Shown here piece by piece: positions 1 through 64,000 of a stretch of DNA of 64,000 nucleotides. Position numbers and translations under genes: made by a program. The stretch lies in IMG/VR virus record IMGVR_UViG_3300024350_000252, positions 174,048 through 238,047 of that record. The stretch is one strand, 5' to 3'. Position 1 is the first letter of the stretch, and the number at the start of each line of letters is the position of its first letter. A model generated the notes under the pieces. It made no database searches. It was not told the DNA's origin and saw only the letters and a list, made by a program, of their open reading frames with translations.

Positions 1-3000
1 GTAACACCGGCAGCACAGATTATTATTTCATCTAGCTATAACGGATCTCCATTGACATTGACTACTGCGTCAGGTTCGATGGGAGTATCAGCTGGTGAAA
101 CTTATTTTGTAGGACAAGCTATTAGATTTAGCGGTACGACATTCGGAAATATACAGACAGGATCAACACCAAAACAAACCTATTGGATCTATTCTGTAGA
201 CGGTCTTAATACTCTAAAGATTTCTACGACACAGTATGGTTCTCCTGTTTCTACTACAGCTACCGGTACTAATGGTCAGTCTACGATCACCGTGACTAGC
301 TTGACTGGTATAGCCTTAGGGTTCCAAGTGACTGGCAATGGTATCGGTAGCGGAGCAACTGTAGTCAGCATAGTAGGCTATGTTGTCACACTCAGTCAAC
401 CTAATACCAGCAATATCACTACAGGAACTGGAGCAATTACATTCAGTTCATATTTTGTACCTCAGACACAGACTGGTTCGATGACTGCTGAAATAGTAGC
501 AGAACCACCAAATGACACATTCTGGGGTAGATTGAATTCAGGCATTAAATGGACTAATTCTTGGGTAACCGACATAGACTATTTCTTAGGTGATGCTGTT
601 CGCTATGGACCAAATAGTTACATCTGTATACAACAACATCATTCATTGACCAGCAACAGACCAGACAATGATGTGACAGGAACTTTCTGGAACTTGTTGG
701 CTAATGGTCAGGAATCATCAGTATTGACCACACAAGGTGATCTAGTTTACTTCGGCGGTTCTGGACCTACAAGATTGCCAATAGGGCAAGATGGTCAAGT
801 GCTGACAGTCAATGGTAATACATTGGCTCCAAATTGGAAGTTCTGGGGCAGCATCGATCAAGTTTATTATGTAGCTACTTCAGGTACAGACAGTGCTTAT
901 CCTATCTATGGTGCTACATTAGACAAACCATGGAAGACTATCAGATATGCTTGCGAACAGATATTAGCAGGACCTAGAAATCCTAATGCTGCTTATCTTA
1001 TAAATGTTAACAGACAGTTCATCCAACGAGAAACTGTAAATTGGATCAACTATCAAATCGCTAACAATATATCTCCTTTCACTACTGGTTTCACTTATGA
1101 TCAAACCAAATGCGAAAGAGATACAGGTTATGTAATCGATGCTTTAGTCTGGGACTTAACACACGGCGGCAATGTGAGATCTAGAGCGGCAGCATTAAGC
1201 TATGTTGGCGGAACATATACTTTATTATCTTCACAGAAAACACAAACCAACGCAGCACTAAATTATGCTATCAATAATGTGTTAGTCGCCGCAGTATTAG
1301 CTAACGCAGCACCTTTCCAAAACTATCAAGTACTAAATGGAGTAGCTGTTGGTTCTCGTATCAATCAAGTTATCAATACAAATTATACTTCAGAAACTGT
1401 ATCATCAGATATTACTGCTTTATTAAAAATAATCACAGATGCTATAACAGCAGGTGTATCTACTAATATTCCTGCTCAGGTACAACCAAATTATACTATC
1501 TTGGCTAAAACTGGAGTATATTATGAAACATTACCTATCGTTGTGCCAGCGTTTACCGCGATAGTAGGAGACGAATTAAGATCTACAAACATACGTCCAG
1601 CTGCTTCGCAAGTAGCTGCTGGTGATGTCACTTACAGTCTAGCAGCATTGGCTTATATCAAGACTATAATCAGCAATGTAGTGACTGGTACCACAGTAAC
1701 TACTAATCAAATCACATATTCACAAGATAAAACACTGCCTTTGGCTACAGGTACTGAAGGAACTACCGTACAGAATCTTGTACAAAATATCATCGACTAT
1801 ATTAATTTCTATATCAATAGCACAGGCAGTGCTCCAGCTATGACTGGTACCAACACACCGGCTAGCACTTACGATCCGTATGCCGCTGCTAGATTGTTAG
1901 AATTGAACAGAAACTTTATCGTAGCTCAAACTAATGCCTATATAGCAGCGACATATCCTGCTTATAGTTACAATGTGGCATCATGTTCTAGGGACGTTAA
2001 TCGTTATATAGATGCTCTTAAATATGATCTAGTCTATACAGGAAATTATAAAACATTAACATACGCAAAACTATATGTCAATGCGGTAACTGGCAGTCTC
2101 TTACAAAATATGTTCTTGGTAAGAAATGCCTGTGGTCTAAGAAATTGTACCGTACAAGGATTGACAGGTACATTAGGATCAGCCAACGCATATGGAACTA
2201 AGAGACCTAGTGCTGGAGCCTATGTCAGCCTAGATCCAGGCTATGGACCAAACGATTCGGATGCTTGGGTAACCACAAGATCTACATATGTACAAAACGT
2301 GACTACATTTGGCACGGCGGCAATCGGTCTTAAGATCGATGGTAATTTACATAACGGTGGCAATAAATCTGTTGTTGCTAACGACTTTACACAGGTCATC
2401 AGCGATGGTATCGGTGTATGGTGTACCAATAATGGGTTGACAGAACTTGTGTCTGTGTTCTCGTATTATGGACACATGGGATACCTAGCAGAAGCTGGTG
2501 GTAAGATACGTGCTACTAACGGTAACTCATCATATGGTGATTACGGTACTGTGTCTGAGGGTGTTGATGCGACAGAAGTTCCGATCACTGCTCAGATTGA
2601 CAATAGAGCATCCGCAGCACAAGTTGGGTTGACAGTACAAAACGGCAATGCTATACAGAGATTAGAATTTACTAATGCTGGTATAAACTATAATAATTCT
2701 GCTACATTTACTTTCAACGGGGCAGGTATTAATGCGGCAGCAGTATTTGACGAAACTAGAGATAATGCTATTTTTGAAGCTAGACAATTACAGTTAGCAG
2801 CAGATGGTTCAGATGGCATGTATGGCGGATCATCATACTATACAGCACAGAACGTTGCCCAGGCGGGCGGTCTATATCAGATCACGCTAGCTGCTACAGA
2901 TAGCCAAACTTCTAGCGGTTATCTGGGAATGAGAATAGTCACTGTATCAGGTACTGGTGCAGCTCAACAGGCTAAGATCATCAACTACAACGCAGGTAAC

Positions 3001-6000
3001 AAGATCGCTCTTGTGGCTAAAGAATCATTCGCAGATATCACAGTTACTGGTAGCACTATCAGTGGTAACACTTTGACTACTACTGCCGCAGAACAAGATA
3101 GATTGTATGCTAACATGCCATTGTATCTTAGCGCAGCTATTGGTGGGTTGAGTGCTAACTCTTTATATTATGTGGTTGGTTCTAGTATCGCTACACCCGG
3201 AACTACTTTCCAAGTTTCAACAGCACCGAGCGGATCTGCTGCTACGATAACAGCTACAACAACAGGACAAAACGTCACATTATATCAAGCAGGTTGGGAA
3301 GGAGCTATCAACGGTACCACTATCACATCACCGGATCCTTCTACATTATATTTGATCGAACCGAGAGTAACATTTGCTGCTCCAGGATTTAAACAAAACG
3401 CTACAGGCACACTACCGACCGTAGCTGTTGGATATAAAGATGGTGTGTTTAGTCAGACAAGATCTACTCATACAGGAGTGTCAGCGAGCGGTGGCGCTGG
3501 TTCAAGCGCAACCTTCAACATTACTAGAGTAGGATTGGTTTATACTGTAACATTAAACAACGGTGGTACGGGCTATGCTGTGGGAAATACTCTAACTATT
3601 TTAGGAACCAGTGTCGACGGTGCTACTCCAAGGAATGACATCACGATAACAGTTACAAAAGTTACAAGTCCTACAGGAGTTATCAGTGCGTTCAGCTCTA
3701 CTGGTTTAGGTAGAGGTGGACAGTTCTTTGCTTTACCAAACAGTGGAGCAACAGGTGCATATTCAAGGGATGGCAGTACATGGACATCTACTACTATCAC
3801 TAACCAATCTTGGGGAACAGTAGCTACTGGTACTATTAGTAACGTGGATTATGTACAAATATTGCCAGGTAGTGGATCGGCTAATTTCCAATACAGCACC
3901 AATGGAGGACAAACGTGGACAAGTTCTACGCTGCCAACTACACAATCATGGACCAGTTCCGCATTTGGTAATGGTGTATTCATGGCAGTGTCCAGCACAT
4001 CTAATACACCTATAACATCATCAAATGGTACGAGCTGGGCTGTTACAGCCGGAAACCTTGGCGCTTTTACTAATTTAGTAGGAGTTGCTTACGGATTGGG
4101 TAGATTTATGGTATTGCCAGGATCAGCAGCTAACACAACAGCATCATACAGTCTCAATAACGGCACTACATTTGTGGCTACGACATTACCTTCCAGCCAG
4201 ACATGGTCTGGTATAGCATATGGTAATGGAAGATTTGTAGCCATAGCGTCAACTAATAGAGCAGGTGCTATCAGCATAGATGGTGTAAACTGGACAGCAG
4301 TAACACTACCGAATGGAACTATGACCAAGATCAGATATGCTCAAGGTCTGTTTATGATGATAACTAGCGGTAGTGCTAATACTGTATGGACATCGCAAGA
4401 TGGTATCAATTGGACTAACAGGACATTTGCTACCAGCGATACGAGAGCATTCCCATTCTTTGGTGATCCAAACAATGTACCAAGCTGGATAGTTCTACCG
4501 TCGAGTGCTACTACTACAGGTATCATAGCAAAAACTGGTGCTACTGCTACAGGCAGAGTTTTAGTAACTAACAACAGTATTTCTCAAACTAGAATCGTTG
4601 AACCTGGTTCGGGATATCCGTTCGGATCTGTAACTAACGTAGGACCTACAACAACTATCACAGTAACCAGCGTATCAGGAACTACTATAACCACTTCAAC
4701 AAACTTGACTACTGCTGGTATACTATCAGATCAACCTATAGTATTCAGCGCAGGATTAGGCAATATCGTCGGCGGCAGTACATATTATGTGTTAACGGCT
4801 AGTGGCACATCGATGACTATTAGCTCTAGCTTACAAGGAACTGCTTTCACTGTAGGCACAGCATCTGGTACTATCACTGGTACTACTGCTAGCGTGATCA
4901 AAGTTGATCAAACTGATAATCTAGTCAATGGTCAACCTGTGAACTTTACCAATTTAGCTGCGGTTGGCTTGTCTACTAATAAAGCATACTATGTGATCAG
5001 CGGTAGTATCACTACTACCAGCTTCAGAGTTTCACAAAATACAGTATCTTCGACAGCGGCAACGCTGACCACACCAGCATCTAGTTTGGTGAATGCTTTT
5101 TATAACGCAGGCGGTGCTATAACTATAACTGATCCGAACCGTGTGTTTGCTGCCCCTATACAAGTAAGAGCTGGATCTAGTGTATTGGCTAATCCTACAT
5201 TTACCAATAGAGGTACTTTATGGACTACAGCTACAACAACAATATCAGGCGACGGTGTTGGAGATATATTCCAACCAGGTCAATATATCTCTATCAAGAA
5301 CATTAGCTCACTGCCAACAGTTGGATCGAATGTGGAATTCGCTTCATTACCGGGACAGTATTTCAAACTAGTTACTACCAGAAACTTGATAGGAACTGGT
5401 CCATATACTGCTACATTCCAGATCAGTCCGTTAATGTCCGTGACAGATTCTCCACCAGATGGCGATGCTATCACTGTAAGAATCAGATATAGCCAAGTGC
5501 GTCTAACTGGACATGATTTTTTGAGCATCGGTACTGGTAACTTTACCAATACAAATTATCCAGGAATACCACTGATCGCTTCTGATTCGGCCAAGCAGAC
5601 CAAAGAGTCCGCCGGAGGTCGCGTGTTCTTTACCAGCACTGACCAAGACGGTAACTTCAACGTTGGTAACTTGTTCTCGGTACAACAGGCTACAGGTACT
5701 GCTACCCTAAATGCTAACGCATTCAATCTAGCAGGACTACAGAGCTTGAGCTTAGGCTCAGTTAACGTGGGAGGTAGCGCAGGCGCTACTATCACTGAAT
5801 TCAGTACAGATCCATATTTCACAGCTAATAGCGATGCTATATTGCCTACTCAACGAGCTATCAAGGCATATGTAGCTTCACAAATTGGTTCTGGATCCAG
5901 TACTTTGAACGTAAATACACTTACTGCTGGTTCGATCTTTGTAAGCGGAAACACCATTACAACCACTACAAACCTCGAAATCAAAGTAACTACAAAATTG

Positions 6001-6057
6001 AATTTCATCAAGGGTGTGGATGGTTATCCAGTGGCCTTGAATTTGTTCTTAACATAA
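1..6057 (+). CDS. Giant tail fibre/virion protein, 5'-truncated: pectin-lyase-like beta-helix, Asp-box propeller and Ig-like repeats
   Basis: Frame 1 is open from base 1, so the TTG at 52 is not the true start. Thr/Gly/Ser-rich. Motifs: YYVATSGTD..GATLDKPWKTIRYAC and KTGVYYETLPIVVP..IVGDELRS (beta-helix); six SxD/NGxxW Asp-boxes; C-terminal SDAILPTQRAIKAYV typical of T4-like structural proteins. Confidence 0.85.
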   Translation, partial: VTPAAQIIISSSYNGSPLTLTTASGSMGVSAGETYFVGQAIRFSGTTFGNIQTGSTPKQTYWIYSVDGLNTLKISTTQYGSPVSTTATGTNGQSTITVTSLTGIALGFQVTGNGIGSGATVVSIVGYVVTLSQPNTSNITTGTGAITFSSYFVPQTQTGSMTAEIVAEPPNDTFWGRLNSGIKWTNSWVTDIDYFLGDAVRYGPNSYICIQQHHSLTSNRPDNDVTGTFWNLLANGQESSVLTTQGDLVYFGGSGPTRLPIGQDGQVLTVNGNTLAPNWKFWGSIDQVYYVATSGTDSAYPIYGATLDKPWKTIRYACEQILAGPRNPNAAYLINVNRQFIQRETVNWINYQIANNISPFTTGFTYDQTKCERDTGYVIDALVWDLTHGGNVRSRAAALSYVGGTYTLLSSQKTQTNAALNYAINNVLVAAVLANAAPFQNYQVLNGVAVGSRINQVINTNYTSETVSSDITALLKIITDAITAGVSTNIPAQVQPNYTILAKTGVYYETLPIVVPAFTAIVGDELRSTNIRPAASQVAAGDVTYSLAALAYIKTIISNVVTGTTVTTNQITYSQDKTLPLATGTEGTTVQNLVQNIIDYINFYINSTGSAPAMTGTNTPASTYDPYAAARLLELNRNFIVAQTNAYIAATYPAYSYNVASCSRDVNRYIDALKYDLVYTGNYKTLTYAKLYVNAVTGSLLQNMFLVRNACGLRNCTVQGLTGTLGSANAYGTKRPSAGAYVSLDPGYGPNDSDAWVTTRSTYVQNVTTFGTAAIGLKIDGNLHNGGNKSVVANDFTQVISDGIGVWCTNNGLTELVSVFSYYGHMGYLAEAGGKIRATNGNSSYGDYGTVSEGVDATEVPITAQIDNRASAAQVGLTVQNGNAIQRLEFTNAGINYNNSATFTFNGAGINAAAVFDETRDNAIFEARQLQLAADGSDGMYGGSSYYTAQNVAQAGGLYQITLAATDSQTSSGYLGMRIVTVSGTGAAQQAKIINYNAGNKIALVAKESFADITVTGSTISGNTLTTTAAEQDRLYANMPLYLSAAIGGLSANSLYYVVGSSIATPGTTFQVSTAPSGSAATITATTTGQNVTLYQAGWEGAINGTTITSPDPSTLYLIEPRVTFAAPGFKQNATGTLPTVAVGYKDGVFSQTRSTHTGVSASGGAGSSATFNITRVGLVYTVTLNNGGTGYAVGNTLTILGTSVDGATPRNDITITVTKVTSPTGVISAFSSTGLGRGGQFFALPNSGATGAYSRDGSTWTSTTITNQSWGTVATGTISNVDYVQILPGSGSANFQYSTNGGQTWTSSTLPTTQSWTSSAFGNGVFMAVSSTSNTPITSSNGTSWAVTAGNLGAFTNLVGVAYGLGRFMVLPGSAANTTASYSLNNGTTFVATTLPSSQTWSGIAYGNGRFVAIASTNRAGAISIDGVNWTAVTLPNGTMTKIRYAQGLFMMITSGSANTVWTSQDGINWTNRTFATSDTRAFPFFGDPNNVPSWIVLPSSATTTGIIAKTGATATGRVLVTNNSISQTRIVEPGSGYPFGSVTNVGPTTTITVTSVSGTTITTSTNLTTAGILSDQPIVFSAGLGNIVGGSTYYVLTASGTSMTISSSLQGTAFTVGTASGTITGTTASVIKVDQTDNLVNGQPVNFTNLAAVGLSTNKAYYVISGSITTTSFRVSQNTVSSTAATLTTPASSLVNAFYNAGGAITITDPNRVFAAPIQVRAGSSVLANPTFTNRGTLWTTATTTISGDGVGDIFQPGQYISIKNISSLPTVGSNVEFASLPGQYFKLVTTRNLIGTGPYTATFQISPLMSVTDSPPDGDAITVRIRYSQVRLTGHDFLSIGTGNFTNTNYPGIPLIASDSAKQTKESAGGRVFFTSTDQDGNFNVGNLFSVQQATGTATLNANAFNLAGLQSLSLGSVNVGGSAGATITEFSTDPYFTANSDAILPTQRAIKAYVASQIGSGSSTLNVNTLTAGSIFVSGNTITTTTNLEIKVTTKLNFIKGVDGYPVALNLFLT

Positions 6058-6070
6058 CGGAGAAAAATAA

Positions 6071-6394
6071 ATGGCAACAGGAGTTTTGGGCACATACGAT
6101 CATACCGCAGGAGCTTGGTTTGCTCTATATACGGTCCCAGCCACTACATTTTCGGTGGTCAGCTTGTCAATGTGTAACAGAAGCAATCAAGCTGTGAACG
6201 TAAGAGTAGCAGTTTCTACAAGTTCAGTTAGCCCTGCTAACGGCGAAATCATCGAATTTGATACAGAAGTATTAGGAAAAGGTGTGCTAGAAAGGACCGG
6301 TATCGTGATGGATGCCGGTAAAGTGCTTCTAGTTTACTCAAATGCTGCGGGCGTTAGCTCGGTAGCATTTGGAATCGAAACATCAACTGTATAA
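6071..6394 (+). CDS. Small virion structural protein (107 aa)
   Basis: SD GGAG; beta-rich LYTVPATTFSVVSLSMCNR..EIIEFDTEV pattern seen beside T4-like fibre genes. Confidence 0.65.
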   Translation: MATGVLGTYDHTAGAWFALYTVPATTFSVVSLSMCNRSNQAVNVRVAVSTSSVSPANGEIIEFDTEVLGKGVLERTGIVMDAGKVLLVYSNAAGVSSVAFGIETSTV

Positions 6395-6420
6395 TAAATA
6401 TAGCATCAGGGGAATAAACA

Positions 6421-6753
6421 ATGGGAAGATATCTTACAACTACAGGAACAGCAGGCAATACGGTCAGAGAGATCTCAGGAGCCTACTCTGCAGTAGTCAA
6501 CGACAGAATTTTAGCTAATACTGCTAGTAGCGGTTTTACTATAACACTGCCTGCTAACAGCACATTATTTTTGAATGATACTATTCAGATCATTGACGTA
6601 GCAGGAAACGCAGCTATTAACAACATCACTATCGCTAGAAACAGCTCTAAGATCAACAATATCGCAGACGATTTCGTGATTGACGTTAACTATGCTGTGA
6701 TCACGTTGATCTATACAGGATCAACATATGGTTGGATCGTAGCCAACGCTTAA
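6421..6753 (+). CDS. Tail-fibre-associated protein (T4 gp34-like module, 110 aa)
   Basis: FTITLPAN..DTIQIIDVAGNAAINNITIARN..ITLIYTGSTYGW motif; ATAAATA late promoter at 6394-6400. Confidence 0.7.
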   Translation: MGRYLTTTGTAGNTVREISGAYSAVVNDRILANTASSGFTITLPANSTLFLNDTIQIIDVAGNAAINNITIARNSSKINNIADDFVIDVNYAVITLIYTGSTYGWIVANA

Positions 6754-6771
6754 TGAAGGATAAAGACGGGT

Positions 6772-7743
6772 ATGCCAACCTCGCTTAAAGCAACTAACGG
6801 TTTTAAAAGTCAGGCTTTCTGGAATCAGGAAACTAATCTAGAAAGAGGGACTATACATGTTTACACCCCAGGTAACGACTTCCAAAGTTTCCCCTGCTGC
6901 GGATGTTTCGTCGCACCTAGCTGTGGTACAGCAGTCATAGAAATCTGGGGAGCTGGCGGAAGCGGTTCTCGTATGTGCTGCTGTGGTGGCGGCATGCCAG
7001 GAAATTCAGGTGCCTATGCCAAAAAGACTATCAGAATGGGCGCAGGCTGTTATATCTATTTCTATGTAGGCATGGCCTGCGGTAACGCAGACTCTTTATG
7101 TTATAGAGGCTGTTCAGAAGCTACCTGTCTATGTTGGTTTGGTAACCAAGGACTTAGTGGCTGTATGTGCGCACAAGGTGGACAGGGCGGTATCAGTTAC
7201 TGTTCTACAGGTACTTCTATGTACTGCTGCTATGCGGCCAATAGTTGGCCAACTACAAACTTAGGCAATGGTTGCGGAATCGTCTGTAATAATTGCTCAG
7301 GATCATATCAAGCATGTGCCTACGGTGGAGACGTTAACCTCTGTAGTAGGATTTCCTGCGTGGTCTATCTAGGCTGCTTGCCCAGCTGCGTATGTAACAT
7401 CAATTGGAGCATGGCTATCCCCGCAGGACAATTTTCAAAATGCGGAGGCTATGTCAGCTACACGACAGAAAATAACCAAGACTACGCTAACTGGGTCGGT
7501 GTAGGACAACATAATCATATCATGGCACTGAATGCTGCCAGTCGTTGGCCACAACAGGGTATGCCATGGGCATACTGCTGGGGGTTTGGCGGTGGTTGCG
7601 GCTGTTACGAAAACGAAGGCTGTACAGGATTTGTTCCACCAGGACATCCTGGAATGGGACCGCTTCCATGTCCAGATGTGAGAGATCATGCTAGAAAAGG
7701 CGGCAGTGGCATGGTAAGAATTAAATTTATACCGGGAACATAA
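6772..7743 (+). CDS. Cys/Gly-rich adhesin-like protein, paralogue 1
   Basis: EIWGAGGSG..GNSGAYAKK and terminal GGSGMVRIKF, a glycine-rich phage adhesin frame; about 33 Cys in 323 aa. Confidence 0.7.
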   Translation: MPTSLKATNGFKSQAFWNQETNLERGTIHVYTPGNDFQSFPCCGCFVAPSCGTAVIEIWGAGGSGSRMCCCGGGMPGNSGAYAKKTIRMGAGCYIYFYVGMACGNADSLCYRGCSEATCLCWFGNQGLSGCMCAQGGQGGISYCSTGTSMYCCYAANSWPTTNLGNGCGIVCNNCSGSYQACAYGGDVNLCSRISCVVYLGCLPSCVCNINWSMAIPAGQFSKCGGYVSYTTENNQDYANWVGVGQHNHIMALNAASRWPQQGMPWAYCWGFGGGCGCYENEGCTGFVPPGHPGMGPLPCPDVRDHARKGGSGMVRIKFIPGT

Positions 7744-7744
7744 G

Positions 7745-8725
7745 ATGCCAACTTCGATTAGAACATGGACACAAACTAGACTAAACTTCATCGCAGATAA
7801 TGAAGAAAACTTAGAACGAGGTTCGATCTATCTGTTCAGCGGTTCTGCTGAAAGAACGAATTTTAGTAACGGTGGTTTTTGCTGGGTAGCACCTGCTACC
7901 GGACAGGCTATCGTAGACATTTGGGGAGCTGGTGGTAGCGGTGCTCGTATGTGCTGCTGCGGTGGCGGTCTTCCGGGCAATCCAGGAGCATTTGCTAGAA
8001 AATGTCTATGTATACAGTCTGGCTGCTGGATCTGCGGATTTACTGGTATGAGCTGCGGCTCACCAGATCTTTGCTTTAGAGGTTGTTCGGAATATTCAGG
8101 TATCTGCTGGCAAGCTAGCGGTACAAACGGTTGTGTATGCGCCCAAGGTGGCCGCGGAGGCACTAGCTACTGTTCTACAGGAACTTCTCTCTATTGCTGT
8201 TTTACAGCTGGTAACTTCTGTACTACACTAATCAACGCTAACTGTGGTGTTGTCTGTAACTATGGTTCAGGCACAGCCAGCTGCTGCGCACAAGCATTCG
8301 GTGGCGACATTAACTGTTTTGGCGGTTTTAGTTGTGTACTTTTCGCAGGTTGTCAACCAAGTTGTCCATGTTCAACAATCTATCACATAGCTACACCTCC
8401 ATACTATTATTCAACATGCGGTGGAGTGATCACTTACACCTCTGAAGGTGATAGCGGAGCAGCTAACTGGTCGGGCGGTACATTGACAGGATACATACAC
8501 GGTATGTCAGTCATGGGTCGTCAACCACATCACGGTACACCTCCAGAGCAATCTTGCTGGACTGGCGGTCGTACATGCGGATGTTACGAAGGTCAAGGAT
8601 GTATTCCTTTTGTACCAGCAGGATTCCCAGGACCTGGTCCTTTGCCTTGCCCAGATGTTCGCGATATGGCATTCCGTGGCGGTCATGGTGCTGTAAGAAT
8701 CAAATTCATAGCCGCAACAGAATAA
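7745..8725 (+). CDS. Cys/Gly-rich adhesin-like protein, paralogue 2
   Basis: Same motifs as paralogue 1 (WGAGGSGARMCCCGGG, CSTGTSLYCC, PCPDVRD, GGHGAVRIKF); about 33 Cys. Confidence 0.7.
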   Translation: MPTSIRTWTQTRLNFIADNEENLERGSIYLFSGSAERTNFSNGGFCWVAPATGQAIVDIWGAGGSGARMCCCGGGLPGNPGAFARKCLCIQSGCWICGFTGMSCGSPDLCFRGCSEYSGICWQASGTNGCVCAQGGRGGTSYCSTGTSLYCCFTAGNFCTTLINANCGVVCNYGSGTASCCAQAFGGDINCFGGFSCVLFAGCQPSCPCSTIYHIATPPYYYSTCGGVITYTSEGDSGAANWSGGTLTGYIHGMSVMGRQPHHGTPPEQSCWTGGRTCGCYEGQGCIPFVPAGFPGPGPLPCPDVRDMAFRGGHGAVRIKFIAATE

Positions 8726-8737
8726 GGTGAAATAAGA

Positions 8738-9721
8738 ATGGCACAATCGCTTAATAGCTTAGTAAGATTAAAAACTCCAGATAGGAATGAAGATAACCTT
8801 GAATTAGGCCAGATCTTTGTGTTCAGTCCTGGCACCATGTATACCAACTTCTGTTATAACGGTGGTTCTGGTTTCTGTTGGAAAGCTCCAGGAACAGGTA
8901 CAGCAGTTATCGAAATGTGGGGAGCTGGTGGTAGCGGTGCTAAGATGTGCTGCTGCGGCGGCGGAACTCCAGGAAATGCAGGTGCTTATGTAAGAAAAAC
9001 TATTTCGGTTAACTCTAGCACATATGTTTGCGGTTGTACCGGATTTTCCTGTGGTAACTCAGACTCATTATGCTATAGAGGTTGCTCAGATCCTTCGGGA
9101 TTAAACTGGGTGAATGGTACTGGTGCGATAGGAGCTACCAGTGGCTGCTTATGTGCCCAAGGTGGTAACGGTGGCCTTAGCTGGTGTTCTACAGGTACTT
9201 CTATGTATTGTTGTATGGGGGCTAGCGGATGGTGTACCACTTATCTAGGTACAGGTTGCGGTGTGGTCTGTAATTACTGTAATGGTATGTGGATTGCCTG
9301 CGGGTTTGGTGGAGACATTAACTGCTGCGGTCGATTCAGCTGTATTACCTATTATGGTTGTCTACCTAGCTGTATTTGTTTGTTCCAATATCATATTGCT
9401 GTACCGGCTAATTTCTTCTCATGCGGTTGCGGTAGTATGGCTAATTTCACAACAGAAAATGATAATAGGCATTCTAACTGGTCAGGCCAAGGTGTTAACC
9501 AACAGATGAACGCATTAGGAGCATTGAGTAGATCGCCGAGACAAGGTATTCCGCAAAGCTACTGCTGGCGTTCAGATCGTAAGTGTGGATGTTATAATAT
9601 GCAGGGCTGTATGAACTATAACCCACCTGGTGTGGGCGGTGTCGGACCAGCTCCGTGCCCAGACGTCCGCGATCACGCTATGCGTGGTGGAATGGGCGCA
9701 GTGCGTATTAGATTCTTTTGA
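8738..9721 (+). CDS. Cys/Gly-rich adhesin-like protein, paralogue 3
   Basis: WGAGGSGAKMCCCGGG, CSTGTSMYCC, PCPDVRD, GGMGAVRIRF; about 33 Cys. Confidence 0.7.
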   Translation: MAQSLNSLVRLKTPDRNEDNLELGQIFVFSPGTMYTNFCYNGGSGFCWKAPGTGTAVIEMWGAGGSGAKMCCCGGGTPGNAGAYVRKTISVNSSTYVCGCTGFSCGNSDSLCYRGCSDPSGLNWVNGTGAIGATSGCLCAQGGNGGLSWCSTGTSMYCCMGASGWCTTYLGTGCGVVCNYCNGMWIACGFGGDINCCGRFSCITYYGCLPSCICLFQYHIAVPANFFSCGCGSMANFTTENDNRHSNWSGQGVNQQMNALGALSRSPRQGIPQSYCWRSDRKCGCYNMQGCMNYNPPGVGGVGPAPCPDVRDHAMRGGMGAVRIRFF

Positions 9722-9742
9722 TAAATAGTTTAGAGGATAAAA

Positions 9743-10393
9743 ATGAGAAAGTTATTTCAAATTACATTGCCCGACGAACCATACAAAACAGCCACTACTA
9801 AAAATCAAAAAGTAGACTGTATGTATGTGGGCCCACGATATATGGTACTTTGTATCGATAATACTACTGATTTAGTAAAATATGTAGGTAGACGTGCTGA
9901 CACGATCGAAGAAGCAGAATTAGATAATCACGTAGAAGATGATCATTATCATGTTTTGCTAGATGCTTCTGTGAATACATTTGAAGCAGCATATCTTACA
10001 GGACAGTACGAACACGGTGAGATAGAGAATTATACCGAAACGTTACCTACAAAAAACGCAGCAGGTGAGTTCGAAACTTATACATATCACTATGATGATT
10101 ACAGAGGTATTATAGGACAGATTTATTGGAATCAGGTTCTTTATTACAATCCTTCAAATAAAACTTTCAAAGAACCCGCAAGAAGAGAACATGCTACTGA
10201 CTGGGATCAAGTAGTAAAAACTACTAAAGATGGGGCTGCTGAAATACGTAAAATGTTAGAAGCTAATGATTATTTTCCAGCTCAATTAGCAGTTATCAAT
10301 GAATATCTAGATTGGGTTGATACTTTTGAAGAAAAGTATGCTGATGTAGATCATTGGAAAGTTCCATTTCCACCATATCCAAACATGGCTTAA
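9743..10393 (+). CDS. Hypothetical protein, possible tail-fibre assembly chaperone
   Basis: Acidic 216 aa directly after the adhesin triplet; C-terminal HWKVPFPPYP resembles the W..P end of fibre chaperones; GATAAATA at 9720-9727 and SD GAGG. Confidence 0.5.
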   Translation: MRKLFQITLPDEPYKTATTKNQKVDCMYVGPRYMVLCIDNTTDLVKYVGRRADTIEEAELDNHVEDDHYHVLLDASVNTFEAAYLTGQYEHGEIENYTETLPTKNAAGEFETYTYHYDDYRGIIGQIYWNQVLYYNPSNKTFKEPARREHATDWDQVVKTTKDGAAEIRKMLEANDYFPAQLAVINEYLDWVDTFEEKYADVDHWKVPFPPYPNMA

Positions 10394-10474
10394 TTTAGTC
10401 TGGACCAGATCTAGGTCGACTGTTACCGTATAGCTAATATATAGTAGCACTCGACCTATATTCTTGGAGACTAA

Positions 10475-11431
10475 ATGGAACAGCAACAACCAACACAGCG
10501 ATCAAAAGCCTTTTTCTTAAATGGCGGCGCTGGCAGAGTTCTATGCTCTATCCCGGCATTAGAAAAATACGAAGAAGAATCAGGGGATAAAGATTTCATC
10601 ATAGTGTGCGAAGGTGGTACGGAAGTGTTCAAAGGACATCCTACACTAGACAGCAGAACATATGACAATTGGCACAAGAATCTTTTTGTAGAAAAAATCA
10701 AAGATCGCGATTGTGTAACACCCGAGCCTTATAGAGTTTGGGAATATTACAATCAAAAATGCGATCTAGCACAGGCATTTGATATCGAAATCAATAGAAA
10801 AGGCATTAGAGAATTACCTAAACCTAATCTAAGATTGAGCAAAGACGAATTGTTAGTAGGTAGACAGCTAATCGCCGACGTCAAGAAAAAAATCAAGAAA
10901 GAAAAAATCATAGTTTTCCAACCATTTGGCCGAGGCATAGACTATGTCGATGGTTCTTTTGTAGATCGTACTAACAGAAGCTTTGAATTTAAAGATGTAA
11001 AATCAATCATACGAAAACTTCAAGAAGCCAATTACGGTGTCGTAATGATGGGAGAAATGCGGCTCGATCTTACCAGCGAAAAACTAAAAGATGATGTAGC
11101 AGCACCAGAAAACACTACCATAAGACAGTGGGCAGCTATCATCAAATACGCAGATCATTTCTTGGGCTGTGACAGTGTGGGTCAACACCTAGCCTATATC
11201 GTAGGCAAACAATCTACTGTAGTATTCGGATCTACATATCCAGTTAACGTGTCTTACCCTAATTGTAAGTACATGAATCTTCTAGATATGGCTGAAGAAA
11301 TAAGAGAATATAGTCCTATCAGGATTACACTAGACGAACGTATTGATAGAAAACTAGAAGGAGTTATGTCCATGACTCCGGAAATTGTTGATTATGTAGT
11401 GAATGCTGTTTTAGGGAAGAAACAAAAATGA
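10475..11431 (+). CDS. GT9-like (heptosyltransferase-type, GT-B fold) glycosyltransferase
   Basis: N-terminal NGGAGRVLCSIPAL and C-terminal AAIIKYADHFLGCDSVGQHLA..STVVFGST match the GT9 pattern. Confidence 0.7.
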   Translation: MEQQQPTQRSKAFFLNGGAGRVLCSIPALEKYEEESGDKDFIIVCEGGTEVFKGHPTLDSRTYDNWHKNLFVEKIKDRDCVTPEPYRVWEYYNQKCDLAQAFDIEINRKGIRELPKPNLRLSKDELLVGRQLIADVKKKIKKEKIIVFQPFGRGIDYVDGSFVDRTNRSFEFKDVKSIIRKLQEANYGVVMMGEMRLDLTSEKLKDDVAAPENTTIRQWAAIIKYADHFLGCDSVGQHLAYIVGKQSTVVFGSTYPVNVSYPNCKYMNLLDMAEEIREYSPIRITLDERIDRKLEGVMSMTPEIVDYVVNAVLGKKQK

Positions 11432-13242
11432 GTGAAAGCAAGAATCCAATGTTAAACACTGGCTGGATCGCAGCCATAGCTAGAGGTCATAATTCAGGTA
11501 TCTGTCTATTCAAAGACGGAGAGATCGTTTTTTCTGCTGAAGAAGAAAGATTTACCAGACAGAAATACGACGGCGGTCCGTATGCTTCGATGATGAAAAT
11601 CAAAGAATACACAGACAAAATCGATTATCTAGTAGTAGCACACACACAAAAATTAAATGAAACTGCGGGTCGTGTTGACTATTCTGGTGATGATGTATAC
11701 ACAGGATTAGCTCGTAAGATGAATCTTATTGATCGAAAAGCTGATTTACATAATCATCCTCAAGTAATTGACCTTAGTTTTATGCATCATAAGCTACACG
11801 CTGCTTGTGCGTTTTATCGTTCGGGATTTGATGATGCTGTAGCATTGATTGTAGATGGTGCCGGTACTTTCATCCAGATGTCTTATGCTAACCAACCTAT
11901 ATGGGTATGGGAAGTAGAAAGTATCGTAGACTGTTCATATCCATCAAAGTTCAAAACTTTGTACAAGCATTATGGTACTAGAGAGCCTATTGCTGGTGCT
12001 ATCGAAACTAGCATTCCGTCTGATCAGTACGGTGAAGTAAATGATTTTCATGCTGCCGTATTATCAGACAGAGCAGGTATCGTTAAGACTTACGAAGCAG
12101 TCACAGAATATTGTGGGTTCAGTGCTATCGAAGCAGGCAAGACTATGGGATTGTTCCCATACGGACAGAAAAACGATAAGATTCCTCCATTGTTTGATTT
12201 TACATCTAAGGTACCCTTATCAAACAGAAATGTTATAGTTCCAGCATATCCTTCGTCTGCTAGAGTCAACGCACAACTATTTGATTATTTGGACGAAGAA
12301 ATTCCAGAAGGAGTAGATCCTACTAAATTACAAAGTCGTAGAGATTTGGCTTATGCTTGTCAAACACAGACTCAAGACCAAGTAGTGAGATTGATACGAA
12401 AAGCTGTAGAAATTAGCGGCAAGAAGAAAGTAGTGATCAGCGGTGGCTATGGTCTTAACTGTGTGGCCAATTATCATTATCTAGAAGCATTGAAAGACGG
12501 GGGTATCGAAATTTATGTAGAACCTATCTCTAACGATGCCGGAACAGCTATGGGAGCAGGACTGATGTTTTGGCATGCCATGACTGACAACACAGACATA
12601 CAGAAACTAGATACCCTTTACCTCGGACCTAAGTACGAATATACACAGGAAGAAATTGCGGAAAAGGTCAAGTACGCAGGTGGCGAGTTGACAGACGCTA
12701 CCAATGAACAAGTAGTAGAACTGCTACGTTCTAAGAATATCGTGACGATCTTCCAAGGTAGATCAGAAAACGGTCCGAGGGCCCTAGGCAATAGAAGTGT
12801 TTTATTTGATCCTACATTTCCAGATGGAAAGGATTTTGTAAACACTGTCAAACGTCGAGAATATTTCCGTCCTTTTGCGGGCAGCATTATACATGATGTT
12901 GTACATGATTGGTTTGATCTGCGCGGCATGGATGAAAGTCCTCACATGATGTATGCTGTAAACTGTAAGCCCGGAATCGCAGAAAAGATACCCAGCATCA
13001 TACACGTAGACGGTACCTGTAGAATACAGACTGTAAAACGTGAGCAAAATCCTCATTATTATGATTTGATCAAGGCTTTTTATACAGCTACAGGAATTCC
13101 TATCCTGTTTAATACCAGCTTTAATTTGGGCGGTGATCCGCTAGTAGAAACACTAGATGATGCTATAGATACCTTGATACGCAGCGATATAGAGTATCTG
13201 TACCTGCCAGAATACGGCAAACTGATCAAAATAGCCAACTGA
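11428..13242 (+). CDS. Carbamoyltransferase, NodU/CmcH/TobZ family (full length, Kae1-like plus YrdC-like domains)
   Basis: EEERFTR, HHKLHAACAF, VDGAG, GKTMGL, GGYGLNCVAN, NDAGTAMGA, GPRALGNRS, KRREYFRPFA, HVDGTCRIQTV, NTSFN; ATGA overlap with the GT gene. Confidence 0.95.
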   Translation: MSESKNPMLNTGWIAAIARGHNSGICLFKDGEIVFSAEEERFTRQKYDGGPYASMMKIKEYTDKIDYLVVAHTQKLNETAGRVDYSGDDVYTGLARKMNLIDRKADLHNHPQVIDLSFMHHKLHAACAFYRSGFDDAVALIVDGAGTFIQMSYANQPIWVWEVESIVDCSYPSKFKTLYKHYGTREPIAGAIETSIPSDQYGEVNDFHAAVLSDRAGIVKTYEAVTEYCGFSAIEAGKTMGLFPYGQKNDKIPPLFDFTSKVPLSNRNVIVPAYPSSARVNAQLFDYLDEEIPEGVDPTKLQSRRDLAYACQTQTQDQVVRLIRKAVEISGKKKVVISGGYGLNCVANYHYLEALKDGGIEIYVEPISNDAGTAMGAGLMFWHAMTDNTDIQKLDTLYLGPKYEYTQEEIAEKVKYAGGELTDATNEQVVELLRSKNIVTIFQGRSENGPRALGNRSVLFDPTFPDGKDFVNTVKRREYFRPFAGSIIHDVVHDWFDLRGMDESPHMMYAVNCKPGIAEKIPSIIHVDGTCRIQTVKREQNPHYYDLIKAFYTATGIPILFNTSFNLGGDPLVETLDDAIDTLIRSDIEYLYLPEYGKLIKIAN

Positions 13243-13267
13243 AAAAAGCCCCGCAAGGGGCTTTTTT
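13242..13267. terminator. Bidirectional rho-independent terminator
   Basis: AAAAAAGCCCC-GCAA-GGGGCTTTTTT. Confidence 0.9.
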
Positions 13268-13311
13268 ATTATGTCCGAAATCAGTTAAATACATAATACA
13301 AGAGAGTGACC

Positions 13312-14859
13312 ATGACTGATTTCAACAAGTTTTTTAACATAGACGTAAAGAACACATTAGGGTTAAAAAACGGGGTGAACTTTAACTATAAAGGGCCCTG
13401 GGTACAGGTCTATGAAAATACAGAACTAGATCGTTGGTATGTTGGTGATTTTGCCAGCGCCAATTATCATATTTCTATCGAATTCAACTCTAACAAAAAA
13501 GAAACATTATCAGTTTTAGTAGTTGCCCGCCCAGGGTATGCCAACTATACAGTTTACGGGCGTGTGGCTATCGACGATGAATTAGTTGATATATCTGCGG
13601 TGGTTAATAATAACCATCTATCTTTGATATTGAATCCAAAAGTAGCAGCATACAAAGGTATGCGAGCAATATTTACAGCCACATATGCTGGTACGTTGAC
13701 CGCACTATCTATACCTGCTACCCCGACATTTTTAGTCCCAGATACTAGTCCAAATTCAGGCAGCGGAACTCCTGGTACCGGCAGTTCGGCTATAGATCTA
13801 ACCAGCATCACTACAGATGTAGTACCTTTAGATACCGGAGTTAAAGACCTAGGCAAAACAGGAAAACGCTGGAGAGATCTTTTCATCAGCGGAAATTTAA
13901 ACATCAATGGCGCTATCATTGGTGCTTCTAACAATGCTGTCGATTTACCAACAGGTAGCACTATCGGCGGATCTACGTTAAAATCTTTTTCTACGGTTTC
14001 GGTAGCAGGACAAAACAGTATAACAACTTCTTTAGTAGGTGACAGTTTTACTATAGCAGCAGGAACTGGTATTTCTTTAACCACCGATTCTATTAATAAA
14101 GTATTAACTATAACCAACACAGGATCCGGCAGCAGCAGTGGTGGAACTACAGTTTCTGCGTCAGGTTTTGGCATCATAGCGGTTTCTGGACAGAACAATG
14201 TGTTGGCTACTAGATCGACAGACTCAGTACAGTTCATAGCCGGTAGTGGTATGACTATTACCACTAACCCTACGAACAAAACGATAACTTTTGTGTCATC
14301 GGGCGGAAGTGGTGGCAGTGGCGGAACAGCAACACAGGCCATAATCAATGAAATCACGACAGGTGAATATCCGATGGTGCTAGCTGCCGGTATCGATCCT
14401 TTGTCTGGCAAGGCTCTTTATGCTAACACAAACTATAAGCTCAATATCGATACCGGCGTATTAAGTGTATCGTCTACTAGTTCTCGATGGGCAGACTTAG
14501 CAGAAAATTATCTAGCTGATCGAGACTATGCTCCGGGTACCGTTGTAGAATTTGGTGGACAATTAGAAATTACCCAAGCTGGCGTAGTATCAAAAAAGAT
14601 AGCAGGAATCATATCAACTAGACCGGCACACCTCATGAATGGAGAATTGAAAGGCGAGTATGTAAAACCTGTAGCACTAGCAGGAAGAGTTCCGTGTAAA
14701 GTAACAGGTAAGGTTAAAAAAGGTGACATGATGGTCAGTGCCGGGGGCGGAAAAGCCAAGGCATCTTCTAATCCCGAAATAGGCTCAGTTATCGGAAAAG
14801 CATTAGAAGATTTTGATGGGGTTGACGGTACGATAGAAGTCGTAGTCGGTAGAATTTGA
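13312..14859 (+). CDS. Tail fibre/spike protein with C-terminal Peptidase-G2-like intramolecular chaperone domain
   Basis: WADLAENY..PGTVVEFGG..AGIIST.PAHLMN..VALAGRVPCKVTG..IGKALEDF; two SGQN..DSxxFxAGxGxxxTT repeats; ATG at 13312 preferred over GTG at 13306. Confidence 0.8.
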   Translation: MTDFNKFFNIDVKNTLGLKNGVNFNYKGPWVQVYENTELDRWYVGDFASANYHISIEFNSNKKETLSVLVVARPGYANYTVYGRVAIDDELVDISAVVNNNHLSLILNPKVAAYKGMRAIFTATYAGTLTALSIPATPTFLVPDTSPNSGSGTPGTGSSAIDLTSITTDVVPLDTGVKDLGKTGKRWRDLFISGNLNINGAIIGASNNAVDLPTGSTIGGSTLKSFSTVSVAGQNSITTSLVGDSFTIAAGTGISLTTDSINKVLTITNTGSGSSSGGTTVSASGFGIIAVSGQNNVLATRSTDSVQFIAGSGMTITTNPTNKTITFVSSGGSGGSGGTATQAIINEITTGEYPMVLAAGIDPLSGKALYANTNYKLNIDTGVLSVSSTSSRWADLAENYLADRDYAPGTVVEFGGQLEITQAGVVSKKIAGIISTRPAHLMNGELKGEYVKPVALAGRVPCKVTGKVKKGDMMVSAGGGKAKASSNPEIGSVIGKALEDFDGVDGTIEVVVGRI

Positions 14860-14889
14860 TCAAATAAATATAGGGCTAGCGGGTAAAAA

Positions 14890-15438
14890 ATGACTACAAA
14901 CAGCAAAAGATTAAGCTCAGATTATGGATTTAAAAGTCCTGGATTTTCTGTAGATTCAAACGGAAACATCACCGGTACCAGTTTAGGTATAAAAGGTGTA
15001 AGTATCATCGATAGCACAGGAGCATTGACATCCAACGTCAAAATTACTTCTATCGAAGTCCTGGGATCTTTACAAAATCTCGATGTCAATGGCAATGTAA
15101 ACATACGTAATGGCAGTGTTTCTAGACTGTCAGTTAACGCAGGAAGAGTAGTGATCAAAAGTGGTACTACTGGCACTATCGACAATATGAATATCGGTAC
15201 TATAACACCTGGAACAGTATCAACATATAATCTCAGTATAGTCAATAATGGCTCTAGTCCAGGTAATCTCAATGTCAGTGGCGCAGATATAGTAGCTAAT
15301 AATGCTACAATTTCGGGTAATATAATTGCCACAGGCTATATCTTGTTAGCCAATAGTCCAACCGCAGCCACTCACGCAGTTAGAAAAGACTATGTGGATT
15401 CTAGCGCGATTACATACGCAGTAGCTTTTGGAGCATAA
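14890..15438 (+). CDS. Fibre-like virion protein (182 aa)
   Basis: C-terminal PTAATHAVRKDYVD fibre motif; ATAAATA at 14864-14870. Confidence 0.65.
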   Translation: MTTNSKRLSSDYGFKSPGFSVDSNGNITGTSLGIKGVSIIDSTGALTSNVKITSIEVLGSLQNLDVNGNVNIRNGSVSRLSVNAGRVVIKSGTTGTIDNMNIGTITPGTVSTYNLSIVNNGSSPGNLNVSGADIVANNATISGNIIATGYILLANSPTAATHAVRKDYVDSSAITYAVAFGA

Positions 15439-15445
15439 GTAAAAG

Positions 15446-18400
15446 ATGGCAAAGAAAAAAATAGACAACTATGTGTTTAGACCGGGTATAGGCTATAACA
15501 GCTATCTATATCCCAATGCTTATGCTTCTCTAAATAACAACTTAAATTTTATACAGGCAGAAGTAACAGCATACTTAGACTACAAAATAGCTCAAGACAC
15601 TGCGGTCAATTTGCTGCCTAATGCTGTAGCACTATTGACTAATAATAGACTTTGGTTAGCCAATGAAATAACAGCCTATATCGCATATAATGTTAGTCAA
15701 GGTACTCCAGGGTTTACTGGTCGAACTTATGATGCTGCTAAATGTACCAGCGACGTATCTAAAGTTATTACCGCATATATAAACGATTTACGATATGGCG
15801 GAAATGAAAATACTATAACGGCTATTTCATATTATTGGGTAGGTTCTGTTCCGCAGATTGCCGGCACAAGATTTTTAGAAATAGCAGGATATACCTATCT
15901 AAAATCTCTGATAGCTAATTATGTGTTTACAAGAACAGCACCTCCCACAGTCTATCAATCAGGAACAGGTCTGACCCAAAACACATCAGGCTCAAATGCT
16001 GAATCATCAGCGGTAACTAAGATGAATGTTCTAACACAGAACACTATCGATGTTATTACTAGCGGATTGGGCAGCTTGCCGGCTACACAGTTAAAGACAG
16101 CTACATTTGCCAACTATACCTATGATTCTCAGTTGTGTATCAGAGATTTAAATTTTGTATTAAATGCCTATCTACATGATATACGTTACGGCGGCAATGA
16201 ACAGACTGTCTATGTTGTAGGATTTTACTGGAACGGTACAGTTGCGCAAGTTAACGGAAGTAGACAACCGGAAATACAAGCACACACCTATGTCTATCAA
16301 TTGATAGCCAATTATATTATTAAAAATCTTCAGACACCTACGCCTTATCAAGGTATAGTACCGCAGGTTATCGTACCGTCGTTGACATACGAAAGTGCGG
16401 CTGGCGCACAAGTCACTTATCTAGGTTCTACACTAGTTTCGGTTATTGCTAATGGGTTGTCTTCTTTACCGTCTATAATTCCAGCTACTAATGGACAGTT
16501 AAAAATACAAGGTAATTACACCTTAAGTGATTTCCTATTAATTACTAATACAACCACTAACACCATTATCTATAACTTTACTAATCCTGCCAACGGCGGT
16601 GTTATAGTTACTAACAGTTCAGAATTTTCTGATCCTATGGTTAACAGTGGCGGCAACTTCCCCGATAATCCTATCACAGATAGTGATTTCCCTCAGTTTA
16701 GGCAGATAACAGATACAGTAACATTCATAGAATTTATATCAGATACTTCATCTATGAGCAGCACAGACAGTCTACAGATATTTGTAGAAGTGCCAGAGCT
16801 TACTGTAAGGCCATACGATTTTGGAACTGATGCTATCGAGCGTATGCGTGTGGCTACACCACAGTCCATGCTTGACGCTGACTTTGAATACGGACTTCAG
16901 CCTACCAAGTGGCAAGCTATAGCTATGGCTAGAGGATACCCTAGCATATACGAAATTCCTGGAACAGATCAGAATCTAATTTCTATTATAACTGATGCTT
17001 CAACAGGCACCAGTGGTGTAGGTGGCAGTCTTATCACTGTTACCACTGCTAGCAATCACGGATTTAGCACAGGACAACCTATAACAGTGAGAGGTCTAGA
17101 TCCTTCTGTGTTTGGTTTTGCTAGAGCAGAAGGTAGTTATATCATCACGGCTGTACCAACGACAAAAAGTTTTTCATATTATGCCAAAGCAAAAGTAGGT
17201 ACTGTTGCCAGCACATCGTTATTAACAACCTATACTAGTGTAAGACAGGGTGGGTTTTTTACCGGAGCTGAAATAGGTACGCCATCTTTTACTGTGCTCA
17301 GCAACGGATCTACAGGTACTGTTACTACAGTATTTGCGACCAATTCTGGCAGTAACAGGTTTGCGTTCACTACCGCAGGTGCTCCATCTATTGGTGCTCC
17401 AATCTCCGGAACTGGTATTCCTACAGGATCACAGATAACCAGTATCGTGGGTTCAGGTGGAGTTATTGTTACTCCTATATTAACTTCAGATTATCTAGCA
17501 GGAGTTTCGGAAATAGATGTTGCTAGTACAGCAAACATTCTCATCGGTGAAGCAGTAAACAATGGTGTAGGCACAGCTATATTTGTCACAGCAATCAACA
17601 ATAATACTTTGACATTCAGCGCACCTTTCCAGGCACCTTTAATAGGAAATACAGTGACTTATTCTACTGTATCAGGCACTAATATTGTTGGAACAGGTAA
17701 TGGTGCTACTTTCAATGTGACTAGGAATTCTACAGTTGATTATACTGTAGCTGTCAACGCAGCCGGTACTGGTTATGCTGTTGGAGATACTATAAAAATC
17801 CTCGGCAGCAATGTAGGTGGAGTCACACCAGTCCACGATTTCTATGTCACTGTTTCTGGATTATCTGGCAGCGGTATACTAACAGTAAACATAACCGGAG
17901 GAGTTGCTAATCCTATTGATAACCAAACTATTTCGGCAGATAACACTGTCTATACGACTGCTAGCACCGGAACTAATGCTGTATTTTCAGTGACACGCGG
18001 AGTATCAGCTTACACCGTTAACATCACCAATGGTGGCAGTGGCTATAGTATCAATGAAACTTTTACAATCTTAGGAACAGCATTTACCTTTGGTGCTACG
18101 ACTGCCAATGATGTTACTATAACAGTAGTAGATGTTTCTGCGTCATACACGGGTGTCAGTGGTACAGTTTCACCAGCAGGTGGTAATGGAGCTACTTTCA
18201 ATGTTACTAGAGTAAACGCAGTCTATACATTGGTCACCTTGGTTAATCCTGGAACTAACTATTCTCTAGGCGATACTATCACTATATTAGGAACAGATCT
18301 AGGTGGTACTACCACGACTAACGATCTTACCATATCAGTGTCAGGAATTGGTGTCACAGGTAATGTGGCGTCATTTACGTTCTCAGGTACAGCCGGCGGG

Positions 18401-21400
18401 ACTGGAGCGGTAGCCACTATCAGTGTCTCAGGCACAGCTAACTCGATCACGACTTATTCGGCTGTTTCTGGAACTAACGTAGAATCACAAGGATCACTAG
18501 CAAGTTTCAACATCACACGACAGACGTCGCTTTACTCTTCGGTCACGCTAGCAACTAATGGTATAGGCTATGCTACTGGAAATAGAATATTAATATTAGG
18601 AACAGCTCTAGGAGGAGCAAGTCCTGCTAACGATCTAGTTATAACTGTCGGTTCTGTCAACGGTGTCGGAGTTATATCTACAGTGTCGTATGATACGGGA
18701 CAAGCAGCAGCAGGTGGCACCACTTTTGCTCTTTATTCTACCATTACATTCAGTGACGTTACATCGCAAGCAGTGCCAGCTAGCACATCTATCAATTATG
18801 CAGCACTGGCTACTATACGTGTTGACTTTGCTAATTACCACGGATTCGTACCAGGTAGCTCGATCATTGTAGCGGTCACTTCAGATAACGGAGTGAACAA
18901 TCACAATCTTGCCGGCGGTAGTTATTTTATTACACAGGTACCAACAGCGACATCGATACAATTTTTTGCTAGAGCAGCGGGAACTATTACAGGCACGATA
19001 CTTGGTAGAGTTTATGCTAGACCCGACAGCTTCTTTGTACACAGACCGTTCGACGGTGGTGTACAGCTAGGCACCAGCGGACCACAACATGGCGCACAGG
19101 CTATACGTCAAAGCAAGAAATATATTCGTTATCAATCAGGTAAAGGTATCATGTATACTACAGGTGCGTTATTCGCGCCCAGTTATACATTACAAAGTGC
19201 TACAGCATCACCTAATGTAGAAGTAGGAACTATACTAACATTTACCACAGACGACACTGATCATGGTCTACAGATAAATGGTAGGATCAGAATATCAGGA
19301 ATAACTACACCTGGTTATGATGGGGATTATGACGTTTATAATATTGTCAACGAAAGAACTTTCCAAGTAGTGTCATTATATAGATTAGGTTCTCAAACAG
19401 CACAGTTAGGTAATGACGCAGTCGTTTCTGTCTTGAACTGGCAAGGTGCTGCTGTTCGAGCAGGCACATTTGACGACCAAAATGGAATTTTTTGGGAATA
19501 CGACGGAGCAAATCTATGGGCAGTACAAAGATCAGCTACCAAACAGCTAGCAGGTACTGTAGCAGCAATACCCAATAGTAATTTAATCACAGGAACTAAC
19601 ACTAGATTTAGAGATCAATTAAAAGCCGGCGATACTCTGGTAATACGTGGTATGACCCATGTAGTGACTTCAGTCGTTGATCAAACTACTATGTATGTAA
19701 CTCCTGATTATCGAGGAGTTAACAACGTAAGCGGAGCTAAGATCTGTGCGGTTACAGAAAAACGTGTTCCACAATATCAATGGAATATCGATAGGCTAGA
19801 TGGTAGAGGTCCTAGCGGATATAAACTAGACATCACAAAGATGCAGATGATCGGATTACAATGGTCATGGTATGGTGCTGGTTTTATCGATTGGATGTTA
19901 AGAGGATCGAACGGTAATTTCATATTCTGCCATAGAATGAGAAATTCCAATGTTAACTACGAAGCATACATGCGAACTGGTAACATGCCTGTTCGTTACG
20001 AAGTACAGAATTATACAAAAAATGCCGCGTTAGCAGCAGATATGACTGCTACACAAAATACCATAGTCTTAGATGATGCTACGACATTTCCTACATTCGG
20101 AACTGTCTATATCGATAATGAATTGATGTACTACAGCGGTAAAACCAATAACACACTGACTGGTGTTACCAGACAAGCTCAACTGAATAATTTTACAGCA
20201 GGAGCAGCAAGAAGTTATACAGCAGGACCTTCTACTACACACAGCACAAGAACCGGAGTAGTACTAGTCAGTAACACCGTAACTCCTCAGATTAGCCACT
20301 GGGGTTCTGCGATGATCACTGATGGAAGATTCGATGAGGATAGAGGATATTTGTTCAGCTATACCAGTTCAGGAACTAGTATTTCCACTACTAAAGTCAC
20401 TGCGTTCTTGATTAGATTGGCTCCTAGCGTTAGTAACGCGGTAGTAGGAGATCTTGGTGATAGAGAGTTGATTAATAGAGCTCAGTTATTGCTACAAGAA
20501 ATTTCTATCACGACAGAAGCTAACGCTTCGGGCGGTGTAGTTATCGAAGGTATATTAAATCCGCAAAACTATCCAACTAACCCCGGCGATATCACTTGGG
20601 GTGGATTGAGTGGTCTGTCACAAGGTGGTCAGCCAAGCTTCGCACAGATCGCTCCTGGTGGTTCTGTAAACTGGAACGGTGGTGCTACTACAACTACTGC
20701 TACGATAACAGTGATTAATCCGATTACTACTACCGTTACTGTGCCTACTGGCACAGCATTCAATAGATCTAGCGGTACCAGTTTCTTCTATGTAACTAAA
20801 ACATCATGGGATACTGCTGGAGCATTCAATGGCATCAATATCAGCGATGGTAAATTTACCACAACCGGTACCAAGGTTTCTAGCGTTACTGCTAGCCCGG
20901 CACCCCAGGCTACCACTTTACCTCTAGTCGTGGGATCGGCTACTATAGCTTTCTCCCAAAGTAATAATCAAAATGTACAATATTTTACACAGACTAGTTG
21001 GCAAAATCTAAACGCAAAGGTCGGATATAGTGTATACACATTAGATAATTCATTCCCATCTGGTACAACTATAACACAGATACAGGGACCTTTTAATTTT
21101 TCAGGAATCAACTATTATCAAGTAACCTTTAGCCAACTGTCTCAGCAGCAGAAAAATCAAGGATCGACTGTACAATTCCAATTTGGTGGCACAGTGAATG
21201 CTGGTACACAGACTCTGTATTTTACACAAAGTTCTTGGGCAGCAAGACCTATAGATACTACCACAGGACAGACCACAAACAGCATTTATTTTACCAACGG
21301 TACTACCATAAGCACAATAGGTAGTTTAGATACGTTTGCTGGGTCTGGATTCTTTCCAGTAACATTTAGTACCGGTACACTCACTTCAGTGGCCGGTGCC

Positions 21401-21964
21401 GCCACTGTGGTGTTTACAGGTACATCATATTATACTATTGGCACTAACTTTGTGTCAACTTCTGCGGTCAACAGCGGACAGACAGTGACATTGGCTGTGT
21501 CATCTCCTAGCGGTAACACATCAGTCGTTTATGTTACTTCTGCGAGCTGGGAAGCTACTGGTGCTACGATCGGTACTTCTGTAGCTGCTACTGAAACTAA
21601 ATTCCCAGCAGGTACGGCGGTATCATCGGTGAGCACATTACAAACATTTAACAGTGTTACTTATTATTCTGTAACATTTACTCAGAGTTCAAATACGGCA
21701 ATCAATGCTGCCGCAACAATTACATTGAGCTTTGGTAATCCAGCTTTTGCTCAGCCAGGAGAAAAAGTATTTTCATTCATTGCTTCTCCGGGTACATCGG
21801 ATAGTTTGGATCTAAGCAGCTTAAAAGAATTGACTGTGACTGCTCTAGGTGGTCGAGGTACATATCCAAACGGTCCAGACGTTTTGGCTATCAACGTTTA
21901 TAAAACATCAGGAACGGCCGTTACTGCTAACTTGATTCTTCGTTGGTCTGAAGCACAAGCCTAA
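15446..21964 (+). CDS. Giant virion structural protein (2172 aa; tail/baseplate-associated)
   Basis: DAIERMRVATPQSMLDADFEYGLQPTKW, RQSKKYIRYQSGKG, WYGAGFI, MRTGNMPVRYEV motifs of T4-like virion proteins; four Ig-like repeats; Thr/Ser-rich. Confidence 0.8.
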   Translation: MAKKKIDNYVFRPGIGYNSYLYPNAYASLNNNLNFIQAEVTAYLDYKIAQDTAVNLLPNAVALLTNNRLWLANEITAYIAYNVSQGTPGFTGRTYDAAKCTSDVSKVITAYINDLRYGGNENTITAISYYWVGSVPQIAGTRFLEIAGYTYLKSLIANYVFTRTAPPTVYQSGTGLTQNTSGSNAESSAVTKMNVLTQNTIDVITSGLGSLPATQLKTATFANYTYDSQLCIRDLNFVLNAYLHDIRYGGNEQTVYVVGFYWNGTVAQVNGSRQPEIQAHTYVYQLIANYIIKNLQTPTPYQGIVPQVIVPSLTYESAAGAQVTYLGSTLVSVIANGLSSLPSIIPATNGQLKIQGNYTLSDFLLITNTTTNTIIYNFTNPANGGVIVTNSSEFSDPMVNSGGNFPDNPITDSDFPQFRQITDTVTFIEFISDTSSMSSTDSLQIFVEVPELTVRPYDFGTDAIERMRVATPQSMLDADFEYGLQPTKWQAIAMARGYPSIYEIPGTDQNLISIITDASTGTSGVGGSLITVTTASNHGFSTGQPITVRGLDPSVFGFARAEGSYIITAVPTTKSFSYYAKAKVGTVASTSLLTTYTSVRQGGFFTGAEIGTPSFTVLSNGSTGTVTTVFATNSGSNRFAFTTAGAPSIGAPISGTGIPTGSQITSIVGSGGVIVTPILTSDYLAGVSEIDVASTANILIGEAVNNGVGTAIFVTAINNNTLTFSAPFQAPLIGNTVTYSTVSGTNIVGTGNGATFNVTRNSTVDYTVAVNAAGTGYAVGDTIKILGSNVGGVTPVHDFYVTVSGLSGSGILTVNITGGVANPIDNQTISADNTVYTTASTGTNAVFSVTRGVSAYTVNITNGGSGYSINETFTILGTAFTFGATTANDVTITVVDVSASYTGVSGTVSPAGGNGATFNVTRVNAVYTLVTLVNPGTNYSLGDTITILGTDLGGTTTTNDLTISVSGIGVTGNVASFTFSGTAGGTGAVATISVSGTANSITTYSAVSGTNVESQGSLASFNITRQTSLYSSVTLATNGIGYATGNRILILGTALGGASPANDLVITVGSVNGVGVISTVSYDTGQAAAGGTTFALYSTITFSDVTSQAVPASTSINYAALATIRVDFANYHGFVPGSSIIVAVTSDNGVNNHNLAGGSYFITQVPTATSIQFFARAAGTITGTILGRVYARPDSFFVHRPFDGGVQLGTSGPQHGAQAIRQSKKYIRYQSGKGIMYTTGALFAPSYTLQSATASPNVEVGTILTFTTDDTDHGLQINGRIRISGITTPGYDGDYDVYNIVNERTFQVVSLYRLGSQTAQLGNDAVVSVLNWQGAAVRAGTFDDQNGIFWEYDGANLWAVQRSATKQLAGTVAAIPNSNLITGTNTRFRDQLKAGDTLVIRGMTHVVTSVVDQTTMYVTPDYRGVNNVSGAKICAVTEKRVPQYQWNIDRLDGRGPSGYKLDITKMQMIGLQWSWYGAGFIDWMLRGSNGNFIFCHRMRNSNVNYEAYMRTGNMPVRYEVQNYTKNAALAADMTATQNTIVLDDATTFPTFGTVYIDNELMYYSGKTNNTLTGVTRQAQLNNFTAGAARSYTAGPSTTHSTRTGVVLVSNTVTPQISHWGSAMITDGRFDEDRGYLFSYTSSGTSISTTKVTAFLIRLAPSVSNAVVGDLGDRELINRAQLLLQEISITTEANASGGVVIEGILNPQNYPTNPGDITWGGLSGLSQGGQPSFAQIAPGGSVNWNGGATTTTATITVINPITTTVTVPTGTAFNRSSGTSFFYVTKTSWDTAGAFNGINISDGKFTTTGTKVSSVTASPAPQATTLPLVVGSATIAFSQSNNQNVQYFTQTSWQNLNAKVGYSVYTLDNSFPSGTTITQIQGPFNFSGINYYQVTFSQLSQQQKNQGSTVQFQFGGTVNAGTQTLYFTQSSWAARPIDTTTGQTTNSIYFTNGTTISTIGSLDTFAGSGFFPVTFSTGTLTSVAGAATVVFTGTSYYTIGTNFVSTSAVNSGQTVTLAVSSPSGNTSVVYVTSASWEATGATIGTSVAATETKFPAGTAVSSVSTLQTFNSVTYYSVTFTQSSNTAINAAATITLSFGNPAFAQPGEKVFSFIASPGTSDSLDLSSLKELTVTALGGRGTYPNGPDVLAINVYKTSGTAVTANLILRWSEAQA

Positions 21965-22003
21965 ATCATTGTATCACTGAACTGGTCATCGATAATTACT
22001 AGC

Positions 22004-23278
22004 ATGATACTAGTAATCGGTGATCTAATCTTAGACGTTTTCCAAAAAGGCAAAAGCCGCAGACTCAGCCCCGAAGCTCCTGTGCCTGTAATAACAGGTA
22101 TGTCGAGAAAAATCTATCCGGGAGGTGCTGCTAATTTAGCACTCAATCTAGCCGACATGGGAATAATAACTACAATCCGTGGACAGCTAGGTCGTGATGA
22201 AGAAGCTTATATATTAGACAATATGATCACACAGCATCCAAATATCAGATCCGCTATAGGATTTCAAGATGATGCTAACACTACTGTAAAAACTAGGATA
22301 ATTGCTAATGGACAGCAGATAGCTAGATTAGACGTAGACGGTATCTATTATCCAATTTCTATATTAGAAGTTTTTGAAAGAGAAGAAATAGAATTTGATA
22401 TAGTTGTAGTCAGCGATTATGATAAAGGTGTTATAGGAGATCTTTCTCAAGAACTTAAAATTTTAAAAGATCGAGGTATACGCACACTCATAGATCCTAA
22501 GAAAGATTTTGATCATTACAAAAATGCTTGGTTGATAAAACCTAATCTAAAAGAGTTTTTTGATTTTGTAGGACCAGCAGAAGATCCAGATCATATGTAT
22601 GATCTAGGTAGTAAAGCTCTTAGAAAATATAATATAGAATATATGTTAGTGACATTAGGTCATCAAGGTATGGCACTGATATCACAACGAGAAATACAAC
22701 ATTTTCCTGCTCTTGAGTGCGATGTTTATGATATCACTGGCGCTGGTGATTCTGCCCTAGCAGGATTAGTCTATGGACTTAATAAAGGAAAGTCTTTAAT
22801 AGACAGTATAGAATTAGCGCAAAAAGCTGCTAGCGTAGCCATTTCACATCATGGTGTTTATAGAGTAACTGAAAAAGAATTAAAAAATAAAACAGTATTT
22901 GCTAATGGTGTCTTCGATATACTACATGCTGGGCATATAAAATTGTTAGAACAAGCACGTAGATTAGGTGATCGATTAATAGTTGGTATCAATTCAGATA
23001 CCAGTGTTAAAAAATTAAAAGGCGATAACCGTCCAATCAACGACGAAAAAACAAGAGCACATACATTAAAACAATTTAGTTGTGTAGATGATGTGATTGT
23101 TTTTGACGAAGATACTCCTTATGACTTGATAAAAAAATTAAAACCTGATATAATAGTCAAGGGAGGCGATTATACTGTAGACCAGGTAGTAGGAAAAGAA
23201 TTGGTAGATGAAGTAGTGATAATACCTCTCGAAGAAGGATACAGTACTACTAAAATAATAGGAAATATAAATGGATAG
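22004..23278 (+). CDS. hldE: Bifunctional heptose-7-phosphate kinase / heptose-1-phosphate adenylyltransferase
   Basis: GDLILD..RLSPEAPVPV..GGAANLA, DITGAGD (PfkB kinase); NGVFDILHAGH..GINSDTSVKKLKG..RPIN (nucleotidyltransferase). Confidence 0.92.
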   Translation: MILVIGDLILDVFQKGKSRRLSPEAPVPVITGMSRKIYPGGAANLALNLADMGIITTIRGQLGRDEEAYILDNMITQHPNIRSAIGFQDDANTTVKTRIIANGQQIARLDVDGIYYPISILEVFEREEIEFDIVVVSDYDKGVIGDLSQELKILKDRGIRTLIDPKKDFDHYKNAWLIKPNLKEFFDFVGPAEDPDHMYDLGSKALRKYNIEYMLVTLGHQGMALISQREIQHFPALECDVYDITGAGDSALAGLVYGLNKGKSLIDSIELAQKAASVAISHHGVYRVTEKELKNKTVFANGVFDILHAGHIKLLEQARRLGDRLIVGINSDTSVKKLKGDNRPINDEKTRAHTLKQFSCVDDVIVFDEDTPYDLIKKLKPDIIVKGGDYTVDQVVGKELVDEVVIIPLEEGYSTTKIIGNING

Positions 23279-23660
23279 GATCACAGGAAAAGTAGATAAA
23301 GGTTGGGGCATGGAATTGATCTGGGCCTCAAATGATGAATATTGCGGAAAGATATTAGTATTCAATAACGCTGGTTCTAAGTTTTCGATGCATTTCCACA
23401 AAGACAAAGACGAAACTTGGTTTGTCAATCAGGGAAGATTTAAAGTGCGTTGGATAGATACTAAGACAGCAGTTTTATACGAAAAAGAACTTAACGAGGG
23501 AGATGTATGGCATAATCCTAGATTACAACCTCATCAGTTAGAAGCTATGGTTGGCAATTCATCTATCACTGAAGTAAGTACAGCCGACAGTCCAGATGAC
23601 AACTATCGTATTATACCCGGAGACAGTCAAGCTGAAATAATGCCCAAGGAAGAAAAATGA
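23271..23660 (+). CDS. Cupin protein (sugar-phosphate isomerase-like)
   Basis: KGWGMELIW..SMHFHKDKDETWFV..QPHQLEA..EVST cupin motifs; overlaps both neighbours. Confidence 0.8.
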   Translation: MDRITGKVDKGWGMELIWASNDEYCGKILVFNNAGSKFSMHFHKDKDETWFVNQGRFKVRWIDTKTAVLYEKELNEGDVWHNPRLQPHQLEAMVGNSSITEVSTADSPDDNYRIIPGDSQAEIMPKEEK

Positions 23661-24523
23661 TCGTAGTTACTGGTGCTGGCGGATTTATCGGATCTAATAT
23701 AGTTCGACGGTTAAACGACCAAGGTCGTGACGATATCATCGTTGTAGATAATGTGATCGATAATCTAAAAGATTGTAAATTCCAAGAACATATTTTGATC
23801 ACGAAATTTTATAGTTTTTTTAAACGCTGGGATCAGGTCGAAATCGTCTATCACGAAGGTGCTGCATCAGATACTACAATACAGATAATGGATGTTTTTT
23901 CTCAGATGAACATCGGTCCTTCTAGATTTCTGCTAGAAAAGAGCAAACATCACGAGTTCTTATTATCAATGGCTTCATCGGCATCTGTTTATGGAAATCA
24001 AAGTAATTTTAAAGAAACAGATGAAATGGATCCTATGTGTCCATATGCTTACAGCAAAGCAGTTATAGATGAAATGATAGACGATGATTTATCTAATGTT
24101 CAGTCATTTAGATATTTTAACGTGTACGGTCCTGCCGAACAGCATAAAAAACATCAGGCTAGCCCAATAACTAAATTTTATCTACAGGCTAAAAAAACAG
24201 GAATGATAGAAATTTTTGAAGGTTCCGAAAATTTCAAAAGAGATTTTGTATGTGTAAATGATTTGATAGATATAAAATTCCGAATGGCAGAAAAGAAAGT
24301 AAAAGGAATTTATAATATCGGTACAGGACAACCAAGATCATTCGCAGAGGTGGCAGAAATAATTGCGAACAAAACTAACGCAGAAATCAAGATCATTCCT
24401 TTCCCTGAAAATCTAAAAAATCAATATCAATCGTATACCTGTGCGGATACAACATTATTGAAATCTGTTATAGGTGAATATCAGTTTACTACTGTCGAAC
24501 AGTACGTTGATAGTCTTGAATAA
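23657..24523 (+). CDS. hldD: ADP-L-glycero-D-manno-heptose 6-epimerase
   Basis: IVVTGAGGFIGSN, HEGAASDT, ASSASVYG, YAYSK, RYFNVYGP, RDFVCVND, YQSYTCAD. Confidence 0.9.
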   Translation: MIVVTGAGGFIGSNIVRRLNDQGRDDIIVVDNVIDNLKDCKFQEHILITKFYSFFKRWDQVEIVYHEGAASDTTIQIMDVFSQMNIGPSRFLLEKSKHHEFLLSMASSASVYGNQSNFKETDEMDPMCPYAYSKAVIDEMIDDDLSNVQSFRYFNVYGPAEQHKKHQASPITKFYLQAKKTGMIEIFEGSENFKRDFVCVNDLIDIKFRMAEKKVKGIYNIGTGQPRSFAEVAEIIANKTNAEIKIIPFPENLKNQYQSYTCADTTLLKSVIGEYQFTTVEQYVDSLE

Positions 24524-24767
24524 AAAATTCAAGATCTTTCTTTGATTCTATTAATTTGAATTTATAAAGATTGTGGTTTTCAAAACCCATCGGTTCGAAT
24601 GCTAGGTTTCCGGCAGATTGATCTAAGTCTCTAGCACAATCTAAAAATCTTTTGTATAGTTTTAGAAAACTATTTTTTGTTTTTTCTTCAGTCAGTGACT
24701 CTAAAAAATTATCGTATTTTGCGCAGTCATTGACATAGTGTATACTATTTCTTATAGACATAGTCAT
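24489..24767 (-). CDS. Hypothetical protein (92 aa)
   Basis: ATGA-coupled to the upstream minus-strand gene; converges on and overlaps hldD by 35 bp. Confidence 0.6.
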   Translation of the reverse strand: MTMSIRNSIHYVNDCAKYDNFLESLTEEKTKNSFLKLYKRFLDCARDLDQSAGNLAFEPMGFENHNLYKFKLIESKKDLEFFIQDYQRTVRQ

Positions 24768-25150
24768 GCTGATTTCTCCATCAACAAAATAGTATCTATC
24801 TTTGTTTGTGTAATCTTGCTAGCTAATGTAGACTTTAAACCGGAATGAAGATTTTTTGGTAATAAGGACATGTTAGCCCAACAAAATGTCTGGTCTGCTT
24901 CTGATATAAATTCTTCTTCTACTAGACAGATATAAGTTGAAAATTCAAAACCTTGATCTTGGCTAAGATACAACTCAATAGGGATCAATCTATAGGCGCT
25001 GCTTTTATACAATGCGATAAGATCTTTTGAATCATCTACAACAGTTGTAGATCTTGAAAATGTTGGCACAGTCCATTTTGAATCATCTAGGATTAACATC
25101 ACTCTAGATGTTTTTTTACTAATAAAAAGTATGCCAGCACGTTTTTGCAT
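24764..25150 (-). CDS. Degenerate Nudix-fold protein
   Basis: RAGILFI..RVMLIL..W start and FCW..LPKNLHSGL end fit a Nudix scaffold, but there is no GX5EX7REUXEEXGU box. Confidence 0.5.
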   Translation of the reverse strand: MQKRAGILFISKKTSRVMLILDDSKWTVPTFSRSTTVVDDSKDLIALYKSSAYRLIPIELYLSQDQGFEFSTYICLVEEEFISEADQTFCWANMSLLPKNLHSGLKSTLASKITQTKIDTILLMEKSA

Positions 25151-25161
25151 ACTATTATGTA

Positions 25162-26616
25162 TCAGGGTTCTAAAATCATTCTCCAGAAACCGGATTGATA
25201 CTCACCTTCGAATGATCTTAGCCACTGTACACCGTCCCACTTGTATTGGATCTTGGTTTTAAGATTTTGTAAGTAACGAATATTTGGATCCTCGGCAGAC
25301 GCAAAGATCACATTCCACCGATTGCCGTTCCACTCTATAATATCGTTGGCATTTGCGACTAAATCTTGATTAGATGTTCCTTTCCAAGCATCAGCACCAT
25401 CAGTATTGATTTCAGATCCTATATCTTCTAGTATAAGATATCTAGTACCTGTTGGAATGTTTGCTTTTCCTTCCCAAAAAGTCAAGGGATTAAATGTTTG
25501 AGGATTGATAATTCCAGTCACATAAGGTATATCAGAATCGTTAGTTGGCAACGTATCCGCAAAGAAGTTGATTACTAGGTAAGTTGGATCAAGCTCGTTG
25601 ATCGTAAATGTACCAACAATTTCATAGCCTGTTTGTTGTAAAAATCTAATTTGGCTGATTCCTGCCTGATATCCGGGATCTCTCTGTAAAATTATTTCCC
25701 AGTTTAATTTTTCACCGCTGTGTACCGGAATGTTTATTAACCCACCTTCGGTAATTTCTGTAGGATCTATTATGCTAAGATAATATTGTCCAGTATCGAC
25801 TCCTGTGACAGCTAGACTAGATAGTAACAATACTTTGAATCTATCAGGAGACAATACTAAACTCTTACCTCCTATATTTGGTTCGTCTGAATTATAAACT
25901 ATATCATTTAAAGTCTTAAGACTACCATCCGAATTCATAACATTCATAACAATACTTTTGACAACGCCTAATTTCTTGACTTTGGCTGGCGGTGAAATAA
26001 ACACAGGCATTTCAAAATCTAATGAACACACATCTATATCCTGTTCCGTGCCTTGAGGTATAGTCCTGCTACTAAAAGAAACATTATTCAGCATCACAGT
26101 GCTCAAACTGGTCCAGTCGATATAGTTGTCTGTGAATTGTACTTCTAGACTAGGGTTGAACAATACTAAAATTTGTTCTAGTATCTGTAGTTTTTGATCA
26201 GTATTACTAGTCCAGATGTCTGCCTTGACAGTCATCTTATATGGAGTAGGCATAAGTCTTTCTACAGTATATCCTCCACCTTGTGCGTTATTGTATTCTA
26301 TAACATTATTTCCGTTTTCATCAGTAACTGTACCGTAATCTCTTTCTCTGATATTAACTTTCGAAACAAAAGATGCATCCGATAATCTTGCTGTGTCTAA
26401 TTCTAATGCGGTGACATAACATGATATTTTAGGTACACTAGGCATCTTATTCTCAGAATTTTCTCTGATAATATTGGCTACCTGTCTGCTTAGATCACCG
26501 TAAGACACTGGTACTTGTTTCAACGTTCCGTCACCGGCTTGATATTTGAAACCGATAAAAATACGCATGAACTGTGTTATGAAACGTCTTATCTGTCCGT
26601 CGTAGAAAAAATCCAT
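25162..26616 (-). CDS. gp15: Tail sheath stabiliser/terminator, T4 gp15-like, C-terminally extended
   Basis: FFYDGQIRRFITQFMRIF..VPVSYG..PTPYK..QILEQILVLFNPS..FEMPVFISPPAKV; adjacent to the neck genes. Confidence 0.75.
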   Translation of the reverse strand: MDFFYDGQIRRFITQFMRIFIGFKYQAGDGTLKQVPVSYGDLSRQVANIIRENSENKMPSVPKISCYVTALELDTARLSDASFVSKVNIRERDYGTVTDENGNNVIEYNNAQGGGYTVERLMPTPYKMTVKADIWTSNTDQKLQILEQILVLFNPSLEVQFTDNYIDWTSLSTVMLNNVSFSSRTIPQGTEQDIDVCSLDFEMPVFISPPAKVKKLGVVKSIVMNVMNSDGSLKTLNDIVYNSDEPNIGGKSLVLSPDRFKVLLLSSLAVTGVDTGQYYLSIIDPTEITEGGLINIPVHSGEKLNWEIILQRDPGYQAGISQIRFLQQTGYEIVGTFTINELDPTYLVINFFADTLPTNDSDIPYVTGIINPQTFNPLTFWEGKANIPTGTRYLILEDIGSEINTDGADAWKGTSNQDLVANANDIIEWNGNRWNVIFASAEDPNIRYLQNLKTKIQYKWDGVQWLRSFEGEYQSGFWRMILEP

Positions 26617-27938
26617 TATTCGTCTGCCTTGGGTCTAAGAGCTTTTGACAGGCTCTGTTTTTCTTTGATAGTTTTACCGTTGATCACGGTAGTTTTTTCG
26701 TTATTAATAAATGTACCTTTTTGGTTCAGTCTTACTTTATCGGTATCAGTAGTGTCAGAGAAACCTGTTTCGCTGACGGTCATCCTTACGTTGTCTGAGT
26801 ATCTGACCCAATTTCTTCCATCGTATCTAAACAATCTCTTAGGAAAGTAATCTGTTCGCAAACAATATTGTCCAGGAACAGGATTAGCTGGAAAATAGAT
26901 ACCGCTGGTAAAAGCAGCACCATTGGGCGGCAGTCCTTCCTCGAGGTACTGTTGATATCCTGGAGCTACAGGGTGTGCTACTATCATGCTGGCATCGTCA
27001 TAAGTTTCTGATGCCGGCACTGTAGTAGTATCAACTGTTTGTAGTGCTATCCTTCCTGTCTCTGGATCTACAGGAACAGTATAATATGTAGTAGTATCAT
27101 ACCCGGCTTTAGGTACATCTAGTTCTGCTTGTTCAAGCACGGCTTGAGTTATACCAAGTTCAGTTTTGTAAGTACTAGTCACATCTCTGAGACTGTCTGC
27201 CAGTTTATAATAATTTGTGTTTGGCGGCGCGATATCTGTTACAGGAGCAGTTACGGTATATTTTTTACCATCTGGACCTGTTACAACATCGCCGATCTGA
27301 TAGGTATAACCAGGACGATACACACCTACATCGCTGTCTGTGTCGGCTATACCGTCTAGTATCTGTTTGAATTCTTGGCTGTCTACCAGTGGAGTACATT
27401 TGGCACGATACAAGTGTGGGTACCAAGTTACTGAAAATCCCTGTGCTGCTCTATTAACTTCTTGAATAACATAAAATCTTTTGAGAGCAAACTTAAGATC
27501 GTTAAGAGCATGATAATCTTTAAGGTGTGGCAATTCTAGTACATCGCCTGGCATAATCTTCCTGCCTAATTTTTCCACAGTATCATTGATGTGGAATGTA
27601 ATGAATACCGTGTCGTTTTGTAAAAATAAACCAAATTGACTGAGATTAAAATCTATATCCTGTATATTGTAATGACCTCGCAAAATGTAAACATTAGGGT
27701 CATATTTTCTATCTCTGTTTTCTAAAAACAGCAAATCTTGTATATGCGTTTCAGGAGTAGAAGTTCCTGTATAATTAGGTAAACTAGGGCTGCTTTCCCC
27801 AGGCAATGGATCTCCAGGACCGGCATATTTGTGTACTAGAACATCCGTACCGCCAACTTGGAACATCTCCCAAATATTGCGGTCAAAAAACTTGTAATCG
27901 TTGCCTTTTTCGGGCTTGTATAAACTGAGTCTTGGCAT
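26616..27938 (-). CDS. gp14: Neck protein, T4 gp14-like
   Basis: DLLFLENRDRKYD..QDIDFNLSQFGLFL..PGDVLELPHL; start moved to ATG at 27938 (MPRLSLY), downstream of GTAAATA at 27946-27952. Confidence 0.75.
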   Translation of the reverse strand: MPRLSLYKPEKGNDYKFFDRNIWEMFQVGGTDVLVHKYAGPGDPLPGESSPSLPNYTGTSTPETHIQDLLFLENRDRKYDPNVYILRGHYNIQDIDFNLSQFGLFLQNDTVFITFHINDTVEKLGRKIMPGDVLELPHLKDYHALNDLKFALKRFYVIQEVNRAAQGFSVTWYPHLYRAKCTPLVDSQEFKQILDGIADTDSDVGVYRPGYTYQIGDVVTGPDGKKYTVTAPVTDIAPPNTNYYKLADSLRDVTSTYKTELGITQAVLEQAELDVPKAGYDTTTYYTVPVDPETGRIALQTVDTTTVPASETYDDASMIVAHPVAPGYQQYLEEGLPPNGAAFTSGIYFPANPVPGQYCLRTDYFPKRLFRYDGRNWVRYSDNVRMTVSETGFSDTTDTDKVRLNQKGTFINNEKTTVINGKTIKEKQSLSKALRPKADE

Positions 27939-27971
27939 AGTATTATATTTACCGCCACGATAAATAACAGT

Positions 27972-28736
27972 ATGAGCCAACTAGATGAAGAAAAACAGAA
28001 GGTCTATGACTATTGTAAGACCATGCTGGGCGACGGCATGATCGACGTCGAACTAGATCCTATACACTATCAAACAGCCCTTGATAGGTCATTAGCTATT
28101 TTTAGGCAAAGATCGGACAATTCTGTAGAAGAATCTTTCGCATATCTAACGCTGGAAATAGACAAAAACGAGTACATACTGCCTAAAGAAATACAGGTAG
28201 TACGTGAAATCTATAGGCGTTCGATAGGTTCTAGATCCGGCGGCGGCACGGGAGGCACAGTATTTGAACCATTCAATCTAGCCTATACAAATACCTATCT
28301 ATTAAGCTCGACAAACATGGGCGGTCTTCTAACTTATGAACTGTTTGCTCAATATCAAGAACGTGTGGGTAAGATGTTCGGTAGCTTCATACAGTTTACA
28401 TGGCATCCACAAACGCACAAACTGACTATACACCAAAGACCGCGTTCTATGGAACAAGTCATGTTATGGGTTTACAATACTCGCCCAGATCATGCTATCT
28501 TGACAGATACGTATGCTAACATATGGATCAAAGATTACACACTAGCTAACTGTAAAATGATGCTAGGACAAGCACGTGAAAAATTCCAAACTATCGCAGG
28601 CCCAGGCGGCGGAACCAGCCTAAACGGGCAAGCATTAAAACAAGAAGCACAAGCAGATATCGAACGACTGACAGCAGAACTGGTCAACTTTGTACCAGGC
28701 ACTGCTATGGCCGGATATACATTCGTTATTGGTTAA
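27972..28736 (+). CDS. gp13: Neck protein, T4 gp13-like
   Basis: LGDGMIDVELDPIHY..WIKDYTLANCKMMLGQAREKF..GPGGGTSLNG. Confidence 0.85.
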   Translation: MSQLDEEKQKVYDYCKTMLGDGMIDVELDPIHYQTALDRSLAIFRQRSDNSVEESFAYLTLEIDKNEYILPKEIQVVREIYRRSIGSRSGGGTGGTVFEPFNLAYTNTYLLSSTNMGGLLTYELFAQYQERVGKMFGSFIQFTWHPQTHKLTIHQRPRSMEQVMLWVYNTRPDHAILTDTYANIWIKDYTLANCKMMLGQAREKFQTIAGPGGGTSLNGQALKQEAQADIERLTAELVNFVPGTAMAGYTFVIG

Positions 28737-28743
28737 ACCACAC

Positions 28744-28772
28744 TTGACAGCAGCATAGACGACCTGTATTAT
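28744..28772 (+). promoter_or_regulatory. Sigma70-type promoter for the dNMP kinase
   Basis: TTGACA-17 nt-TATTAT. Confidence 0.75.
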
Positions 28773-28793
28773 ATACTTTAAACAGGGGGCTCT

Positions 28794-29474
28794 ATGATTA
28801 TAGGTATCTGCGGTTTCATAGGCAGTGGTAAAGACACTATTGCCGACTATCTAGTAAATTTCCATGAATTTAGGCGTGAGAGTTTTGCCAATACTCTCAA
28901 AGATGCGTGTGCGGCTGTGTTTGGCTGGGATCGTACACTGTTAGAAGGAAGAACTAAACAAGCCCGCGAGTGGCGTGAACAGCGCGACGAGTGGTGGAGC
29001 CAACGTCTAGGAATGGATATTACTCCTAGATGGATACTACAATACTGGGGAACTGAGGTTTGCCGCAGGGGTTTCCACGACGATATCTGGATTGCCAGTT
29101 TAGAAAATAAACTGCGTAACAGCAAAGACAATGTTGTTATAAGCGACTGCCGCTTCCCAAACGAAATTACCAGTATCAAGAACGCAGGCGGCAAGATTAT
29201 TTGGGTACAGCGCGGTCCCTTACCGGATTGGTACGATCTTGCTGTTCAAGAAAATGTACACGGCTCTGAAGAAGCTAAGTTTGAATTGATCAAGCGTAAA
29301 GTACACGCCAGCGAAACCAGTTGGGTTGGAACAGATTTTGATGTCATCTTAGACAACAATGGTACTATTGACGAGCTGTATAAACAGGTCAAAAGTCTGG
29401 TGTTAGATCTCCCTGACGCCAACGAACGTTCTCTTTATGTAGGACTCTCTGACAGTTTGCGCATACTGACTTGA
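28794..29474 (+). CDS. gp1: Deoxynucleoside monophosphate kinase (T4 gp1-like)
   Basis: IIGICGFIGSGKDT P-loop, SFANTLKDA, TPRWILQYWGTEVCR, VISDCRFPNE, HASE. Confidence 0.92.
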   Translation: MIIGICGFIGSGKDTIADYLVNFHEFRRESFANTLKDACAAVFGWDRTLLEGRTKQAREWREQRDEWWSQRLGMDITPRWILQYWGTEVCRRGFHDDIWIASLENKLRNSKDNVVISDCRFPNEITSIKNAGGKIIWVQRGPLPDWYDLAVQENVHGSEEAKFELIKRKVHASETSWVGTDFDVILDNNGTIDELYKQVKSLVLDLPDANERSLYVGLSDSLRILT

Positions 29475-29724
29475 GATTGCTAGGGCGGCAATTATCGAGA
29501 TTTTCGTCTATATGATAGACCGCAAAAACTTCTTTGTGAGGAGATTTAAATCCGCATCGATCACACTGAAGTTTCAAACGGTACCCTGCTCTATACCATC
29601 TAGGGATACCGTGATTTTTTCCATGCTTTAGGCAAATTTCACATAGTGACCTATAATAGGTCTTGCCATTTTTATGGTAGTTGACTGCTGCCGGCCTAAA
29701 TCCGCAGCTACAAAGCGGTCTCAT
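29389..29724 (-). CDS. Zn-binding HNH endonuclease-like protein
   Basis: CxC, CxxC, CDRCGF..YHIDENLDNCRPSNLKSVCANC; GGTAAATA 5 nt before the ATG. Confidence 0.75.
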   Translation of the reverse strand: MRPLCSCGFRPAAVNYHKNGKTYYRSLCEICLKHGKNHGIPRWYRAGYRLKLQCDRCGFKSPHKEVFAVYHIDENLDNCRPSNLKSVCANCQRVLHKENVRWRQGDLTPDF

Positions 29725-29830
29725 AAAAATATTTACCCTTTTCTACCCCTTTAGAACTAGTTATAAAGGTACATTTTCTCCAAAACACGCTAAATATTTT
29801 AACAAGATTTAACCTTCAGGAGATAACGGA

Positions 29831-32800
29831 ATGGCCCTTCAATCACCAGGCGTACAGGTTACGGTAGTTAACGAAAGTTACTACACAACAAACACACAGG
29901 GGACAGTACCTCTGTTTGTCGTAGCTACTGCGCAAAACAAGAACAACTCTAGCGGCACAGGTATTGCTGCTGGCACACTAAAAGCAAACGCAGAATCAGT
30001 TTATACAGTAGCTAGTCAAAGAGAGCTATCAGACTATTTTGGAACACCAAAATTCAAGACAGCCATCGACGGCAGTCCGATACACGGTGCTGAACAAAAC
30101 GAATATGGCTTACAAGCAGCATACAGCTTCTTGGGCGTTTCAAATCCTGCTTATATTGTAAGAGCGGATCTAAACCTAAATGAACTAACAGCACAAGATA
30201 AAGCTCCTGGTTCTGAACCAGCAAATGGTCAATGGTGGCTAGATACTGCTAGCACACAATGGGGTATCTTTGAATGGGATTCAACACCCGTTAGATTGAA
30301 TGGCCAAAAATTCGTACACAAAGTACCTACCGTAATCAACGATACTGACGTTGATATGCTAGACGACGTTGGCGGAGTTATGTATCCAAAAGCCAGCGTG
30401 GGCAAGTCAGGAGATTACGCTGTAGTTTCCGCTTCTGATGTGATTAGATATTTTTACAAAGGCACAGATTATACAACTTCAGGTAATCCTATTTCATGGC
30501 AGCTAATCGGTACCAAACAATGGAGAAAGTTTTGGCCAACATTTGTTTCAGCTGGATATAACCCTCCAACAAGTGGTGATATCAGCATAACAATCAATGG
30601 TAGATTAGTAACAGTACCTAACAACAGCACATTAAATGACGTAGTCACTTTGATCAATTCGTTAGTTATCACTGGAGTCAAAGCAGCCAATATTGGTGGA
30701 AATCTAAACTTGTTCGTCACTGACAAGACTGACGATGTAGGCGACTCTACAGACAGTATTTTGATCCTTATGGAGGACAGCACTGTTGGTTCAGTTGCTG
30801 CTTTGTTTGATGTACCAGCAGGCGAATACTTTGGTCCAGAATTGACCATAGCTCCACATACTTCAGTTCCACAGTGGAAGGCCGGAGACTCATATCCAAG
30901 ACCAAGCGGTTCTGTATGGGTTAAATCTACAGATCCAAATCTAGGTGCTAGATACAGGATCAAGAAATATAATTCTTCTACTAAAGCATGGGCAGAAGTG
31001 CGTACAGGCCTAAATGCCACTCCTCAAGCTGCTATCTATGCGTTAGATAGAACAGGTGGCGGAGTTAATATTCCTGTAGATCAAGTATTCGTACAATATA
31101 ACTATTCAGAAGATACTGGATATGATAATACTCCACAAACTACCAGCTTCAAGATTTTCGTAAGAAAGAATGCTGGTGTAAATGCTACAAGTATCACTTC
31201 AGATGCTGTAACTAACCAGCTATCAGCAGGTTCAAAGACTATCTTTATCCGTGAAAGTCTAAAAGGCAGTCCTACACTCGGTCCGGTAACACAGATTAAC
31301 TTTACCGCAGCTGGTAATTCAGCAGATGCTAATGCGATCGCTGTAGCTATCAACTCTTCTTCACTGACCAATATCAGAGCATCTGTTGCATCAGGTAGAT
31401 TGACTATCGTACACACATTAGGTGGCGAATTTAGAATCACTGATACTTCAGGAGCATTGGCTGCGATTGGTTTTACAACATTCAACTATGAAGATGGTTC
31501 AGGTACACCAAATCTATATGCTGTGCCAGCAGGTTCTGTAGTAGACGAAAATGATGTTGAAGTTCTCGAAACTTTCGTAGCATCTAGCTGGTTGCCACTG
31601 GCTGGATCATTGACTGGTTACATTTCTGCTAAGAATGCTCCAGAAGCCGAAGCTAGCGACGGTCAGCTTTGGTATTCGAATGTAGTTAATGAAGTGGATA
31701 TCATGATTCATAACGGAACTACTTGGGTTGGATACCTAGATAGTACTTCACCATACTACAAAGGTTCTTCAAGTCAACAAACAGACCCAAGTGGTCCTAT
31801 CGTAAGTGCTACACGCCCATTGCTACAAAGCGACGGTACAGTATTGGTTACTGGAGACATTTGGATTGATACCAGCGATTTGGAAAATTATCCAGTGATC
31901 TATAGATTTAACAATGATTTATCAGATACTCCTGTAGCAAACAGATGGGTATTGATAGACAACACAGACCATACATCAGAAAATGGTGTATTGTTTGCTG
32001 ATGCTAGAGCAGGAACTACAGGTGGTGATGCTACTACAGCACCATCCGGCACTATCAAAGAATTGTTAGTCAGCAACTTCGTAGATTTCGATGCCCCAGA
32101 TCCAGCACTATATCCACGTGGTATGATGCTATGGAATACACGTCGTAGCGGTTTCAATGTAAAAGTTTATAGACATACTTACGTAGATACCACAGCAGAC
32201 AACATAAGATTCAATGACGAATCGATGGCTCTATACCATAGATCGCGCTGGGTTACAGAATCAGCTGATAAGTTTGGTCGTCATGCTCAGCGTCATGTTG
32301 TAGTAACGGCTCTCAAGAAAGTTATAGCTACTAGCCAGCAGCTAAGGGAAACTGAAGTGAGACAGTTTAACTTGCTAGCTTGCCCAGGCTATCCAGAAGT
32401 ACTACAAAACTTGATCGATCTAAACGCAGATCGTGGCGATACAGCGTTTATCGTTGGTGATTCACCATTCAGATTGCCAGCAGATTCGACTTCATTAACC
32501 AGTTGGGGTACTAACGCAAAAGGCGCAGCAGATAACGATGAAAATTCATTAGTATCTTATGATGCTTATACGGCTGTATTTTATCCAAGCGGATTGACCA
32601 CAGATAACGTGGGCAATTCAGTAGTAGTACCTGCTAGCCACATGATGCTCAAGACTATGGCTGTCAGCGATCAAGTAAGTTACCCATGGTTTGCTCCAGC
32701 AGGTATACGTCGCGGCGCTATTACTAACGCAACATCGGTTGGTTATATCGATAAGACAACCGGATCTTTCAAGACTGTAGCTCTAACAGAAGGACAAAGA

Positions 32801-33229
32801 GATACTCTTTACAATGTTGGGGTTAACCCATTAACATACTTCAACGGTGTTGGACTAGTCAACTATGGTCAAAAGACCCGTGCTAACACAGCTTCTGCGC
32901 TAGATAGGATCAATGTAGCAAGACTTGTGATTTATCTAAGAACACAGCTAAACAAATTAGCAAAACCATATGTGTTTGAGCCAAATGACAAGATCACACG
33001 TGACGAAATCAAGCAGGCAGTTGAAAGTCTATTGTTAGAACTAGTTGGTTTAAGAGCTCTATATGACTATGCCGTTGTTTGTGACGAAACAAACAACACA
33101 CCTGATAGAATCGATCGAAACGAACTGTATGTTGATATTGCTATTGAACCAGTCAAAGCAATTGAGTTCATCTACATTCCATTGAGATTGAAGAACACAG
33201 GAGAAATTCAACAATCCTCGACTAGATAA
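29831..33229 (+). CDS. gp18: Tail sheath protein (1132 aa, with large insertion)
   Basis: MALQSPGVQVTVVNES; C-terminal YPWFAPAG.RRG, NPL..G..NYGQKT..RINVARL..FEPND..TR..NELYVDIAIEP.KAIEFIYI. Confidence 0.95.
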   Translation: MALQSPGVQVTVVNESYYTTNTQGTVPLFVVATAQNKNNSSGTGIAAGTLKANAESVYTVASQRELSDYFGTPKFKTAIDGSPIHGAEQNEYGLQAAYSFLGVSNPAYIVRADLNLNELTAQDKAPGSEPANGQWWLDTASTQWGIFEWDSTPVRLNGQKFVHKVPTVINDTDVDMLDDVGGVMYPKASVGKSGDYAVVSASDVIRYFYKGTDYTTSGNPISWQLIGTKQWRKFWPTFVSAGYNPPTSGDISITINGRLVTVPNNSTLNDVVTLINSLVITGVKAANIGGNLNLFVTDKTDDVGDSTDSILILMEDSTVGSVAALFDVPAGEYFGPELTIAPHTSVPQWKAGDSYPRPSGSVWVKSTDPNLGARYRIKKYNSSTKAWAEVRTGLNATPQAAIYALDRTGGGVNIPVDQVFVQYNYSEDTGYDNTPQTTSFKIFVRKNAGVNATSITSDAVTNQLSAGSKTIFIRESLKGSPTLGPVTQINFTAAGNSADANAIAVAINSSSLTNIRASVASGRLTIVHTLGGEFRITDTSGALAAIGFTTFNYEDGSGTPNLYAVPAGSVVDENDVEVLETFVASSWLPLAGSLTGYISAKNAPEAEASDGQLWYSNVVNEVDIMIHNGTTWVGYLDSTSPYYKGSSSQQTDPSGPIVSATRPLLQSDGTVLVTGDIWIDTSDLENYPVIYRFNNDLSDTPVANRWVLIDNTDHTSENGVLFADARAGTTGGDATTAPSGTIKELLVSNFVDFDAPDPALYPRGMMLWNTRRSGFNVKVYRHTYVDTTADNIRFNDESMALYHRSRWVTESADKFGRHAQRHVVVTALKKVIATSQQLRETEVRQFNLLACPGYPEVLQNLIDLNADRGDTAFIVGDSPFRLPADSTSLTSWGTNAKGAADNDENSLVSYDAYTAVFYPSGLTTDNVGNSVVVPASHMMLKTMAVSDQVSYPWFAPAGIRRGAITNATSVGYIDKTTGSFKTVALTEGQRDTLYNVGVNPLTYFNGVGLVNYGQKTRANTASALDRINVARLVIYLRTQLNKLAKPYVFEPNDKITRDEIKQAVESLLLELVGLRALYDYAVVCDETNNTPDRIDRNELYVDIAIEPVKAIEFIYIPLRLKNTGEIQQSSTR

Positions 33230-33230
33230 G

Positions 33231-33254
33231 ATTTAGGGGATTTATCCCCTAAAT
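33231..33254. other. Perfect hairpin between the sheath and tube genes (pause or processing/stability element)
   Basis: ATTTAGGGGAT-TT-ATCCCCTAAAT with no U-tract; followed by GATAAATA at 33261-33268. Confidence 0.7.
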
Positions 33255-33290
33255 TGGATTGATAAATAATTATAACGGAGCAAAAATAAT

Positions 33291-33932
33291 ATGGCGATTT
33301 CAACACTATCAAAACTAACAGTGCCGTTAGCTTCAGACCAAAGTTCAGCAACTCAAGGTCTGTTGATGCCAAAGCTCAAGTATCGCTTTAGAGTGGTACT
33401 AAGTGGATTTGGTGCTAATGGTTCTGTAGCTACAGAATTAACTAAGCAGGTCGTAGACGTAACTCGTCCTAAGGTCAGCTTTGAAGAAATGGAAATTCCT
33501 ATCTACAACAGCAGAATTTATCTGGCTGGTAGACATCAATGGGAAGCGATCACTTTAAATATCAGAGATGATGCTAGTGGTGCTGTACAGAGACTGTGCG
33601 GTGAGCAGGTACAGAAGCAGTTTGACTTCTTTGAACAGGCATCTGCTGCTTCAGGTCAGGACTATAAATTTACTACCAGAATCGAAATCTTAGATGGTGG
33701 TAACGGCGCACAAACACCAAATGTTCTTGAAACATTTGAAGTATATGGCTGTTTTGTACAAAATATCGATTACGGTGAACTTGCGTATGGTACAAACGAA
33801 GCAGCTCAGATACAGTTGAGCATCAGATATGATAACGCTATCCAGTACAGAGGCGGATCAGTAGATGGCATCGGACGTAACATCGGTGCTAGAACTATCG
33901 GTTCACTAACTACAGGCGGCGGTAATATCTAA
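33291..33932 (+). CDS. gp19: Tail tube protein
   Basis: KYRFRV..VTRPKVSFEE..YLAGRHQWEAITLNIRDD..DY...LSIRYDNA; follows the sheath gene. Confidence 0.9.
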   Translation: MAISTLSKLTVPLASDQSSATQGLLMPKLKYRFRVVLSGFGANGSVATELTKQVVDVTRPKVSFEEMEIPIYNSRIYLAGRHQWEAITLNIRDDASGAVQRLCGEQVQKQFDFFEQASAASGQDYKFTTRIEILDGGNGAQTPNVLETFEVYGCFVQNIDYGELAYGTNEAAQIQLSIRYDNAIQYRGGSVDGIGRNIGARTIGSLTTGGGNI

Positions 33933-33954
33933 AATAATCCGTTGAATTCGCCTT

Positions 33955-33986
33955 AAAAAGCCCAGCTTAAAACCTGGGCTTTTTTT
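33955..33986. terminator. Rho-independent terminator
   Basis: AAAAAGCCCAG-cttaaaac-CTGGGCTTTTTTT. Confidence 0.85.
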
Positions 33987-34002
33987 ATTAATAAATAATG
34001 TT

Positions 34003-35121
34003 ATGGCAAACTATTTCACACGATTCTTAGTCGGTCTAGGACAAGGACTAACAAACCCCAAAGGCAACATGGGGGACTTCCAACATGCATCTAGAGTATT
34101 TGTAGATAATACGTTCCGTCTAGCACCAAGGACTAAATTTACATTTCATGTATACCTTGATATAAATCCTCTAGCTCTACAAGCTTCTAATTGGAAAGCA
34201 CAGCATCATAAAGAAGCAGGAATGTTAGTAAAAACAGCCGACCTTCCTAAATTTACATTACAAACAGAAGTCAAAAATCAGTATAATAAAAAGAAAATAG
34301 TTTACAAAGACATCACATACGATCCAGTTAATATCACGTTCCATGACGATAATCTAGGTCTTATAAATTCTTTATGGGCACAGTATATGGCCTATATCAG
34401 TCCCGATCGACTAAATCCTAGAGCAGCGTATAACGCAAAATCTATTAATGTATATAGATCTACAGGACAAGGATCAGTAACAGCCGACGAAGCCAGGGAT
34501 GGCGCAACTACGACAGGCAGTACTGGGGGCGGATTTGATTTTTATAGATACGGTCTAGACAAGGACGGATACACAGAACCGTTCTTTAGATCGATTACCA
34601 TTTATACATTAGCAAGAAAACGATTCAACAGTTATACGTTGGTTAATCCTATGATAACCTCGTGGACTACTGGTCAGATGGATTATAACCAAAGCAATGG
34701 TATGAACGAAATGACCATGAGCTTACAGTATGAAACTGTTTTTTATGGTTATGGAACTGTCACCAGGGGAGTAGAACCAAATGGCTTTGCTGACCTACAT
34801 TATGACACCGCACCTAGCCCGTTGACTATAGGTGGTGGTGGCACCAGCACTGTTTTTGGACCAAATGGTGTCCTTGGAGGATTATATGGTTCAGGACTCG
34901 CCGGAGCGCAACTGATATTCAGGAATGATTTTGGAAATATCAACGGAACACCAAACTTCTTCGGTGCAGCCATTAATGCTATTAATACCTATAGAAGTCT
35001 TTCTAATATTAACCTCAATACTATCAAGCAAGAAGCTGTAAACATACTAACAGTGCCTAACAATTATGTCAATAATTTAGGACCATTGCCTGGGGTAGTT
35101 ATTAATTCAGGACCAAGATAA
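34003..35121 (+). CDS. Tube-fold baseplate/tail-tube junction protein (gp54/gp48-like)
   Basis: VKTADLPKFTLQTEVKNQYNKK....YDPVNITFHDDN..MTMSLQYE, a gp19-type fold. Confidence 0.65.
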   Translation: MANYFTRFLVGLGQGLTNPKGNMGDFQHASRVFVDNTFRLAPRTKFTFHVYLDINPLALQASNWKAQHHKEAGMLVKTADLPKFTLQTEVKNQYNKKKIVYKDITYDPVNITFHDDNLGLINSLWAQYMAYISPDRLNPRAAYNAKSINVYRSTGQGSVTADEARDGATTTGSTGGGFDFYRYGLDKDGYTEPFFRSITIYTLARKRFNSYTLVNPMITSWTTGQMDYNQSNGMNEMTMSLQYETVFYGYGTVTRGVEPNGFADLHYDTAPSPLTIGGGGTSTVFGPNGVLGGLYGSGLAGAQLIFRNDFGNINGTPNFFGAAINAINTYRSLSNINLNTIKQEAVNILTVPNNYVNNLGPLPGVVINSGPR

Positions 35122-35123
35122 TT

Positions 35124-35504
35124 ATGGCTGAGACTACTTTTAGTAATTTACCACCTGTACCTAAAACAGACAGCACCGCAAGAACTCTCTTGTATTATAA
35201 TAACTATGCGGATAAAGGTCAGGAATATAAAGCCGAAGATGTAGATTCAACTGTAGGTTTTCTAACGTCTAAAGGATTTAGCAATACTGCTGCTACTACT
35301 ACTGCTATGGTTTTGTTGCGTCAAGCCAAAGTAGATCAACTGTCTACATATTCTTTGTTAGAAACACTAAAAGGATTAGACAGTCTTCAATTAAGTTTTC
35401 TAGTTGGTCAGATCCTGAATCAAAATCGTTCACCGACTTCGGCATTGGGATACCGAGCTACTGCTGCTGTACAAACTTATCAGAATAGAAATATATTACC
35501 CTGA
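35124..35504 (+). CDS. Hypothetical protein (126 aa), structural operon
   Basis: Tightly packed between neighbours; coding-like composition. Confidence 0.6.
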   Translation: MAETTFSNLPPVPKTDSTARTLLYYNNYADKGQEYKAEDVDSTVGFLTSKGFSNTAATTTAMVLLRQAKVDQLSTYSLLETLKGLDSLQLSFLVGQILNQNRSPTSALGYRATAAVQTYQNRNILP

Positions 35505-35944
35505 TGCCTAGATTTGCCCAAGGTCACTTTACTATGAAAAACCCCGATAAGTATATCGGGAAAAAAACTCCACTAGCACGTAGCAGTTGGGAGTTTGTTT
35601 TTATGAAAATGCTAGATGAGCATCCAGGTGTACAAAATTGGGCTAGCGAAAGTATACAGATACCCTATAGGGATCCATTAACTGGTAGATATACGATTTA
35701 TGTTCCTGATTTTTTTATAGTTTATGTAGATAAAGATAAAAAGAAACATGCTGAGCTTGTAGAAATAAAACCAGCCAGCCAAACACTAAGAGAAAAAGTG
35801 GGCAAGAGTGTGTTTAATCAAGCACAGTTTATCAAAAATCAAGCCAAATGGGAAGCAGCTAATGCTTGGTGTAGACAGCAAGGGATACGTTTCCGTGTAG
35901 TTAATGAGGGCGATATTTTCCATCAGGGCTCCAAAAAACGATAA
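35504..35944 (+). CDS. gp4: Head completion protein, T4 gp4-like (TnsA-type nuclease fold)
   Basis: KNPDKYIG..RSSWE..WASESIQIPY..YVPDFF..VEIKP..NQAKWEAA..FRVVNE. Confidence 0.85.
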   Translation: MPRFAQGHFTMKNPDKYIGKKTPLARSSWEFVFMKMLDEHPGVQNWASESIQIPYRDPLTGRYTIYVPDFFIVYVDKDKKKHAELVEIKPASQTLREKVGKSVFNQAQFIKNQAKWEAANAWCRQQGIRFRVVNEGDIFHQGSKKR

Positions 35945-35952
35945 GTAATTGT

Positions 35953-36426
35953 ATGACTAAGAAATTAGAAGAATTGTTCAATTTAGAAGAGTCTTTGCCA
36001 GCAAACGTAGAAACACCAGAAGCTAGCAAGGATAATATCACTTCGTTAGAACGCAGCTATAAAGAAGTAGAGCAGATAGCATCTACACTGCCTGCTATTG
36101 ATGATTTAGAAAGCCTAGACGAAAGCGAATTAGATTCGTTAGCTAAAAAAGCAGAAACTGCCTATGACGATCTAATGGATTTGGGCATGAACGTAGAAGT
36201 ACGCTACAGCGGACGTATATTTGAAGTAGCAGGTACTATGCTTAAGAATGCTATAGATGCCAAGGCTGTTAAGATCAATAACAAACTAAAAGCTGTAGAT
36301 CTCAAGCTGAAAAAGCTGAAAATTGACAGAGATTCCGGTGATGAAGAACCGGGCATGATGAATGGGCAAGGATTTGTTATCACTGATCGTAATGCCTTGC
36401 TCAAAAAACTAAGCGGAAAAGAATAA
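35953..36426 (+). CDS. Terminase small subunit-like protein
   Basis: YDDLMDLG..GRIFEVAGTMLKNAIDA helix pair resembles the T4 gp16 core; lies upstream of the large subunit. Confidence 0.55.
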   Translation: MTKKLEELFNLEESLPANVETPEASKDNITSLERSYKEVEQIASTLPAIDDLESLDESELDSLAKKAETAYDDLMDLGMNVEVRYSGRIFEVAGTMLKNAIDAKAVKINNKLKAVDLKLKKLKIDRDSGDEEPGMMNGQGFVITDRNALLKKLSGKE

Positions 36427-36434
36427 ATATGAGT

Positions 36435-37010
36435 ATGAAATCACTAAAAGACTATCTTACAGAAAGCCAAAAAACTTACAGTTTCCGTATCAAAGTAGCT
36501 GGTAAGTATAATGAAGGTTTCGTTGAAGCTGCTAAACAGGCTATGAGCAAGTATGGTTGCGCAAAGTTTGAAAAAGTCAGCGATATTCCTATTGCTAACA
36601 AGCATTTGGATTTTCCACAGCTAGAAAATATAGATGTGTCTGTATACGAAACTGATTGTACATATCCTGTAACACCTATCGAAATTTCTGCGTTACTACA
36701 CGAAGTAACTAAAATCCCAGAAGTGTATTTCAAAGTTAGAAACCTAGGTGATACTACAGACATCTATATTCCTGTAGATGCGCAAAAGAGTGGTAAAGCT
36801 CTATTAGATGATCCAGAATACAAAGAACATCCCAAGTTTGCTTCAAAAGATTACTTCGGTGATGATTTCAACAGATCGTTCTTGAAAGACCTAGCCAAGC
36901 AAAGCAAGGCACAGAAAAAAGAAATAGGCCAGAACGAAGAATACAAATTACCAAAAACTAAAGCAGATAAGGCAGGTGTATCTAGTCCTATCTCAAGGAG
37001 TCCTAGATGA
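36435..37010 (+). CDS. Hypothetical protein, probable head-internal protein
   Basis: Start moved to ATG at 36435 (5 nt after ATAAATA), giving MKSLKDYLTE, similar to the T4 capsid-targeting leader. Confidence 0.6.
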   Translation: MKSLKDYLTESQKTYSFRIKVAGKYNEGFVEAAKQAMSKYGCAKFEKVSDIPIANKHLDFPQLENIDVSVYETDCTYPVTPIEISALLHEVTKIPEVYFKVRNLGDTTDIYIPVDAQKSGKALLDDPEYKEHPKFASKDYFGDDFNRSFLKDLAKQSKAQKKEIGQNEEYKLPKTKADKAGVSSPISRSPR

Positions 37011-37525
37011 ATTTCAACGAATTATACAAGAAGATAGCAGACTTAGATCAGCCAGTCTCTGAACAGAAAGTAGACGAGTGCGGTGAAATGCCCTCGATGC
37101 AATCTTCGATGGATCAGCCATCAGTTAGCGTCAATCTTAATGCTAGAGGTTTAGACAATATCGAGCATTTGATGGCATTGTTTACTAAAGTCAATCCTGA
37201 CATGATGCCAAAAGGTGATGCTCCGATGCCAAAGATGGTCGATCCGGCAGCTCACATGTCCAGTCTAAAGCAAAAGCTATTCGGTGACGGTGAAGAAATG
37301 GATGCTGAAGAAGATGCCGCCGGTGGATTTGATTCTGCTTCAACCGCTCCTGATGAGAAAGTAGCAGATTTTACAGCCGCTATACCAGCAGGCGATGATT
37401 TCCATAAAGAAAAGAAAATGTATCCTAGAGCACAACCAGGAGATAATCCACGTGCTATGGAAAGCCTAGTAGACAAGATCAAAGAACAACTATTAGCTGA
37501 TCTACAAAGTCATAAAAATCAATAA
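37007..37525 (+). CDS. Hypothetical acidic low-complexity protein (172 aa)
   Basis: ATGA overlap with the upstream gene; helical N- and C-termini around a disordered middle. Confidence 0.65.
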   Translation: MNFNELYKKIADLDQPVSEQKVDECGEMPSMQSSMDQPSVSVNLNARGLDNIEHLMALFTKVNPDMMPKGDAPMPKMVDPAAHMSSLKQKLFGDGEEMDAEEDAAGGFDSASTAPDEKVADFTAAIPAGDDFHKEKKMYPRAQPGDNPRAMESLVDKIKEQLLADLQSHKNQ

Positions 37526-37540
37526 AGATTTAAAAATACC

Positions 37541-37568
37541 AAATAGGCCCATTAGGGCCTATTTTTTT
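37541..37568. terminator. Rho-independent terminator
   Basis: AAATAGGCCC-atta-GGGCCTATTT-TTTT. Confidence 0.85.
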
Positions 37569-37582
37569 CATTAAATATAGTC

Positions 37583-39172
37583 ATGAGTAAAAGTTTAGAT
37601 GGCGTATTAATCAAGAAGGCGCATAAGCCGGAAAGATATACTCTCGAAGAAGTCAAACACCTAGAAGCATGTTTAGATCCGATAGACGGACCATTATACT
37701 TCTGTAAGAACTTCTTAAAGATTCAACATCCGACTAAAGGTTCTATTCCTTTCGAACCTTACGAGTATCAAGAAGAATTAATACGTGCTTATCATAATCA
37801 TACCTACACGATAGCGATGTTGCCGCGTCAGATGGGTAAAACTACCTGTGCTAGCGGTTATCTACTTTGGTATACAATGTTTGTACCTGAAGCACAGGTA
37901 CTAATTGCTGCCCACAAATACACAGGTGCGCAAGATATCATGAATCGTTATCGCTATGGTTACGAAAATCTTCCTGATTTTATACGTGCTGGTGTATATT
38001 CATATAACAGAAATACTATCGAATTCGACAATGGCGCACGTATACAAGCAACTACAACGACAGAAAACACAGGTCGTGGTAAATCTCTTTCGCTAATATA
38101 CTGCGACGAGTTTGCGTTCGTACAACCTCCAGAAAAAGCCAAAGAGTTCTGGACTGCTTTATCACCAACATTGTCAACGGGTGGTAAGTGTATTATCACA
38201 TCAACACCAAATTCAGACGAAGATCAGTTTGCTATGATCTGGACTGAAGCTAACAAAAAATTCGACGAGTATGGTAACGAAAGAGAAGTAGGCACTAACG
38301 GATTCTACCCATACTTTGCTCCATGGAGCGAACATCCGGATCGTGATGAAGAATGGGCTAAGGTAGAACGTGCCAAGATTGGTGAAGAGCGTTTCCGTCG
38401 TGAATTTGACTGCGAGTTCTTGATCTTTGATGAAACACTGATCAACGCAGTAAAATTAACTGAGCTTAAAGGTGTAGACCCTATAATGACTATGGGTCAA
38501 ACACGTTGGTACAAAGATATCGATCCTCGTTGTACCTATCTCGTAGCACTAGACCCTAGTTTGGGTACAGGCGGCGACTATGGTGCTATCCAAGTATTTG
38601 AAATGCCTACTATGGAGCAGGTCGCAGAATGGCGTCATAATTTAACTCCGATACAGGCACAAGTTAAGCATATGCGAGAAATCATAAAATATATCGCAGA
38701 ACGCGGTGAAGAAAAAGGTGGAGCATCTCCACAGATCTATTACAGTGTTGAAAACAATACACTAGGTGAAGCAGCTCTAGTAGTGATCAATGATTTAGGT
38801 GAAGAAAATTTCCGAGGATTATTTTTAAGTGAACCCATCCGTAAAGGTCATGTGCGTAAGTTCCGTAAAGGGTTTAACACTACGCATCGCACTAAAATCT
38901 CTGCTTGTGCTATATTCAAAAATCTGATAGAAACACACAGGATGAAAATATTCTCTAAACCGTTAATATCTGAGCTAAAAACGTTCGTAGCACACGGTGT
39001 AGGGTTTGGAGCTAAAACGGGTGAGCACGACGACTTAGTTTCAGCTATGCTATTAATCATACGCATGGCGGGCATACTCAGTGATTGGGATCCGCAGATC
39101 TATGAAAAAATGACGGAACAGCTCACTGAAGATCAATTGCCTATGCCTATCTTTGTAAGTACAGGATTCTGA
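37583..39172 (+). CDS. gp17: Terminase large subunit
   Basis: Walker A LPRQMGKTT, Walker B IYCDEFAF, ITSTPN, RFRREFDCEF, RNase-H-like ALDPSLGTGGDY and HDDLV. Confidence 0.97.
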   Translation: MSKSLDGVLIKKAHKPERYTLEEVKHLEACLDPIDGPLYFCKNFLKIQHPTKGSIPFEPYEYQEELIRAYHNHTYTIAMLPRQMGKTTCASGYLLWYTMFVPEAQVLIAAHKYTGAQDIMNRYRYGYENLPDFIRAGVYSYNRNTIEFDNGARIQATTTTENTGRGKSLSLIYCDEFAFVQPPEKAKEFWTALSPTLSTGGKCIITSTPNSDEDQFAMIWTEANKKFDEYGNEREVGTNGFYPYFAPWSEHPDRDEEWAKVERAKIGEERFRREFDCEFLIFDETLINAVKLTELKGVDPIMTMGQTRWYKDIDPRCTYLVALDPSLGTGGDYGAIQVFEMPTMEQVAEWRHNLTPIQAQVKHMREIIKYIAERGEEKGGASPQIYYSVENNTLGEAALVVINDLGEENFRGLFLSEPIRKGHVRKFRKGFNTTHRTKISACAIFKNLIETHRMKIFSKPLISELKTFVAHGVGFGAKTGEHDDLVSAMLLIIRMAGILSDWDPQIYEKMTEQLTEDQLPMPIFVSTGF

Positions 39173-39183
39173 TAAATATTAAC

Positions 39184-40842
39184 ATGGAAGATAATGTCAA
39201 AAGCGTAGCCACTGATTTATTCTACAAAGTTAGAAGCCGTTTTTCTGGCTTAAAACTAGGGAAAGAAACCGGTGAAGTAACAATAAATCCCGAAGAAGCT
39301 GTATTTTTCGACTTTGATTATATGGAGGGCGAAAACCCATTAGGACACGTGAGTGTGAGCCTAGCAGAGCCCGGAAGCATGAAAGTCTATTATAGTACAG
39401 GTATCACAGAATCAATGAACCCTTTACAGAAAAACAATTGGTATGATTTTCTTAGAGGTTTAAGAGAATTTGCTAAACGCAGATTGATGACTTTTGACAC
39501 CAGAGATATCACAAAAGATTATCTAGACAAGAGAGACTTCGCTTTCTTGTCTCAGTACTCAAACAATTCACAGGTCGGAGAATCGGTTATGAAAGAAGGA
39601 ATGTATGGTAGCTCAAAGACTAGCTATCAAAAATTAGAAAATACGAAATTAATCGTCAAGCACAGTAAACAAGTAGACGAAAATTCTCCAGGTTCAAGGA
39701 CCAGGAATATCGTAGGACTGTTCATCGAAAACAGCGCAGGAGAAAGATTCAAATATCCTTTCATCCATTTAGCTGGAGCGAGAGCGATGCAACGTCATGT
39801 ACAAGAAGGTGGTTTGCCTTATGATCCAATTGGCAAGCATATCGTAGGCATCAGTGAACAAATAGCACAATTGAAAAATTTCAATAACTATGTAACAAAA
39901 AACAATCTAATCACAGTAGAAACTATCAACATCATGGATAGGAGCAAAGGCGCACTTGACAAGTTGAGAGAAGAGATACAAAAACTATCGAGAAAATCTT
40001 ATTACGAGCAATTCAAGACTAACTTTAAAGAATCTTCTCTACAAGAAATTCCAGAGGATGTAATCGAAGATCTAACAAATAAATTCACAGTAAAGAATTT
40101 CAAAGAAGATATCAAATCCGTGTTTCCTATCATTTATAACTTGATGCAAGAGGAAAACGGTTTAGGCTATGACGACATAGTCGCAATTGATTTAGTAGAT
40201 CAAGACGAGCCAGTACAAGAAGAAACACATGAGTATGTTTCTAACTTTGACAAGTTTGAATCATGGGTATTCAACCTAGGTGAAGAAAGTGCTATACTCA
40301 GCACAGACGAAGATGAAAGATCGGCTGCTGTAACCAAACTGGGTGAATTGATCAATCAACATTTTCCAGCAGGCACCGATGGCACTAACGCTATAGAGGC
40401 ATTAAATGGTATCATCGATGATCCAGGCCTAAACAGTCAGATCAAGGCTGCTGCCAAGCAAGATCCAGATGCGTGTGTAAGACCATTAGTATACGAGTGG
40501 TTACAACAACATGCTCCTGAGATAGTCAACGAACTAGATTTTGGTGATATGGAGCAGCCACAAGAATCTCAAGAAGAAGAACCAGAACAAGAAGAACCAG
40601 AAACCACAGAATCTTATACTGTGAAAGATTTGGCAGAATTCATTGGTTCATTCTACGATAAAGAAGCAGGCGCATTTCCTAAAGGCCCAGAAGGTGTATC
40701 AATCATGGTAGGCAAAAAGTTTGGCGAAAGAGCTGAACAGATCGCAAGAAAGATGGTCGAAAGAATGGCTCCTCAGCAAACACATGAAAAGAATCCACAA
40801 CTAGCAGAACTGTCAAGAATTAAATCATTGGCAGGCATCTAA
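39184..40842 (+). CDS. Hypothetical protein (552 aa), late-expressed, acidic C-terminal half
   Basis: Long clean ORF; GATAAATA 5 nt before the ATG; ends LAELSRIKSLAGI. Confidence 0.75.
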   Translation: MEDNVKSVATDLFYKVRSRFSGLKLGKETGEVTINPEEAVFFDFDYMEGENPLGHVSVSLAEPGSMKVYYSTGITESMNPLQKNNWYDFLRGLREFAKRRLMTFDTRDITKDYLDKRDFAFLSQYSNNSQVGESVMKEGMYGSSKTSYQKLENTKLIVKHSKQVDENSPGSRTRNIVGLFIENSAGERFKYPFIHLAGARAMQRHVQEGGLPYDPIGKHIVGISEQIAQLKNFNNYVTKNNLITVETINIMDRSKGALDKLREEIQKLSRKSYYEQFKTNFKESSLQEIPEDVIEDLTNKFTVKNFKEDIKSVFPIIYNLMQEENGLGYDDIVAIDLVDQDEPVQEETHEYVSNFDKFESWVFNLGEESAILSTDEDERSAAVTKLGELINQHFPAGTDGTNAIEALNGIIDDPGLNSQIKAAAKQDPDACVRPLVYEWLQQHAPEIVNELDFGDMEQPQESQEEEPEQEEPETTESYTVKDLAEFIGSFYDKEAGAFPKGPEGVSIMVGKKFGERAEQIARKMVERMAPQQTHEKNPQLAELSRIKSLAGI

Positions 40843-40846
40843 CAAC

Positions 40847-40873
40847 TAGGGCACTTCGGTGCCCTATCTTTTT
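40847..40873 (+). terminator. Rho-independent terminator with UUCG tetraloop
   Basis: TAGGGCAC-TTCG-GTGCCCTA-TCTTTTT. Confidence 0.9.
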
Positions 40874-40893
40874 GGCGAAATTCCTGTAAACTT

Positions 40894-40922
40894 TTTACGC
40901 AGTAAAACGTTCTATATATAAC
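40894..40922 (+). promoter_or_regulatory. Candidate sigma70/early-type promoter for the secreted microprotein
   Basis: TTTACG-17 nt-TATAAC. Confidence 0.5.
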
Positions 40923-40959
40923 ACAGATAGTTTTCTGTGTCTTTTAAAAGGAATTTCAT

Positions 40960-41157
40960 ATGAAATCGATCGTAGCATTATTCGCATCACTAGCATTCGC
41001 ATCTGTAGCACTAGCCGCAGAACCAGCTAAGAAAGAAGAAAAGAAGGTAGAAGCCAAGCCAGCAGCCGCAGCACCCGCAGCTAAAGACGCTAAGGCCCCA
41101 GCCGCTAAAAGCGATACCAAGCCTGCTGATAAAAAAGCCGAAGCTCCTAAGAAGTAA
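40960..41157 (+). CDS. Small secreted Ala/Lys/Pro-rich protein with Sec signal peptide (65 aa)
   Basis: MKSIVALFASLAFASVALA|AEP (AxA cleavage site); low-complexity mature part; SD AGGA. Confidence 0.75.
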   Translation: MKSIVALFASLAFASVALAAEPAKKEEKKVEAKPAAAAPAAKDAKAPAAKSDTKPADKKAEAPKK

Positions 41158-41359
41158 TCCAACAAGAAGGTCACTCATCGTCAACGGAGATGATCTAGGT
41201 TATCTAATAGACGATGAGGATCTGCTGTCAGGATACAGAACTCCTGAACTAGTCAAAAGAAAAAAATCAGAAGATGATGATCTTTCAGATTACGTTAGAT
41301 GGAGATTGTTCTTAGCAAGGCAACTGGCTTTGTTAAAGTACCGAGAAAAGTGGACATGA
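41051..41359 (+). CDS. Unannotated 102-codon open frame (+1 relative to the 40960 ORF) with no canonical start
   Basis: Open from after TAG at 41048-41050 to TGA at 41357-41359; 3' part reads GDDLGYLIDDEDLL..DDDLSDYVRWRLFLARQLALLKYREKWT; fills an otherwise empty 200-bp gap. Confidence 0.5.
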   Translation, partial: KPSQQPQHPQLKTLRPQPLKAIPSLLIKKPKLLRSNPTRRSLIVNGDDLGYLIDDEDLLSGYRTPELVKRKKSEDDDLSDYVRWRLFLARQLALLKYREKWT

Positions 41360-41396
41360 GCCACTTTTCTTTTGGTAGAAAAAAATCACAATTAAG

Positions 41397-41425
41397 TTGA
41401 CTTTACTAAATAAAACACGCATACT
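41397..41425 (+). promoter_or_regulatory. Sigma70-type promoter with embedded late promoter, upstream of gp32
   Basis: TTGACT-17 nt-CATACT; CTAAATA lies inside the spacer. Confidence 0.55.
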
Positions 41426-41477
41426 AACACTATGCGCAAGGCATACATTTTAAGGCATATAAAGGAGGCAAATTAAA

Positions 41478-42464
41478 ATGGCTACACTAGCAGAAATCCG
41501 TGCTAAACTTCAAGAAGCACAATCACGCCAAGGCGGCACATCTACAGGCGGCGGCGACAACGCAATTTACCCCCACTGGAATATGGAAGAAGGCAAGGAA
41601 GCCACTGTTCGATTCTTACCGGACGGTGATCCTAACAACACATTCTTCTGGGCAGAACGTGCGATGATCAAGCTGCCATTCGCAGGCATTAAAGGTGACA
41701 CTTCCAGTAAGCCAGTTACTGTACAAGTTCCCTGTGTTGAGATGTGGAATGAAACCTGTCCAATCCTAAGCGAAGTACGTGGTTGGTTTAAGGACAAGGC
41801 TCTAGAAGATATGGGCCGTAAGTATTGGAAGAAGCGTTCTTATATCTTCCAAGGTTTCGTTGTTAAGAGTCCTATCGCTGAAGATACGACACCAGCAAAT
41901 CCGATCCGCCGATTTATTATCGGTCCTCAGATCTTTACGATCATCCGTTCAGCATTGATGGATCCAGAACTCAACGAACTGCCAACTGATTTCTTACATG
42001 GTGTGGATTTCCGCATCGCTAAGACTTCTAAGGGCGGGTATGCTGACTACTCTACTTCTAAGTGGAGCCGTAATGAACGTGCTCTATCTCCAGAAGAATC
42101 GGCTGCTATCGAAGCAAATGGCTTGTTCAATCTAAAAGACTTCTTGCCCAAGAAGCCAACAGATGTTGAACTCAAGGTCATGAAAGAAATGTTCGAAGCA
42201 TCAGTTGACGGTGAAGCATACGACATGGATCGTTGGGGTCAATATTTCAAACCAGCCGGCATGAGCCAGCAAACTGGTGATCCATTGAAGCAAAATGGTG
42301 CGGCTCAGGCAGCAACAACACAAGCATCTGAAGATTATGATGATGAGCCAACACAGGCTGCTCCTGCGGCTAAGGCAGCACCTGCTCCTACTAACACTAA
42401 TTCTGAATCAGCAAGTCGCGCACAAGATATCTTGGCGATGATTCGTAACCGTCAGAAGCAGTAA
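41478..42464 (+). CDS. gp32: Single-stranded DNA-binding protein
   Basis: ATVRFLP..CPI..WKKRSY..NPIRRFIIGPQIF..GVDFRI.KTSKGGYADYSTS; acidic flexible tail; SD GGAGG. Confidence 0.93.
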   Translation: MATLAEIRAKLQEAQSRQGGTSTGGGDNAIYPHWNMEEGKEATVRFLPDGDPNNTFFWAERAMIKLPFAGIKGDTSSKPVTVQVPCVEMWNETCPILSEVRGWFKDKALEDMGRKYWKKRSYIFQGFVVKSPIAEDTTPANPIRRFIIGPQIFTIIRSALMDPELNELPTDFLHGVDFRIAKTSKGGYADYSTSKWSRNERALSPEESAAIEANGLFNLKDFLPKKPTDVELKVMKEMFEASVDGEAYDMDRWGQYFKPAGMSQQTGDPLKQNGAAQAATTQASEDYDDEPTQAAPAAKAAPAPTNTNSESASRAQDILAMIRNRQKQ

Positions 42465-42472
42465 TAACACGG

Positions 42473-42511
42473 CTCGGGCCTCTGAGACATAGTTCTTACG
42501 CCCGAGTTTTT
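42473..42511 (+). terminator. Probable terminator with long loop
   Basis: CTCGGGC..20 nt..GCCCGAG-TTTTT. Confidence 0.55.
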
Positions 42512-42528
42512 CATCTAGGAGATTAATA

Positions 42529-42720
42529 ATGGCAAAACTAACAAAACTAGCAAAAGTCAGTGAATCTATCACTATCAATCGTTATGACAACGCATGGATG
42601 GTTGAAATTGGTGGACGTGACAAGAAAGAAGATTGGAAAAATACTAAGACAGTATGTAATACTGAACAAGAGTTAGTTGATCTAATCAAAGAATATAATA
42701 CGATGGAGTTGGATAATTGA
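42529..42720 (+). CDS. Hypothetical protein (63 aa)
   Basis: SD AGGAG; 1-nt gap to uvsX. Confidence 0.75.
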   Translation: MAKLTKLAKVSESITINRYDNAWMVEIGGRDKKEDWKNTKTVCNTEQELVDLIKEYNTMELDN

Positions 42721-42721
42721 T

Positions 42722-43795
42722 ATGGCTAATAAACCGTTTGACGTTTCAAAATTTAGAAAAAATCTAACAAAGAGTATCGACGGTCTTAGCATTGGCTTCA
42801 ACGATCCGACGGATTGGATTTCAACTGGCAACTATGCCTTGAACTATCTTATCAGTGGCGATTTCAACAGAGGCGTGCCATTAGGCAAAGTCACTGTGTT
42901 CGCAGGTGAATCAGGCGCAGGTAAAAGTTTTATCTGTTCTGGTAATCTTGTACGTCACGCACAAGAACAAGGTATATTTGTAGTTCTCGTCGACAGCGAA
43001 AATGCTCTAGACGAAAATTGGTTGAAAGCATTGAACGTAGATACCAGCGAAGAAAAACTACTCAAACTCAACATGGCTATGATCGATGATGTTGCTAAGA
43101 CTATCAACGAGTTCATGTCAGAATACAAAGCTATGCCCGATGGTGATCGACCAAAGGTATTGTTTGTTATCGACAGTCTAGGTATGTTGTTGACTCCAAC
43201 TGATGTTAATCAGTTTGAAGCAGGTGATTTGAAAGGTGACATGGGTCGTAAACCTAAGGCACTGACAGCACTTGTTCGTAACTGTGTTAATATGTTTGGC
43301 AGTCATAATGTTGGCCTAGTAGCAACTAATCATACATACGCAAGTCAAGACATGTTCGATCCTGACGACAAGATTTCAGGTGGGCAGGGTTTTATCTATG
43401 CGTCAAGCATTGTAGTTGCTATGAAAAAGCTCAAGCTCAAAGAAGATGATGATGGCAACAAGATTTCAGAAGTTAGAGGTATCCGTGCCGCATGTAAGAT
43501 CATGAAGACACGTTATGCTAAACCTTTTGAATCAGTACAGGTAAAAATTCCTTACGAAACAGGTATGAATCCATATAGTGGACTGGTCGACTTGTTTGAA
43601 GCTAAAGGTATGCTCAAGAAAGAAGGAAATGCTTTGGCCTATACAACCAGCGATGGCGAGATCATCAAACAGTTCCGTAAGGCTTGGGAAAAGAATGAGA
43701 AAGAAGGTCTAGACAAAATCATGGAAGACATTTCAAATCATGGCGAAAAATCCGTTTCAGAGATAATTACAACTGTTGAAACGGAGACTATCTAA
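42722..43795 (+). CDS. uvsX: RecA-like recombinase UvsX
   Basis: WISTGNYALN..GKVTVFAGESGAGKS, VDSENALD, VIDSLG, TNHTY, GGQG..YASSIV, KTRYAKPF. Confidence 0.95.
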   Translation: MANKPFDVSKFRKNLTKSIDGLSIGFNDPTDWISTGNYALNYLISGDFNRGVPLGKVTVFAGESGAGKSFICSGNLVRHAQEQGIFVVLVDSENALDENWLKALNVDTSEEKLLKLNMAMIDDVAKTINEFMSEYKAMPDGDRPKVLFVIDSLGMLLTPTDVNQFEAGDLKGDMGRKPKALTALVRNCVNMFGSHNVGLVATNHTYASQDMFDPDDKISGGQGFIYASSIVVAMKKLKLKEDDDGNKISEVRGIRAACKIMKTRYAKPFESVQVKIPYETGMNPYSGLVDLFEAKGMLKKEGNALAYTTSDGEIIKQFRKAWEKNEKEGLDKIMEDISNHGEKSVSEIITTVETETI

Positions 43796-43797
43796 CC

Positions 43798-44052
43798 ATG
43801 AAAGAAGACCTGATTGCTGATCTTTGGACCACGCTTGTCGAATTTATTCCTGAAAAACAAAAGAAGGAAGCCGCACAGAATTTTGTAGATATACTATTAG
43901 ACTATGGTATCAAAGAATCTGTGTTAGATGATTTGCTAGGCGTTGATCCGTATCTCGATCAAGCTATTGATTATGTCGCAGACGAAAAAGGCTACGATGA
44001 CAGTGAAGAAGACTATCACGACGATGACGATTCTTACGATGACGAGGACTAA
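43798..44052 (+). CDS. Hypothetical acidic protein (84 aa)
   Basis: Packed between uvsX and uvsY; Asp-rich tail. Confidence 0.7.
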   Translation: MKEDLIADLWTTLVEFIPEKQKKEAAQNFVDILLDYGIKESVLDDLLGVDPYLDQAIDYVADEKGYDDSEEDYHDDDDSYDDED

Positions 44053-44507
44053 TGAATTGGTACGATAAAATATCCAAAGATATTTCTAATATCCCAGATG
44101 CTGTAGCTTATTTTGAATCTGAGCTACAGCAAGCAAGGATAGAATGTAAGATCTTTGGAAACATCGAAAAGGCTTCGGCATCTATGCCTGGTATAGTAGA
44201 AAATCGCTTTGGTCAATTACAAGAGATCGAAGCGATTCTCGAATACCTTAATATAGAGTTACGTCGACTAAAAAGTCAACATTTTAGAAAATATCTTGAA
44301 AACTATCAACGTGCTTTGTCATCTAGAGACTGTGAAAAGTTTGTAGACGGCGAAGCAGACGTTGTAGATTTTGAAAAGATTATCAATGAATTTGCTCTAC
44401 TACGCAACAAATGGTTAGGTATTACCAAAGCACTTGATCAGAAACAATGGCAATTGACTAATATAGTCAAACTCAGAATTGCCGGCATGGAAGACGCCAC
44501 TCTGTAA
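44052..44507 (+). CDS. uvsY: Recombination mediator UvsY
   Basis: KYLENYQRALSSRDCEKFVDGE..KWLGITKALDQKQWQLTNIVKLRIAGMEDA; position after uvsX. Confidence 0.85.
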   Translation: MNWYDKISKDISNIPDAVAYFESELQQARIECKIFGNIEKASASMPGIVENRFGQLQEIEAILEYLNIELRRLKSQHFRKYLENYQRALSSRDCEKFVDGEADVVDFEKIINEFALLRNKWLGITKALDQKQWQLTNIVKLRIAGMEDATL

Positions 44508-44525
44508 TACCACAAAAACATAGCA

Positions 44526-44533
44526 TATAAATA
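44526..44533 (+). promoter_or_regulatory. T4-type late promoter (perfect consensus)
   Basis: TATAAATA-ttgct-ATG (44539). Confidence 0.85.
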
Positions 44534-44538
44534 TTGCT

Positions 44539-45297
44539 ATGAAAATAGTTTTAGTAACAGGTGGTTTTGATCCGATACATTCCGGACACATCTCATATCT
44601 CAAATCCGCAAAATCTCTAGGAGACAAACTGGTCGTTGGACTAAACAGCGACAGTTGGTTGGCCAGAAAGAAAGGCGCTGCGTTCATGCCCATAGAAGAA
44701 CGCAAAGTTATTCTTAAAGCTATCAAGCCTGTAGATTATGTTTTAGAATTTAATGATACTGATGGCACAGCATTAGATGCTATCCGAAAGACTAGGTTAA
44801 ATTTTCCCGGAGATAGTATAATATTCGCCAATGGCGGGGATAGAACCAAAGATAATATTCCAGAAATGACTACTGACGATTACGATACTACATTCGTTTT
44901 CGGAGTAGGCGGTGATGATAAGAAAAATTCCAGCAGCTGGATATTACAAGAGTGGAAAGCACCGAAGACCGAACGTCCATGGGGATATTATCGTGTGTTA
45001 CACGAAATTCCCGGAACAAAGGTAAAAGAACTTACAGTCAATCCTGGACAAAGTCTCAGTATGCAAAAACATCAGTCAAGGGCAGAATACTGGCACGTAG
45101 CATCGGGTTCGTGTGTGGTAAATGCCATCATGGCCAGCGGATATGTTTTACCTTCTAAAACTTTAGAACAACATGACGAATATAAAGTACCTCTAGGGGA
45201 ATGGCATCAATTGACAAATCCTTTTGATGAACCTTGTAAGATCGTAGAAATACAGTATGGCGAGCGATGTGTAGAAGAAGACATTGAAAGAAAATGA
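44539..45297 (+). CDS. Cytidylyltransferase-like domain fused to a mannose-6-phosphate-isomerase-type cupin
   Basis: TGGFDPIHSGH, GLNSD..RKKG, FANGGDR; ERPWGYY..KELTVNPGQSLSMQKH..RAEYWHV..IVEIQYG...EEDIER. Confidence 0.88.
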   Translation: MKIVLVTGGFDPIHSGHISYLKSAKSLGDKLVVGLNSDSWLARKKGAAFMPIEERKVILKAIKPVDYVLEFNDTDGTALDAIRKTRLNFPGDSIIFANGGDRTKDNIPEMTTDDYDTTFVFGVGGDDKKNSSSWILQEWKAPKTERPWGYYRVLHEIPGTKVKELTVNPGQSLSMQKHQSRAEYWHVASGSCVVNAIMASGYVLPSKTLEQHDEYKVPLGEWHQLTNPFDEPCKIVEIQYGERCVEEDIERK

Positions 45298-46094
45298 AAG
45301 ATTGGATTTTCTTAAGCAAAGATGGCCAAGATGAATATATCAATATGTTTGCCAAAGGATGTGGATCAGAATCCGTAAACACAGAAGACTTTGATTATGA
45401 TTCTAGCGATCTTCCTATAGTTCTAAGAGGCATTCTAAAACACAAGATAATGAAACGCTGTTGGGAAGATCGAAGAGACTTTTACTATGTAGATACCGGA
45501 TATTTTGGCAACGAACGCACTACAAATAATCCTAACGGTTGGAAATATTGGCACAGGATAGTTAAAAACAATCTTCAACATGGGGAAATAATATCAAGGC
45601 CAGATGATAGATTTCGCAGGTTCGGAAAAAAATTCCAACCGTGGAAAAAGACCGGTAAGAAAATACTAATAGCTAAACCAGATGTCAAACCTTGTAAATT
45701 TTACGGTGTAGATCTAGAACAATGGACTACTGATACTATAGCAGAGATCAAAAAACACACAGACAGGCCTGTAGAGGTTCGTGAAAGAGCACCCAAGCGT
45801 ATTGATAGAATAAAGACATCTACGTTACAACAAGCATTAGATGATGATGTATTTGCTCTAGTAACATTTAACAGTGTAGCTGCTGTAGAAAGCATATTTC
45901 ACGGAATACCTGCGTTTACTTTAGCTCCTGCTAATGCTGCTAGCCCTGTTAGTTTACAAGACATTAGCCAAATAGAAAAACCCTACTATCCAGACAGCGA
46001 TAAATTATATGCGTGGGCCTGTCATCTAGCTTATGGTCAGTTCCATGTGTCGGAATTAAAAAATGGTGCGGCTAGGGAGATGTTAAATGCCTGA
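45294..46094 (+). CDS. Capsule-synthesis (KpsS/KpsC-like) glycosyltransferase
   Basis: YYVDTGYF..IKKHTDRPVEVR..LVTFNSVAAVESIFHGIPAF..W..HLAYGQF. Confidence 0.6.
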   Translation: MKDWIFLSKDGQDEYINMFAKGCGSESVNTEDFDYDSSDLPIVLRGILKHKIMKRCWEDRRDFYYVDTGYFGNERTTNNPNGWKYWHRIVKNNLQHGEIISRPDDRFRRFGKKFQPWKKTGKKILIAKPDVKPCKFYGVDLEQWTTDTIAEIKKHTDRPVEVRERAPKRIDRIKTSTLQQALDDDVFALVTFNSVAAVESIFHGIPAFTLAPANAASPVSLQDISQIEKPYYPDSDKLYAWACHLAYGQFHVSELKNGAAREMLNA

Positions 46095-47532
46095 AATGAT
46101 CAAGGTATTTGTAGGTTTTGATTCTAGAGAAGAAATCGCCTACGAAGTCTGTAAACATTCAATTTTAAAACACAATAAGAACGTAAAAGTTTCTCCGTTG
46201 AAACAAGACCATCTAAGAAGATTGGGATTATATTGGAGACCAACTGATCCGTTATCAAGCACCGAATTTACCTTTACAAGATTCTTAGTACCGGCACTTT
46301 GTAACTATCAAGGCTGGGCAGTTTTTTGTGATTGCGATTTTATATGGACTGAAGACATTGCCAATTTACTAGCCAAGGCTGATCCTAAGTATGCTGTGAT
46401 GTGTGTACATCATGACTACACTGTAAAAAATACAGTCAAGATGGATGGAAAAGAACAGACTATCTATCCTAGGAAAAACTGGAGTTCGATGGTGTTATTC
46501 AACTGCGGACATCCATCTAATCGAACATTAACCGCAGATTTAGTTAATAAAGAAACGGGCAAGTATCTACATAGATTTGGTTGGTTAAAAGATGAAGAGA
46601 TTGGCGAAATATCTCATGAATGGAATTGGTTAGTTGGTGTATATTCTGAATCAACTGGCGGAAAACCTAGAGCTATACATTATACAGAAGGCGGCCCGTG
46701 GTTCGATAATTATAGAACTTGTGAATATGCTGATGTATGGAATAACTATCTTCTATCGTATTCGTTAGATATCATACAAAAGGATAAACAAGCAGACATT
46801 GATATTCCTATAACATGGGTCACAAGTCTTAGTAGAGAATATTGGAACATAATTGCCGAAGCCACATTGCCTACATGGAGTAATCTCCCTGGACAGGTAG
46901 TATTTGTTTGGGACGATAAACCAAAAGATCTAGGATTTGGTTACAATTTTATGTTCAGCAAAGACGTATGTCCGGATTCCGATCCTTGGATACGAGAAAA
47001 GATGGGTTCTTACAAGTCTGACAGATTTTGGAAAAAGAGCCGTGTACAAGTATGGGCAGCACGTAAATTTAAAGGTCTAGTAGTTTGGTTAGATGCCGAT
47101 ATATCTGTTAAGAACAATATTGATCTTGATACCGCTATTAAACTTTTACATCCCAGAGAAAAAGTATGTGGTATATTAGATTGTGGCGGCGAATGGGACG
47201 TTGACACTGGGCTCGTTACTTTTAATACTGACCACGTAGCTATACACGACTTTATCAGCAAGTATTCATTGATGTGGTACAATGGGCAGATATCTACACT
47301 TCCTCAACCTTATGACCATTATGCTATGAGTAAATTGAGAAATAGCATAGCAATGAAAACATACGTGTTACCTAAGGAACAATGGAGAGAAACCCCAACT
47401 GAAAACATAAACAGATCAGCTATGCGTAATAGCATTTTCGATTATCACTTCGAACATCACTTAGGTATAGAAAATAAAGATGAAGTTCGTAGTAAATTTA
47501 GACAAATACCTTTAGTGAGTAGCAAACAATGA
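46087..47532 (+). CDS. Two-domain glycosyltransferase fusion (GT8-like plus GT-A)
   Basis: VFVGFDSRE..STEFTFTRFLVP..FCDCDF..YPRKNWSS..WNWLVG..IHYTEGGPW; second domain FWKK..VVWLDAD..GLVTFN. Confidence 0.8.
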   Translation: MPEMIKVFVGFDSREEIAYEVCKHSILKHNKNVKVSPLKQDHLRRLGLYWRPTDPLSSTEFTFTRFLVPALCNYQGWAVFCDCDFIWTEDIANLLAKADPKYAVMCVHHDYTVKNTVKMDGKEQTIYPRKNWSSMVLFNCGHPSNRTLTADLVNKETGKYLHRFGWLKDEEIGEISHEWNWLVGVYSESTGGKPRAIHYTEGGPWFDNYRTCEYADVWNNYLLSYSLDIIQKDKQADIDIPITWVTSLSREYWNIIAEATLPTWSNLPGQVVFVWDDKPKDLGFGYNFMFSKDVCPDSDPWIREKMGSYKSDRFWKKSRVQVWAARKFKGLVVWLDADISVKNNIDLDTAIKLLHPREKVCGILDCGGEWDVDTGLVTFNTDHVAIHDFISKYSLMWYNGQISTLPQPYDHYAMSKLRNSIAMKTYVLPKEQWRETPTENINRSAMRNSIFDYHFEHHLGIENKDEVRSKFRQIPLVSSKQ

Positions 47533-48446
47533 AAGTAGTTTGTTATATCTCAGCAATCCCGCCTAACAATAAAAATCAAGAAAAGAAAGATCTACATGTT
47601 CTTTTTGATCAAGGAGTTAAAACGATCGGTGACGAATCATTTTTGATGCATGGCACACAGATAATGGACTGTGATGTAGCATTACTACAAGGATGGGTAC
47701 ATGAAGGTTCTAAAAATGCTCCACACTTAAGATTGCGACAGGGAGTGATAGATCATCAACGCAATACAGGAAAGCATGTATTAATAGCTGATAGCAATCT
47801 TTTCCTTTATACCGACAAAGACAATCCTTTACATTATCTCAGATACAGTTTCGATGGCGTTTTTCCTACAACAGGAATTTATTTTGATAGAACGGTAGAT
47901 CCTTCAAGATGGCAACAGATTAAAAGAGATCACAAAATAGATATCAAAGACTGGAAAACAGATGGTGAATATATTCTTATTTGTACTCAAAGAAATGGCG
48001 GATGGAGCATGGGGTCTTTTGCTGTAACCAGCTGGTTAGATATGATAATCAGAGAAATACGACGGTATACTGATAGACCTATAGTAGTAAGAGGACATCC
48101 TGGAGACAGAAACACTGCGATATATCTAAAAGATTATGATCCAAGGTATACTTTAAGTAAAAATCCTAGTATACTAGATGATTTTAAAAATGCTAAAGCA
48201 GTTATCACTTATAATAGCAGTCCAGGCGTGGCTGCTGCTATAGAAGGTATTCCAGTTTTTGTAACAGACGATATGGCACAGAATAGTCAAGCATATGCTG
48301 TAGCAAATACTAACCTTTCGATGATAGAAAATCCCATCATGACTAATAATCGACAAGCATGGATCGAAAAAATCTGTATGAGTCACTGGAATTTTGAAGA
48401 ACTTAGGTCAGGTAAGGCCTGGGCACATTTTAAACAGTATGTCTGA
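47529..48446 (+). CDS. Capsule-synthesis (KpsS/KpsC-like) glycosyltransferase, paralogue
   Basis: IRRYTDRPIVVRGHPGD..VITYNSSPGVAAAIEGIPVF..HWNFEELRSG. Confidence 0.6.
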   Translation: MKVVCYISAIPPNNKNQEKKDLHVLFDQGVKTIGDESFLMHGTQIMDCDVALLQGWVHEGSKNAPHLRLRQGVIDHQRNTGKHVLIADSNLFLYTDKDNPLHYLRYSFDGVFPTTGIYFDRTVDPSRWQQIKRDHKIDIKDWKTDGEYILICTQRNGGWSMGSFAVTSWLDMIIREIRRYTDRPIVVRGHPGDRNTAIYLKDYDPRYTLSKNPSILDDFKNAKAVITYNSSPGVAAAIEGIPVFVTDDMAQNSQAYAVANTNLSMIENPIMTNNRQAWIEKICMSHWNFEELRSGKAWAHFKQYV

Positions 48447-49107
48447 CGCTATAACAAAATTAAATTTAGAATTTAGAGAAAGTAAAGCCCACGGCGGCAG
48501 TTGGCTTTGGCCTAACGACGACACGGTAGCTTGGTCATACCTTAATAAAGCAGCACATAGACATTTGCCCCACAAGATTTCTCAATTTTGTGATAGAAAA
48601 TCATTGGTTATACAAGCAGGTGGTAACGCAGGTCTATATCCTAAACAATATGCTTCCTTATTCCAACAGGTAATAACTATAGAACCAGATTATAGAAACT
48701 TTTTTTGTCTTTGTTACAATGTTCCTGATGCTAATGTATTCAAATTCCAAGCATGTCTTGGTGATAGCAACAAGATGTTAGGATTAGATTACAATCCTCG
48801 ATGGAATAATGAAAACCGAGGAGCGATGAAAGTATCTAGTTCTGGTATCATTCCACAAATAACCATCGACAGTTTCAATCTAGCACCGGATCTAATACAT
48901 CTTGACATAGAAGGTTACGAAGGATTTGCTCTCAACGGTGCTATTGATACCATTACCAAACACAAACCATTGATAGTGCTAGAAACGAATGGTTCAGGGG
49001 ATGAATATGGATGGCCGCAGAACAAAATTGATGAATTATTGTTTTCTTTAGGTTATAAAATTCTAGAAAACTGGGGTCATGATACGGTGTACAAAAATGA
49101 AACGTGA
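48439..49107 (+). CDS. FkbM-family SAM-dependent methyltransferase
   Basis: VIQAGGNAGLYP..IEPD..ITIDSF..PDLIHLDIEGYE..ALNGA..TI..HKPLIVLE; start moved to ATG at 48439. Confidence 0.88.
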   Translation: MSDAITKLNLEFRESKAHGGSWLWPNDDTVAWSYLNKAAHRHLPHKISQFCDRKSLVIQAGGNAGLYPKQYASLFQQVITIEPDYRNFFCLCYNVPDANVFKFQACLGDSNKMLGLDYNPRWNNENRGAMKVSSSGIIPQITIDSFNLAPDLIHLDIEGYEGFALNGAIDTITKHKPLIVLETNGSGDEYGWPQNKIDELLFSLGYKILENWGHDTVYKNET

Positions 49108-49768
49108 TATTTTATGGGTTACTGGATTTAGCGAGAGTTATTATAATGCTGTAGGAAAAATTACCTTAGGCACATGGAATTTTCTCACTAACGATCACAT
49201 ATTTTTTAGCGAAAGTCGTATTTCTCATAAAGGTACGATTTATATCGGCGAAGAAATGAAAAATTATCATCCAGATTTACAAAATAAGATTTTTAATGAA
49301 AGTAAAAAGACATATAAATTTTTCAAGAAAGCATTTTGTATCTGGTATGCTCTAAAAAACTATCAAGACAAGTATAAGTCTATTATTTGGTTAGACACAG
49401 ATGTGTTAGTTAAAAAACCTTTTGATGTAAATGAATTTTTACCAAACCAAGATCAGATTTTTTCTACTATCATCCACGGACAACATGGCTGCGACTCGGG
49501 TTTCGTAGCATTTAACACTGATTATCCAGATTTTGACAAATTTGTCGACGAATATATCGATTACTATTTGTCAGGTAGGATATATCAGATGCACAATCCA
49601 TGGGATGCTTATATCCTCGAAGACTTTTCTAAAAGGATGCCAGTAAAAAATCTATTTTCTGGTAAGCCCTCTAAAGAAGATTGCGGATTCCAAAACACTT
49701 TGTTAGATCCTTATCTCGATCATTACTGGGGAAAGAAAGGAAAAATAGAATTGGAGTCTAAATCATGA
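49097..49768 (+). CDS. GT-A fold nucleotide-diphospho-sugar transferase
   Basis: FFKKAF..IIWLDTDV..CDSGFVAFN..WDAY; start moved to ATG at 49097. Confidence 0.7.
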   Translation: MKRDILWVTGFSESYYNAVGKITLGTWNFLTNDHIFFSESRISHKGTIYIGEEMKNYHPDLQNKIFNESKKTYKFFKKAFCIWYALKNYQDKYKSIIWLDTDVLVKKPFDVNEFLPNQDQIFSTIIHGQHGCDSGFVAFNTDYPDFDKFVDEYIDYYLSGRIYQMHNPWDAYILEDFSKRMPVKNLFSGKPSKEDCGFQNTLLDPYLDHYWGKKGKIELESKS

Positions 49769-50499
49769 AATATACCGTAAAATGGTCGGGATTAGCTGAT
49801 TCGAAATACTATGAATATATTGCTAAATTTTGTTTACCTTCATGGACAATGTTGCCAGGAGAAAAATTCGTCATTCATGATGGCAACTTGATCAACATAC
49901 CAGGTATCAATGTAGTACCATGGGAAGGAATACCCAACGAACAGTCAAAATTTATCGCCAATCAGCCTAAGAAGAAACCTTGGAACTTCTGGCGGAAGAT
50001 GCAGAGCCAAGTACACGCAGTAAGAACACAAAAAGATTGCGATTTTTTGGTTTTGTTAGACACCGACATCGAAGTTTTTGATTTTAATGCGAAATTATTT
50101 TCACAAGAGTTAGAAAATTTACTAACATCGGGGCTAGTATGGGCTACTGGTCAATCTCAATTGAGAAAATTAGATGCCGGTTTCATCATCATTAACATGA
50201 AACACCCATCCAGAGAACAGTTGATAAACGATTATGAAGATATTTGGGAATCTGGTAAAATTTATACACTAGAAAAAGGCTACGATGGAGATGCTGTCGA
50301 AAGTCTTTTTGAAAAATATCCTTCATACAGATTAAAAAACAGAGATTACGGGTCTGGCCTACATGTTTACGATCTAGGAGTGATACATTGGGGTAGCAAA
50401 CTACCAAAAGAACTAAGAGCTGCGTGGCAAGGAGATGCTAAAAGTCTTCTTGATAAAAGATTATCAGAGATAGTGATCAAAGAATATAAAAATCGCTAA
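49765..50499 (+). CDS. GT-A fold nucleotide-diphospho-sugar transferase
   Basis: FWRK..VLLDTDI..DAGFIIIN..YDGD. Confidence 0.65.
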   Translation: MKYTVKWSGLADSKYYEYIAKFCLPSWTMLPGEKFVIHDGNLINIPGINVVPWEGIPNEQSKFIANQPKKKPWNFWRKMQSQVHAVRTQKDCDFLVLLDTDIEVFDFNAKLFSQELENLLTSGLVWATGQSQLRKLDAGFIIINMKHPSREQLINDYEDIWESGKIYTLEKGYDGDAVESLFEKYPSYRLKNRDYGSGLHVYDLGVIHWGSKLPKELRAAWQGDAKSLLDKRLSEIVIKEYKNR

Positions 50500-51305
50500 G
50501 ACACCCAATAGCTTTCTTGTCTGTTTACCCTAAGATCAGTGATTTTGCTTTTTCCTAAGTCTTTTCTAGCACCTTTTAAATGATCTAGGTAAGCTCCCCA
50601 AGCAGAATTTATCAAAGGATGACCTTCACCTTTGATCAAACCTCTACTCCAATCGTGTTGTTTGAGAAAAGGCATCCTTAACCTAACGTCATCAAAAACA
50701 AAACTGTCATGCCACTCTGTAAGACGGAAAATTCCGGTCTCTGCGTGGTCATACATCCTTTGAAATTCTCTTAAAAAATCTAATGTTTGGAGATTTTTAA
50801 GATTCATAGAATACAACCCACATTCGGACCATTTATTTTCTCTACCTAAAAAACATATGTCTTGTTCTTTTGGTATCAATTGTTCAATAGCTACTAAATT
50901 TATGGGACTATGACATATTGTGTCAGCATCCATCCATAATAAAATGTCACTTTCACAGTTTTTAGCACAATGAAATATAGCATAGACCTTATGACTGAAT
51001 CTTACAGCATCCCATCTAAAGCCTATACCGGGCTGTTTACCACCTTTACCGATCGGACCTGTAGCAAGGTTTCCTGTAGCTCGTGGATCATCTTTCCATT
51101 TTTGTTTGAAGGAAACTAATTCAGGACTGCTAGAGTGTAAATCACGTACTACAAGGTTTTTTGCCTGTTCAACTACTTGGCAGTTTTCACTATATGCGTA
51201 CAGCGTAACTTCTTCGGGCCAATTTTTTATAAAACTATTGATCATGTTTCGGCCATATTTTTCATAGCCGGATTGATTGAATGTAGTAACCACGGAAATT
51301 TTCAT
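50496..51305 (-). CDS. GT-A fold nucleotide-diphospho-sugar transferase
   Basis: VVTTFN..WDAVRFSHKV..LWMDADT..ECGLY..EWHDSFVFD..DHLKG; stop codon overlaps the stop of the convergent gene. Confidence 0.8.
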   Translation of the reverse strand: MKISVVTTFNQSGYEKYGRNMINSFIKNWPEEVTLYAYSENCQVVEQAKNLVVRDLHSSSPELVSFKQKWKDDPRATGNLATGPIGKGGKQPGIGFRWDAVRFSHKVYAIFHCAKNCESDILLWMDADTICHSPINLVAIEQLIPKEQDICFLGRENKWSECGLYSMNLKNLQTLDFLREFQRMYDHAETGIFRLTEWHDSFVFDDVRLRMPFLKQHDWSRGLIKGEGHPLINSAWGAYLDHLKGARKDLGKSKITDLRVNRQESYWVS

Positions 51306-51310
51306 ATTGA

Positions 51311-51318
51311 TATTTATA
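51311..51318 (-). promoter_or_regulatory. T4-type late promoter (perfect consensus)
   Basis: Minus strand TATAAATA-tcaat-ATG (51305). Confidence 0.85.
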
Positions 51319-51378
51319 GATGGTAAAAAAGTGAATTTTTTTCTTGATCTTTGAGGTCAGAGAAGTTAATATTATATA

Positions 51379-52566
51379 ATGATCTCAACACAACCTATCG
51401 ATAAAATCTTTGAGGACTTTGCCAACAGTGTGGTGTTCGGAAACATCCGTGTGGACACCGCAGATGAAAGTCCTGTTTATAGTTTTCATACGGTTGTCAC
51501 ACAAAATACCCCATTAACTAAGAAACAGAGTCTCTATGTTTTGAGGTTATTGAGGAAGTATCAGACACCCTACGAACAATACAGTAAAAAATCTATCACA
51601 CATGCTTTGGCCAATCCTACATGGACACATCCATTTAGAGAATTAGATCCTAGCAAGAAAATCTATGTGGAAGAAATTGGAAAAATCACCTGGATTTTTG
51701 CTAAATTTCCATATGCCCTTAAAGAAGAATTTGCCAAGGAATTCAAGGTGTATGGAAAGATGATGTGGGATCCTGAGACCAAATCACAGAGAGCAAGATT
51801 GTATGACATCAATGTCGTACATCTTCATAGTTTTGGTCAAAAACATGGTTTTGAATTCGATGAAAAATTCCAAAATCTTGTAGAATCGGTTGAAGAAATA
51901 TGGCAACGTGAAAATGAAATCACACGCTCATGTATAGTCGAAAGTGACCATGTCAAGCTGATTAATGCTACAGAATCAGCTCAGGAATATTTTGACAAGA
52001 ATAAGAAAAACAGCTTAAAATCTGACCTATTTTTAGCCAGAATGTTAGGTCACAAATTTATCACTGATAAAACACAAAATAGAATAGAAACACTGTGCTC
52101 AAAGAAAAAATCTAAATTTTGGTTTCGAGATATCAATGTTCTCATGTCAGTGGTTAAAGACCTAGACCATCACCCTGTTTTGATATTTTTAGATAGAACC
52201 ACCGATGTAGTTGACTATGCTAAAAAGTTTGTAGAAGCAGGAATAAATGCCGGGATACCAAATGAATATTTCCGAATTCTTTTTAGATTCAAGAACGATG
52301 AAGAACAGGGTCAACGGTTTAACGAATGGATCAAAGAAAACAATCTCGGCGGTGAAGTCGAAACTGGCAAGATATTCATTTGCCAACACAAACCACCAAA
52401 ATGGATGATTAAGTCTAATTTACAGCCATCTTTACTGATAAGTAATACACTCAATCCGCATACAAATACATCAACCATTTCAATGATCAACCAGCACCAC
52501 ACTGTGTTTTACGTTGGTAACATCAGACCCACTGTGTCGAAGGAGACTGAAGTTGTCCATTTGTAA
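51379..52566 (+). CDS. Hypothetical protein (395 aa)
   Basis: Long clean ORF coupled to uvsW; no recognisable motif. Confidence 0.75.
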   Translation: MISTQPIDKIFEDFANSVVFGNIRVDTADESPVYSFHTVVTQNTPLTKKQSLYVLRLLRKYQTPYEQYSKKSITHALANPTWTHPFRELDPSKKIYVEEIGKITWIFAKFPYALKEEFAKEFKVYGKMMWDPETKSQRARLYDINVVHLHSFGQKHGFEFDEKFQNLVESVEEIWQRENEITRSCIVESDHVKLINATESAQEYFDKNKKNSLKSDLFLARMLGHKFITDKTQNRIETLCSKKKSKFWFRDINVLMSVVKDLDHHPVLIFLDRTTDVVDYAKKFVEAGINAGIPNEYFRILFRFKNDEEQGQRFNEWIKENNLGGEVETGKIFICQHKPPKWMIKSNLQPSLLISNTLNPHTNTSTISMINQHHTVFYVGNIRPTVSKETEVVHL

Positions 52567-54010
52567 ACTAATCATTAAAGACGAAGTCAATGTAAAGATA
52601 GAAGGACTCGCTTTAGAAACTAGACGTAAGCTGGCTAATAAATTCAAGATTGATGTACCGTGGGCACGTTATCAACCGGCATATAGATTAGGCCGGTGGG
52701 ACGGTACCGTAGCTTTCTTCGGCATAGGAGGCACAGGCTATATGTGCCATATCGAAGAAATCGTAGAAGTATTAACCAATGACGGCTATGAAATAGAAAT
52801 AGAAGATCAAAGACAGCACCTGGATCTTAAGTTTACTAAAGTCACCGAAAACTACTGGGCAGACAAAGGAAAGGTATGGCCCAAAGGACATAGGTTTGAA
52901 GGAGAACCTATCGTGCTACGTGATTATCAATATGATGCTGTCAACAAGTTCTTAGAGAATCCACAATGCTTACAAGAAATCGCAACAGGTGCGGGTAAAA
53001 CTATTACAACAGCAACACTCAGTCATTGTTGTGAGCCATATGGTAGAACTGTAGTCATCGTACCTAACAAATCACTCGTCGAACAGACAGAAGAAGACTT
53101 TCGCAATGTCGGGCTCGATGTAGGCGTCTATTACGGTGATCGAAAAGAATTAGGAAAGACTCACACTATCTGTACTTGGCAGAGTCTAAATGTATTAGAT
53201 AAGAAAAGTCATGATGCTGAAGAAGCATTGACTTTGAAAGAATTCTTCCATGATGTCGTAGCAGTCATCGTCGATGAAGTACACATGGCTAAAGCCGAAG
53301 TGTTAAAAAACATATTAACACAAGACTTGGCAAACTGTCCTATACGTTGGGGATTAACTGGAACCATACCAAAAGAAAAATTTGAATTTGTCAGCATATT
53401 AGCTGCTATAGGACCAGTTATCAATCGTATCACTGCGCATGATCTACAACAGAAAGATGTTCTAGCTCAATGTCATGTGGAAGTACTACAGACCATAGAA
53501 ATCAAAGAATTTCGTTCTTATCCTGAAGAACTGAAATACCTAGTCACAGATCCTGTTAGGATTGACTGGGTAGCTGAAAAAATAAAAAACATAGCTGCTA
53601 CAGGAAATACACTGGTGCTCATAGACCGAATAGAGACCGGAGACAAGCTGTGTGAAAGAATACCAGAAGCTGTGTTTATCAGCGGAAAGGTCAAAACAAA
53701 AGATAGGAAAGAAGAATACGATGAGGTACAATCTGTGGATGATAAGATCATTATTGCTACTTATGGTGTTGCCGCCGTTGGGATTAACATTCCTCGCATT
53801 TTTAATCTTATTCTTATTGAACCAGGCAAATCTTTTGTAAGAGTAATACAAAGTATTGGACGAGGAATCCGCAAAGCAGAAGATAAAGATTTTGTCCAGA
53901 TATGGGACATCACTGGCGGTACGAAATATGCTAAACGTCACTTAACTGAACGTAAAAAGTTTTACAAGGATGCTCACTATCCTTTTAATATAACCAAGGT
54001 AACAATATGA
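52553..54010 (+). CDS. uvsW: SF2 DNA helicase UvsW
   Basis: LRDYQ, EIATGAGKT, VIVDEVH, GLTGT, IATYGVAAVGINIP, QSIGRGIR; start moved to TTG at 52553 with SD AGGAG. Confidence 0.93.
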   Translation: MSICKLIIKDEVNVKIEGLALETRRKLANKFKIDVPWARYQPAYRLGRWDGTVAFFGIGGTGYMCHIEEIVEVLTNDGYEIEIEDQRQHLDLKFTKVTENYWADKGKVWPKGHRFEGEPIVLRDYQYDAVNKFLENPQCLQEIATGAGKTITTATLSHCCEPYGRTVVIVPNKSLVEQTEEDFRNVGLDVGVYYGDRKELGKTHTICTWQSLNVLDKKSHDAEEALTLKEFFHDVVAVIVDEVHMAKAEVLKNILTQDLANCPIRWGLTGTIPKEKFEFVSILAAIGPVINRITAHDLQQKDVLAQCHVEVLQTIEIKEFRSYPEELKYLVTDPVRIDWVAEKIKNIAATGNTLVLIDRIETGDKLCERIPEAVFISGKVKTKDRKEEYDEVQSVDDKIIIATYGVAAVGINIPRIFNLILIEPGKSFVRVIQSIGRGIRKAEDKDFVQIWDITGGTKYAKRHLTERKKFYKDAHYPFNITKVTI

Positions 54011-54513
54011 GAATTTTAACTTTAAACAACACATCATTTGATCTGAATGAACTACCAGAAGACGTAGAAGAAGATACAAGATTTTCGGTACTAGACAATT
54101 CAACACCTAGTGAACCCGATTTCTTTTTTGTTCCTCTTATCTTTCTTGAATCATTTAATGCTCCTGCTATCGTACTAAAGATAGGTGGGCATGAAGTACA
54201 AATGCCGTTAGATTGGAGCATGGTAGTAGGCGATAAAGAATGTGGAGCAGATCCAGAAGTACTACCATTAACTAGTCTAAATGAACGAGGATTTGACGCA
54301 TTAATATTCAATCCTATTAAAGGATTCAAGGTAGAATACGCACCAGTTGAAATTGTCAATATCTATCAAGACGTCAAATGGTATTTCCCTAAGATGAAAA
54401 ACAATCAACTATTGACGGTGCCTATTCGTGAAGGGATCAATCCGCCGTGTGCTTATTTTGTCAAAGAAATTTCTAGACAGAGCGAGATAGTCCAGATAGA
54501 TAAAATTTTATGA
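54007..54513 (+). CDS. Hypothetical beta-rich protein (168 aa)
   Basis: ATGA overlap with uvsW; weak Hint-fold resemblance (see findings). Confidence 0.7.
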   Translation: MRILTLNNTSFDLNELPEDVEEDTRFSVLDNSTPSEPDFFFVPLIFLESFNAPAIVLKIGGHEVQMPLDWSMVVGDKECGADPEVLPLTSLNERGFDALIFNPIKGFKVEYAPVEIVNIYQDVKWYFPKMKNNQLLTVPIREGINPPCAYFVKEISRQSEIVQIDKIL

Positions 54514-54770
54514 TACCAGGAACAGATTTTTCTAGAAGATACTGGGGTCAAAACTACGATCATTTCGAACGTGTCGCTGCGTGGGGCGAAGAGTTTTTCT
54601 GGCTTCCAAAGCGTTGTTATGTTACCAAAAAGCTTCTATGGCTAGTGACAGCATATCGAGGCGTAGCGATGTACACTGGACCAGGGGAGGCCGTCGTAGA
54701 GTTTCGTTTTTATTCTAAAGAGTCATTCATGATGAAAGCCTTGCGAGGAGAACTAAGGTGGGATCATTAA
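54510..54770 (+). CDS. Hypothetical protein (86 aa)
   Basis: ATGA-coupled; Trp/aromatic-rich. Confidence 0.65.
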   Translation: MIPGTDFSRRYWGQNYDHFERVAAWGEEFFWLPKRCYVTKKLLWLVTAYRGVAMYTGPGEAVVEFRFYSKESFMMKALRGELRWDH

Positions 54771-55018
54771 AACCAGGAGCGACTTATGTCTATGAACGTG
54801 TAGACGACACAATATATGCCCGTGAGCTAGGCGCTGATCCAAAAGATCGTTTTGTGATTGGCTATGATTATAAAATACGTCAAGAAGTAGAAAATAGATT
54901 TAGGCCGTTTAAGTGGGTCGATATGATGCGTGAAGCAAGACATAACGAAGCTTTACAAAAAGCCATAGACCATGCTATACTAATATATGAGTTAAGCAGA
55001 AAATACGATGCCAAATAA
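54758..55018 (+). CDS. Hypothetical protein (86 aa)
   Basis: GTG start with SD GGAG/AAGG; overlaps both neighbours. Confidence 0.65.
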   Translation: MGSLKPGATYVYERVDDTIYARELGADPKDRFVIGYDYKIRQEVENRFRPFKWVDMMREARHNEALQKAIDHAILIYELSRKYDAK

Positions 55019-55487
55019 ACATATAGACCTTTTCAAAGACATGATACCCGCAGTAGACATGGGTCTTAAAGACCTGTGGGAAGTCGCGTCGGAGGAAGGT
55101 CGTAAAGAAATCAAAGGTGATTTGTGGAATCTTAATCGTTATATCAGCAGTGTCAAATCCAATAACAGAGAATTACAAGAACACTATCTTATATTGGTTA
55201 ATGAACTATATAACAAAAACTATGCTTCGGCTAGTAAACATCCTAAACTGATGTGGTTGCTATTATGTTCTTGTCATCACGAAAGCAAGAAAACACATTT
55301 CCACGAATGGATACCTTTAAAAAGGACTAGCGATAATAAAAATATAAAATTATTGATGGACATTTATCCTACTGCCAAAGTCGAAGATCTAGAATTATTG
55401 TCTAAGATTTTAGGTGCTAAAGGACTGAGGCAGTTGGCTAGAGATCATGGATACAATGACAAACAAATCAAAGACCTTAAGCTATAG
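55008..55487 (+). CDS. Clamp-loader small subunit-like protein (T4 gp62-like)
   Basis: LNRYISS..VNELYN..KLMWLLL..HEWIPLK pattern and size fit gp62. Confidence 0.5.
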   Translation: MPNKHIDLFKDMIPAVDMGLKDLWEVASEEGRKEIKGDLWNLNRYISSVKSNNRELQEHYLILVNELYNKNYASASKHPKLMWLLLCSCHHESKKTHFHEWIPLKRTSDNKNIKLLMDIYPTAKVEDLELLSKILGAKGLRQLARDHGYNDKQIKDLKL

Positions 55488-56151
55488 TTGCGGCTACTGC
55501 GGAAAGTCTTTTACCAAAGAAAAAACATTGGCAGTACATGTCTGTGAAAAGAAACGCAGGCATATGAGTCGTGGTGAAAAACATGTACAGGCTGCTTTGA
55601 TCGCATTTCAAAAGTTTTATGAGATAGCGACTAGAAGTAAAAATAAAACATTTGATGAGTTTGTAGACAGCCCATATTACAATGCCTTTGTTAAGTTTGG
55701 CAGTTTCTTGGTAAATGCTAATCCTATATATCCTGAAAGATTTATCGAATGGGTTATAAAAAGTGGTATTAAACTTGATCACTGGTGTCGTGATGAATTA
55801 TACGATCAATACGTTTGCGAACTGATAAAAACTGAACCAGCAGACGGTGCTATACAACGAACTATCGCTACCATGATAGATTGGGCCAATGATAATCAAG
55901 CACAATGGGAACATTATTTTCTTTATGTGAATACTAATAGAGCCACTAAGCATATTAAAGAAGGGCTAATCAGTCCTTGGGTATTGCTTAACTGTTCCGG
56001 TGGAAAGTCACTTTTAAAGAAATTAAATAACGAGCAGATAGAAATAATATCGCCTATACTAGATCCAGATCACTGGAGAAACAGATTTAGGAATTTACCA
56101 GCCGATTTAGAATTAGTAAAAGAACTAATTAAAGAAGCAAAAATATTATGA
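55447..56151 (+). CDS. C2H2-type zinc-finger protein (234 aa)
   Basis: YSCGYCGKSFTKEKTLAVHVCEKKRRH at the N-terminus. Confidence 0.7.
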   Translation: MDTMTNKSKTLSYSCGYCGKSFTKEKTLAVHVCEKKRRHMSRGEKHVQAALIAFQKFYEIATRSKNKTFDEFVDSPYYNAFVKFGSFLVNANPIYPERFIEWVIKSGIKLDHWCRDELYDQYVCELIKTEPADGAIQRTIATMIDWANDNQAQWEHYFLYVNTNRATKHIKEGLISPWVLLNCSGGKSLLKKLNNEQIEIISPILDPDHWRNRFRNLPADLELVKELIKEAKIL

Positions 56152-56375
56152 CAAAGAAAAAAACACAAGTCGAAAATCAAATAGAAGAACTAGCAGAAAA
56201 TGAAGAATTTATTTCGGAAAGAGATGATCTTGATATCGAAGTAAGATTAGGAGAAGATAATTCAGTCATGGTAAGGTTTACAGGATTTGAGGATGAAGAA
56301 GAAGCAGACGAGTATGCTCAATTCTTAGCTGAAAACTTACCACTATTGCTATTTGAAACTACAAGGTTACAATAA
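56148..56375 (+). CDS. Hypothetical acidic protein (75 aa)
   Basis: ATGA/TAATG-coupled to both neighbours. Confidence 0.65.
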   Translation: MTKKKTQVENQIEELAENEEFISERDDLDIEVRLGEDNSVMVRFTGFEDEEEADEYAQFLAENLPLLLFETTRLQ

Positions 56376-56959
56376 TGCCAGATATAGACATAGACTTCGC
56401 TGATAGAAACAAAGCATTAGCTGTGTTAAAACATGTGCGAGCCAGCCGCTTTGATAAAAAAGAGCAGAAATTAGTTCCGCATAATACCGGAGTCTATTTC
56501 CATTCTGTGCCTAAGTATAGTAAAGATAATCTATGTTCGTTAGAATATGAATCAGCAGAAGAATTAGGATTTTTTAAAATAGATTTTCTTAATGTAGGTA
56601 TCTATGAAGGTGTAAGAAGTGAAGAGCATCTCATACAACTAATGGAGACTGAACCACTATGGGATCTACTAGAGCAAGACGACTTTACCCAACTCCTATT
56701 CCATGTGAATGGGCATGGGTCTATTCTGAGGAAAAGCAAACCAAAGTCTATAGAGCAATTGGCAGCAGTACTAGCGATGATCCGTCCCGCGAAGAGGAAT
56801 TTGATTGGGAAGGATTGGACGACGATTATGAACGAGGTTTGGACTAAACCTGACAATGATGAGTATTATTTCAAGAAGTCACACGCTATCGCTTATGCTA
56901 CAGCAGTAGTAGTACAGATGAATCTTATCTGTGAAAATATCAGCTACGAGTTCAGTTGA
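56375..56959 (+). CDS. Minimal DNA polymerase III alpha (DnaE)-like protein, palm/finger remnants only (194 aa)
   Basis: PDIDIDF, HNTGV, KIDFLNV, LAMIRP and FKKSHAIAYA appear in the DnaE order. Confidence 0.8.
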   Translation: MPDIDIDFADRNKALAVLKHVRASRFDKKEQKLVPHNTGVYFHSVPKYSKDNLCSLEYESAEELGFFKIDFLNVGIYEGVRSEEHLIQLMETEPLWDLLEQDDFTQLLFHVNGHGSILRKSKPKSIEQLAAVLAMIRPAKRNLIGKDWTTIMNEVWTKPDNDEYYFKKSHAIAYATAVVVQMNLICENISYEFS

Positions 56960-57331
56960 TTATTTGGCTTTTCTAACTAATGTGATACTTTTTCTTTTGA
57001 TTCTTTTAGTGATTATGTCGTTAAGGCTAGTTACTGGTCCAAATAACACTTTGACATCTTTGGTGGAAAAATTTCTAATAATGTAACGGAAGGGCAACAT
57101 ATCTTTGTTCATAAAGATATTGATAGGAATTAATCTGTTAGATTCCCACCACCACTGTTCTCCTAGTTCTAAAAACTTGGCTTTTTGATCTTCTGTGTGG
57201 ATCAACCCGTAGTCATAGAAACTGGTAACTTGTGAGTCTTGATTTATTAGTATTCCTACGTATTCGTGATCTATATAATTGATCACTGTTATAAAAGGAA
57301 AATTTTGTTGTAAATGCTCGCTTATTCTCAT
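56960..57331 (-). CDS. Hypothetical protein (123 aa)
   Basis: Clean ORF abutting the mini-dnaE stop; minus-strand TATAAATA at 57380-57387. Confidence 0.75.
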   Translation of the reverse strand: MRISEHLQQNFPFITVINYIDHEYVGILINQDSQVTSFYDYGLIHTEDQKAKFLELGEQWWWESNRLIPINIFMNKDMLPFRYIIRNFSTKDVKVLFGPVTSLNDIITKRIKRKSITLVRKAK

Positions 57332-57361
57332 CGATAAATATGTTTCATACTGGGACTAATC

Positions 57362-58165
57362 ATGCAACTAAATCCGTGTTATTTATATCCAAATAAGATA
57401 GACGTTTACACAAATCTCGAGTCCTGGACTGACAGGAGGCAACGTAAAGTGTATCAAAGAACATTCAAAACTTACCGCGGTTGTGATAATAGATTAGACC
57501 TTCAGGTTAGAAACGGTGATGAAAAACCTAGAAACATTTCAGGGTACACCGCCGTCTTCAATATAGTAGTTATCGACAGTAACGAATTGATTTTACAAAA
57601 AGACTGTGAAATATTAGACGCTACTACAGGTAAGATTTATGTTCGTATCACTGAAACAGAAATGCTAACTCTGACGCAGGGTTCATATCTATTTTCTGTA
57701 TATCTACAAGATGCCAACGGTGTTAAGACTCCTTTATACGGTGATAGCCAATATGGTGCTATAGGTAGATTAGAAGTAGTAGCAGACATGGTAGGTGGTC
57801 CTGTTGCTAGCCAAACTATCAACACTTTCAGTTATCTAGGTCCCGACATACACGGCGATCCTACAGATGTTTACTTCAGCGAAATAGTAGATGCCAAACC
57901 GCAATTCAATAATAACTCCGGACTACACACTTTCGCATTTTATATGACTAACTATTCGGGTGTCGTAACTATACAGGGCACTTTAGAAAATTCTGATAAC
58001 ATATTCGATTGGTGTGACGTTGAAACTATCAACTTCAATGATAGCGGTATCGCTTATGCCAATATCACAGGTATATGGAGCCGTCTAAGAATCAAACATA
58101 TGCCTACACTAGATAGGTTCGGAAATCCTTTAGGGACTATTGACAAAGTATTGTACAGATATTAA
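57362..58165 (+). CDS. Virion protein with BppU-N-like Ig domain
   Basis: LDLQVRNGD.KP.NISGYTAVF..TGKIYVRIT..GSYLFSV pattern; GATAAATA at 57333-57340. Confidence 0.5.
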   Translation: MQLNPCYLYPNKIDVYTNLESWTDRRQRKVYQRTFKTYRGCDNRLDLQVRNGDEKPRNISGYTAVFNIVVIDSNELILQKDCEILDATTGKIYVRITETEMLTLTQGSYLFSVYLQDANGVKTPLYGDSQYGAIGRLEVVADMVGGPVASQTINTFSYLGPDIHGDPTDVYFSEIVDAKPQFNNNSGLHTFAFYMTNYSGVVTIQGTLENSDNIFDWCDVETINFNDSGIAYANITGIWSRLRIKHMPTLDRFGNPLGTIDKVLYRY

Positions 58166-58168
58166 AAT
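58140..58168 (+). promoter_or_regulatory. Sigma70-type promoter for the primase, 6 nt before the ATG
   Basis: TTGACA-17 nt-TAAAAT-gtacta-ATG; no SD. Confidence 0.75.
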
Positions 58169-58174
58169 GTACTA

Positions 58175-59203
58175 ATGAGTCAGGTAGTCGAACTATTTAG
58201 AAAACACTTACCACCTAGAGCTAAACGTACACCCAGCGGCTGGATGAGCTTTAATGCTGTCTGTTGCCATAATAGAGGTGAAAGCCATGATGATCGCAAA
58301 AGAGGTGGGGTGTTATTCAGCGAAGGTTTTACCTATCACTGTTTTAACTGCGGATTCTCAGCTAGTTGGAAACCAGGCAGACCTGTAAGCCAAAAACTAA
58401 GAAATCTAATGACATGGTTGGGTGCTCCCGACGATGATATCAACAAAATGGTCTTTGAAGCCATGAAGACCGAAGCACCTGACTACACGCCCGAAGCACA
58501 TCCTATATTTGCTCGTTTTCCGGAGAAGCAGTTACCTGAAGGCAGCATGACTATCAGCGATTGGATAGAAGCAGAAGTAGATGACGCAGAAGTACAGGAA
58601 AAACTAGCACAGGTAGTAGACTATCTTATACAGCGTGGGTTCGATCCATTAGACAAAAACTTCTGGTGGAGTCCGGCAGATGGATTCAAAGATCGACTGG
58701 TCATACCTTTCTTGTATGACAGTAAAACTGTAGGCTATACAGCACGTAAAGTCACTAATGGTAAGCCCAAATATCTATCAGACCAAAGTCCTCATTTTGT
58801 TTTCAATATCGATTCAGTCACTGAAGATCAGAGATATGTATTTGTATGTGAAGGACCGTTTGACGCACTCAGTCTAGGCGGCATAGCATTACTACACAAC
58901 GAAATCAGTGATGAGCAAGCAAGGCTGATCAACAAGCTGAACAAGACTGTGATAGTGGTGCCTGATCAAGATGAGCCTGGTTTAAAGTTAATCGCTGATG
59001 CTGAAAAGAATGGCTACCATGTGGCATTTCCTAACTGGGAACAGGGCATAAAAGATGCTGCCGACGCTGTGGAAAAATATGGCTCTATTTTCGTCATTAC
59101 AGACGCTATCAATACCGCAGTAGCGGGTAGTGTCAAGATACAGCTATATAAGAAGAAATTAGAAAAACAGCTGAAAAATCCTACGCTACAGGGGTCGCTA
59201 TGA
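58175..59203 (+). CDS. gp61: DNA primase (Zn ribbon plus TOPRIM), T4 gp61-like
   Basis: FNAVCCH..YHCFNCG; RLVIPF..GYTAR..PKYL; VCEGPFDAL; VPDQDEPG; KDAADA. Confidence 0.9.
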   Translation: MSQVVELFRKHLPPRAKRTPSGWMSFNAVCCHNRGESHDDRKRGGVLFSEGFTYHCFNCGFSASWKPGRPVSQKLRNLMTWLGAPDDDINKMVFEAMKTEAPDYTPEAHPIFARFPEKQLPEGSMTISDWIEAEVDDAEVQEKLAQVVDYLIQRGFDPLDKNFWWSPADGFKDRLVIPFLYDSKTVGYTARKVTNGKPKYLSDQSPHFVFNIDSVTEDQRYVFVCEGPFDALSLGGIALLHNEISDEQARLINKLNKTVIVVPDQDEPGLKLIADAEKNGYHVAFPNWEQGIKDAADAVEKYGSIFVITDAINTAVAGSVKIQLYKKKLEKQLKNPTLQGSL

Positions 59204-59249
59204 CGGTTTTTTCAGCATCAAAATAAAATATGGCATTCTAGGAGAGTAT

Positions 59250-59342
59250 ATGTTTAGACTGTTTAAAAAGATCGCTGACTGGTATAAGTGGAGGAAACGG
59301 ATCAAAGAACTGCGCAAGCGTGATCCGTTTATCTACAAATGA
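59250..59342 (+). CDS. 30-aa basic peptide MFRLFKKIADWYKWRKRIKELRKRDPFIYK (below the ORF-track cutoff)
   Basis: SD AGGAGAG; stop overlaps the next start (ATGA); the ELRKRDPFIYK ending is one I recall from small T4-like phage ORFs. Confidence 0.75.
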   Translation: MFRLFKKIADWYKWRKRIKELRKRDPFIYK

Positions 59343-60301
59343 TCTATTGGGGCATAAACGCACTAAATCATGGCAGCAGTATCGCTGTAGTGGGCGGTGC
59401 TAAAAATCTCACATTGATCACAGATCAAAACGATAGGCTCAGCAGCAGCATGGTCACAGAAGCGATCAATGCCAGCCACTATCGAGGACCCGAGCGTATA
59501 TTTTGGTATGAACGCCCCTGGGTCAAAAAGTTCCGTCAATTGTACGCAGGACAGTATAAAGAATTCTGGGATCGGTCTGTGCTGCCTAGGCGCCATGTCA
59601 ATGATCTAAACATACGCTATGCTCCTATCACATACACACCGCATCATGCCAGCCATGCGGCCGCAGGCTATTACACATCACCATTCAATCACTGTGCTGT
59701 GGTAGTACTAGATGCTATAGGTGAATTTGAATGCGCCAGTATCTGGGAAGGTCGGCATGGCGAATTGACCAAACTATGGAGCAAGAGCTATCCCAACAGT
59801 TTGGGTCTATTTTATTCTGCGTTCACTGAACTGTTGGGCATGAAACCCATACGTGATGAATATCTACTACAGCAGTTGAGTGAGCAGGGCAACAGATACA
59901 AGCACAGTCATCTGATCGAAAGTTACTTTGACAACAGCCTTTCTGACCCTATAGAAGCTCGTGTGAACTTCCATCTAGGTGTGCCTGATTGGCCTTTTGA
60001 AATACGTGAATCAGATCGAGCAGACATAGCTGCTGGCGTACAGGAAGTGTTTGAAAACCAAGTGATGGATGTCATGCTGCTGGCCAAACGACTGACCAAG
60101 GCAGACTGTCTAGTCTATATGGGCGGCTGTGCTTTCAACAGCTTGGCCAACCAACGTGTGGTAGAACCTCTGTTTCCCTATCGTTGGAGCACACCTAATC
60201 CGGGCGATGCTTACAGCAGCCTAGGTGCTGTGCTTTACCATACTAAACATAGAGTGATACTGGAAAAACCTCTTGTAAAACATCTAGAGGTCAGTGTATA
60301 A
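59339..60301 (+). CDS. Carbamoyltransferase, N-terminal (Kae1-like) domain only
   Basis: HHASHAAAGYY, VVLDAIGE, SLGLFYSAFT..LG, MGGCAFNS.AN, PGDAYSSLGA; ends before the YrdC-like domain. Confidence 0.85.
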   Translation: MIYWGINALNHGSSIAVVGGAKNLTLITDQNDRLSSSMVTEAINASHYRGPERIFWYERPWVKKFRQLYAGQYKEFWDRSVLPRRHVNDLNIRYAPITYTPHHASHAAAGYYTSPFNHCAVVVLDAIGEFECASIWEGRHGELTKLWSKSYPNSLGLFYSAFTELLGMKPIRDEYLLQQLSEQGNRYKHSHLIESYFDNSLSDPIEARVNFHLGVPDWPFEIRESDRADIAAGVQEVFENQVMDVMLLAKRLTKADCLVYMGGCAFNSLANQRVVEPLFPYRWSTPNPGDAYSSLGAVLYHTKHRVILEKPLVKHLEVSV

Positions 60302-60308
60302 TAATATT

Positions 60309-61736
60309 ATGATTAAGAATTACGATTACGATGTACAAAAACTATATCTAGAGATCATGCTCACAGACGCAGAGACTTTCGTGCGTTGCCAGGGCATATT
60401 TGACGCTAGCCTGTTTGATAGACGTTTACAGGAACCAGCAGAGTTTATTAAAACCTATACAGAACAGTATTCTGTGCTGCCAGATGCTGCCATGGTCAAT
60501 GCGGCCTGTAAGACAGAACTGGCACCTGTAGCAGATCTCAAAGATGGACACATAGATTGGTTCATGGATGACTTTGAACAGTTTATACGACACAAGAGCC
60601 TAGAACGTGCCATAATCAAATCCGCGGATCTGCTGGAAAAGAATGACTATGGTGCTGTGGAAGTCATGATCAAAGAAGCTGTACAGATCGGTCTTGCTCG
60701 CGACATGGGCACTGACTATTTCGCAGATCCCCGTGCTCGACTGATGGGACTCAAAGACAAGAATGGACAGGTCAGTACAGGTTGGAGCAGCCTAGATCGC
60801 AAACTGTTTGGCGGCATGAATCGCGGAGAGCTGAATATCTTCGCAGGTGGTTCAGGCGCAGGCAAAAGTCTGTTCCTAGCCAACTTGGGCGTGAACTGGG
60901 CCTTGAACGGCTTGAATGTGGTTTATCTAACGCTGGAACTTTCAGAAGCATTGGTCAGTATGCGCATCGATAGTATGCTGACAGGCATCACTACCAAAGA
61001 GATCTTCAAGCAGATCGATGACGTGGAAATGAAAGTGCGTATCATAGGCAAGAAATCCGGGCGTTTCCAAGTCAAGTACATGCCCTCAGGCAAGACTGCC
61101 AATGACATACGTGCTTATCTAAAAGAGTATGAAATACAAATGGGCCAGAAAGTGGATGTGCTACTGGTAGACTATCTGGATCTGCTCATGCCCATTTCCA
61201 AGAAGATCTCGCCCGCAGATCTCTTTATCAAGGACAAGTTTGTCAGTGAAGAACTGCGTAACTTGGCCATGGAAAAGCAGTGCGTGTTCGTCACAGCCGC
61301 ACAGTTGAATCGGGGTGCTGTAGAAGAAGTAGAGTTTGATCACAGCCATATTTCAGGTGGACTTAGCAAGATACAGACAGCAGATAACGTGTTTGGTATC
61401 TTTACGTCACGTGCCATGCGTGAGCGTGGACGCTATCAGATACAGCTGATGAAGACTCGTTCGTCTAGCGGTGTTGGACAGAAGCTGGATCTAGAGTTTG
61501 ACATAGACACTCTGCGCATCAGTGACCTGCCCGAAGATCAGCAGACTGCGGATAACAGTCCCAGAACTGGCAGCATCATACAGCAGATCAAGAGCCGAGG
61601 CAGCACAGTGGTCGATGAGGACGGTGTAGTCACAGAAGATCCCACCCGAGGCGCAGAAGTGGGCCGTAGCCGTGCCATAGTGGAAAGTACCAAGTTGAGG
61701 CAGTTTATCAACGGACTGACAGAAGATGAAGCATGA
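60309..61736 (+). CDS. gp41: Replicative DnaB-like helicase
   Basis: STGWSSLD..GG..GELNIFAGGSGAGKS, YLTLEL, LLVDYLDL, SEELRNLA, TAAQLNR, QLMKTR; ATG at 60309 preferred over GTG at 60294. Confidence 0.95.
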   Translation: MIKNYDYDVQKLYLEIMLTDAETFVRCQGIFDASLFDRRLQEPAEFIKTYTEQYSVLPDAAMVNAACKTELAPVADLKDGHIDWFMDDFEQFIRHKSLERAIIKSADLLEKNDYGAVEVMIKEAVQIGLARDMGTDYFADPRARLMGLKDKNGQVSTGWSSLDRKLFGGMNRGELNIFAGGSGAGKSLFLANLGVNWALNGLNVVYLTLELSEALVSMRIDSMLTGITTKEIFKQIDDVEMKVRIIGKKSGRFQVKYMPSGKTANDIRAYLKEYEIQMGQKVDVLLVDYLDLLMPISKKISPADLFIKDKFVSEELRNLAMEKQCVFVTAAQLNRGAVEEVEFDHSHISGGLSKIQTADNVFGIFTSRAMRERGRYQIQLMKTRSSSGVGQKLDLEFDIDTLRISDLPEDQQTADNSPRTGSIIQQIKSRGSTVVDEDGVVTEDPTRGAEVGRSRAIVESTKLRQFINGLTEDEA

Positions 61737-61956
61737 TCGTGTGGAACTGTTTTCTTGGTATCAACAGCAGACAGATACCATAGACGTGCCCTGGGACAGG
61801 GTAGAACAGGCCCTGGGCGATCGCTGGCAGTGGCTACAGCAGCAGCCCCGTCATACCTGCCAAGTCATGGTGGAAAACACACTGGAACAGTATCGTTTGG
61901 TAGCGGAATTTTATCAGGATCAAAAGCTAGCTGAGTATCACTGCTGTTTCGCATAA
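61726..61956 (+). CDS. Hypothetical protein (76 aa)
   Basis: Overlaps the helicase stop; Gln/Trp-rich. Confidence 0.55.
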   Translation: MKHDRVELFSWYQQQTDTIDVPWDRVEQALGDRWQWLQQQPRHTCQVMVENTLEQYRLVAEFYQDQKLAEYHCCFA

Positions 61957-61964
61957 ATATACTC

Positions 61965-62345
61965 ATGAGAGCACATGAATTTATCACTGAAGCTGTACGC
62001 GGCCGTGTACCCCAGGATCTCGTGGACAAAAGCCAGGGTTCTGTCAAACTGACACGCGACACGGGCGGCTACGATCGAGCTTATCATATGAATCGACTGA
62101 TGATGGCCATGGCCATGTCAGATGGGGGTCGAGGCCCTGTGGACATGGACGCAGCTTCATGGTACGAAAAATACAACATCATGTTTCCCTACACAGATCT
62201 AGAAGCTGCCATGGTCAATCAGGCTATCGCTACCATACCCACAGATACCAAGGGCGTGATCGCCCGAGGTAAATCAGTGGAAAATCCCGGCACTAACAAG
62301 ACCAGTCCAGTGGCCCAACAGAAAAAGAATCGTTACGGAGTATAA
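61965..62345 (+). CDS. Hypothetical protein, probable head-internal protein
   Basis: N-terminal MRAHEFITE; CATAAATA 5 nt before the ATG. Confidence 0.7.
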   Translation: MRAHEFITEAVRGRVPQDLVDKSQGSVKLTRDTGGYDRAYHMNRLMMAMAMSDGGRGPVDMDAASWYEKYNIMFPYTDLEAAMVNQAIATIPTDTKGVIARGKSVENPGTNKTSPVAQQKKNRYGV

Positions 62346-62346
62346 C

Positions 62347-63036
62347 ATGTGGTTGAGAGAAGTCACGCCCGCAGCAGCAGAAGTACAGATACATCGCGAG
62401 CTAAATCCCCGTCTGTGGGAAAACGGCTATCTCAAAACTGACGTAGCAGAACGGCTGCTGAAAATAGCTCGTGCTTTCGAAGAGTTCGTGGGCGTGGATT
62501 TTTCAGTCAAAGACATCACACTGACGGGATCTAACGCAGGCTACACATATACAGCACACTCTGATCTAGATCTACATCTCATAGTGGAAGGTCCTTTCAC
62601 AGAAGCTCAAGCAGAACTGTACAAGGCCAAGCGACAGGTATGGCAGCAGGAGCATGATCTAGCCATAGAAGGATCGCCTGTAGAATGTTATATACAGGAC
62701 AGCAGAGAACCTCACTACAGCCAAGGACAGTATTCGATCATAAACCGTCGTTGGATACGACAGCCCTCAAAGACACGCCCCAGCTTAGATGATGCTGCTA
62801 TAGATGCTAAAACTCGTGACTTTGCCATGATAGCACTACAGGTATTACAGTCAGGTGACAGAGAGCTACTAAAGAAGTACAGAGAACGGTTAAGCAAACT
62901 GCGCAGAGCAGGACTGGCTCGTGCTGGCGAATGGAGCACAGAAAACTATGTGTTCAAGAATCTACGCAAGCTGGGCATCATCGATCAAATCGGCGAACGA
63001 GAACGCGAACTGCTGGATCAAGAGTTGAGCAACTAG
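62347..63036 (+). CDS. Pol-beta superfamily nucleotidyltransferase
   Basis: TLTGSNAGYTY..SDLDLHL (hGS..DxD) and VECYIQ; C-terminal helical domain. Confidence 0.85.
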   Translation: MWLREVTPAAAEVQIHRELNPRLWENGYLKTDVAERLLKIARAFEEFVGVDFSVKDITLTGSNAGYTYTAHSDLDLHLIVEGPFTEAQAELYKAKRQVWQQEHDLAIEGSPVECYIQDSREPHYSQGQYSIINRRWIRQPSKTRPSLDDAAIDAKTRDFAMIALQVLQSGDRELLKKYRERLSKLRRAGLARAGEWSTENYVFKNLRKLGIIDQIGERERELLDQELSN

Positions 63037-63081
63037 CGCGAAGCGCGGCGCGGTTTTTTTGCTAAGACTGCGCGAAGCGCA
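63036..63081. repeat. Two copies of GCGCGAAGCGC (GAA-loop mini-hairpins)
   Basis: Copies at 63036-63046 and 63070-63080 (the second extends to TGCGC-GAA-GCGCA); T7 run at 63054-63060 between them. Confidence 0.85.
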
Positions 63082-63160
63082 CAGCGGTAGCGATCAAACG
63101 GTAAGCAAGATCTTGCGTCCCTTGGCAGCAACAGTCATTCACAGTAATTAACACAGTCGC

Positions 63161-63379
63161 TTACAGCGGGCGATCTAATCGATCATGCCGTTTCTTGGCG
63201 GCGACCAAACGACGATAAAAGTCATTGAGTCTTATGCGATCGTATTGGAATACTTGTGCTAGATAGCTGGTCATGAAACCACGTGCCCATTGGCTGTGTA
63301 ATAGTTCGTTATCAGGATAGGGACTGGCTGCTAGCAGCAGTTTTTCTAGATAGTCACGTGTTTCTCGAAGATCGCTCAT
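63161..63379 (-). CDS. Hypothetical protein (72 aa)
   Basis: Helical coding-like sequence; minus-strand GTAAATA upstream. Confidence 0.6.
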   Translation of the reverse strand: MSDLRETRDYLEKLLLAASPYPDNELLHSQWARGFMTSYLAQVFQYDRIRLNDFYRRLVAAKKRHDRLDRPL

Positions 63380-63386
63380 GGTATAA

Positions 63387-63401
63387 TATTTACGGTAAAT
63401 A
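63387..63401. promoter_or_regulatory. Palindromic bidirectional late promoter
   Basis: TATTTAC-G-GTAAATA between divergent genes. Confidence 0.65.
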
Positions 63402-63430
63402 CTGTCTAGATGTGATATCTAGGAGTAACT

Positions 63431-63616
63431 ATGACAGAAACACACAAGAGAACTATAGCAAGAGCTGTATGCTGGCGTATTGTAGCTACAGCGATCACAG
63501 CAGCATATACAGGTATCGGTGGCGCTATAATCATTAACATTTGGATGACCCTAGCGCATTACATACATGAACGCTTATGGTTACGAGTCAATTGGGGTAG
63601 GCGACAAGAGCTTTAA
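63431..63616 (+). CDS. DUF2061-like small membrane protein
   Basis: ETHKRTIARAVCWR..T..HYIHERLW..NWG; SD AGGAG. Confidence 0.8.
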   Translation: MTETHKRTIARAVCWRIVATAITAAYTGIGGAIIINIWMTLAHYIHERLWLRVNWGRRQEL

Positions 63617-63629
63617 TAGCTCTTTTTTT
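63606..63629 (+). terminator. Probable terminator
   Basis: AAGAGCT-ttaat-AGCTCTT-TTTTT. Confidence 0.7.
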
Positions 63630-63812
63630 ATGGCATCCGAAAAGGGTCCTACAGGGTAAAAAATCGCCCGCGTAAAAAATTATAGGGAAGTACTTGAATT
63701 TTCATGATGGTGATTTGCTACCCCTGCCTGTTGTATTTTTGCAACACACGCATACGCTACTAGCCCCCCACCCCCCTGATGGTGGCCGACTGTTGCCGAC
63801 CACCTGCTGACC

Positions 63813-63998
63813 TCACATGCTCCAGAACAGTTCTGTGCTAGGATCGCAGCTACGGGGAGTGTCACGTGCTATCCTGACCCACTCACCGGTCATCAGGTTC
63901 CGGACCAGCTTGGTATCAGATCCCTCTAGCTCGTTCTCAGCAGCAGTGTAGATAGCATAGATGTGATCGCGTATCTCAGCCTGCGTGGCCTTGCTCAA
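63813..63998 (-). CDS. Small phage protein, probably 5'-truncated by the window edge
   Basis: C-terminal VRNLMTG..RI.RDTP.SCDPS.E.FWSM, a motif I recall from small phage ORFs; the frame runs off the window. Confidence 0.7.
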   Translation of the reverse strand: MSKATQAEIRDHIYAIYTAAENELEGSDTKLVRNLMTGEWVRIARDTPRSCDPSTELFWSM

Positions 63999-64000
63999 GC

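What the first reader, a model, noticed from the sequence alone, without database searches (positions are those of the whole stretch)
59339..60301. Kae1-domain-only carbamoyltransferase wedged between primase and helicase
Seen: 320 aa with the metal-binding HHxxH and D motifs but no YrdC-like domain; its stop overlaps the helicase start region; a full-length paralogue lies 46 kb away among the fibre genes. Known: in TobZ-type enzymes the YrdC-like domain makes carbamoyl-AMP and the Kae1-like domain transfers it; phage NodU-family enzymes can carbamoylate 5-hydroxymethylcytosine in DNA. Inference: a replisome-linked base-modification enzyme that takes its adenylate in trans (from the full-length paralogue or host TsaC/YrdC) or transfers a different acyl group.
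Basis: partly seen in the sequence, partly recalled or inferred. Interest (0 to 1): 0.65.

Follow-up and report, generated by a model that had tools for sequence, protein, structure and literature searches.

The report
Half a carbamoyltransferase with a micro-protein partner
A river jumbo phage keeps only the transfer half of a two-part carbamoyltransferase, under strong selection. A tiny, previously unnoticed 30-residue gene always sits in front of it, and nothing found here links the enzyme to DNA modification.

Summary
ORF 59339-60301 encodes a 320-aa protein that is only the Kae1-like half of a TobZ/NodU-type carbamoyltransferase. The iron ligands (H102, H106, D125, D290) and the general base (H11) are all invariant, and there is no YrdC-like half. 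It lies between primase and DnaB helicase, and a 604-aa full-length paralogue (21% identity) lies 46 kb upstream.

The truncation is old. More than 7,800 protein clusters of 312-320 aa share it, synteny is kept, and dN/dS is about 0.1. On a tree the N-only proteins form one clade, sister to full-length enzymes that occupy the same primase|helicase gap. Cultured relatives (PA5oct, Atu_ph07) have nothing in that gap, so the position reflects an insertion site and does not by itself tie the enzyme to the replisome.

The 238-kb record holds no dCMP hydroxymethylase, TET or separate YrdC gene.

New here is a 30-aa basic micro-ORF (59250-59342) ending in an invariant RKRDPFIYK. Its stop overlaps the enzyme's start (ATGA). 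It precedes this enzyme subfamily in 141 distinct loci, including Ralstonia phage RsoM2USA, often beside radical-SAM and SGNH-like genes.

I read the protein as an active transferase fed an acyl-adenylate in trans. Its acceptor belongs to this cassette, possibly the micro-protein itself. Acceptor and donor are inferred.

The parts
59250..59342 (+). Micro-ORF of 30 aa, MFRLFKKIADWYKWRKRIKELRKRDPFIYK. AGGAG lies 5 nt upstream, and its stop TGA overlaps the ATG of the next gene (ATGA at 59339-59342).
   Evidence: Read from the sequence. It is present with an invariant ...RKRDPFIYK tail upstream of the enzyme in the loci found through the enzyme and in 80 further loci found by pattern. All nucleotide changes in the tail are synonymous third-position changes. 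An SD-like motif precedes the micro-ORF in 110 of 141 distinct loci and the next ORF in none. No Pfam family matches it.
59339..60301 (+). The finding: a 320-aa Kae1-like-only carbamoyltransferase half (CTN), with catalytic H11, H102, H106, D125 and D290.
   Evidence: dN/dS is 0.07-0.16 in close pairs. More than 7,800 homologous clusters were found, and the best 120 are all 312-320 aa with PF02543 only.
58175..59203 (+). DNA primase (Toprim). It is the upstream neighbour in most loci.
   Evidence: Pfam Toprim_2 and phrog_47, E 9e-33. Synteny is shown.
60309..61736 (+). DnaB-like replicative helicase. The probable start is ATG 60309; GTG 60294 is the first possible start.
   Evidence: DnaB_C and phrog_19, E 2e-70. 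The start is inferred from homologues. It is 52% identical to the PA5oct helicase.
11428..13242 (+). Full-length 604-aa carbamoyltransferase paralogue (Kae1-like plus YrdC-like halves). It is the only YrdC-like domain in the record.
   Evidence: Carbam_trans_C E 2e-56 and Carbam_trans_N E 2e-26. It is 21% identical to CTN and is the only PF16861 match in G000. Orthologues are present in three of four other N-only records that were searched.
10475..11431 (+). GT9-like glycosyltransferase whose stop overlaps the paralogue's start. It gives context for the paralogue, not for CTN.
   Evidence: Weak Glyco_transf_9 match, E 3e-4, below the curated cut-off.

Best explanation
CTN is the acyl-transfer (Kae1-like) half of a phage-specific subfamily of TobZ/NodU-class carbamoyltransferases, the subfamily of Ralstonia phage RsoM2USA gp199. 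The gene is always led by a small basic micro-protein ending in RKRDPFIYK.

Shown:
- An ancestor of a large clade of freshwater jumbo phages carried micro-ORF plus full-length enzyme in the gap between primase and helicase.
- The YrdC-like half was lost once.
- The remaining half has since been kept under strong purifying selection with its iron site, general base and nucleotide-binding glycine motifs intact.
- It has no ribosome-binding site of its own, so its translation is coupled to the micro-ORF.

Inferred:
- It is still an active metal-dependent transferase.
- It receives a ready-made acyl-adenylate from elsewhere: carbamoyl-AMP from the 604-aa paralogue, or a TsaC-type product of the host.
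- It puts the acyl group on an acceptor that belongs to its own cassette, not on DNA. My favoured acceptor is the invariant C-terminal tail (Tyr-OH or Lys-NH2) of the co-translated micro-protein, by analogy with HypF carbamoylating the C-terminal residue of HypE. A small molecule made with the linked radical-SAM enzymes is the alternative.
For: - Domain, fold and catalytic residues.
- Conservation: more than 7,800 clusters of the same length and dN/dS about 0.1.
- One loss: on the N-domain tree the 39 N-only rows form one clade (SH-aLRT 81; its core of 34 rows has 100), sister to the full-length enzymes in the same primase/helicase position. The radical-SAM-linked full-length clades are basal.
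- Linkage to the micro-ORF: all 87 loci with a complete enzyme carry it. It is also in RsoM2USA at 35% enzyme identity and in 7 of 7 MAG hits. The tail is invariant with only synonymous changes. No SD precedes the enzyme.
- Cassette partners: radical-SAM, DUF6071/SGNH, MetK and methyltransferase genes. N_Twi radical-SAM genes are present in the own genome and in related records.
- Donor in trans: four of five N-only records (the own record and three of four others) hold the 565-624-aa paralogue, while none of five records with a full-length enzyme at the locus has a second carbamoyltransferase.
- Precedent: carbamoyltransferases (PF02543) occur in RiPP pathways (PMC12710340).
Against: - No donor or acceptor was measured.
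- One N-only record of 130 kb lacks the paralogue. All records are fragments.
- The paralogue pattern rests on a single loss event, so it has no statistical weight.
- In full-length enzymes the adenylate passes through an enclosed cavity, so supply from a paralogue that has its own Kae1-like half is structurally awkward.
- After the loss, the N-only core dropped the conserved SERFSxxKND motif and changed the pocket helix from EYILMGMA to EYLLQQMAE on a long stem branch of 0.94. This could mean a new substrate or new chemistry.
- The micro-ORF also directly precedes other genes (DUF6071, MetK, DUF1289). That fits an operon leader as well as it fits a substrate.
Confidence: 0.45

Rival explanations
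1. CTN is a replisome-associated DNA (or dNTP) base-modifying enzyme. It would carbamoylate a hydroxymethyl-pyrimidine during replication with an adenylate supplied in trans.
For: A phage NodU-family enzyme does carbamoylate 5hmC in DNA, RNA and dNTPs (PMC8670742). The gene is expressed from the same strand and block as primase and helicase, and this is kept in most loci. The linked radical-SAM family has weak similarity to nucleotide-acting enzymes such as MoaA, QueE and viperin. ThyX is present in the genome.
Against: There is no ThyA-type hydroxymethylase, TET/JBP or YrdC in 238 kb. The characterised enzyme is full length and depends on its C-domain. The gap between primase and helicase is empty in PA5oct and Atu_ph07 and collects unrelated insertions. 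The same enzyme and micro-ORF unit also sits far from replication genes, beside radical-SAM genes. The record is only 67% complete, so absence is not proven.
Confidence: 0.1
2. The micro-ORF is only a regulatory leader, and CTN's substrate is unrelated to it. The leader would act either as a simple translational-coupling ORF or as a ribosome-arrest peptide that senses a metabolite. CTN would then be an O-carbamoyl/acyl transferase for a sugar or small molecule, like NodU or TobZ.
For: The micro-ORF is always first. Its stop overlaps the next start whatever that gene is. The next gene never has its own SD. The peptide is 29-41 aa in all but two of 87 loci (44 and 68 aa), about the length of the ribosomal exit tunnel. 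The strongest conservation is in the last 9-11 residues, next to the stop.
Against: The N-terminal two thirds are also conserved: 35-47% identity, with an amphipathic basic pattern and a net charge of about +8. The unit is kept together across enzyme divergence down to 35% identity. No arrest motif of a known class was recognised. Nothing here tests stalling.
Confidence: 0.25
3. After losing the YrdC-like half the protein changed chemistry. It would use ATP directly (ASKHA-type phosphoryl or adenylyl transfer), or carbamoyl phosphate directly, perhaps with the conserved C-terminal K314-H315 tail.
For: The stem branch is long and motifs were remodelled after the loss: SERFSxxKND deleted, HD changed to HG, and the pocket helix changed. 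A new conserved tail, vKHixIxV, has invariant K314 and H315. Kae1-like domains of GdmN bind ATP as well as the adenylate (PMC9633730).
Against: The full set of residues used for adenylate-dependent transfer (the HxxxH, D, D iron site and the general base) stays invariant. That is not expected if the reaction changed class. The tail is modelled with low confidence.
Confidence: 0.12
4. CTN is a non-catalytic remnant kept as a binding or scaffold subunit. It would hold the micro-protein or an adenylate for other cassette enzymes, as TsaB does for TsaD.
For: It has no donor-making half, and there is no YrdC in the record apart from a paralogue that one related record lacks.
Against: Catalytically dead paralogues normally lose the metal ligands. 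Here every one is invariant across a very large family with dN/dS about 0.1.
Confidence: 0.08

Closest known systems
TobZ / NovN / GdmN / VtdB / NodU (class III O-carbamoyltransferases)
   Same: The N-terminal Kae1-like ASKHA fold is the same (TMq 0.70-0.78). So are the iron site HxxxH...D...D, the general-base His and the GGxxxN nucleotide motif.
   Different: The YrdC-like half that makes carbamoyl-AMP is absent. The conserved SERFSxxKND motif is deleted and the pocket helix (EYKVMGLA-type) is replaced. The gene is led by a micro-ORF.
Ralstonia jumbo phage RsoM2USA gp199 and its neighbours (gp200-203)
   Same: This is the closest cultured relative (35% identity over residues 1-315), with the same N-terminus MITWGI.... 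The same micro-ORF (...IRKQDPFIYK, unannotated, L001:5038-5148) lies in the cassette. An orthologous N_Twi radical-SAM gene also exists in the window's genome.
   Different: gp199 is full length (523 aa, both halves). The cassette is contiguous with radical-SAM and three DUF6071 genes and is not near primase or helicase.
5-hydroxymethylcytosine carbamoyltransferase found by MetaGPA (eLife 2021, PMC8670742)
   Same: It is a phage-borne NodU-family enzyme and shows that such enzymes can act on nucleic acids.
   Different: It is a 63-kDa two-domain enzyme that needs ATP and carbamoyl phosphate. It is genetically paired with a thymidylate-synthase-like hydroxymethylase. None of this holds here.
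Kae1 / TsaD / Qri7 with TsaC/Sua5 (t6A synthesis)
   Same: This is the precedent for a free-standing Kae1-type domain that takes a diffusible acyl-adenylate (TC-AMP) made by a separate YrdC-type protein. The fold is related (TMq 0.55-0.62).
   Different: Pfam places CTN in Carbam_trans_N, not TsaD. No TsaB, TsaE or KEOPS partners were seen. The acceptor is unknown.
HypF-HypE, and peptide-derived cofactor systems (PqqA/PqqE, MftA/MftC)
   Same: HypF's Kae1-like domain carbamoylates the C-terminal residue of a partner protein. pqqA and mftA are tiny first genes with invariant C-terminal residues, including Tyr, next to radical-SAM/SPASM enzymes. This resembles the micro-ORF with its linked N-terminal-SPASM radical-SAM genes.
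   Different: No sequence relationship to HypE, PqqA or MftA was found. No RiPP recognition element was identified. In the window's genome the radical-SAM gene lies 143 kb away. This is an analogy, not membership.

Membership tests
Class III (TobZ/NodU/CmcH) O-carbamoyltransferases | Kae1-like N-terminal domain with an Fe site formed by HxxxH, D and D | tested here: met
   PF02543, E 2e-26. H102/H106/D125/D290 align to GdmN H133/H137/D156/D333 and are invariant in 40 homologues. The fold matches.
Class III (TobZ/NodU/CmcH) O-carbamoyltransferases | General-base histidine in the first loop (TobZ H14, GdmN H27) | tested here: met
   H11 in GINALNHGSS is invariant. It aligns with the H of the HD motif in gp199 and in the full-length sister enzymes. 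The equivalence rests on alignment and was not checked in a superposed structure.
Class III (TobZ/NodU/CmcH) O-carbamoyltransferases | C-terminal YrdC-like domain that makes carbamoyl-AMP from ATP and carbamoyl phosphate | tested here: not met
   PF16861 does not match the ORF. The helicase follows 7 nt after the stop. The only PF16861 match in the record is the 604-aa paralogue.
Class III (TobZ/NodU/CmcH) O-carbamoyltransferases | ATP- and carbamoyl-phosphate-dependent carbamoylation of a hydroxyl acceptor | not testable with these tools
   This needs an enzyme assay.
Phage 5hmC carbamoyltransferase (MetaGPA) | Co-occurrence with a thymidylate-synthase-type dCMP hydroxymethylase | tested here: not met
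   PF00303 has no match at E <= 1 in the 238-kb record, and neither does PF12851. The record is 67% complete, so the gene could lie in the missing third.
Phage 5hmC carbamoyltransferase (MetaGPA) | Two-domain enzyme of about 63 kDa whose signature residues lie in the C-domain | tested here: not met
   CTN has no C-domain.
Kae1/TsaD/Qri7 t6A transferases | Membership of the TsaD family (PF00814) and partners TsaB/TsaE or KEOPS | tested here: not met
   Only PF02543 was reported at E <= 0.1. TsaD and Kae1 structures rank below all carbamoyltransferases.
gp199-like phage carbamoyltransferase cassette (defined here) | A micro-ORF ending ...RKRDPFIYK upstream of the enzyme: directly, or (L030, L034, L035, RsoM2USA) with another small ORF or gene between | tested here: met
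   Window 59250-59342. All 87 loci with a complete enzyme carry it. It is also in RsoM2USA.
gp199-like phage carbamoyltransferase cassette (defined here) | N-terminal-twitch radical-SAM gene(s) (NF033640) in the same genome | tested here: met
   G000:C1:89071-90498 (-), 475 aa, NF033640 E 5e-106. It lies 143 kb from CTN and is not adjacent.
RiPP or peptide-derived cofactor pathway | Precursor peptide gene plus radical-SAM/SPASM maturase plus recognition element; modified peptide detected | tested here: inconclusive
   The short conserved peptide and the SPASM/twitch radical-SAM genes are present. No RRE was found. The 350-aa protein upstream of the micro-ORF gave only weak cyclophilin-like matches (Z about 7). 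No product data exist.

The most novel reading that the evidence does not exclude
The micro-protein is a ribosomally made substrate. Its invariant C-terminal DPFIYK tail would be cross-linked or otherwise modified by the N-terminal-twitch radical-SAM enzymes and then carbamoylated or acylated by the Kae1-like enzyme. This would amount to a widespread, purely viral pathway for a peptide-derived product, comparable to PQQ or mycofactocin. In the N-only clade the enzyme would draw its acyl-adenylate from another protein, for example host TsaC's threonylcarbamoyl-AMP.
Probability: 0.2. Interest if true: 0.85.

Novelty: new variant of a known kind. Interest (0 to 1): 0.6.

Why it matters
All characterised carbamoyltransferases of this class are two-domain enzymes that make and channel their own carbamoyl-AMP. 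This family is very large, consists of the transfer half alone, and is still under strong selection with a complete catalytic site. It is a natural test of whether a Kae1-like domain of this class can work with a donor made elsewhere, as TsaD does in t6A synthesis.

The unannotated micro-protein with an invariant nine-residue tail is found in 141 distinct loci. Nearly all are viral or metagenomic contigs, plus one cultured phage and 7 MAG contigs. It defines a cassette (micro-protein, carbamoyltransferase, radical-SAM, SGNH-like) that the paper searches did not find described. RsoM2USA offers a culturable system in which to test it.

The analysis also warns against reading function from position next to replication genes in jumbo phages.

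Tried and rejected
- Complex prediction of CTN with the 30-aa micro-protein gave no verdict (score 0.17, mark 0.34, after two busy refusals). It counts neither for nor against binding.
- Megablast of the locus against cultured phages found nothing.
- The two near-complete metagenome contigs of 369 kb and 330 kb that carry N-only enzymes (L008, L009) could not be searched as whole records. Whether complete N-only genomes lack every other YrdC-like gene therefore stays open.
- The 350-aa protein that precedes the micro-ORF in radical-SAM-type loci was folded (pLDDT 88). Foldseek gave no match. VIA-align gave only middling cyclophilin-like and four-helix-bundle matches (Z 6-9), too weak to call a peptide-binding domain.
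- Paper searches for DUF6071, N-terminal SPASM, jumbo phage plus carbamoyltransferase, and radical SAM plus carbamoyltransferase plus cyanophage found nothing relevant.
- I rejected 'recent truncation or pseudogene'. I also rejected 'C-domain split off as a neighbouring gene': the helicase follows directly, and tblastn found no separate C-domain in any N-only locus.
- The large representative-protein search was not used, because the family was already clear.
Full report
**What is there.** The window is the last 64 kb of a 238,047-bp IMG/VR virus record, which CheckV rates 67% complete. Near-identical DNA occurs in riverine metagenomes. ORF 59339-60301 encodes 320 aa.

Pfam reports only Carbam_trans_N (E 2e-26). 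PHROGs reports 'Nol-like carbamoyltransferase', covering only the first 322 of 528 profile positions. A profile of 40 homologues hits NovN, GdmN, TobZ and VtdB in the PDB. An AlphaFold2 model (pLDDT 83.5) superposes over its whole length on their Kae1-like domains, with TMq 0.70-0.78. TsaD and Kae1 rank lower, at 0.55-0.62.

The GdmN paper (PMC9633730) names the iron ligands H133, H137, D156 and D333 and the general base H27. Their counterparts in this protein are H102, H106, D125, D290 and H11. All five are invariant in 40 homologues, as is the GGCxxN motif.

There is no YrdC-like half. The TAA stop at 60299-60301 is followed after 7 nt by the ATG at which helicase homologues begin. The record's only Carbam_trans_C match lies in the 604-aa paralogue at 11428-13242. 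That paralogue is just 21% identical to the 320-aa protein.

**The truncation is ancient and selected for.**
- The word-based protein search returned more than 7,800 clusters. The best 120 are all 312-320 aa and carry PF02543 only. They sit on contigs up to 369 kb.
- The ESM Atlas likewise shows many viral clusters with PF02543 alone.
- In 32 IMG/VR loci and 4 metagenome loci the order primase, enzyme, helicase is kept. Enzyme identity is 53-61%, primase 40-57% and helicase 66-77%.
- dN/dS between close pairs is 0.07-0.16.

**Where it came from.** The closest cultured relative is gp199 of Ralstonia jumbo phage RsoM2USA, at 35% identity. It is full length (523 aa, both domains).

A DNA pattern search, described below, brought in 80 more loci. 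Among all loci with complete enzymes, 40 enzymes are full length and 46 are N-only. Thirteen of the full-length genes lie in the same primase/helicase position.

I built a maximum-likelihood tree of the N-domains (81 different sequences, quick search, rooted on the 604-aa paralogue). It places the radical-SAM-linked full-length enzymes basally. The primase/helicase enzymes form one group (SH-aLRT 84). Within that group all N-only proteins form one clade of 39 rows (SH-aLRT 81). Its core of 34 rows has support of 100 and a long stem branch of 0.94. One further 'short' row, L053, is a broken full-length gene.

The YrdC-like half was therefore lost once, at this locus, long ago. After the loss the core clade deleted the otherwise conserved SERFSxxKND motif behind the third strand. 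It also changed HD to HG, EYILMGMA to EYLLQQMAE and PGDaGS to PGDpSS, and gained a conserved tail with invariant K314 and H315. The catalytic residues stayed.

**The position does not argue for a replisome function.** The helicase is 52% identical to that of Pseudomonas phage PA5oct and 50% to that of Agrobacterium phage Atu_ph07. In both phages the primase is followed directly by the helicase, and virion structural genes lie on both sides.

In the metagenomic clade the same gap also holds other insertions. L007, L008 and L013 carry a 2OG-Fe(II) oxygenase. L034 and L035 carry a NUMOD3 homing endonuclease. Other loci carry small extra ORFs. The gap is an insertion site.

There is no Sua5/YrdC (PF01300), no thymidylate-synthase-type hydroxymethylase (PF00303) and no TET/JBP (PF12851), each at E <= 1. 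A ThyX is present.

The published phage 5hmC carbamoyltransferase is a 63-kDa two-domain enzyme. It needs ATP and carbamoyl phosphate and is paired with a thymidylate-synthase homologue. In unmodified contigs such enzymes sit beside glycosyltransferases (PMC8670742). That is the setting of the 604-aa paralogue here.

The 135 nt between primase and enzyme hold a 30-aa ORF at 59250-59342, MFRLFKKIADWYKWRKRIKELRKRDPFIYK. AGGAG lies 5 nt upstream, and its TGA overlaps the enzyme's ATG.

- The ORF is 29-38 aa long with an invariant ...LRKRDPFIYK tail. It precedes the enzyme in the loci found through the enzyme, including the three where the enzyme sits beside radical-SAM genes instead of replication genes.
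- Every nucleotide difference in the tail is a synonymous third-position change. The peptide itself is therefore under selection.
- The same pattern hit 7 stretches in 185,579 species genomes. All seven are MAG contigs and all are true cassettes.
- Among 50,697 cultured-phage records it hit only RsoM2USA. There the ORF is unannotated and lies between gp201 and gp200.
- All 87 loci with a complete enzyme of this subfamily carry the micro-ORF.
- An SD-like motif precedes the micro-ORF in 110 of 141 distinct loci. It precedes the following gene in none, so the following gene is translated by coupling.
- The peptide has a mean net charge of about +8. Its N-terminal part is 35-47% identical between loci, roughly as conserved as the enzyme.

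**The wider cassette.** The gene directly after the micro-ORF is usually the carbamoyltransferase. In other loci it is a DUF6071/SGNH-like protein, DUF1289, SAM synthetase, an NTP-transferase or a small methyltransferase.

In many loci three to five paralogous radical-SAM genes with an N-terminal SPASM/twitch domain (NCBIfam N_Twi_rSAM) and a conserved 350-aa protein lie just upstream. RsoM2USA has the same set in compact form.

The window's own genome has one such radical-SAM gene at G000:C1:89071-90498. It is 38% identical to gp202 and lies 143 kb from the enzyme. Related records have one to five.

**How it most likely works.** The shown steps are these:
- the catalytic site is intact;
- selection is strong;
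- the donor-making half is missing;
- translation is coupled to the micro-ORF;
- the enzyme is genetically linked to the micro-ORF and, more loosely, to radical-SAM and SGNH-like genes.

From these I infer an active transferase that takes an acyl-adenylate made elsewhere. Two sources are plausible.

One is the 604-aa paralogue. Four of five N-only records have it, 42-48 kb upstream. None of five records with a full-length enzyme at the locus has a second carbamoyltransferase. However, this pattern rests on a single loss event. One N-only record of 130 kb lacks the paralogue. And a full-length enzyme normally keeps its adenylate in an internal cavity.

The other source is a host TsaC-type enzyme, whose product is known to diffuse to TsaD.

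For the acceptor I favour the micro-protein's invariant tail. The analogy is HypF acting on the C-terminus of HypE. Carbamoyltransferases also have precedent in RiPP pathways (PMC12710340). A small molecule from the radical-SAM branch is the alternative.

The main rival is that the micro-ORF is only a leader or arrest peptide, so that the acceptor is unrelated to it. A change of chemistry after the loss, or a non-catalytic role, is less likely given the invariant catalytic residues.

**Expression.** Contigs from six riverine metatranscriptome runs hold the region. One contig spans primase, micro-ORF and most of the enzyme. DNA carry-over in those libraries cannot be excluded, so this is weak support for transcription.

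**Verdict.** The finding is real and is a conserved variant of a known enzyme class, not an artefact or a fresh pseudogene. The DNA-modification reading lacks support. The strict pairing with an unannotated micro-protein is the more interesting result.

Noticed in passing
L035:4969-6004 (also L034): A NUMOD3-type homing endonuclease (263 aa, L035:5082-5873) is inserted between the micro-ORF and the enzyme. Behind it, a second 44-aa ORF (L035:5870-6004) overlaps the enzyme's start. This ORF begins like a canonical radical-SAM-type carbamoyltransferase N-terminus (MNILGISAGFHDAAAA...SERYSKQKND) and ends in the micro-ORF-like tail PVIYK. It looks like a recombination scar.
   Followed up: partly
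L007:6955-7566, same in L008 and L013: A 203-aa 2OG-Fe(II) oxygenase (PF13759, weak) is inserted between the N-only enzyme and the helicase. L009 has two such oxygenases further upstream.
   Followed up: partly
window 10475-13242: The 604-aa full-length carbamoyltransferase overlaps the stop of a GT9-like glycosyltransferase and lies between ORFs of 2018 and 2172 aa. This looks like a glycan-tailoring pair, not a nucleic-acid one.
   Followed up: partly
window 6772-9721: Three consecutive ORFs of nearly equal length (323, 326 and 327 aa) have no Pfam match. They may be tandem paralogues, but I did not compare them.
   Followed up: no
G000:C1:87716-89081 (L043:5717-7082): The phage encodes a ThyX thymidylate synthase (E 8e-46). 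Directly after it comes a Bax-inhibitor-1 family membrane protein (PF01027, E 5e-53), an unusual gene for a phage.
   Followed up: no
window 62347-63036: A 229-aa protein with a Pol-beta-type nucleotidyltransferase domain (NTP_transf_2, 23.3 bits, cut-off 21) is conserved downstream of the helicase in many related loci.
   Followed up: no
window 56375-56959: A 194-aa conserved ORF has weak matches to the DNA polymerase III alpha finger domain. A 164-aa gene at the corresponding position in Atu_ph07 (not compared) is annotated 'DNA polymerase'. It may be a piece of a split polymerase.
   Followed up: no
window 60273-60302: A sigma-70-like site (TTGTAA, 18 nt, TATAAT; 10 of 12 matches) lies across the enzyme's last codons, just ahead of the helicase start. 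The number of such sites in the region is no higher than in shuffled sequence.
   Followed up: no
L114:4543-5622 and 17 homologues: A conserved 350-aa protein lies directly upstream of the micro-ORF in radical-SAM-type loci. It has no Pfam family. A confident AF2 model (pLDDT 88) shows a beta-barrel with weak cyclophilin-like matches (Z about 7) and an inserted four-helix bundle. It is absent from the window's genome.
   Followed up: partly
L169 and L173: One Haliscomenobacter MAG carries two copies of the full cassette on contigs of 148 kb and 183 kb. These may be mis-binned jumbo-phage contigs or a cellular home of the cassette.
   Followed up: no
G002:C1:236224-241257: A related N-only phage record has four N_Twi radical-SAM genes in tandem, about 143 kb from its enzyme. 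The single copy in the window's genome lies at the same distance.
   Followed up: no
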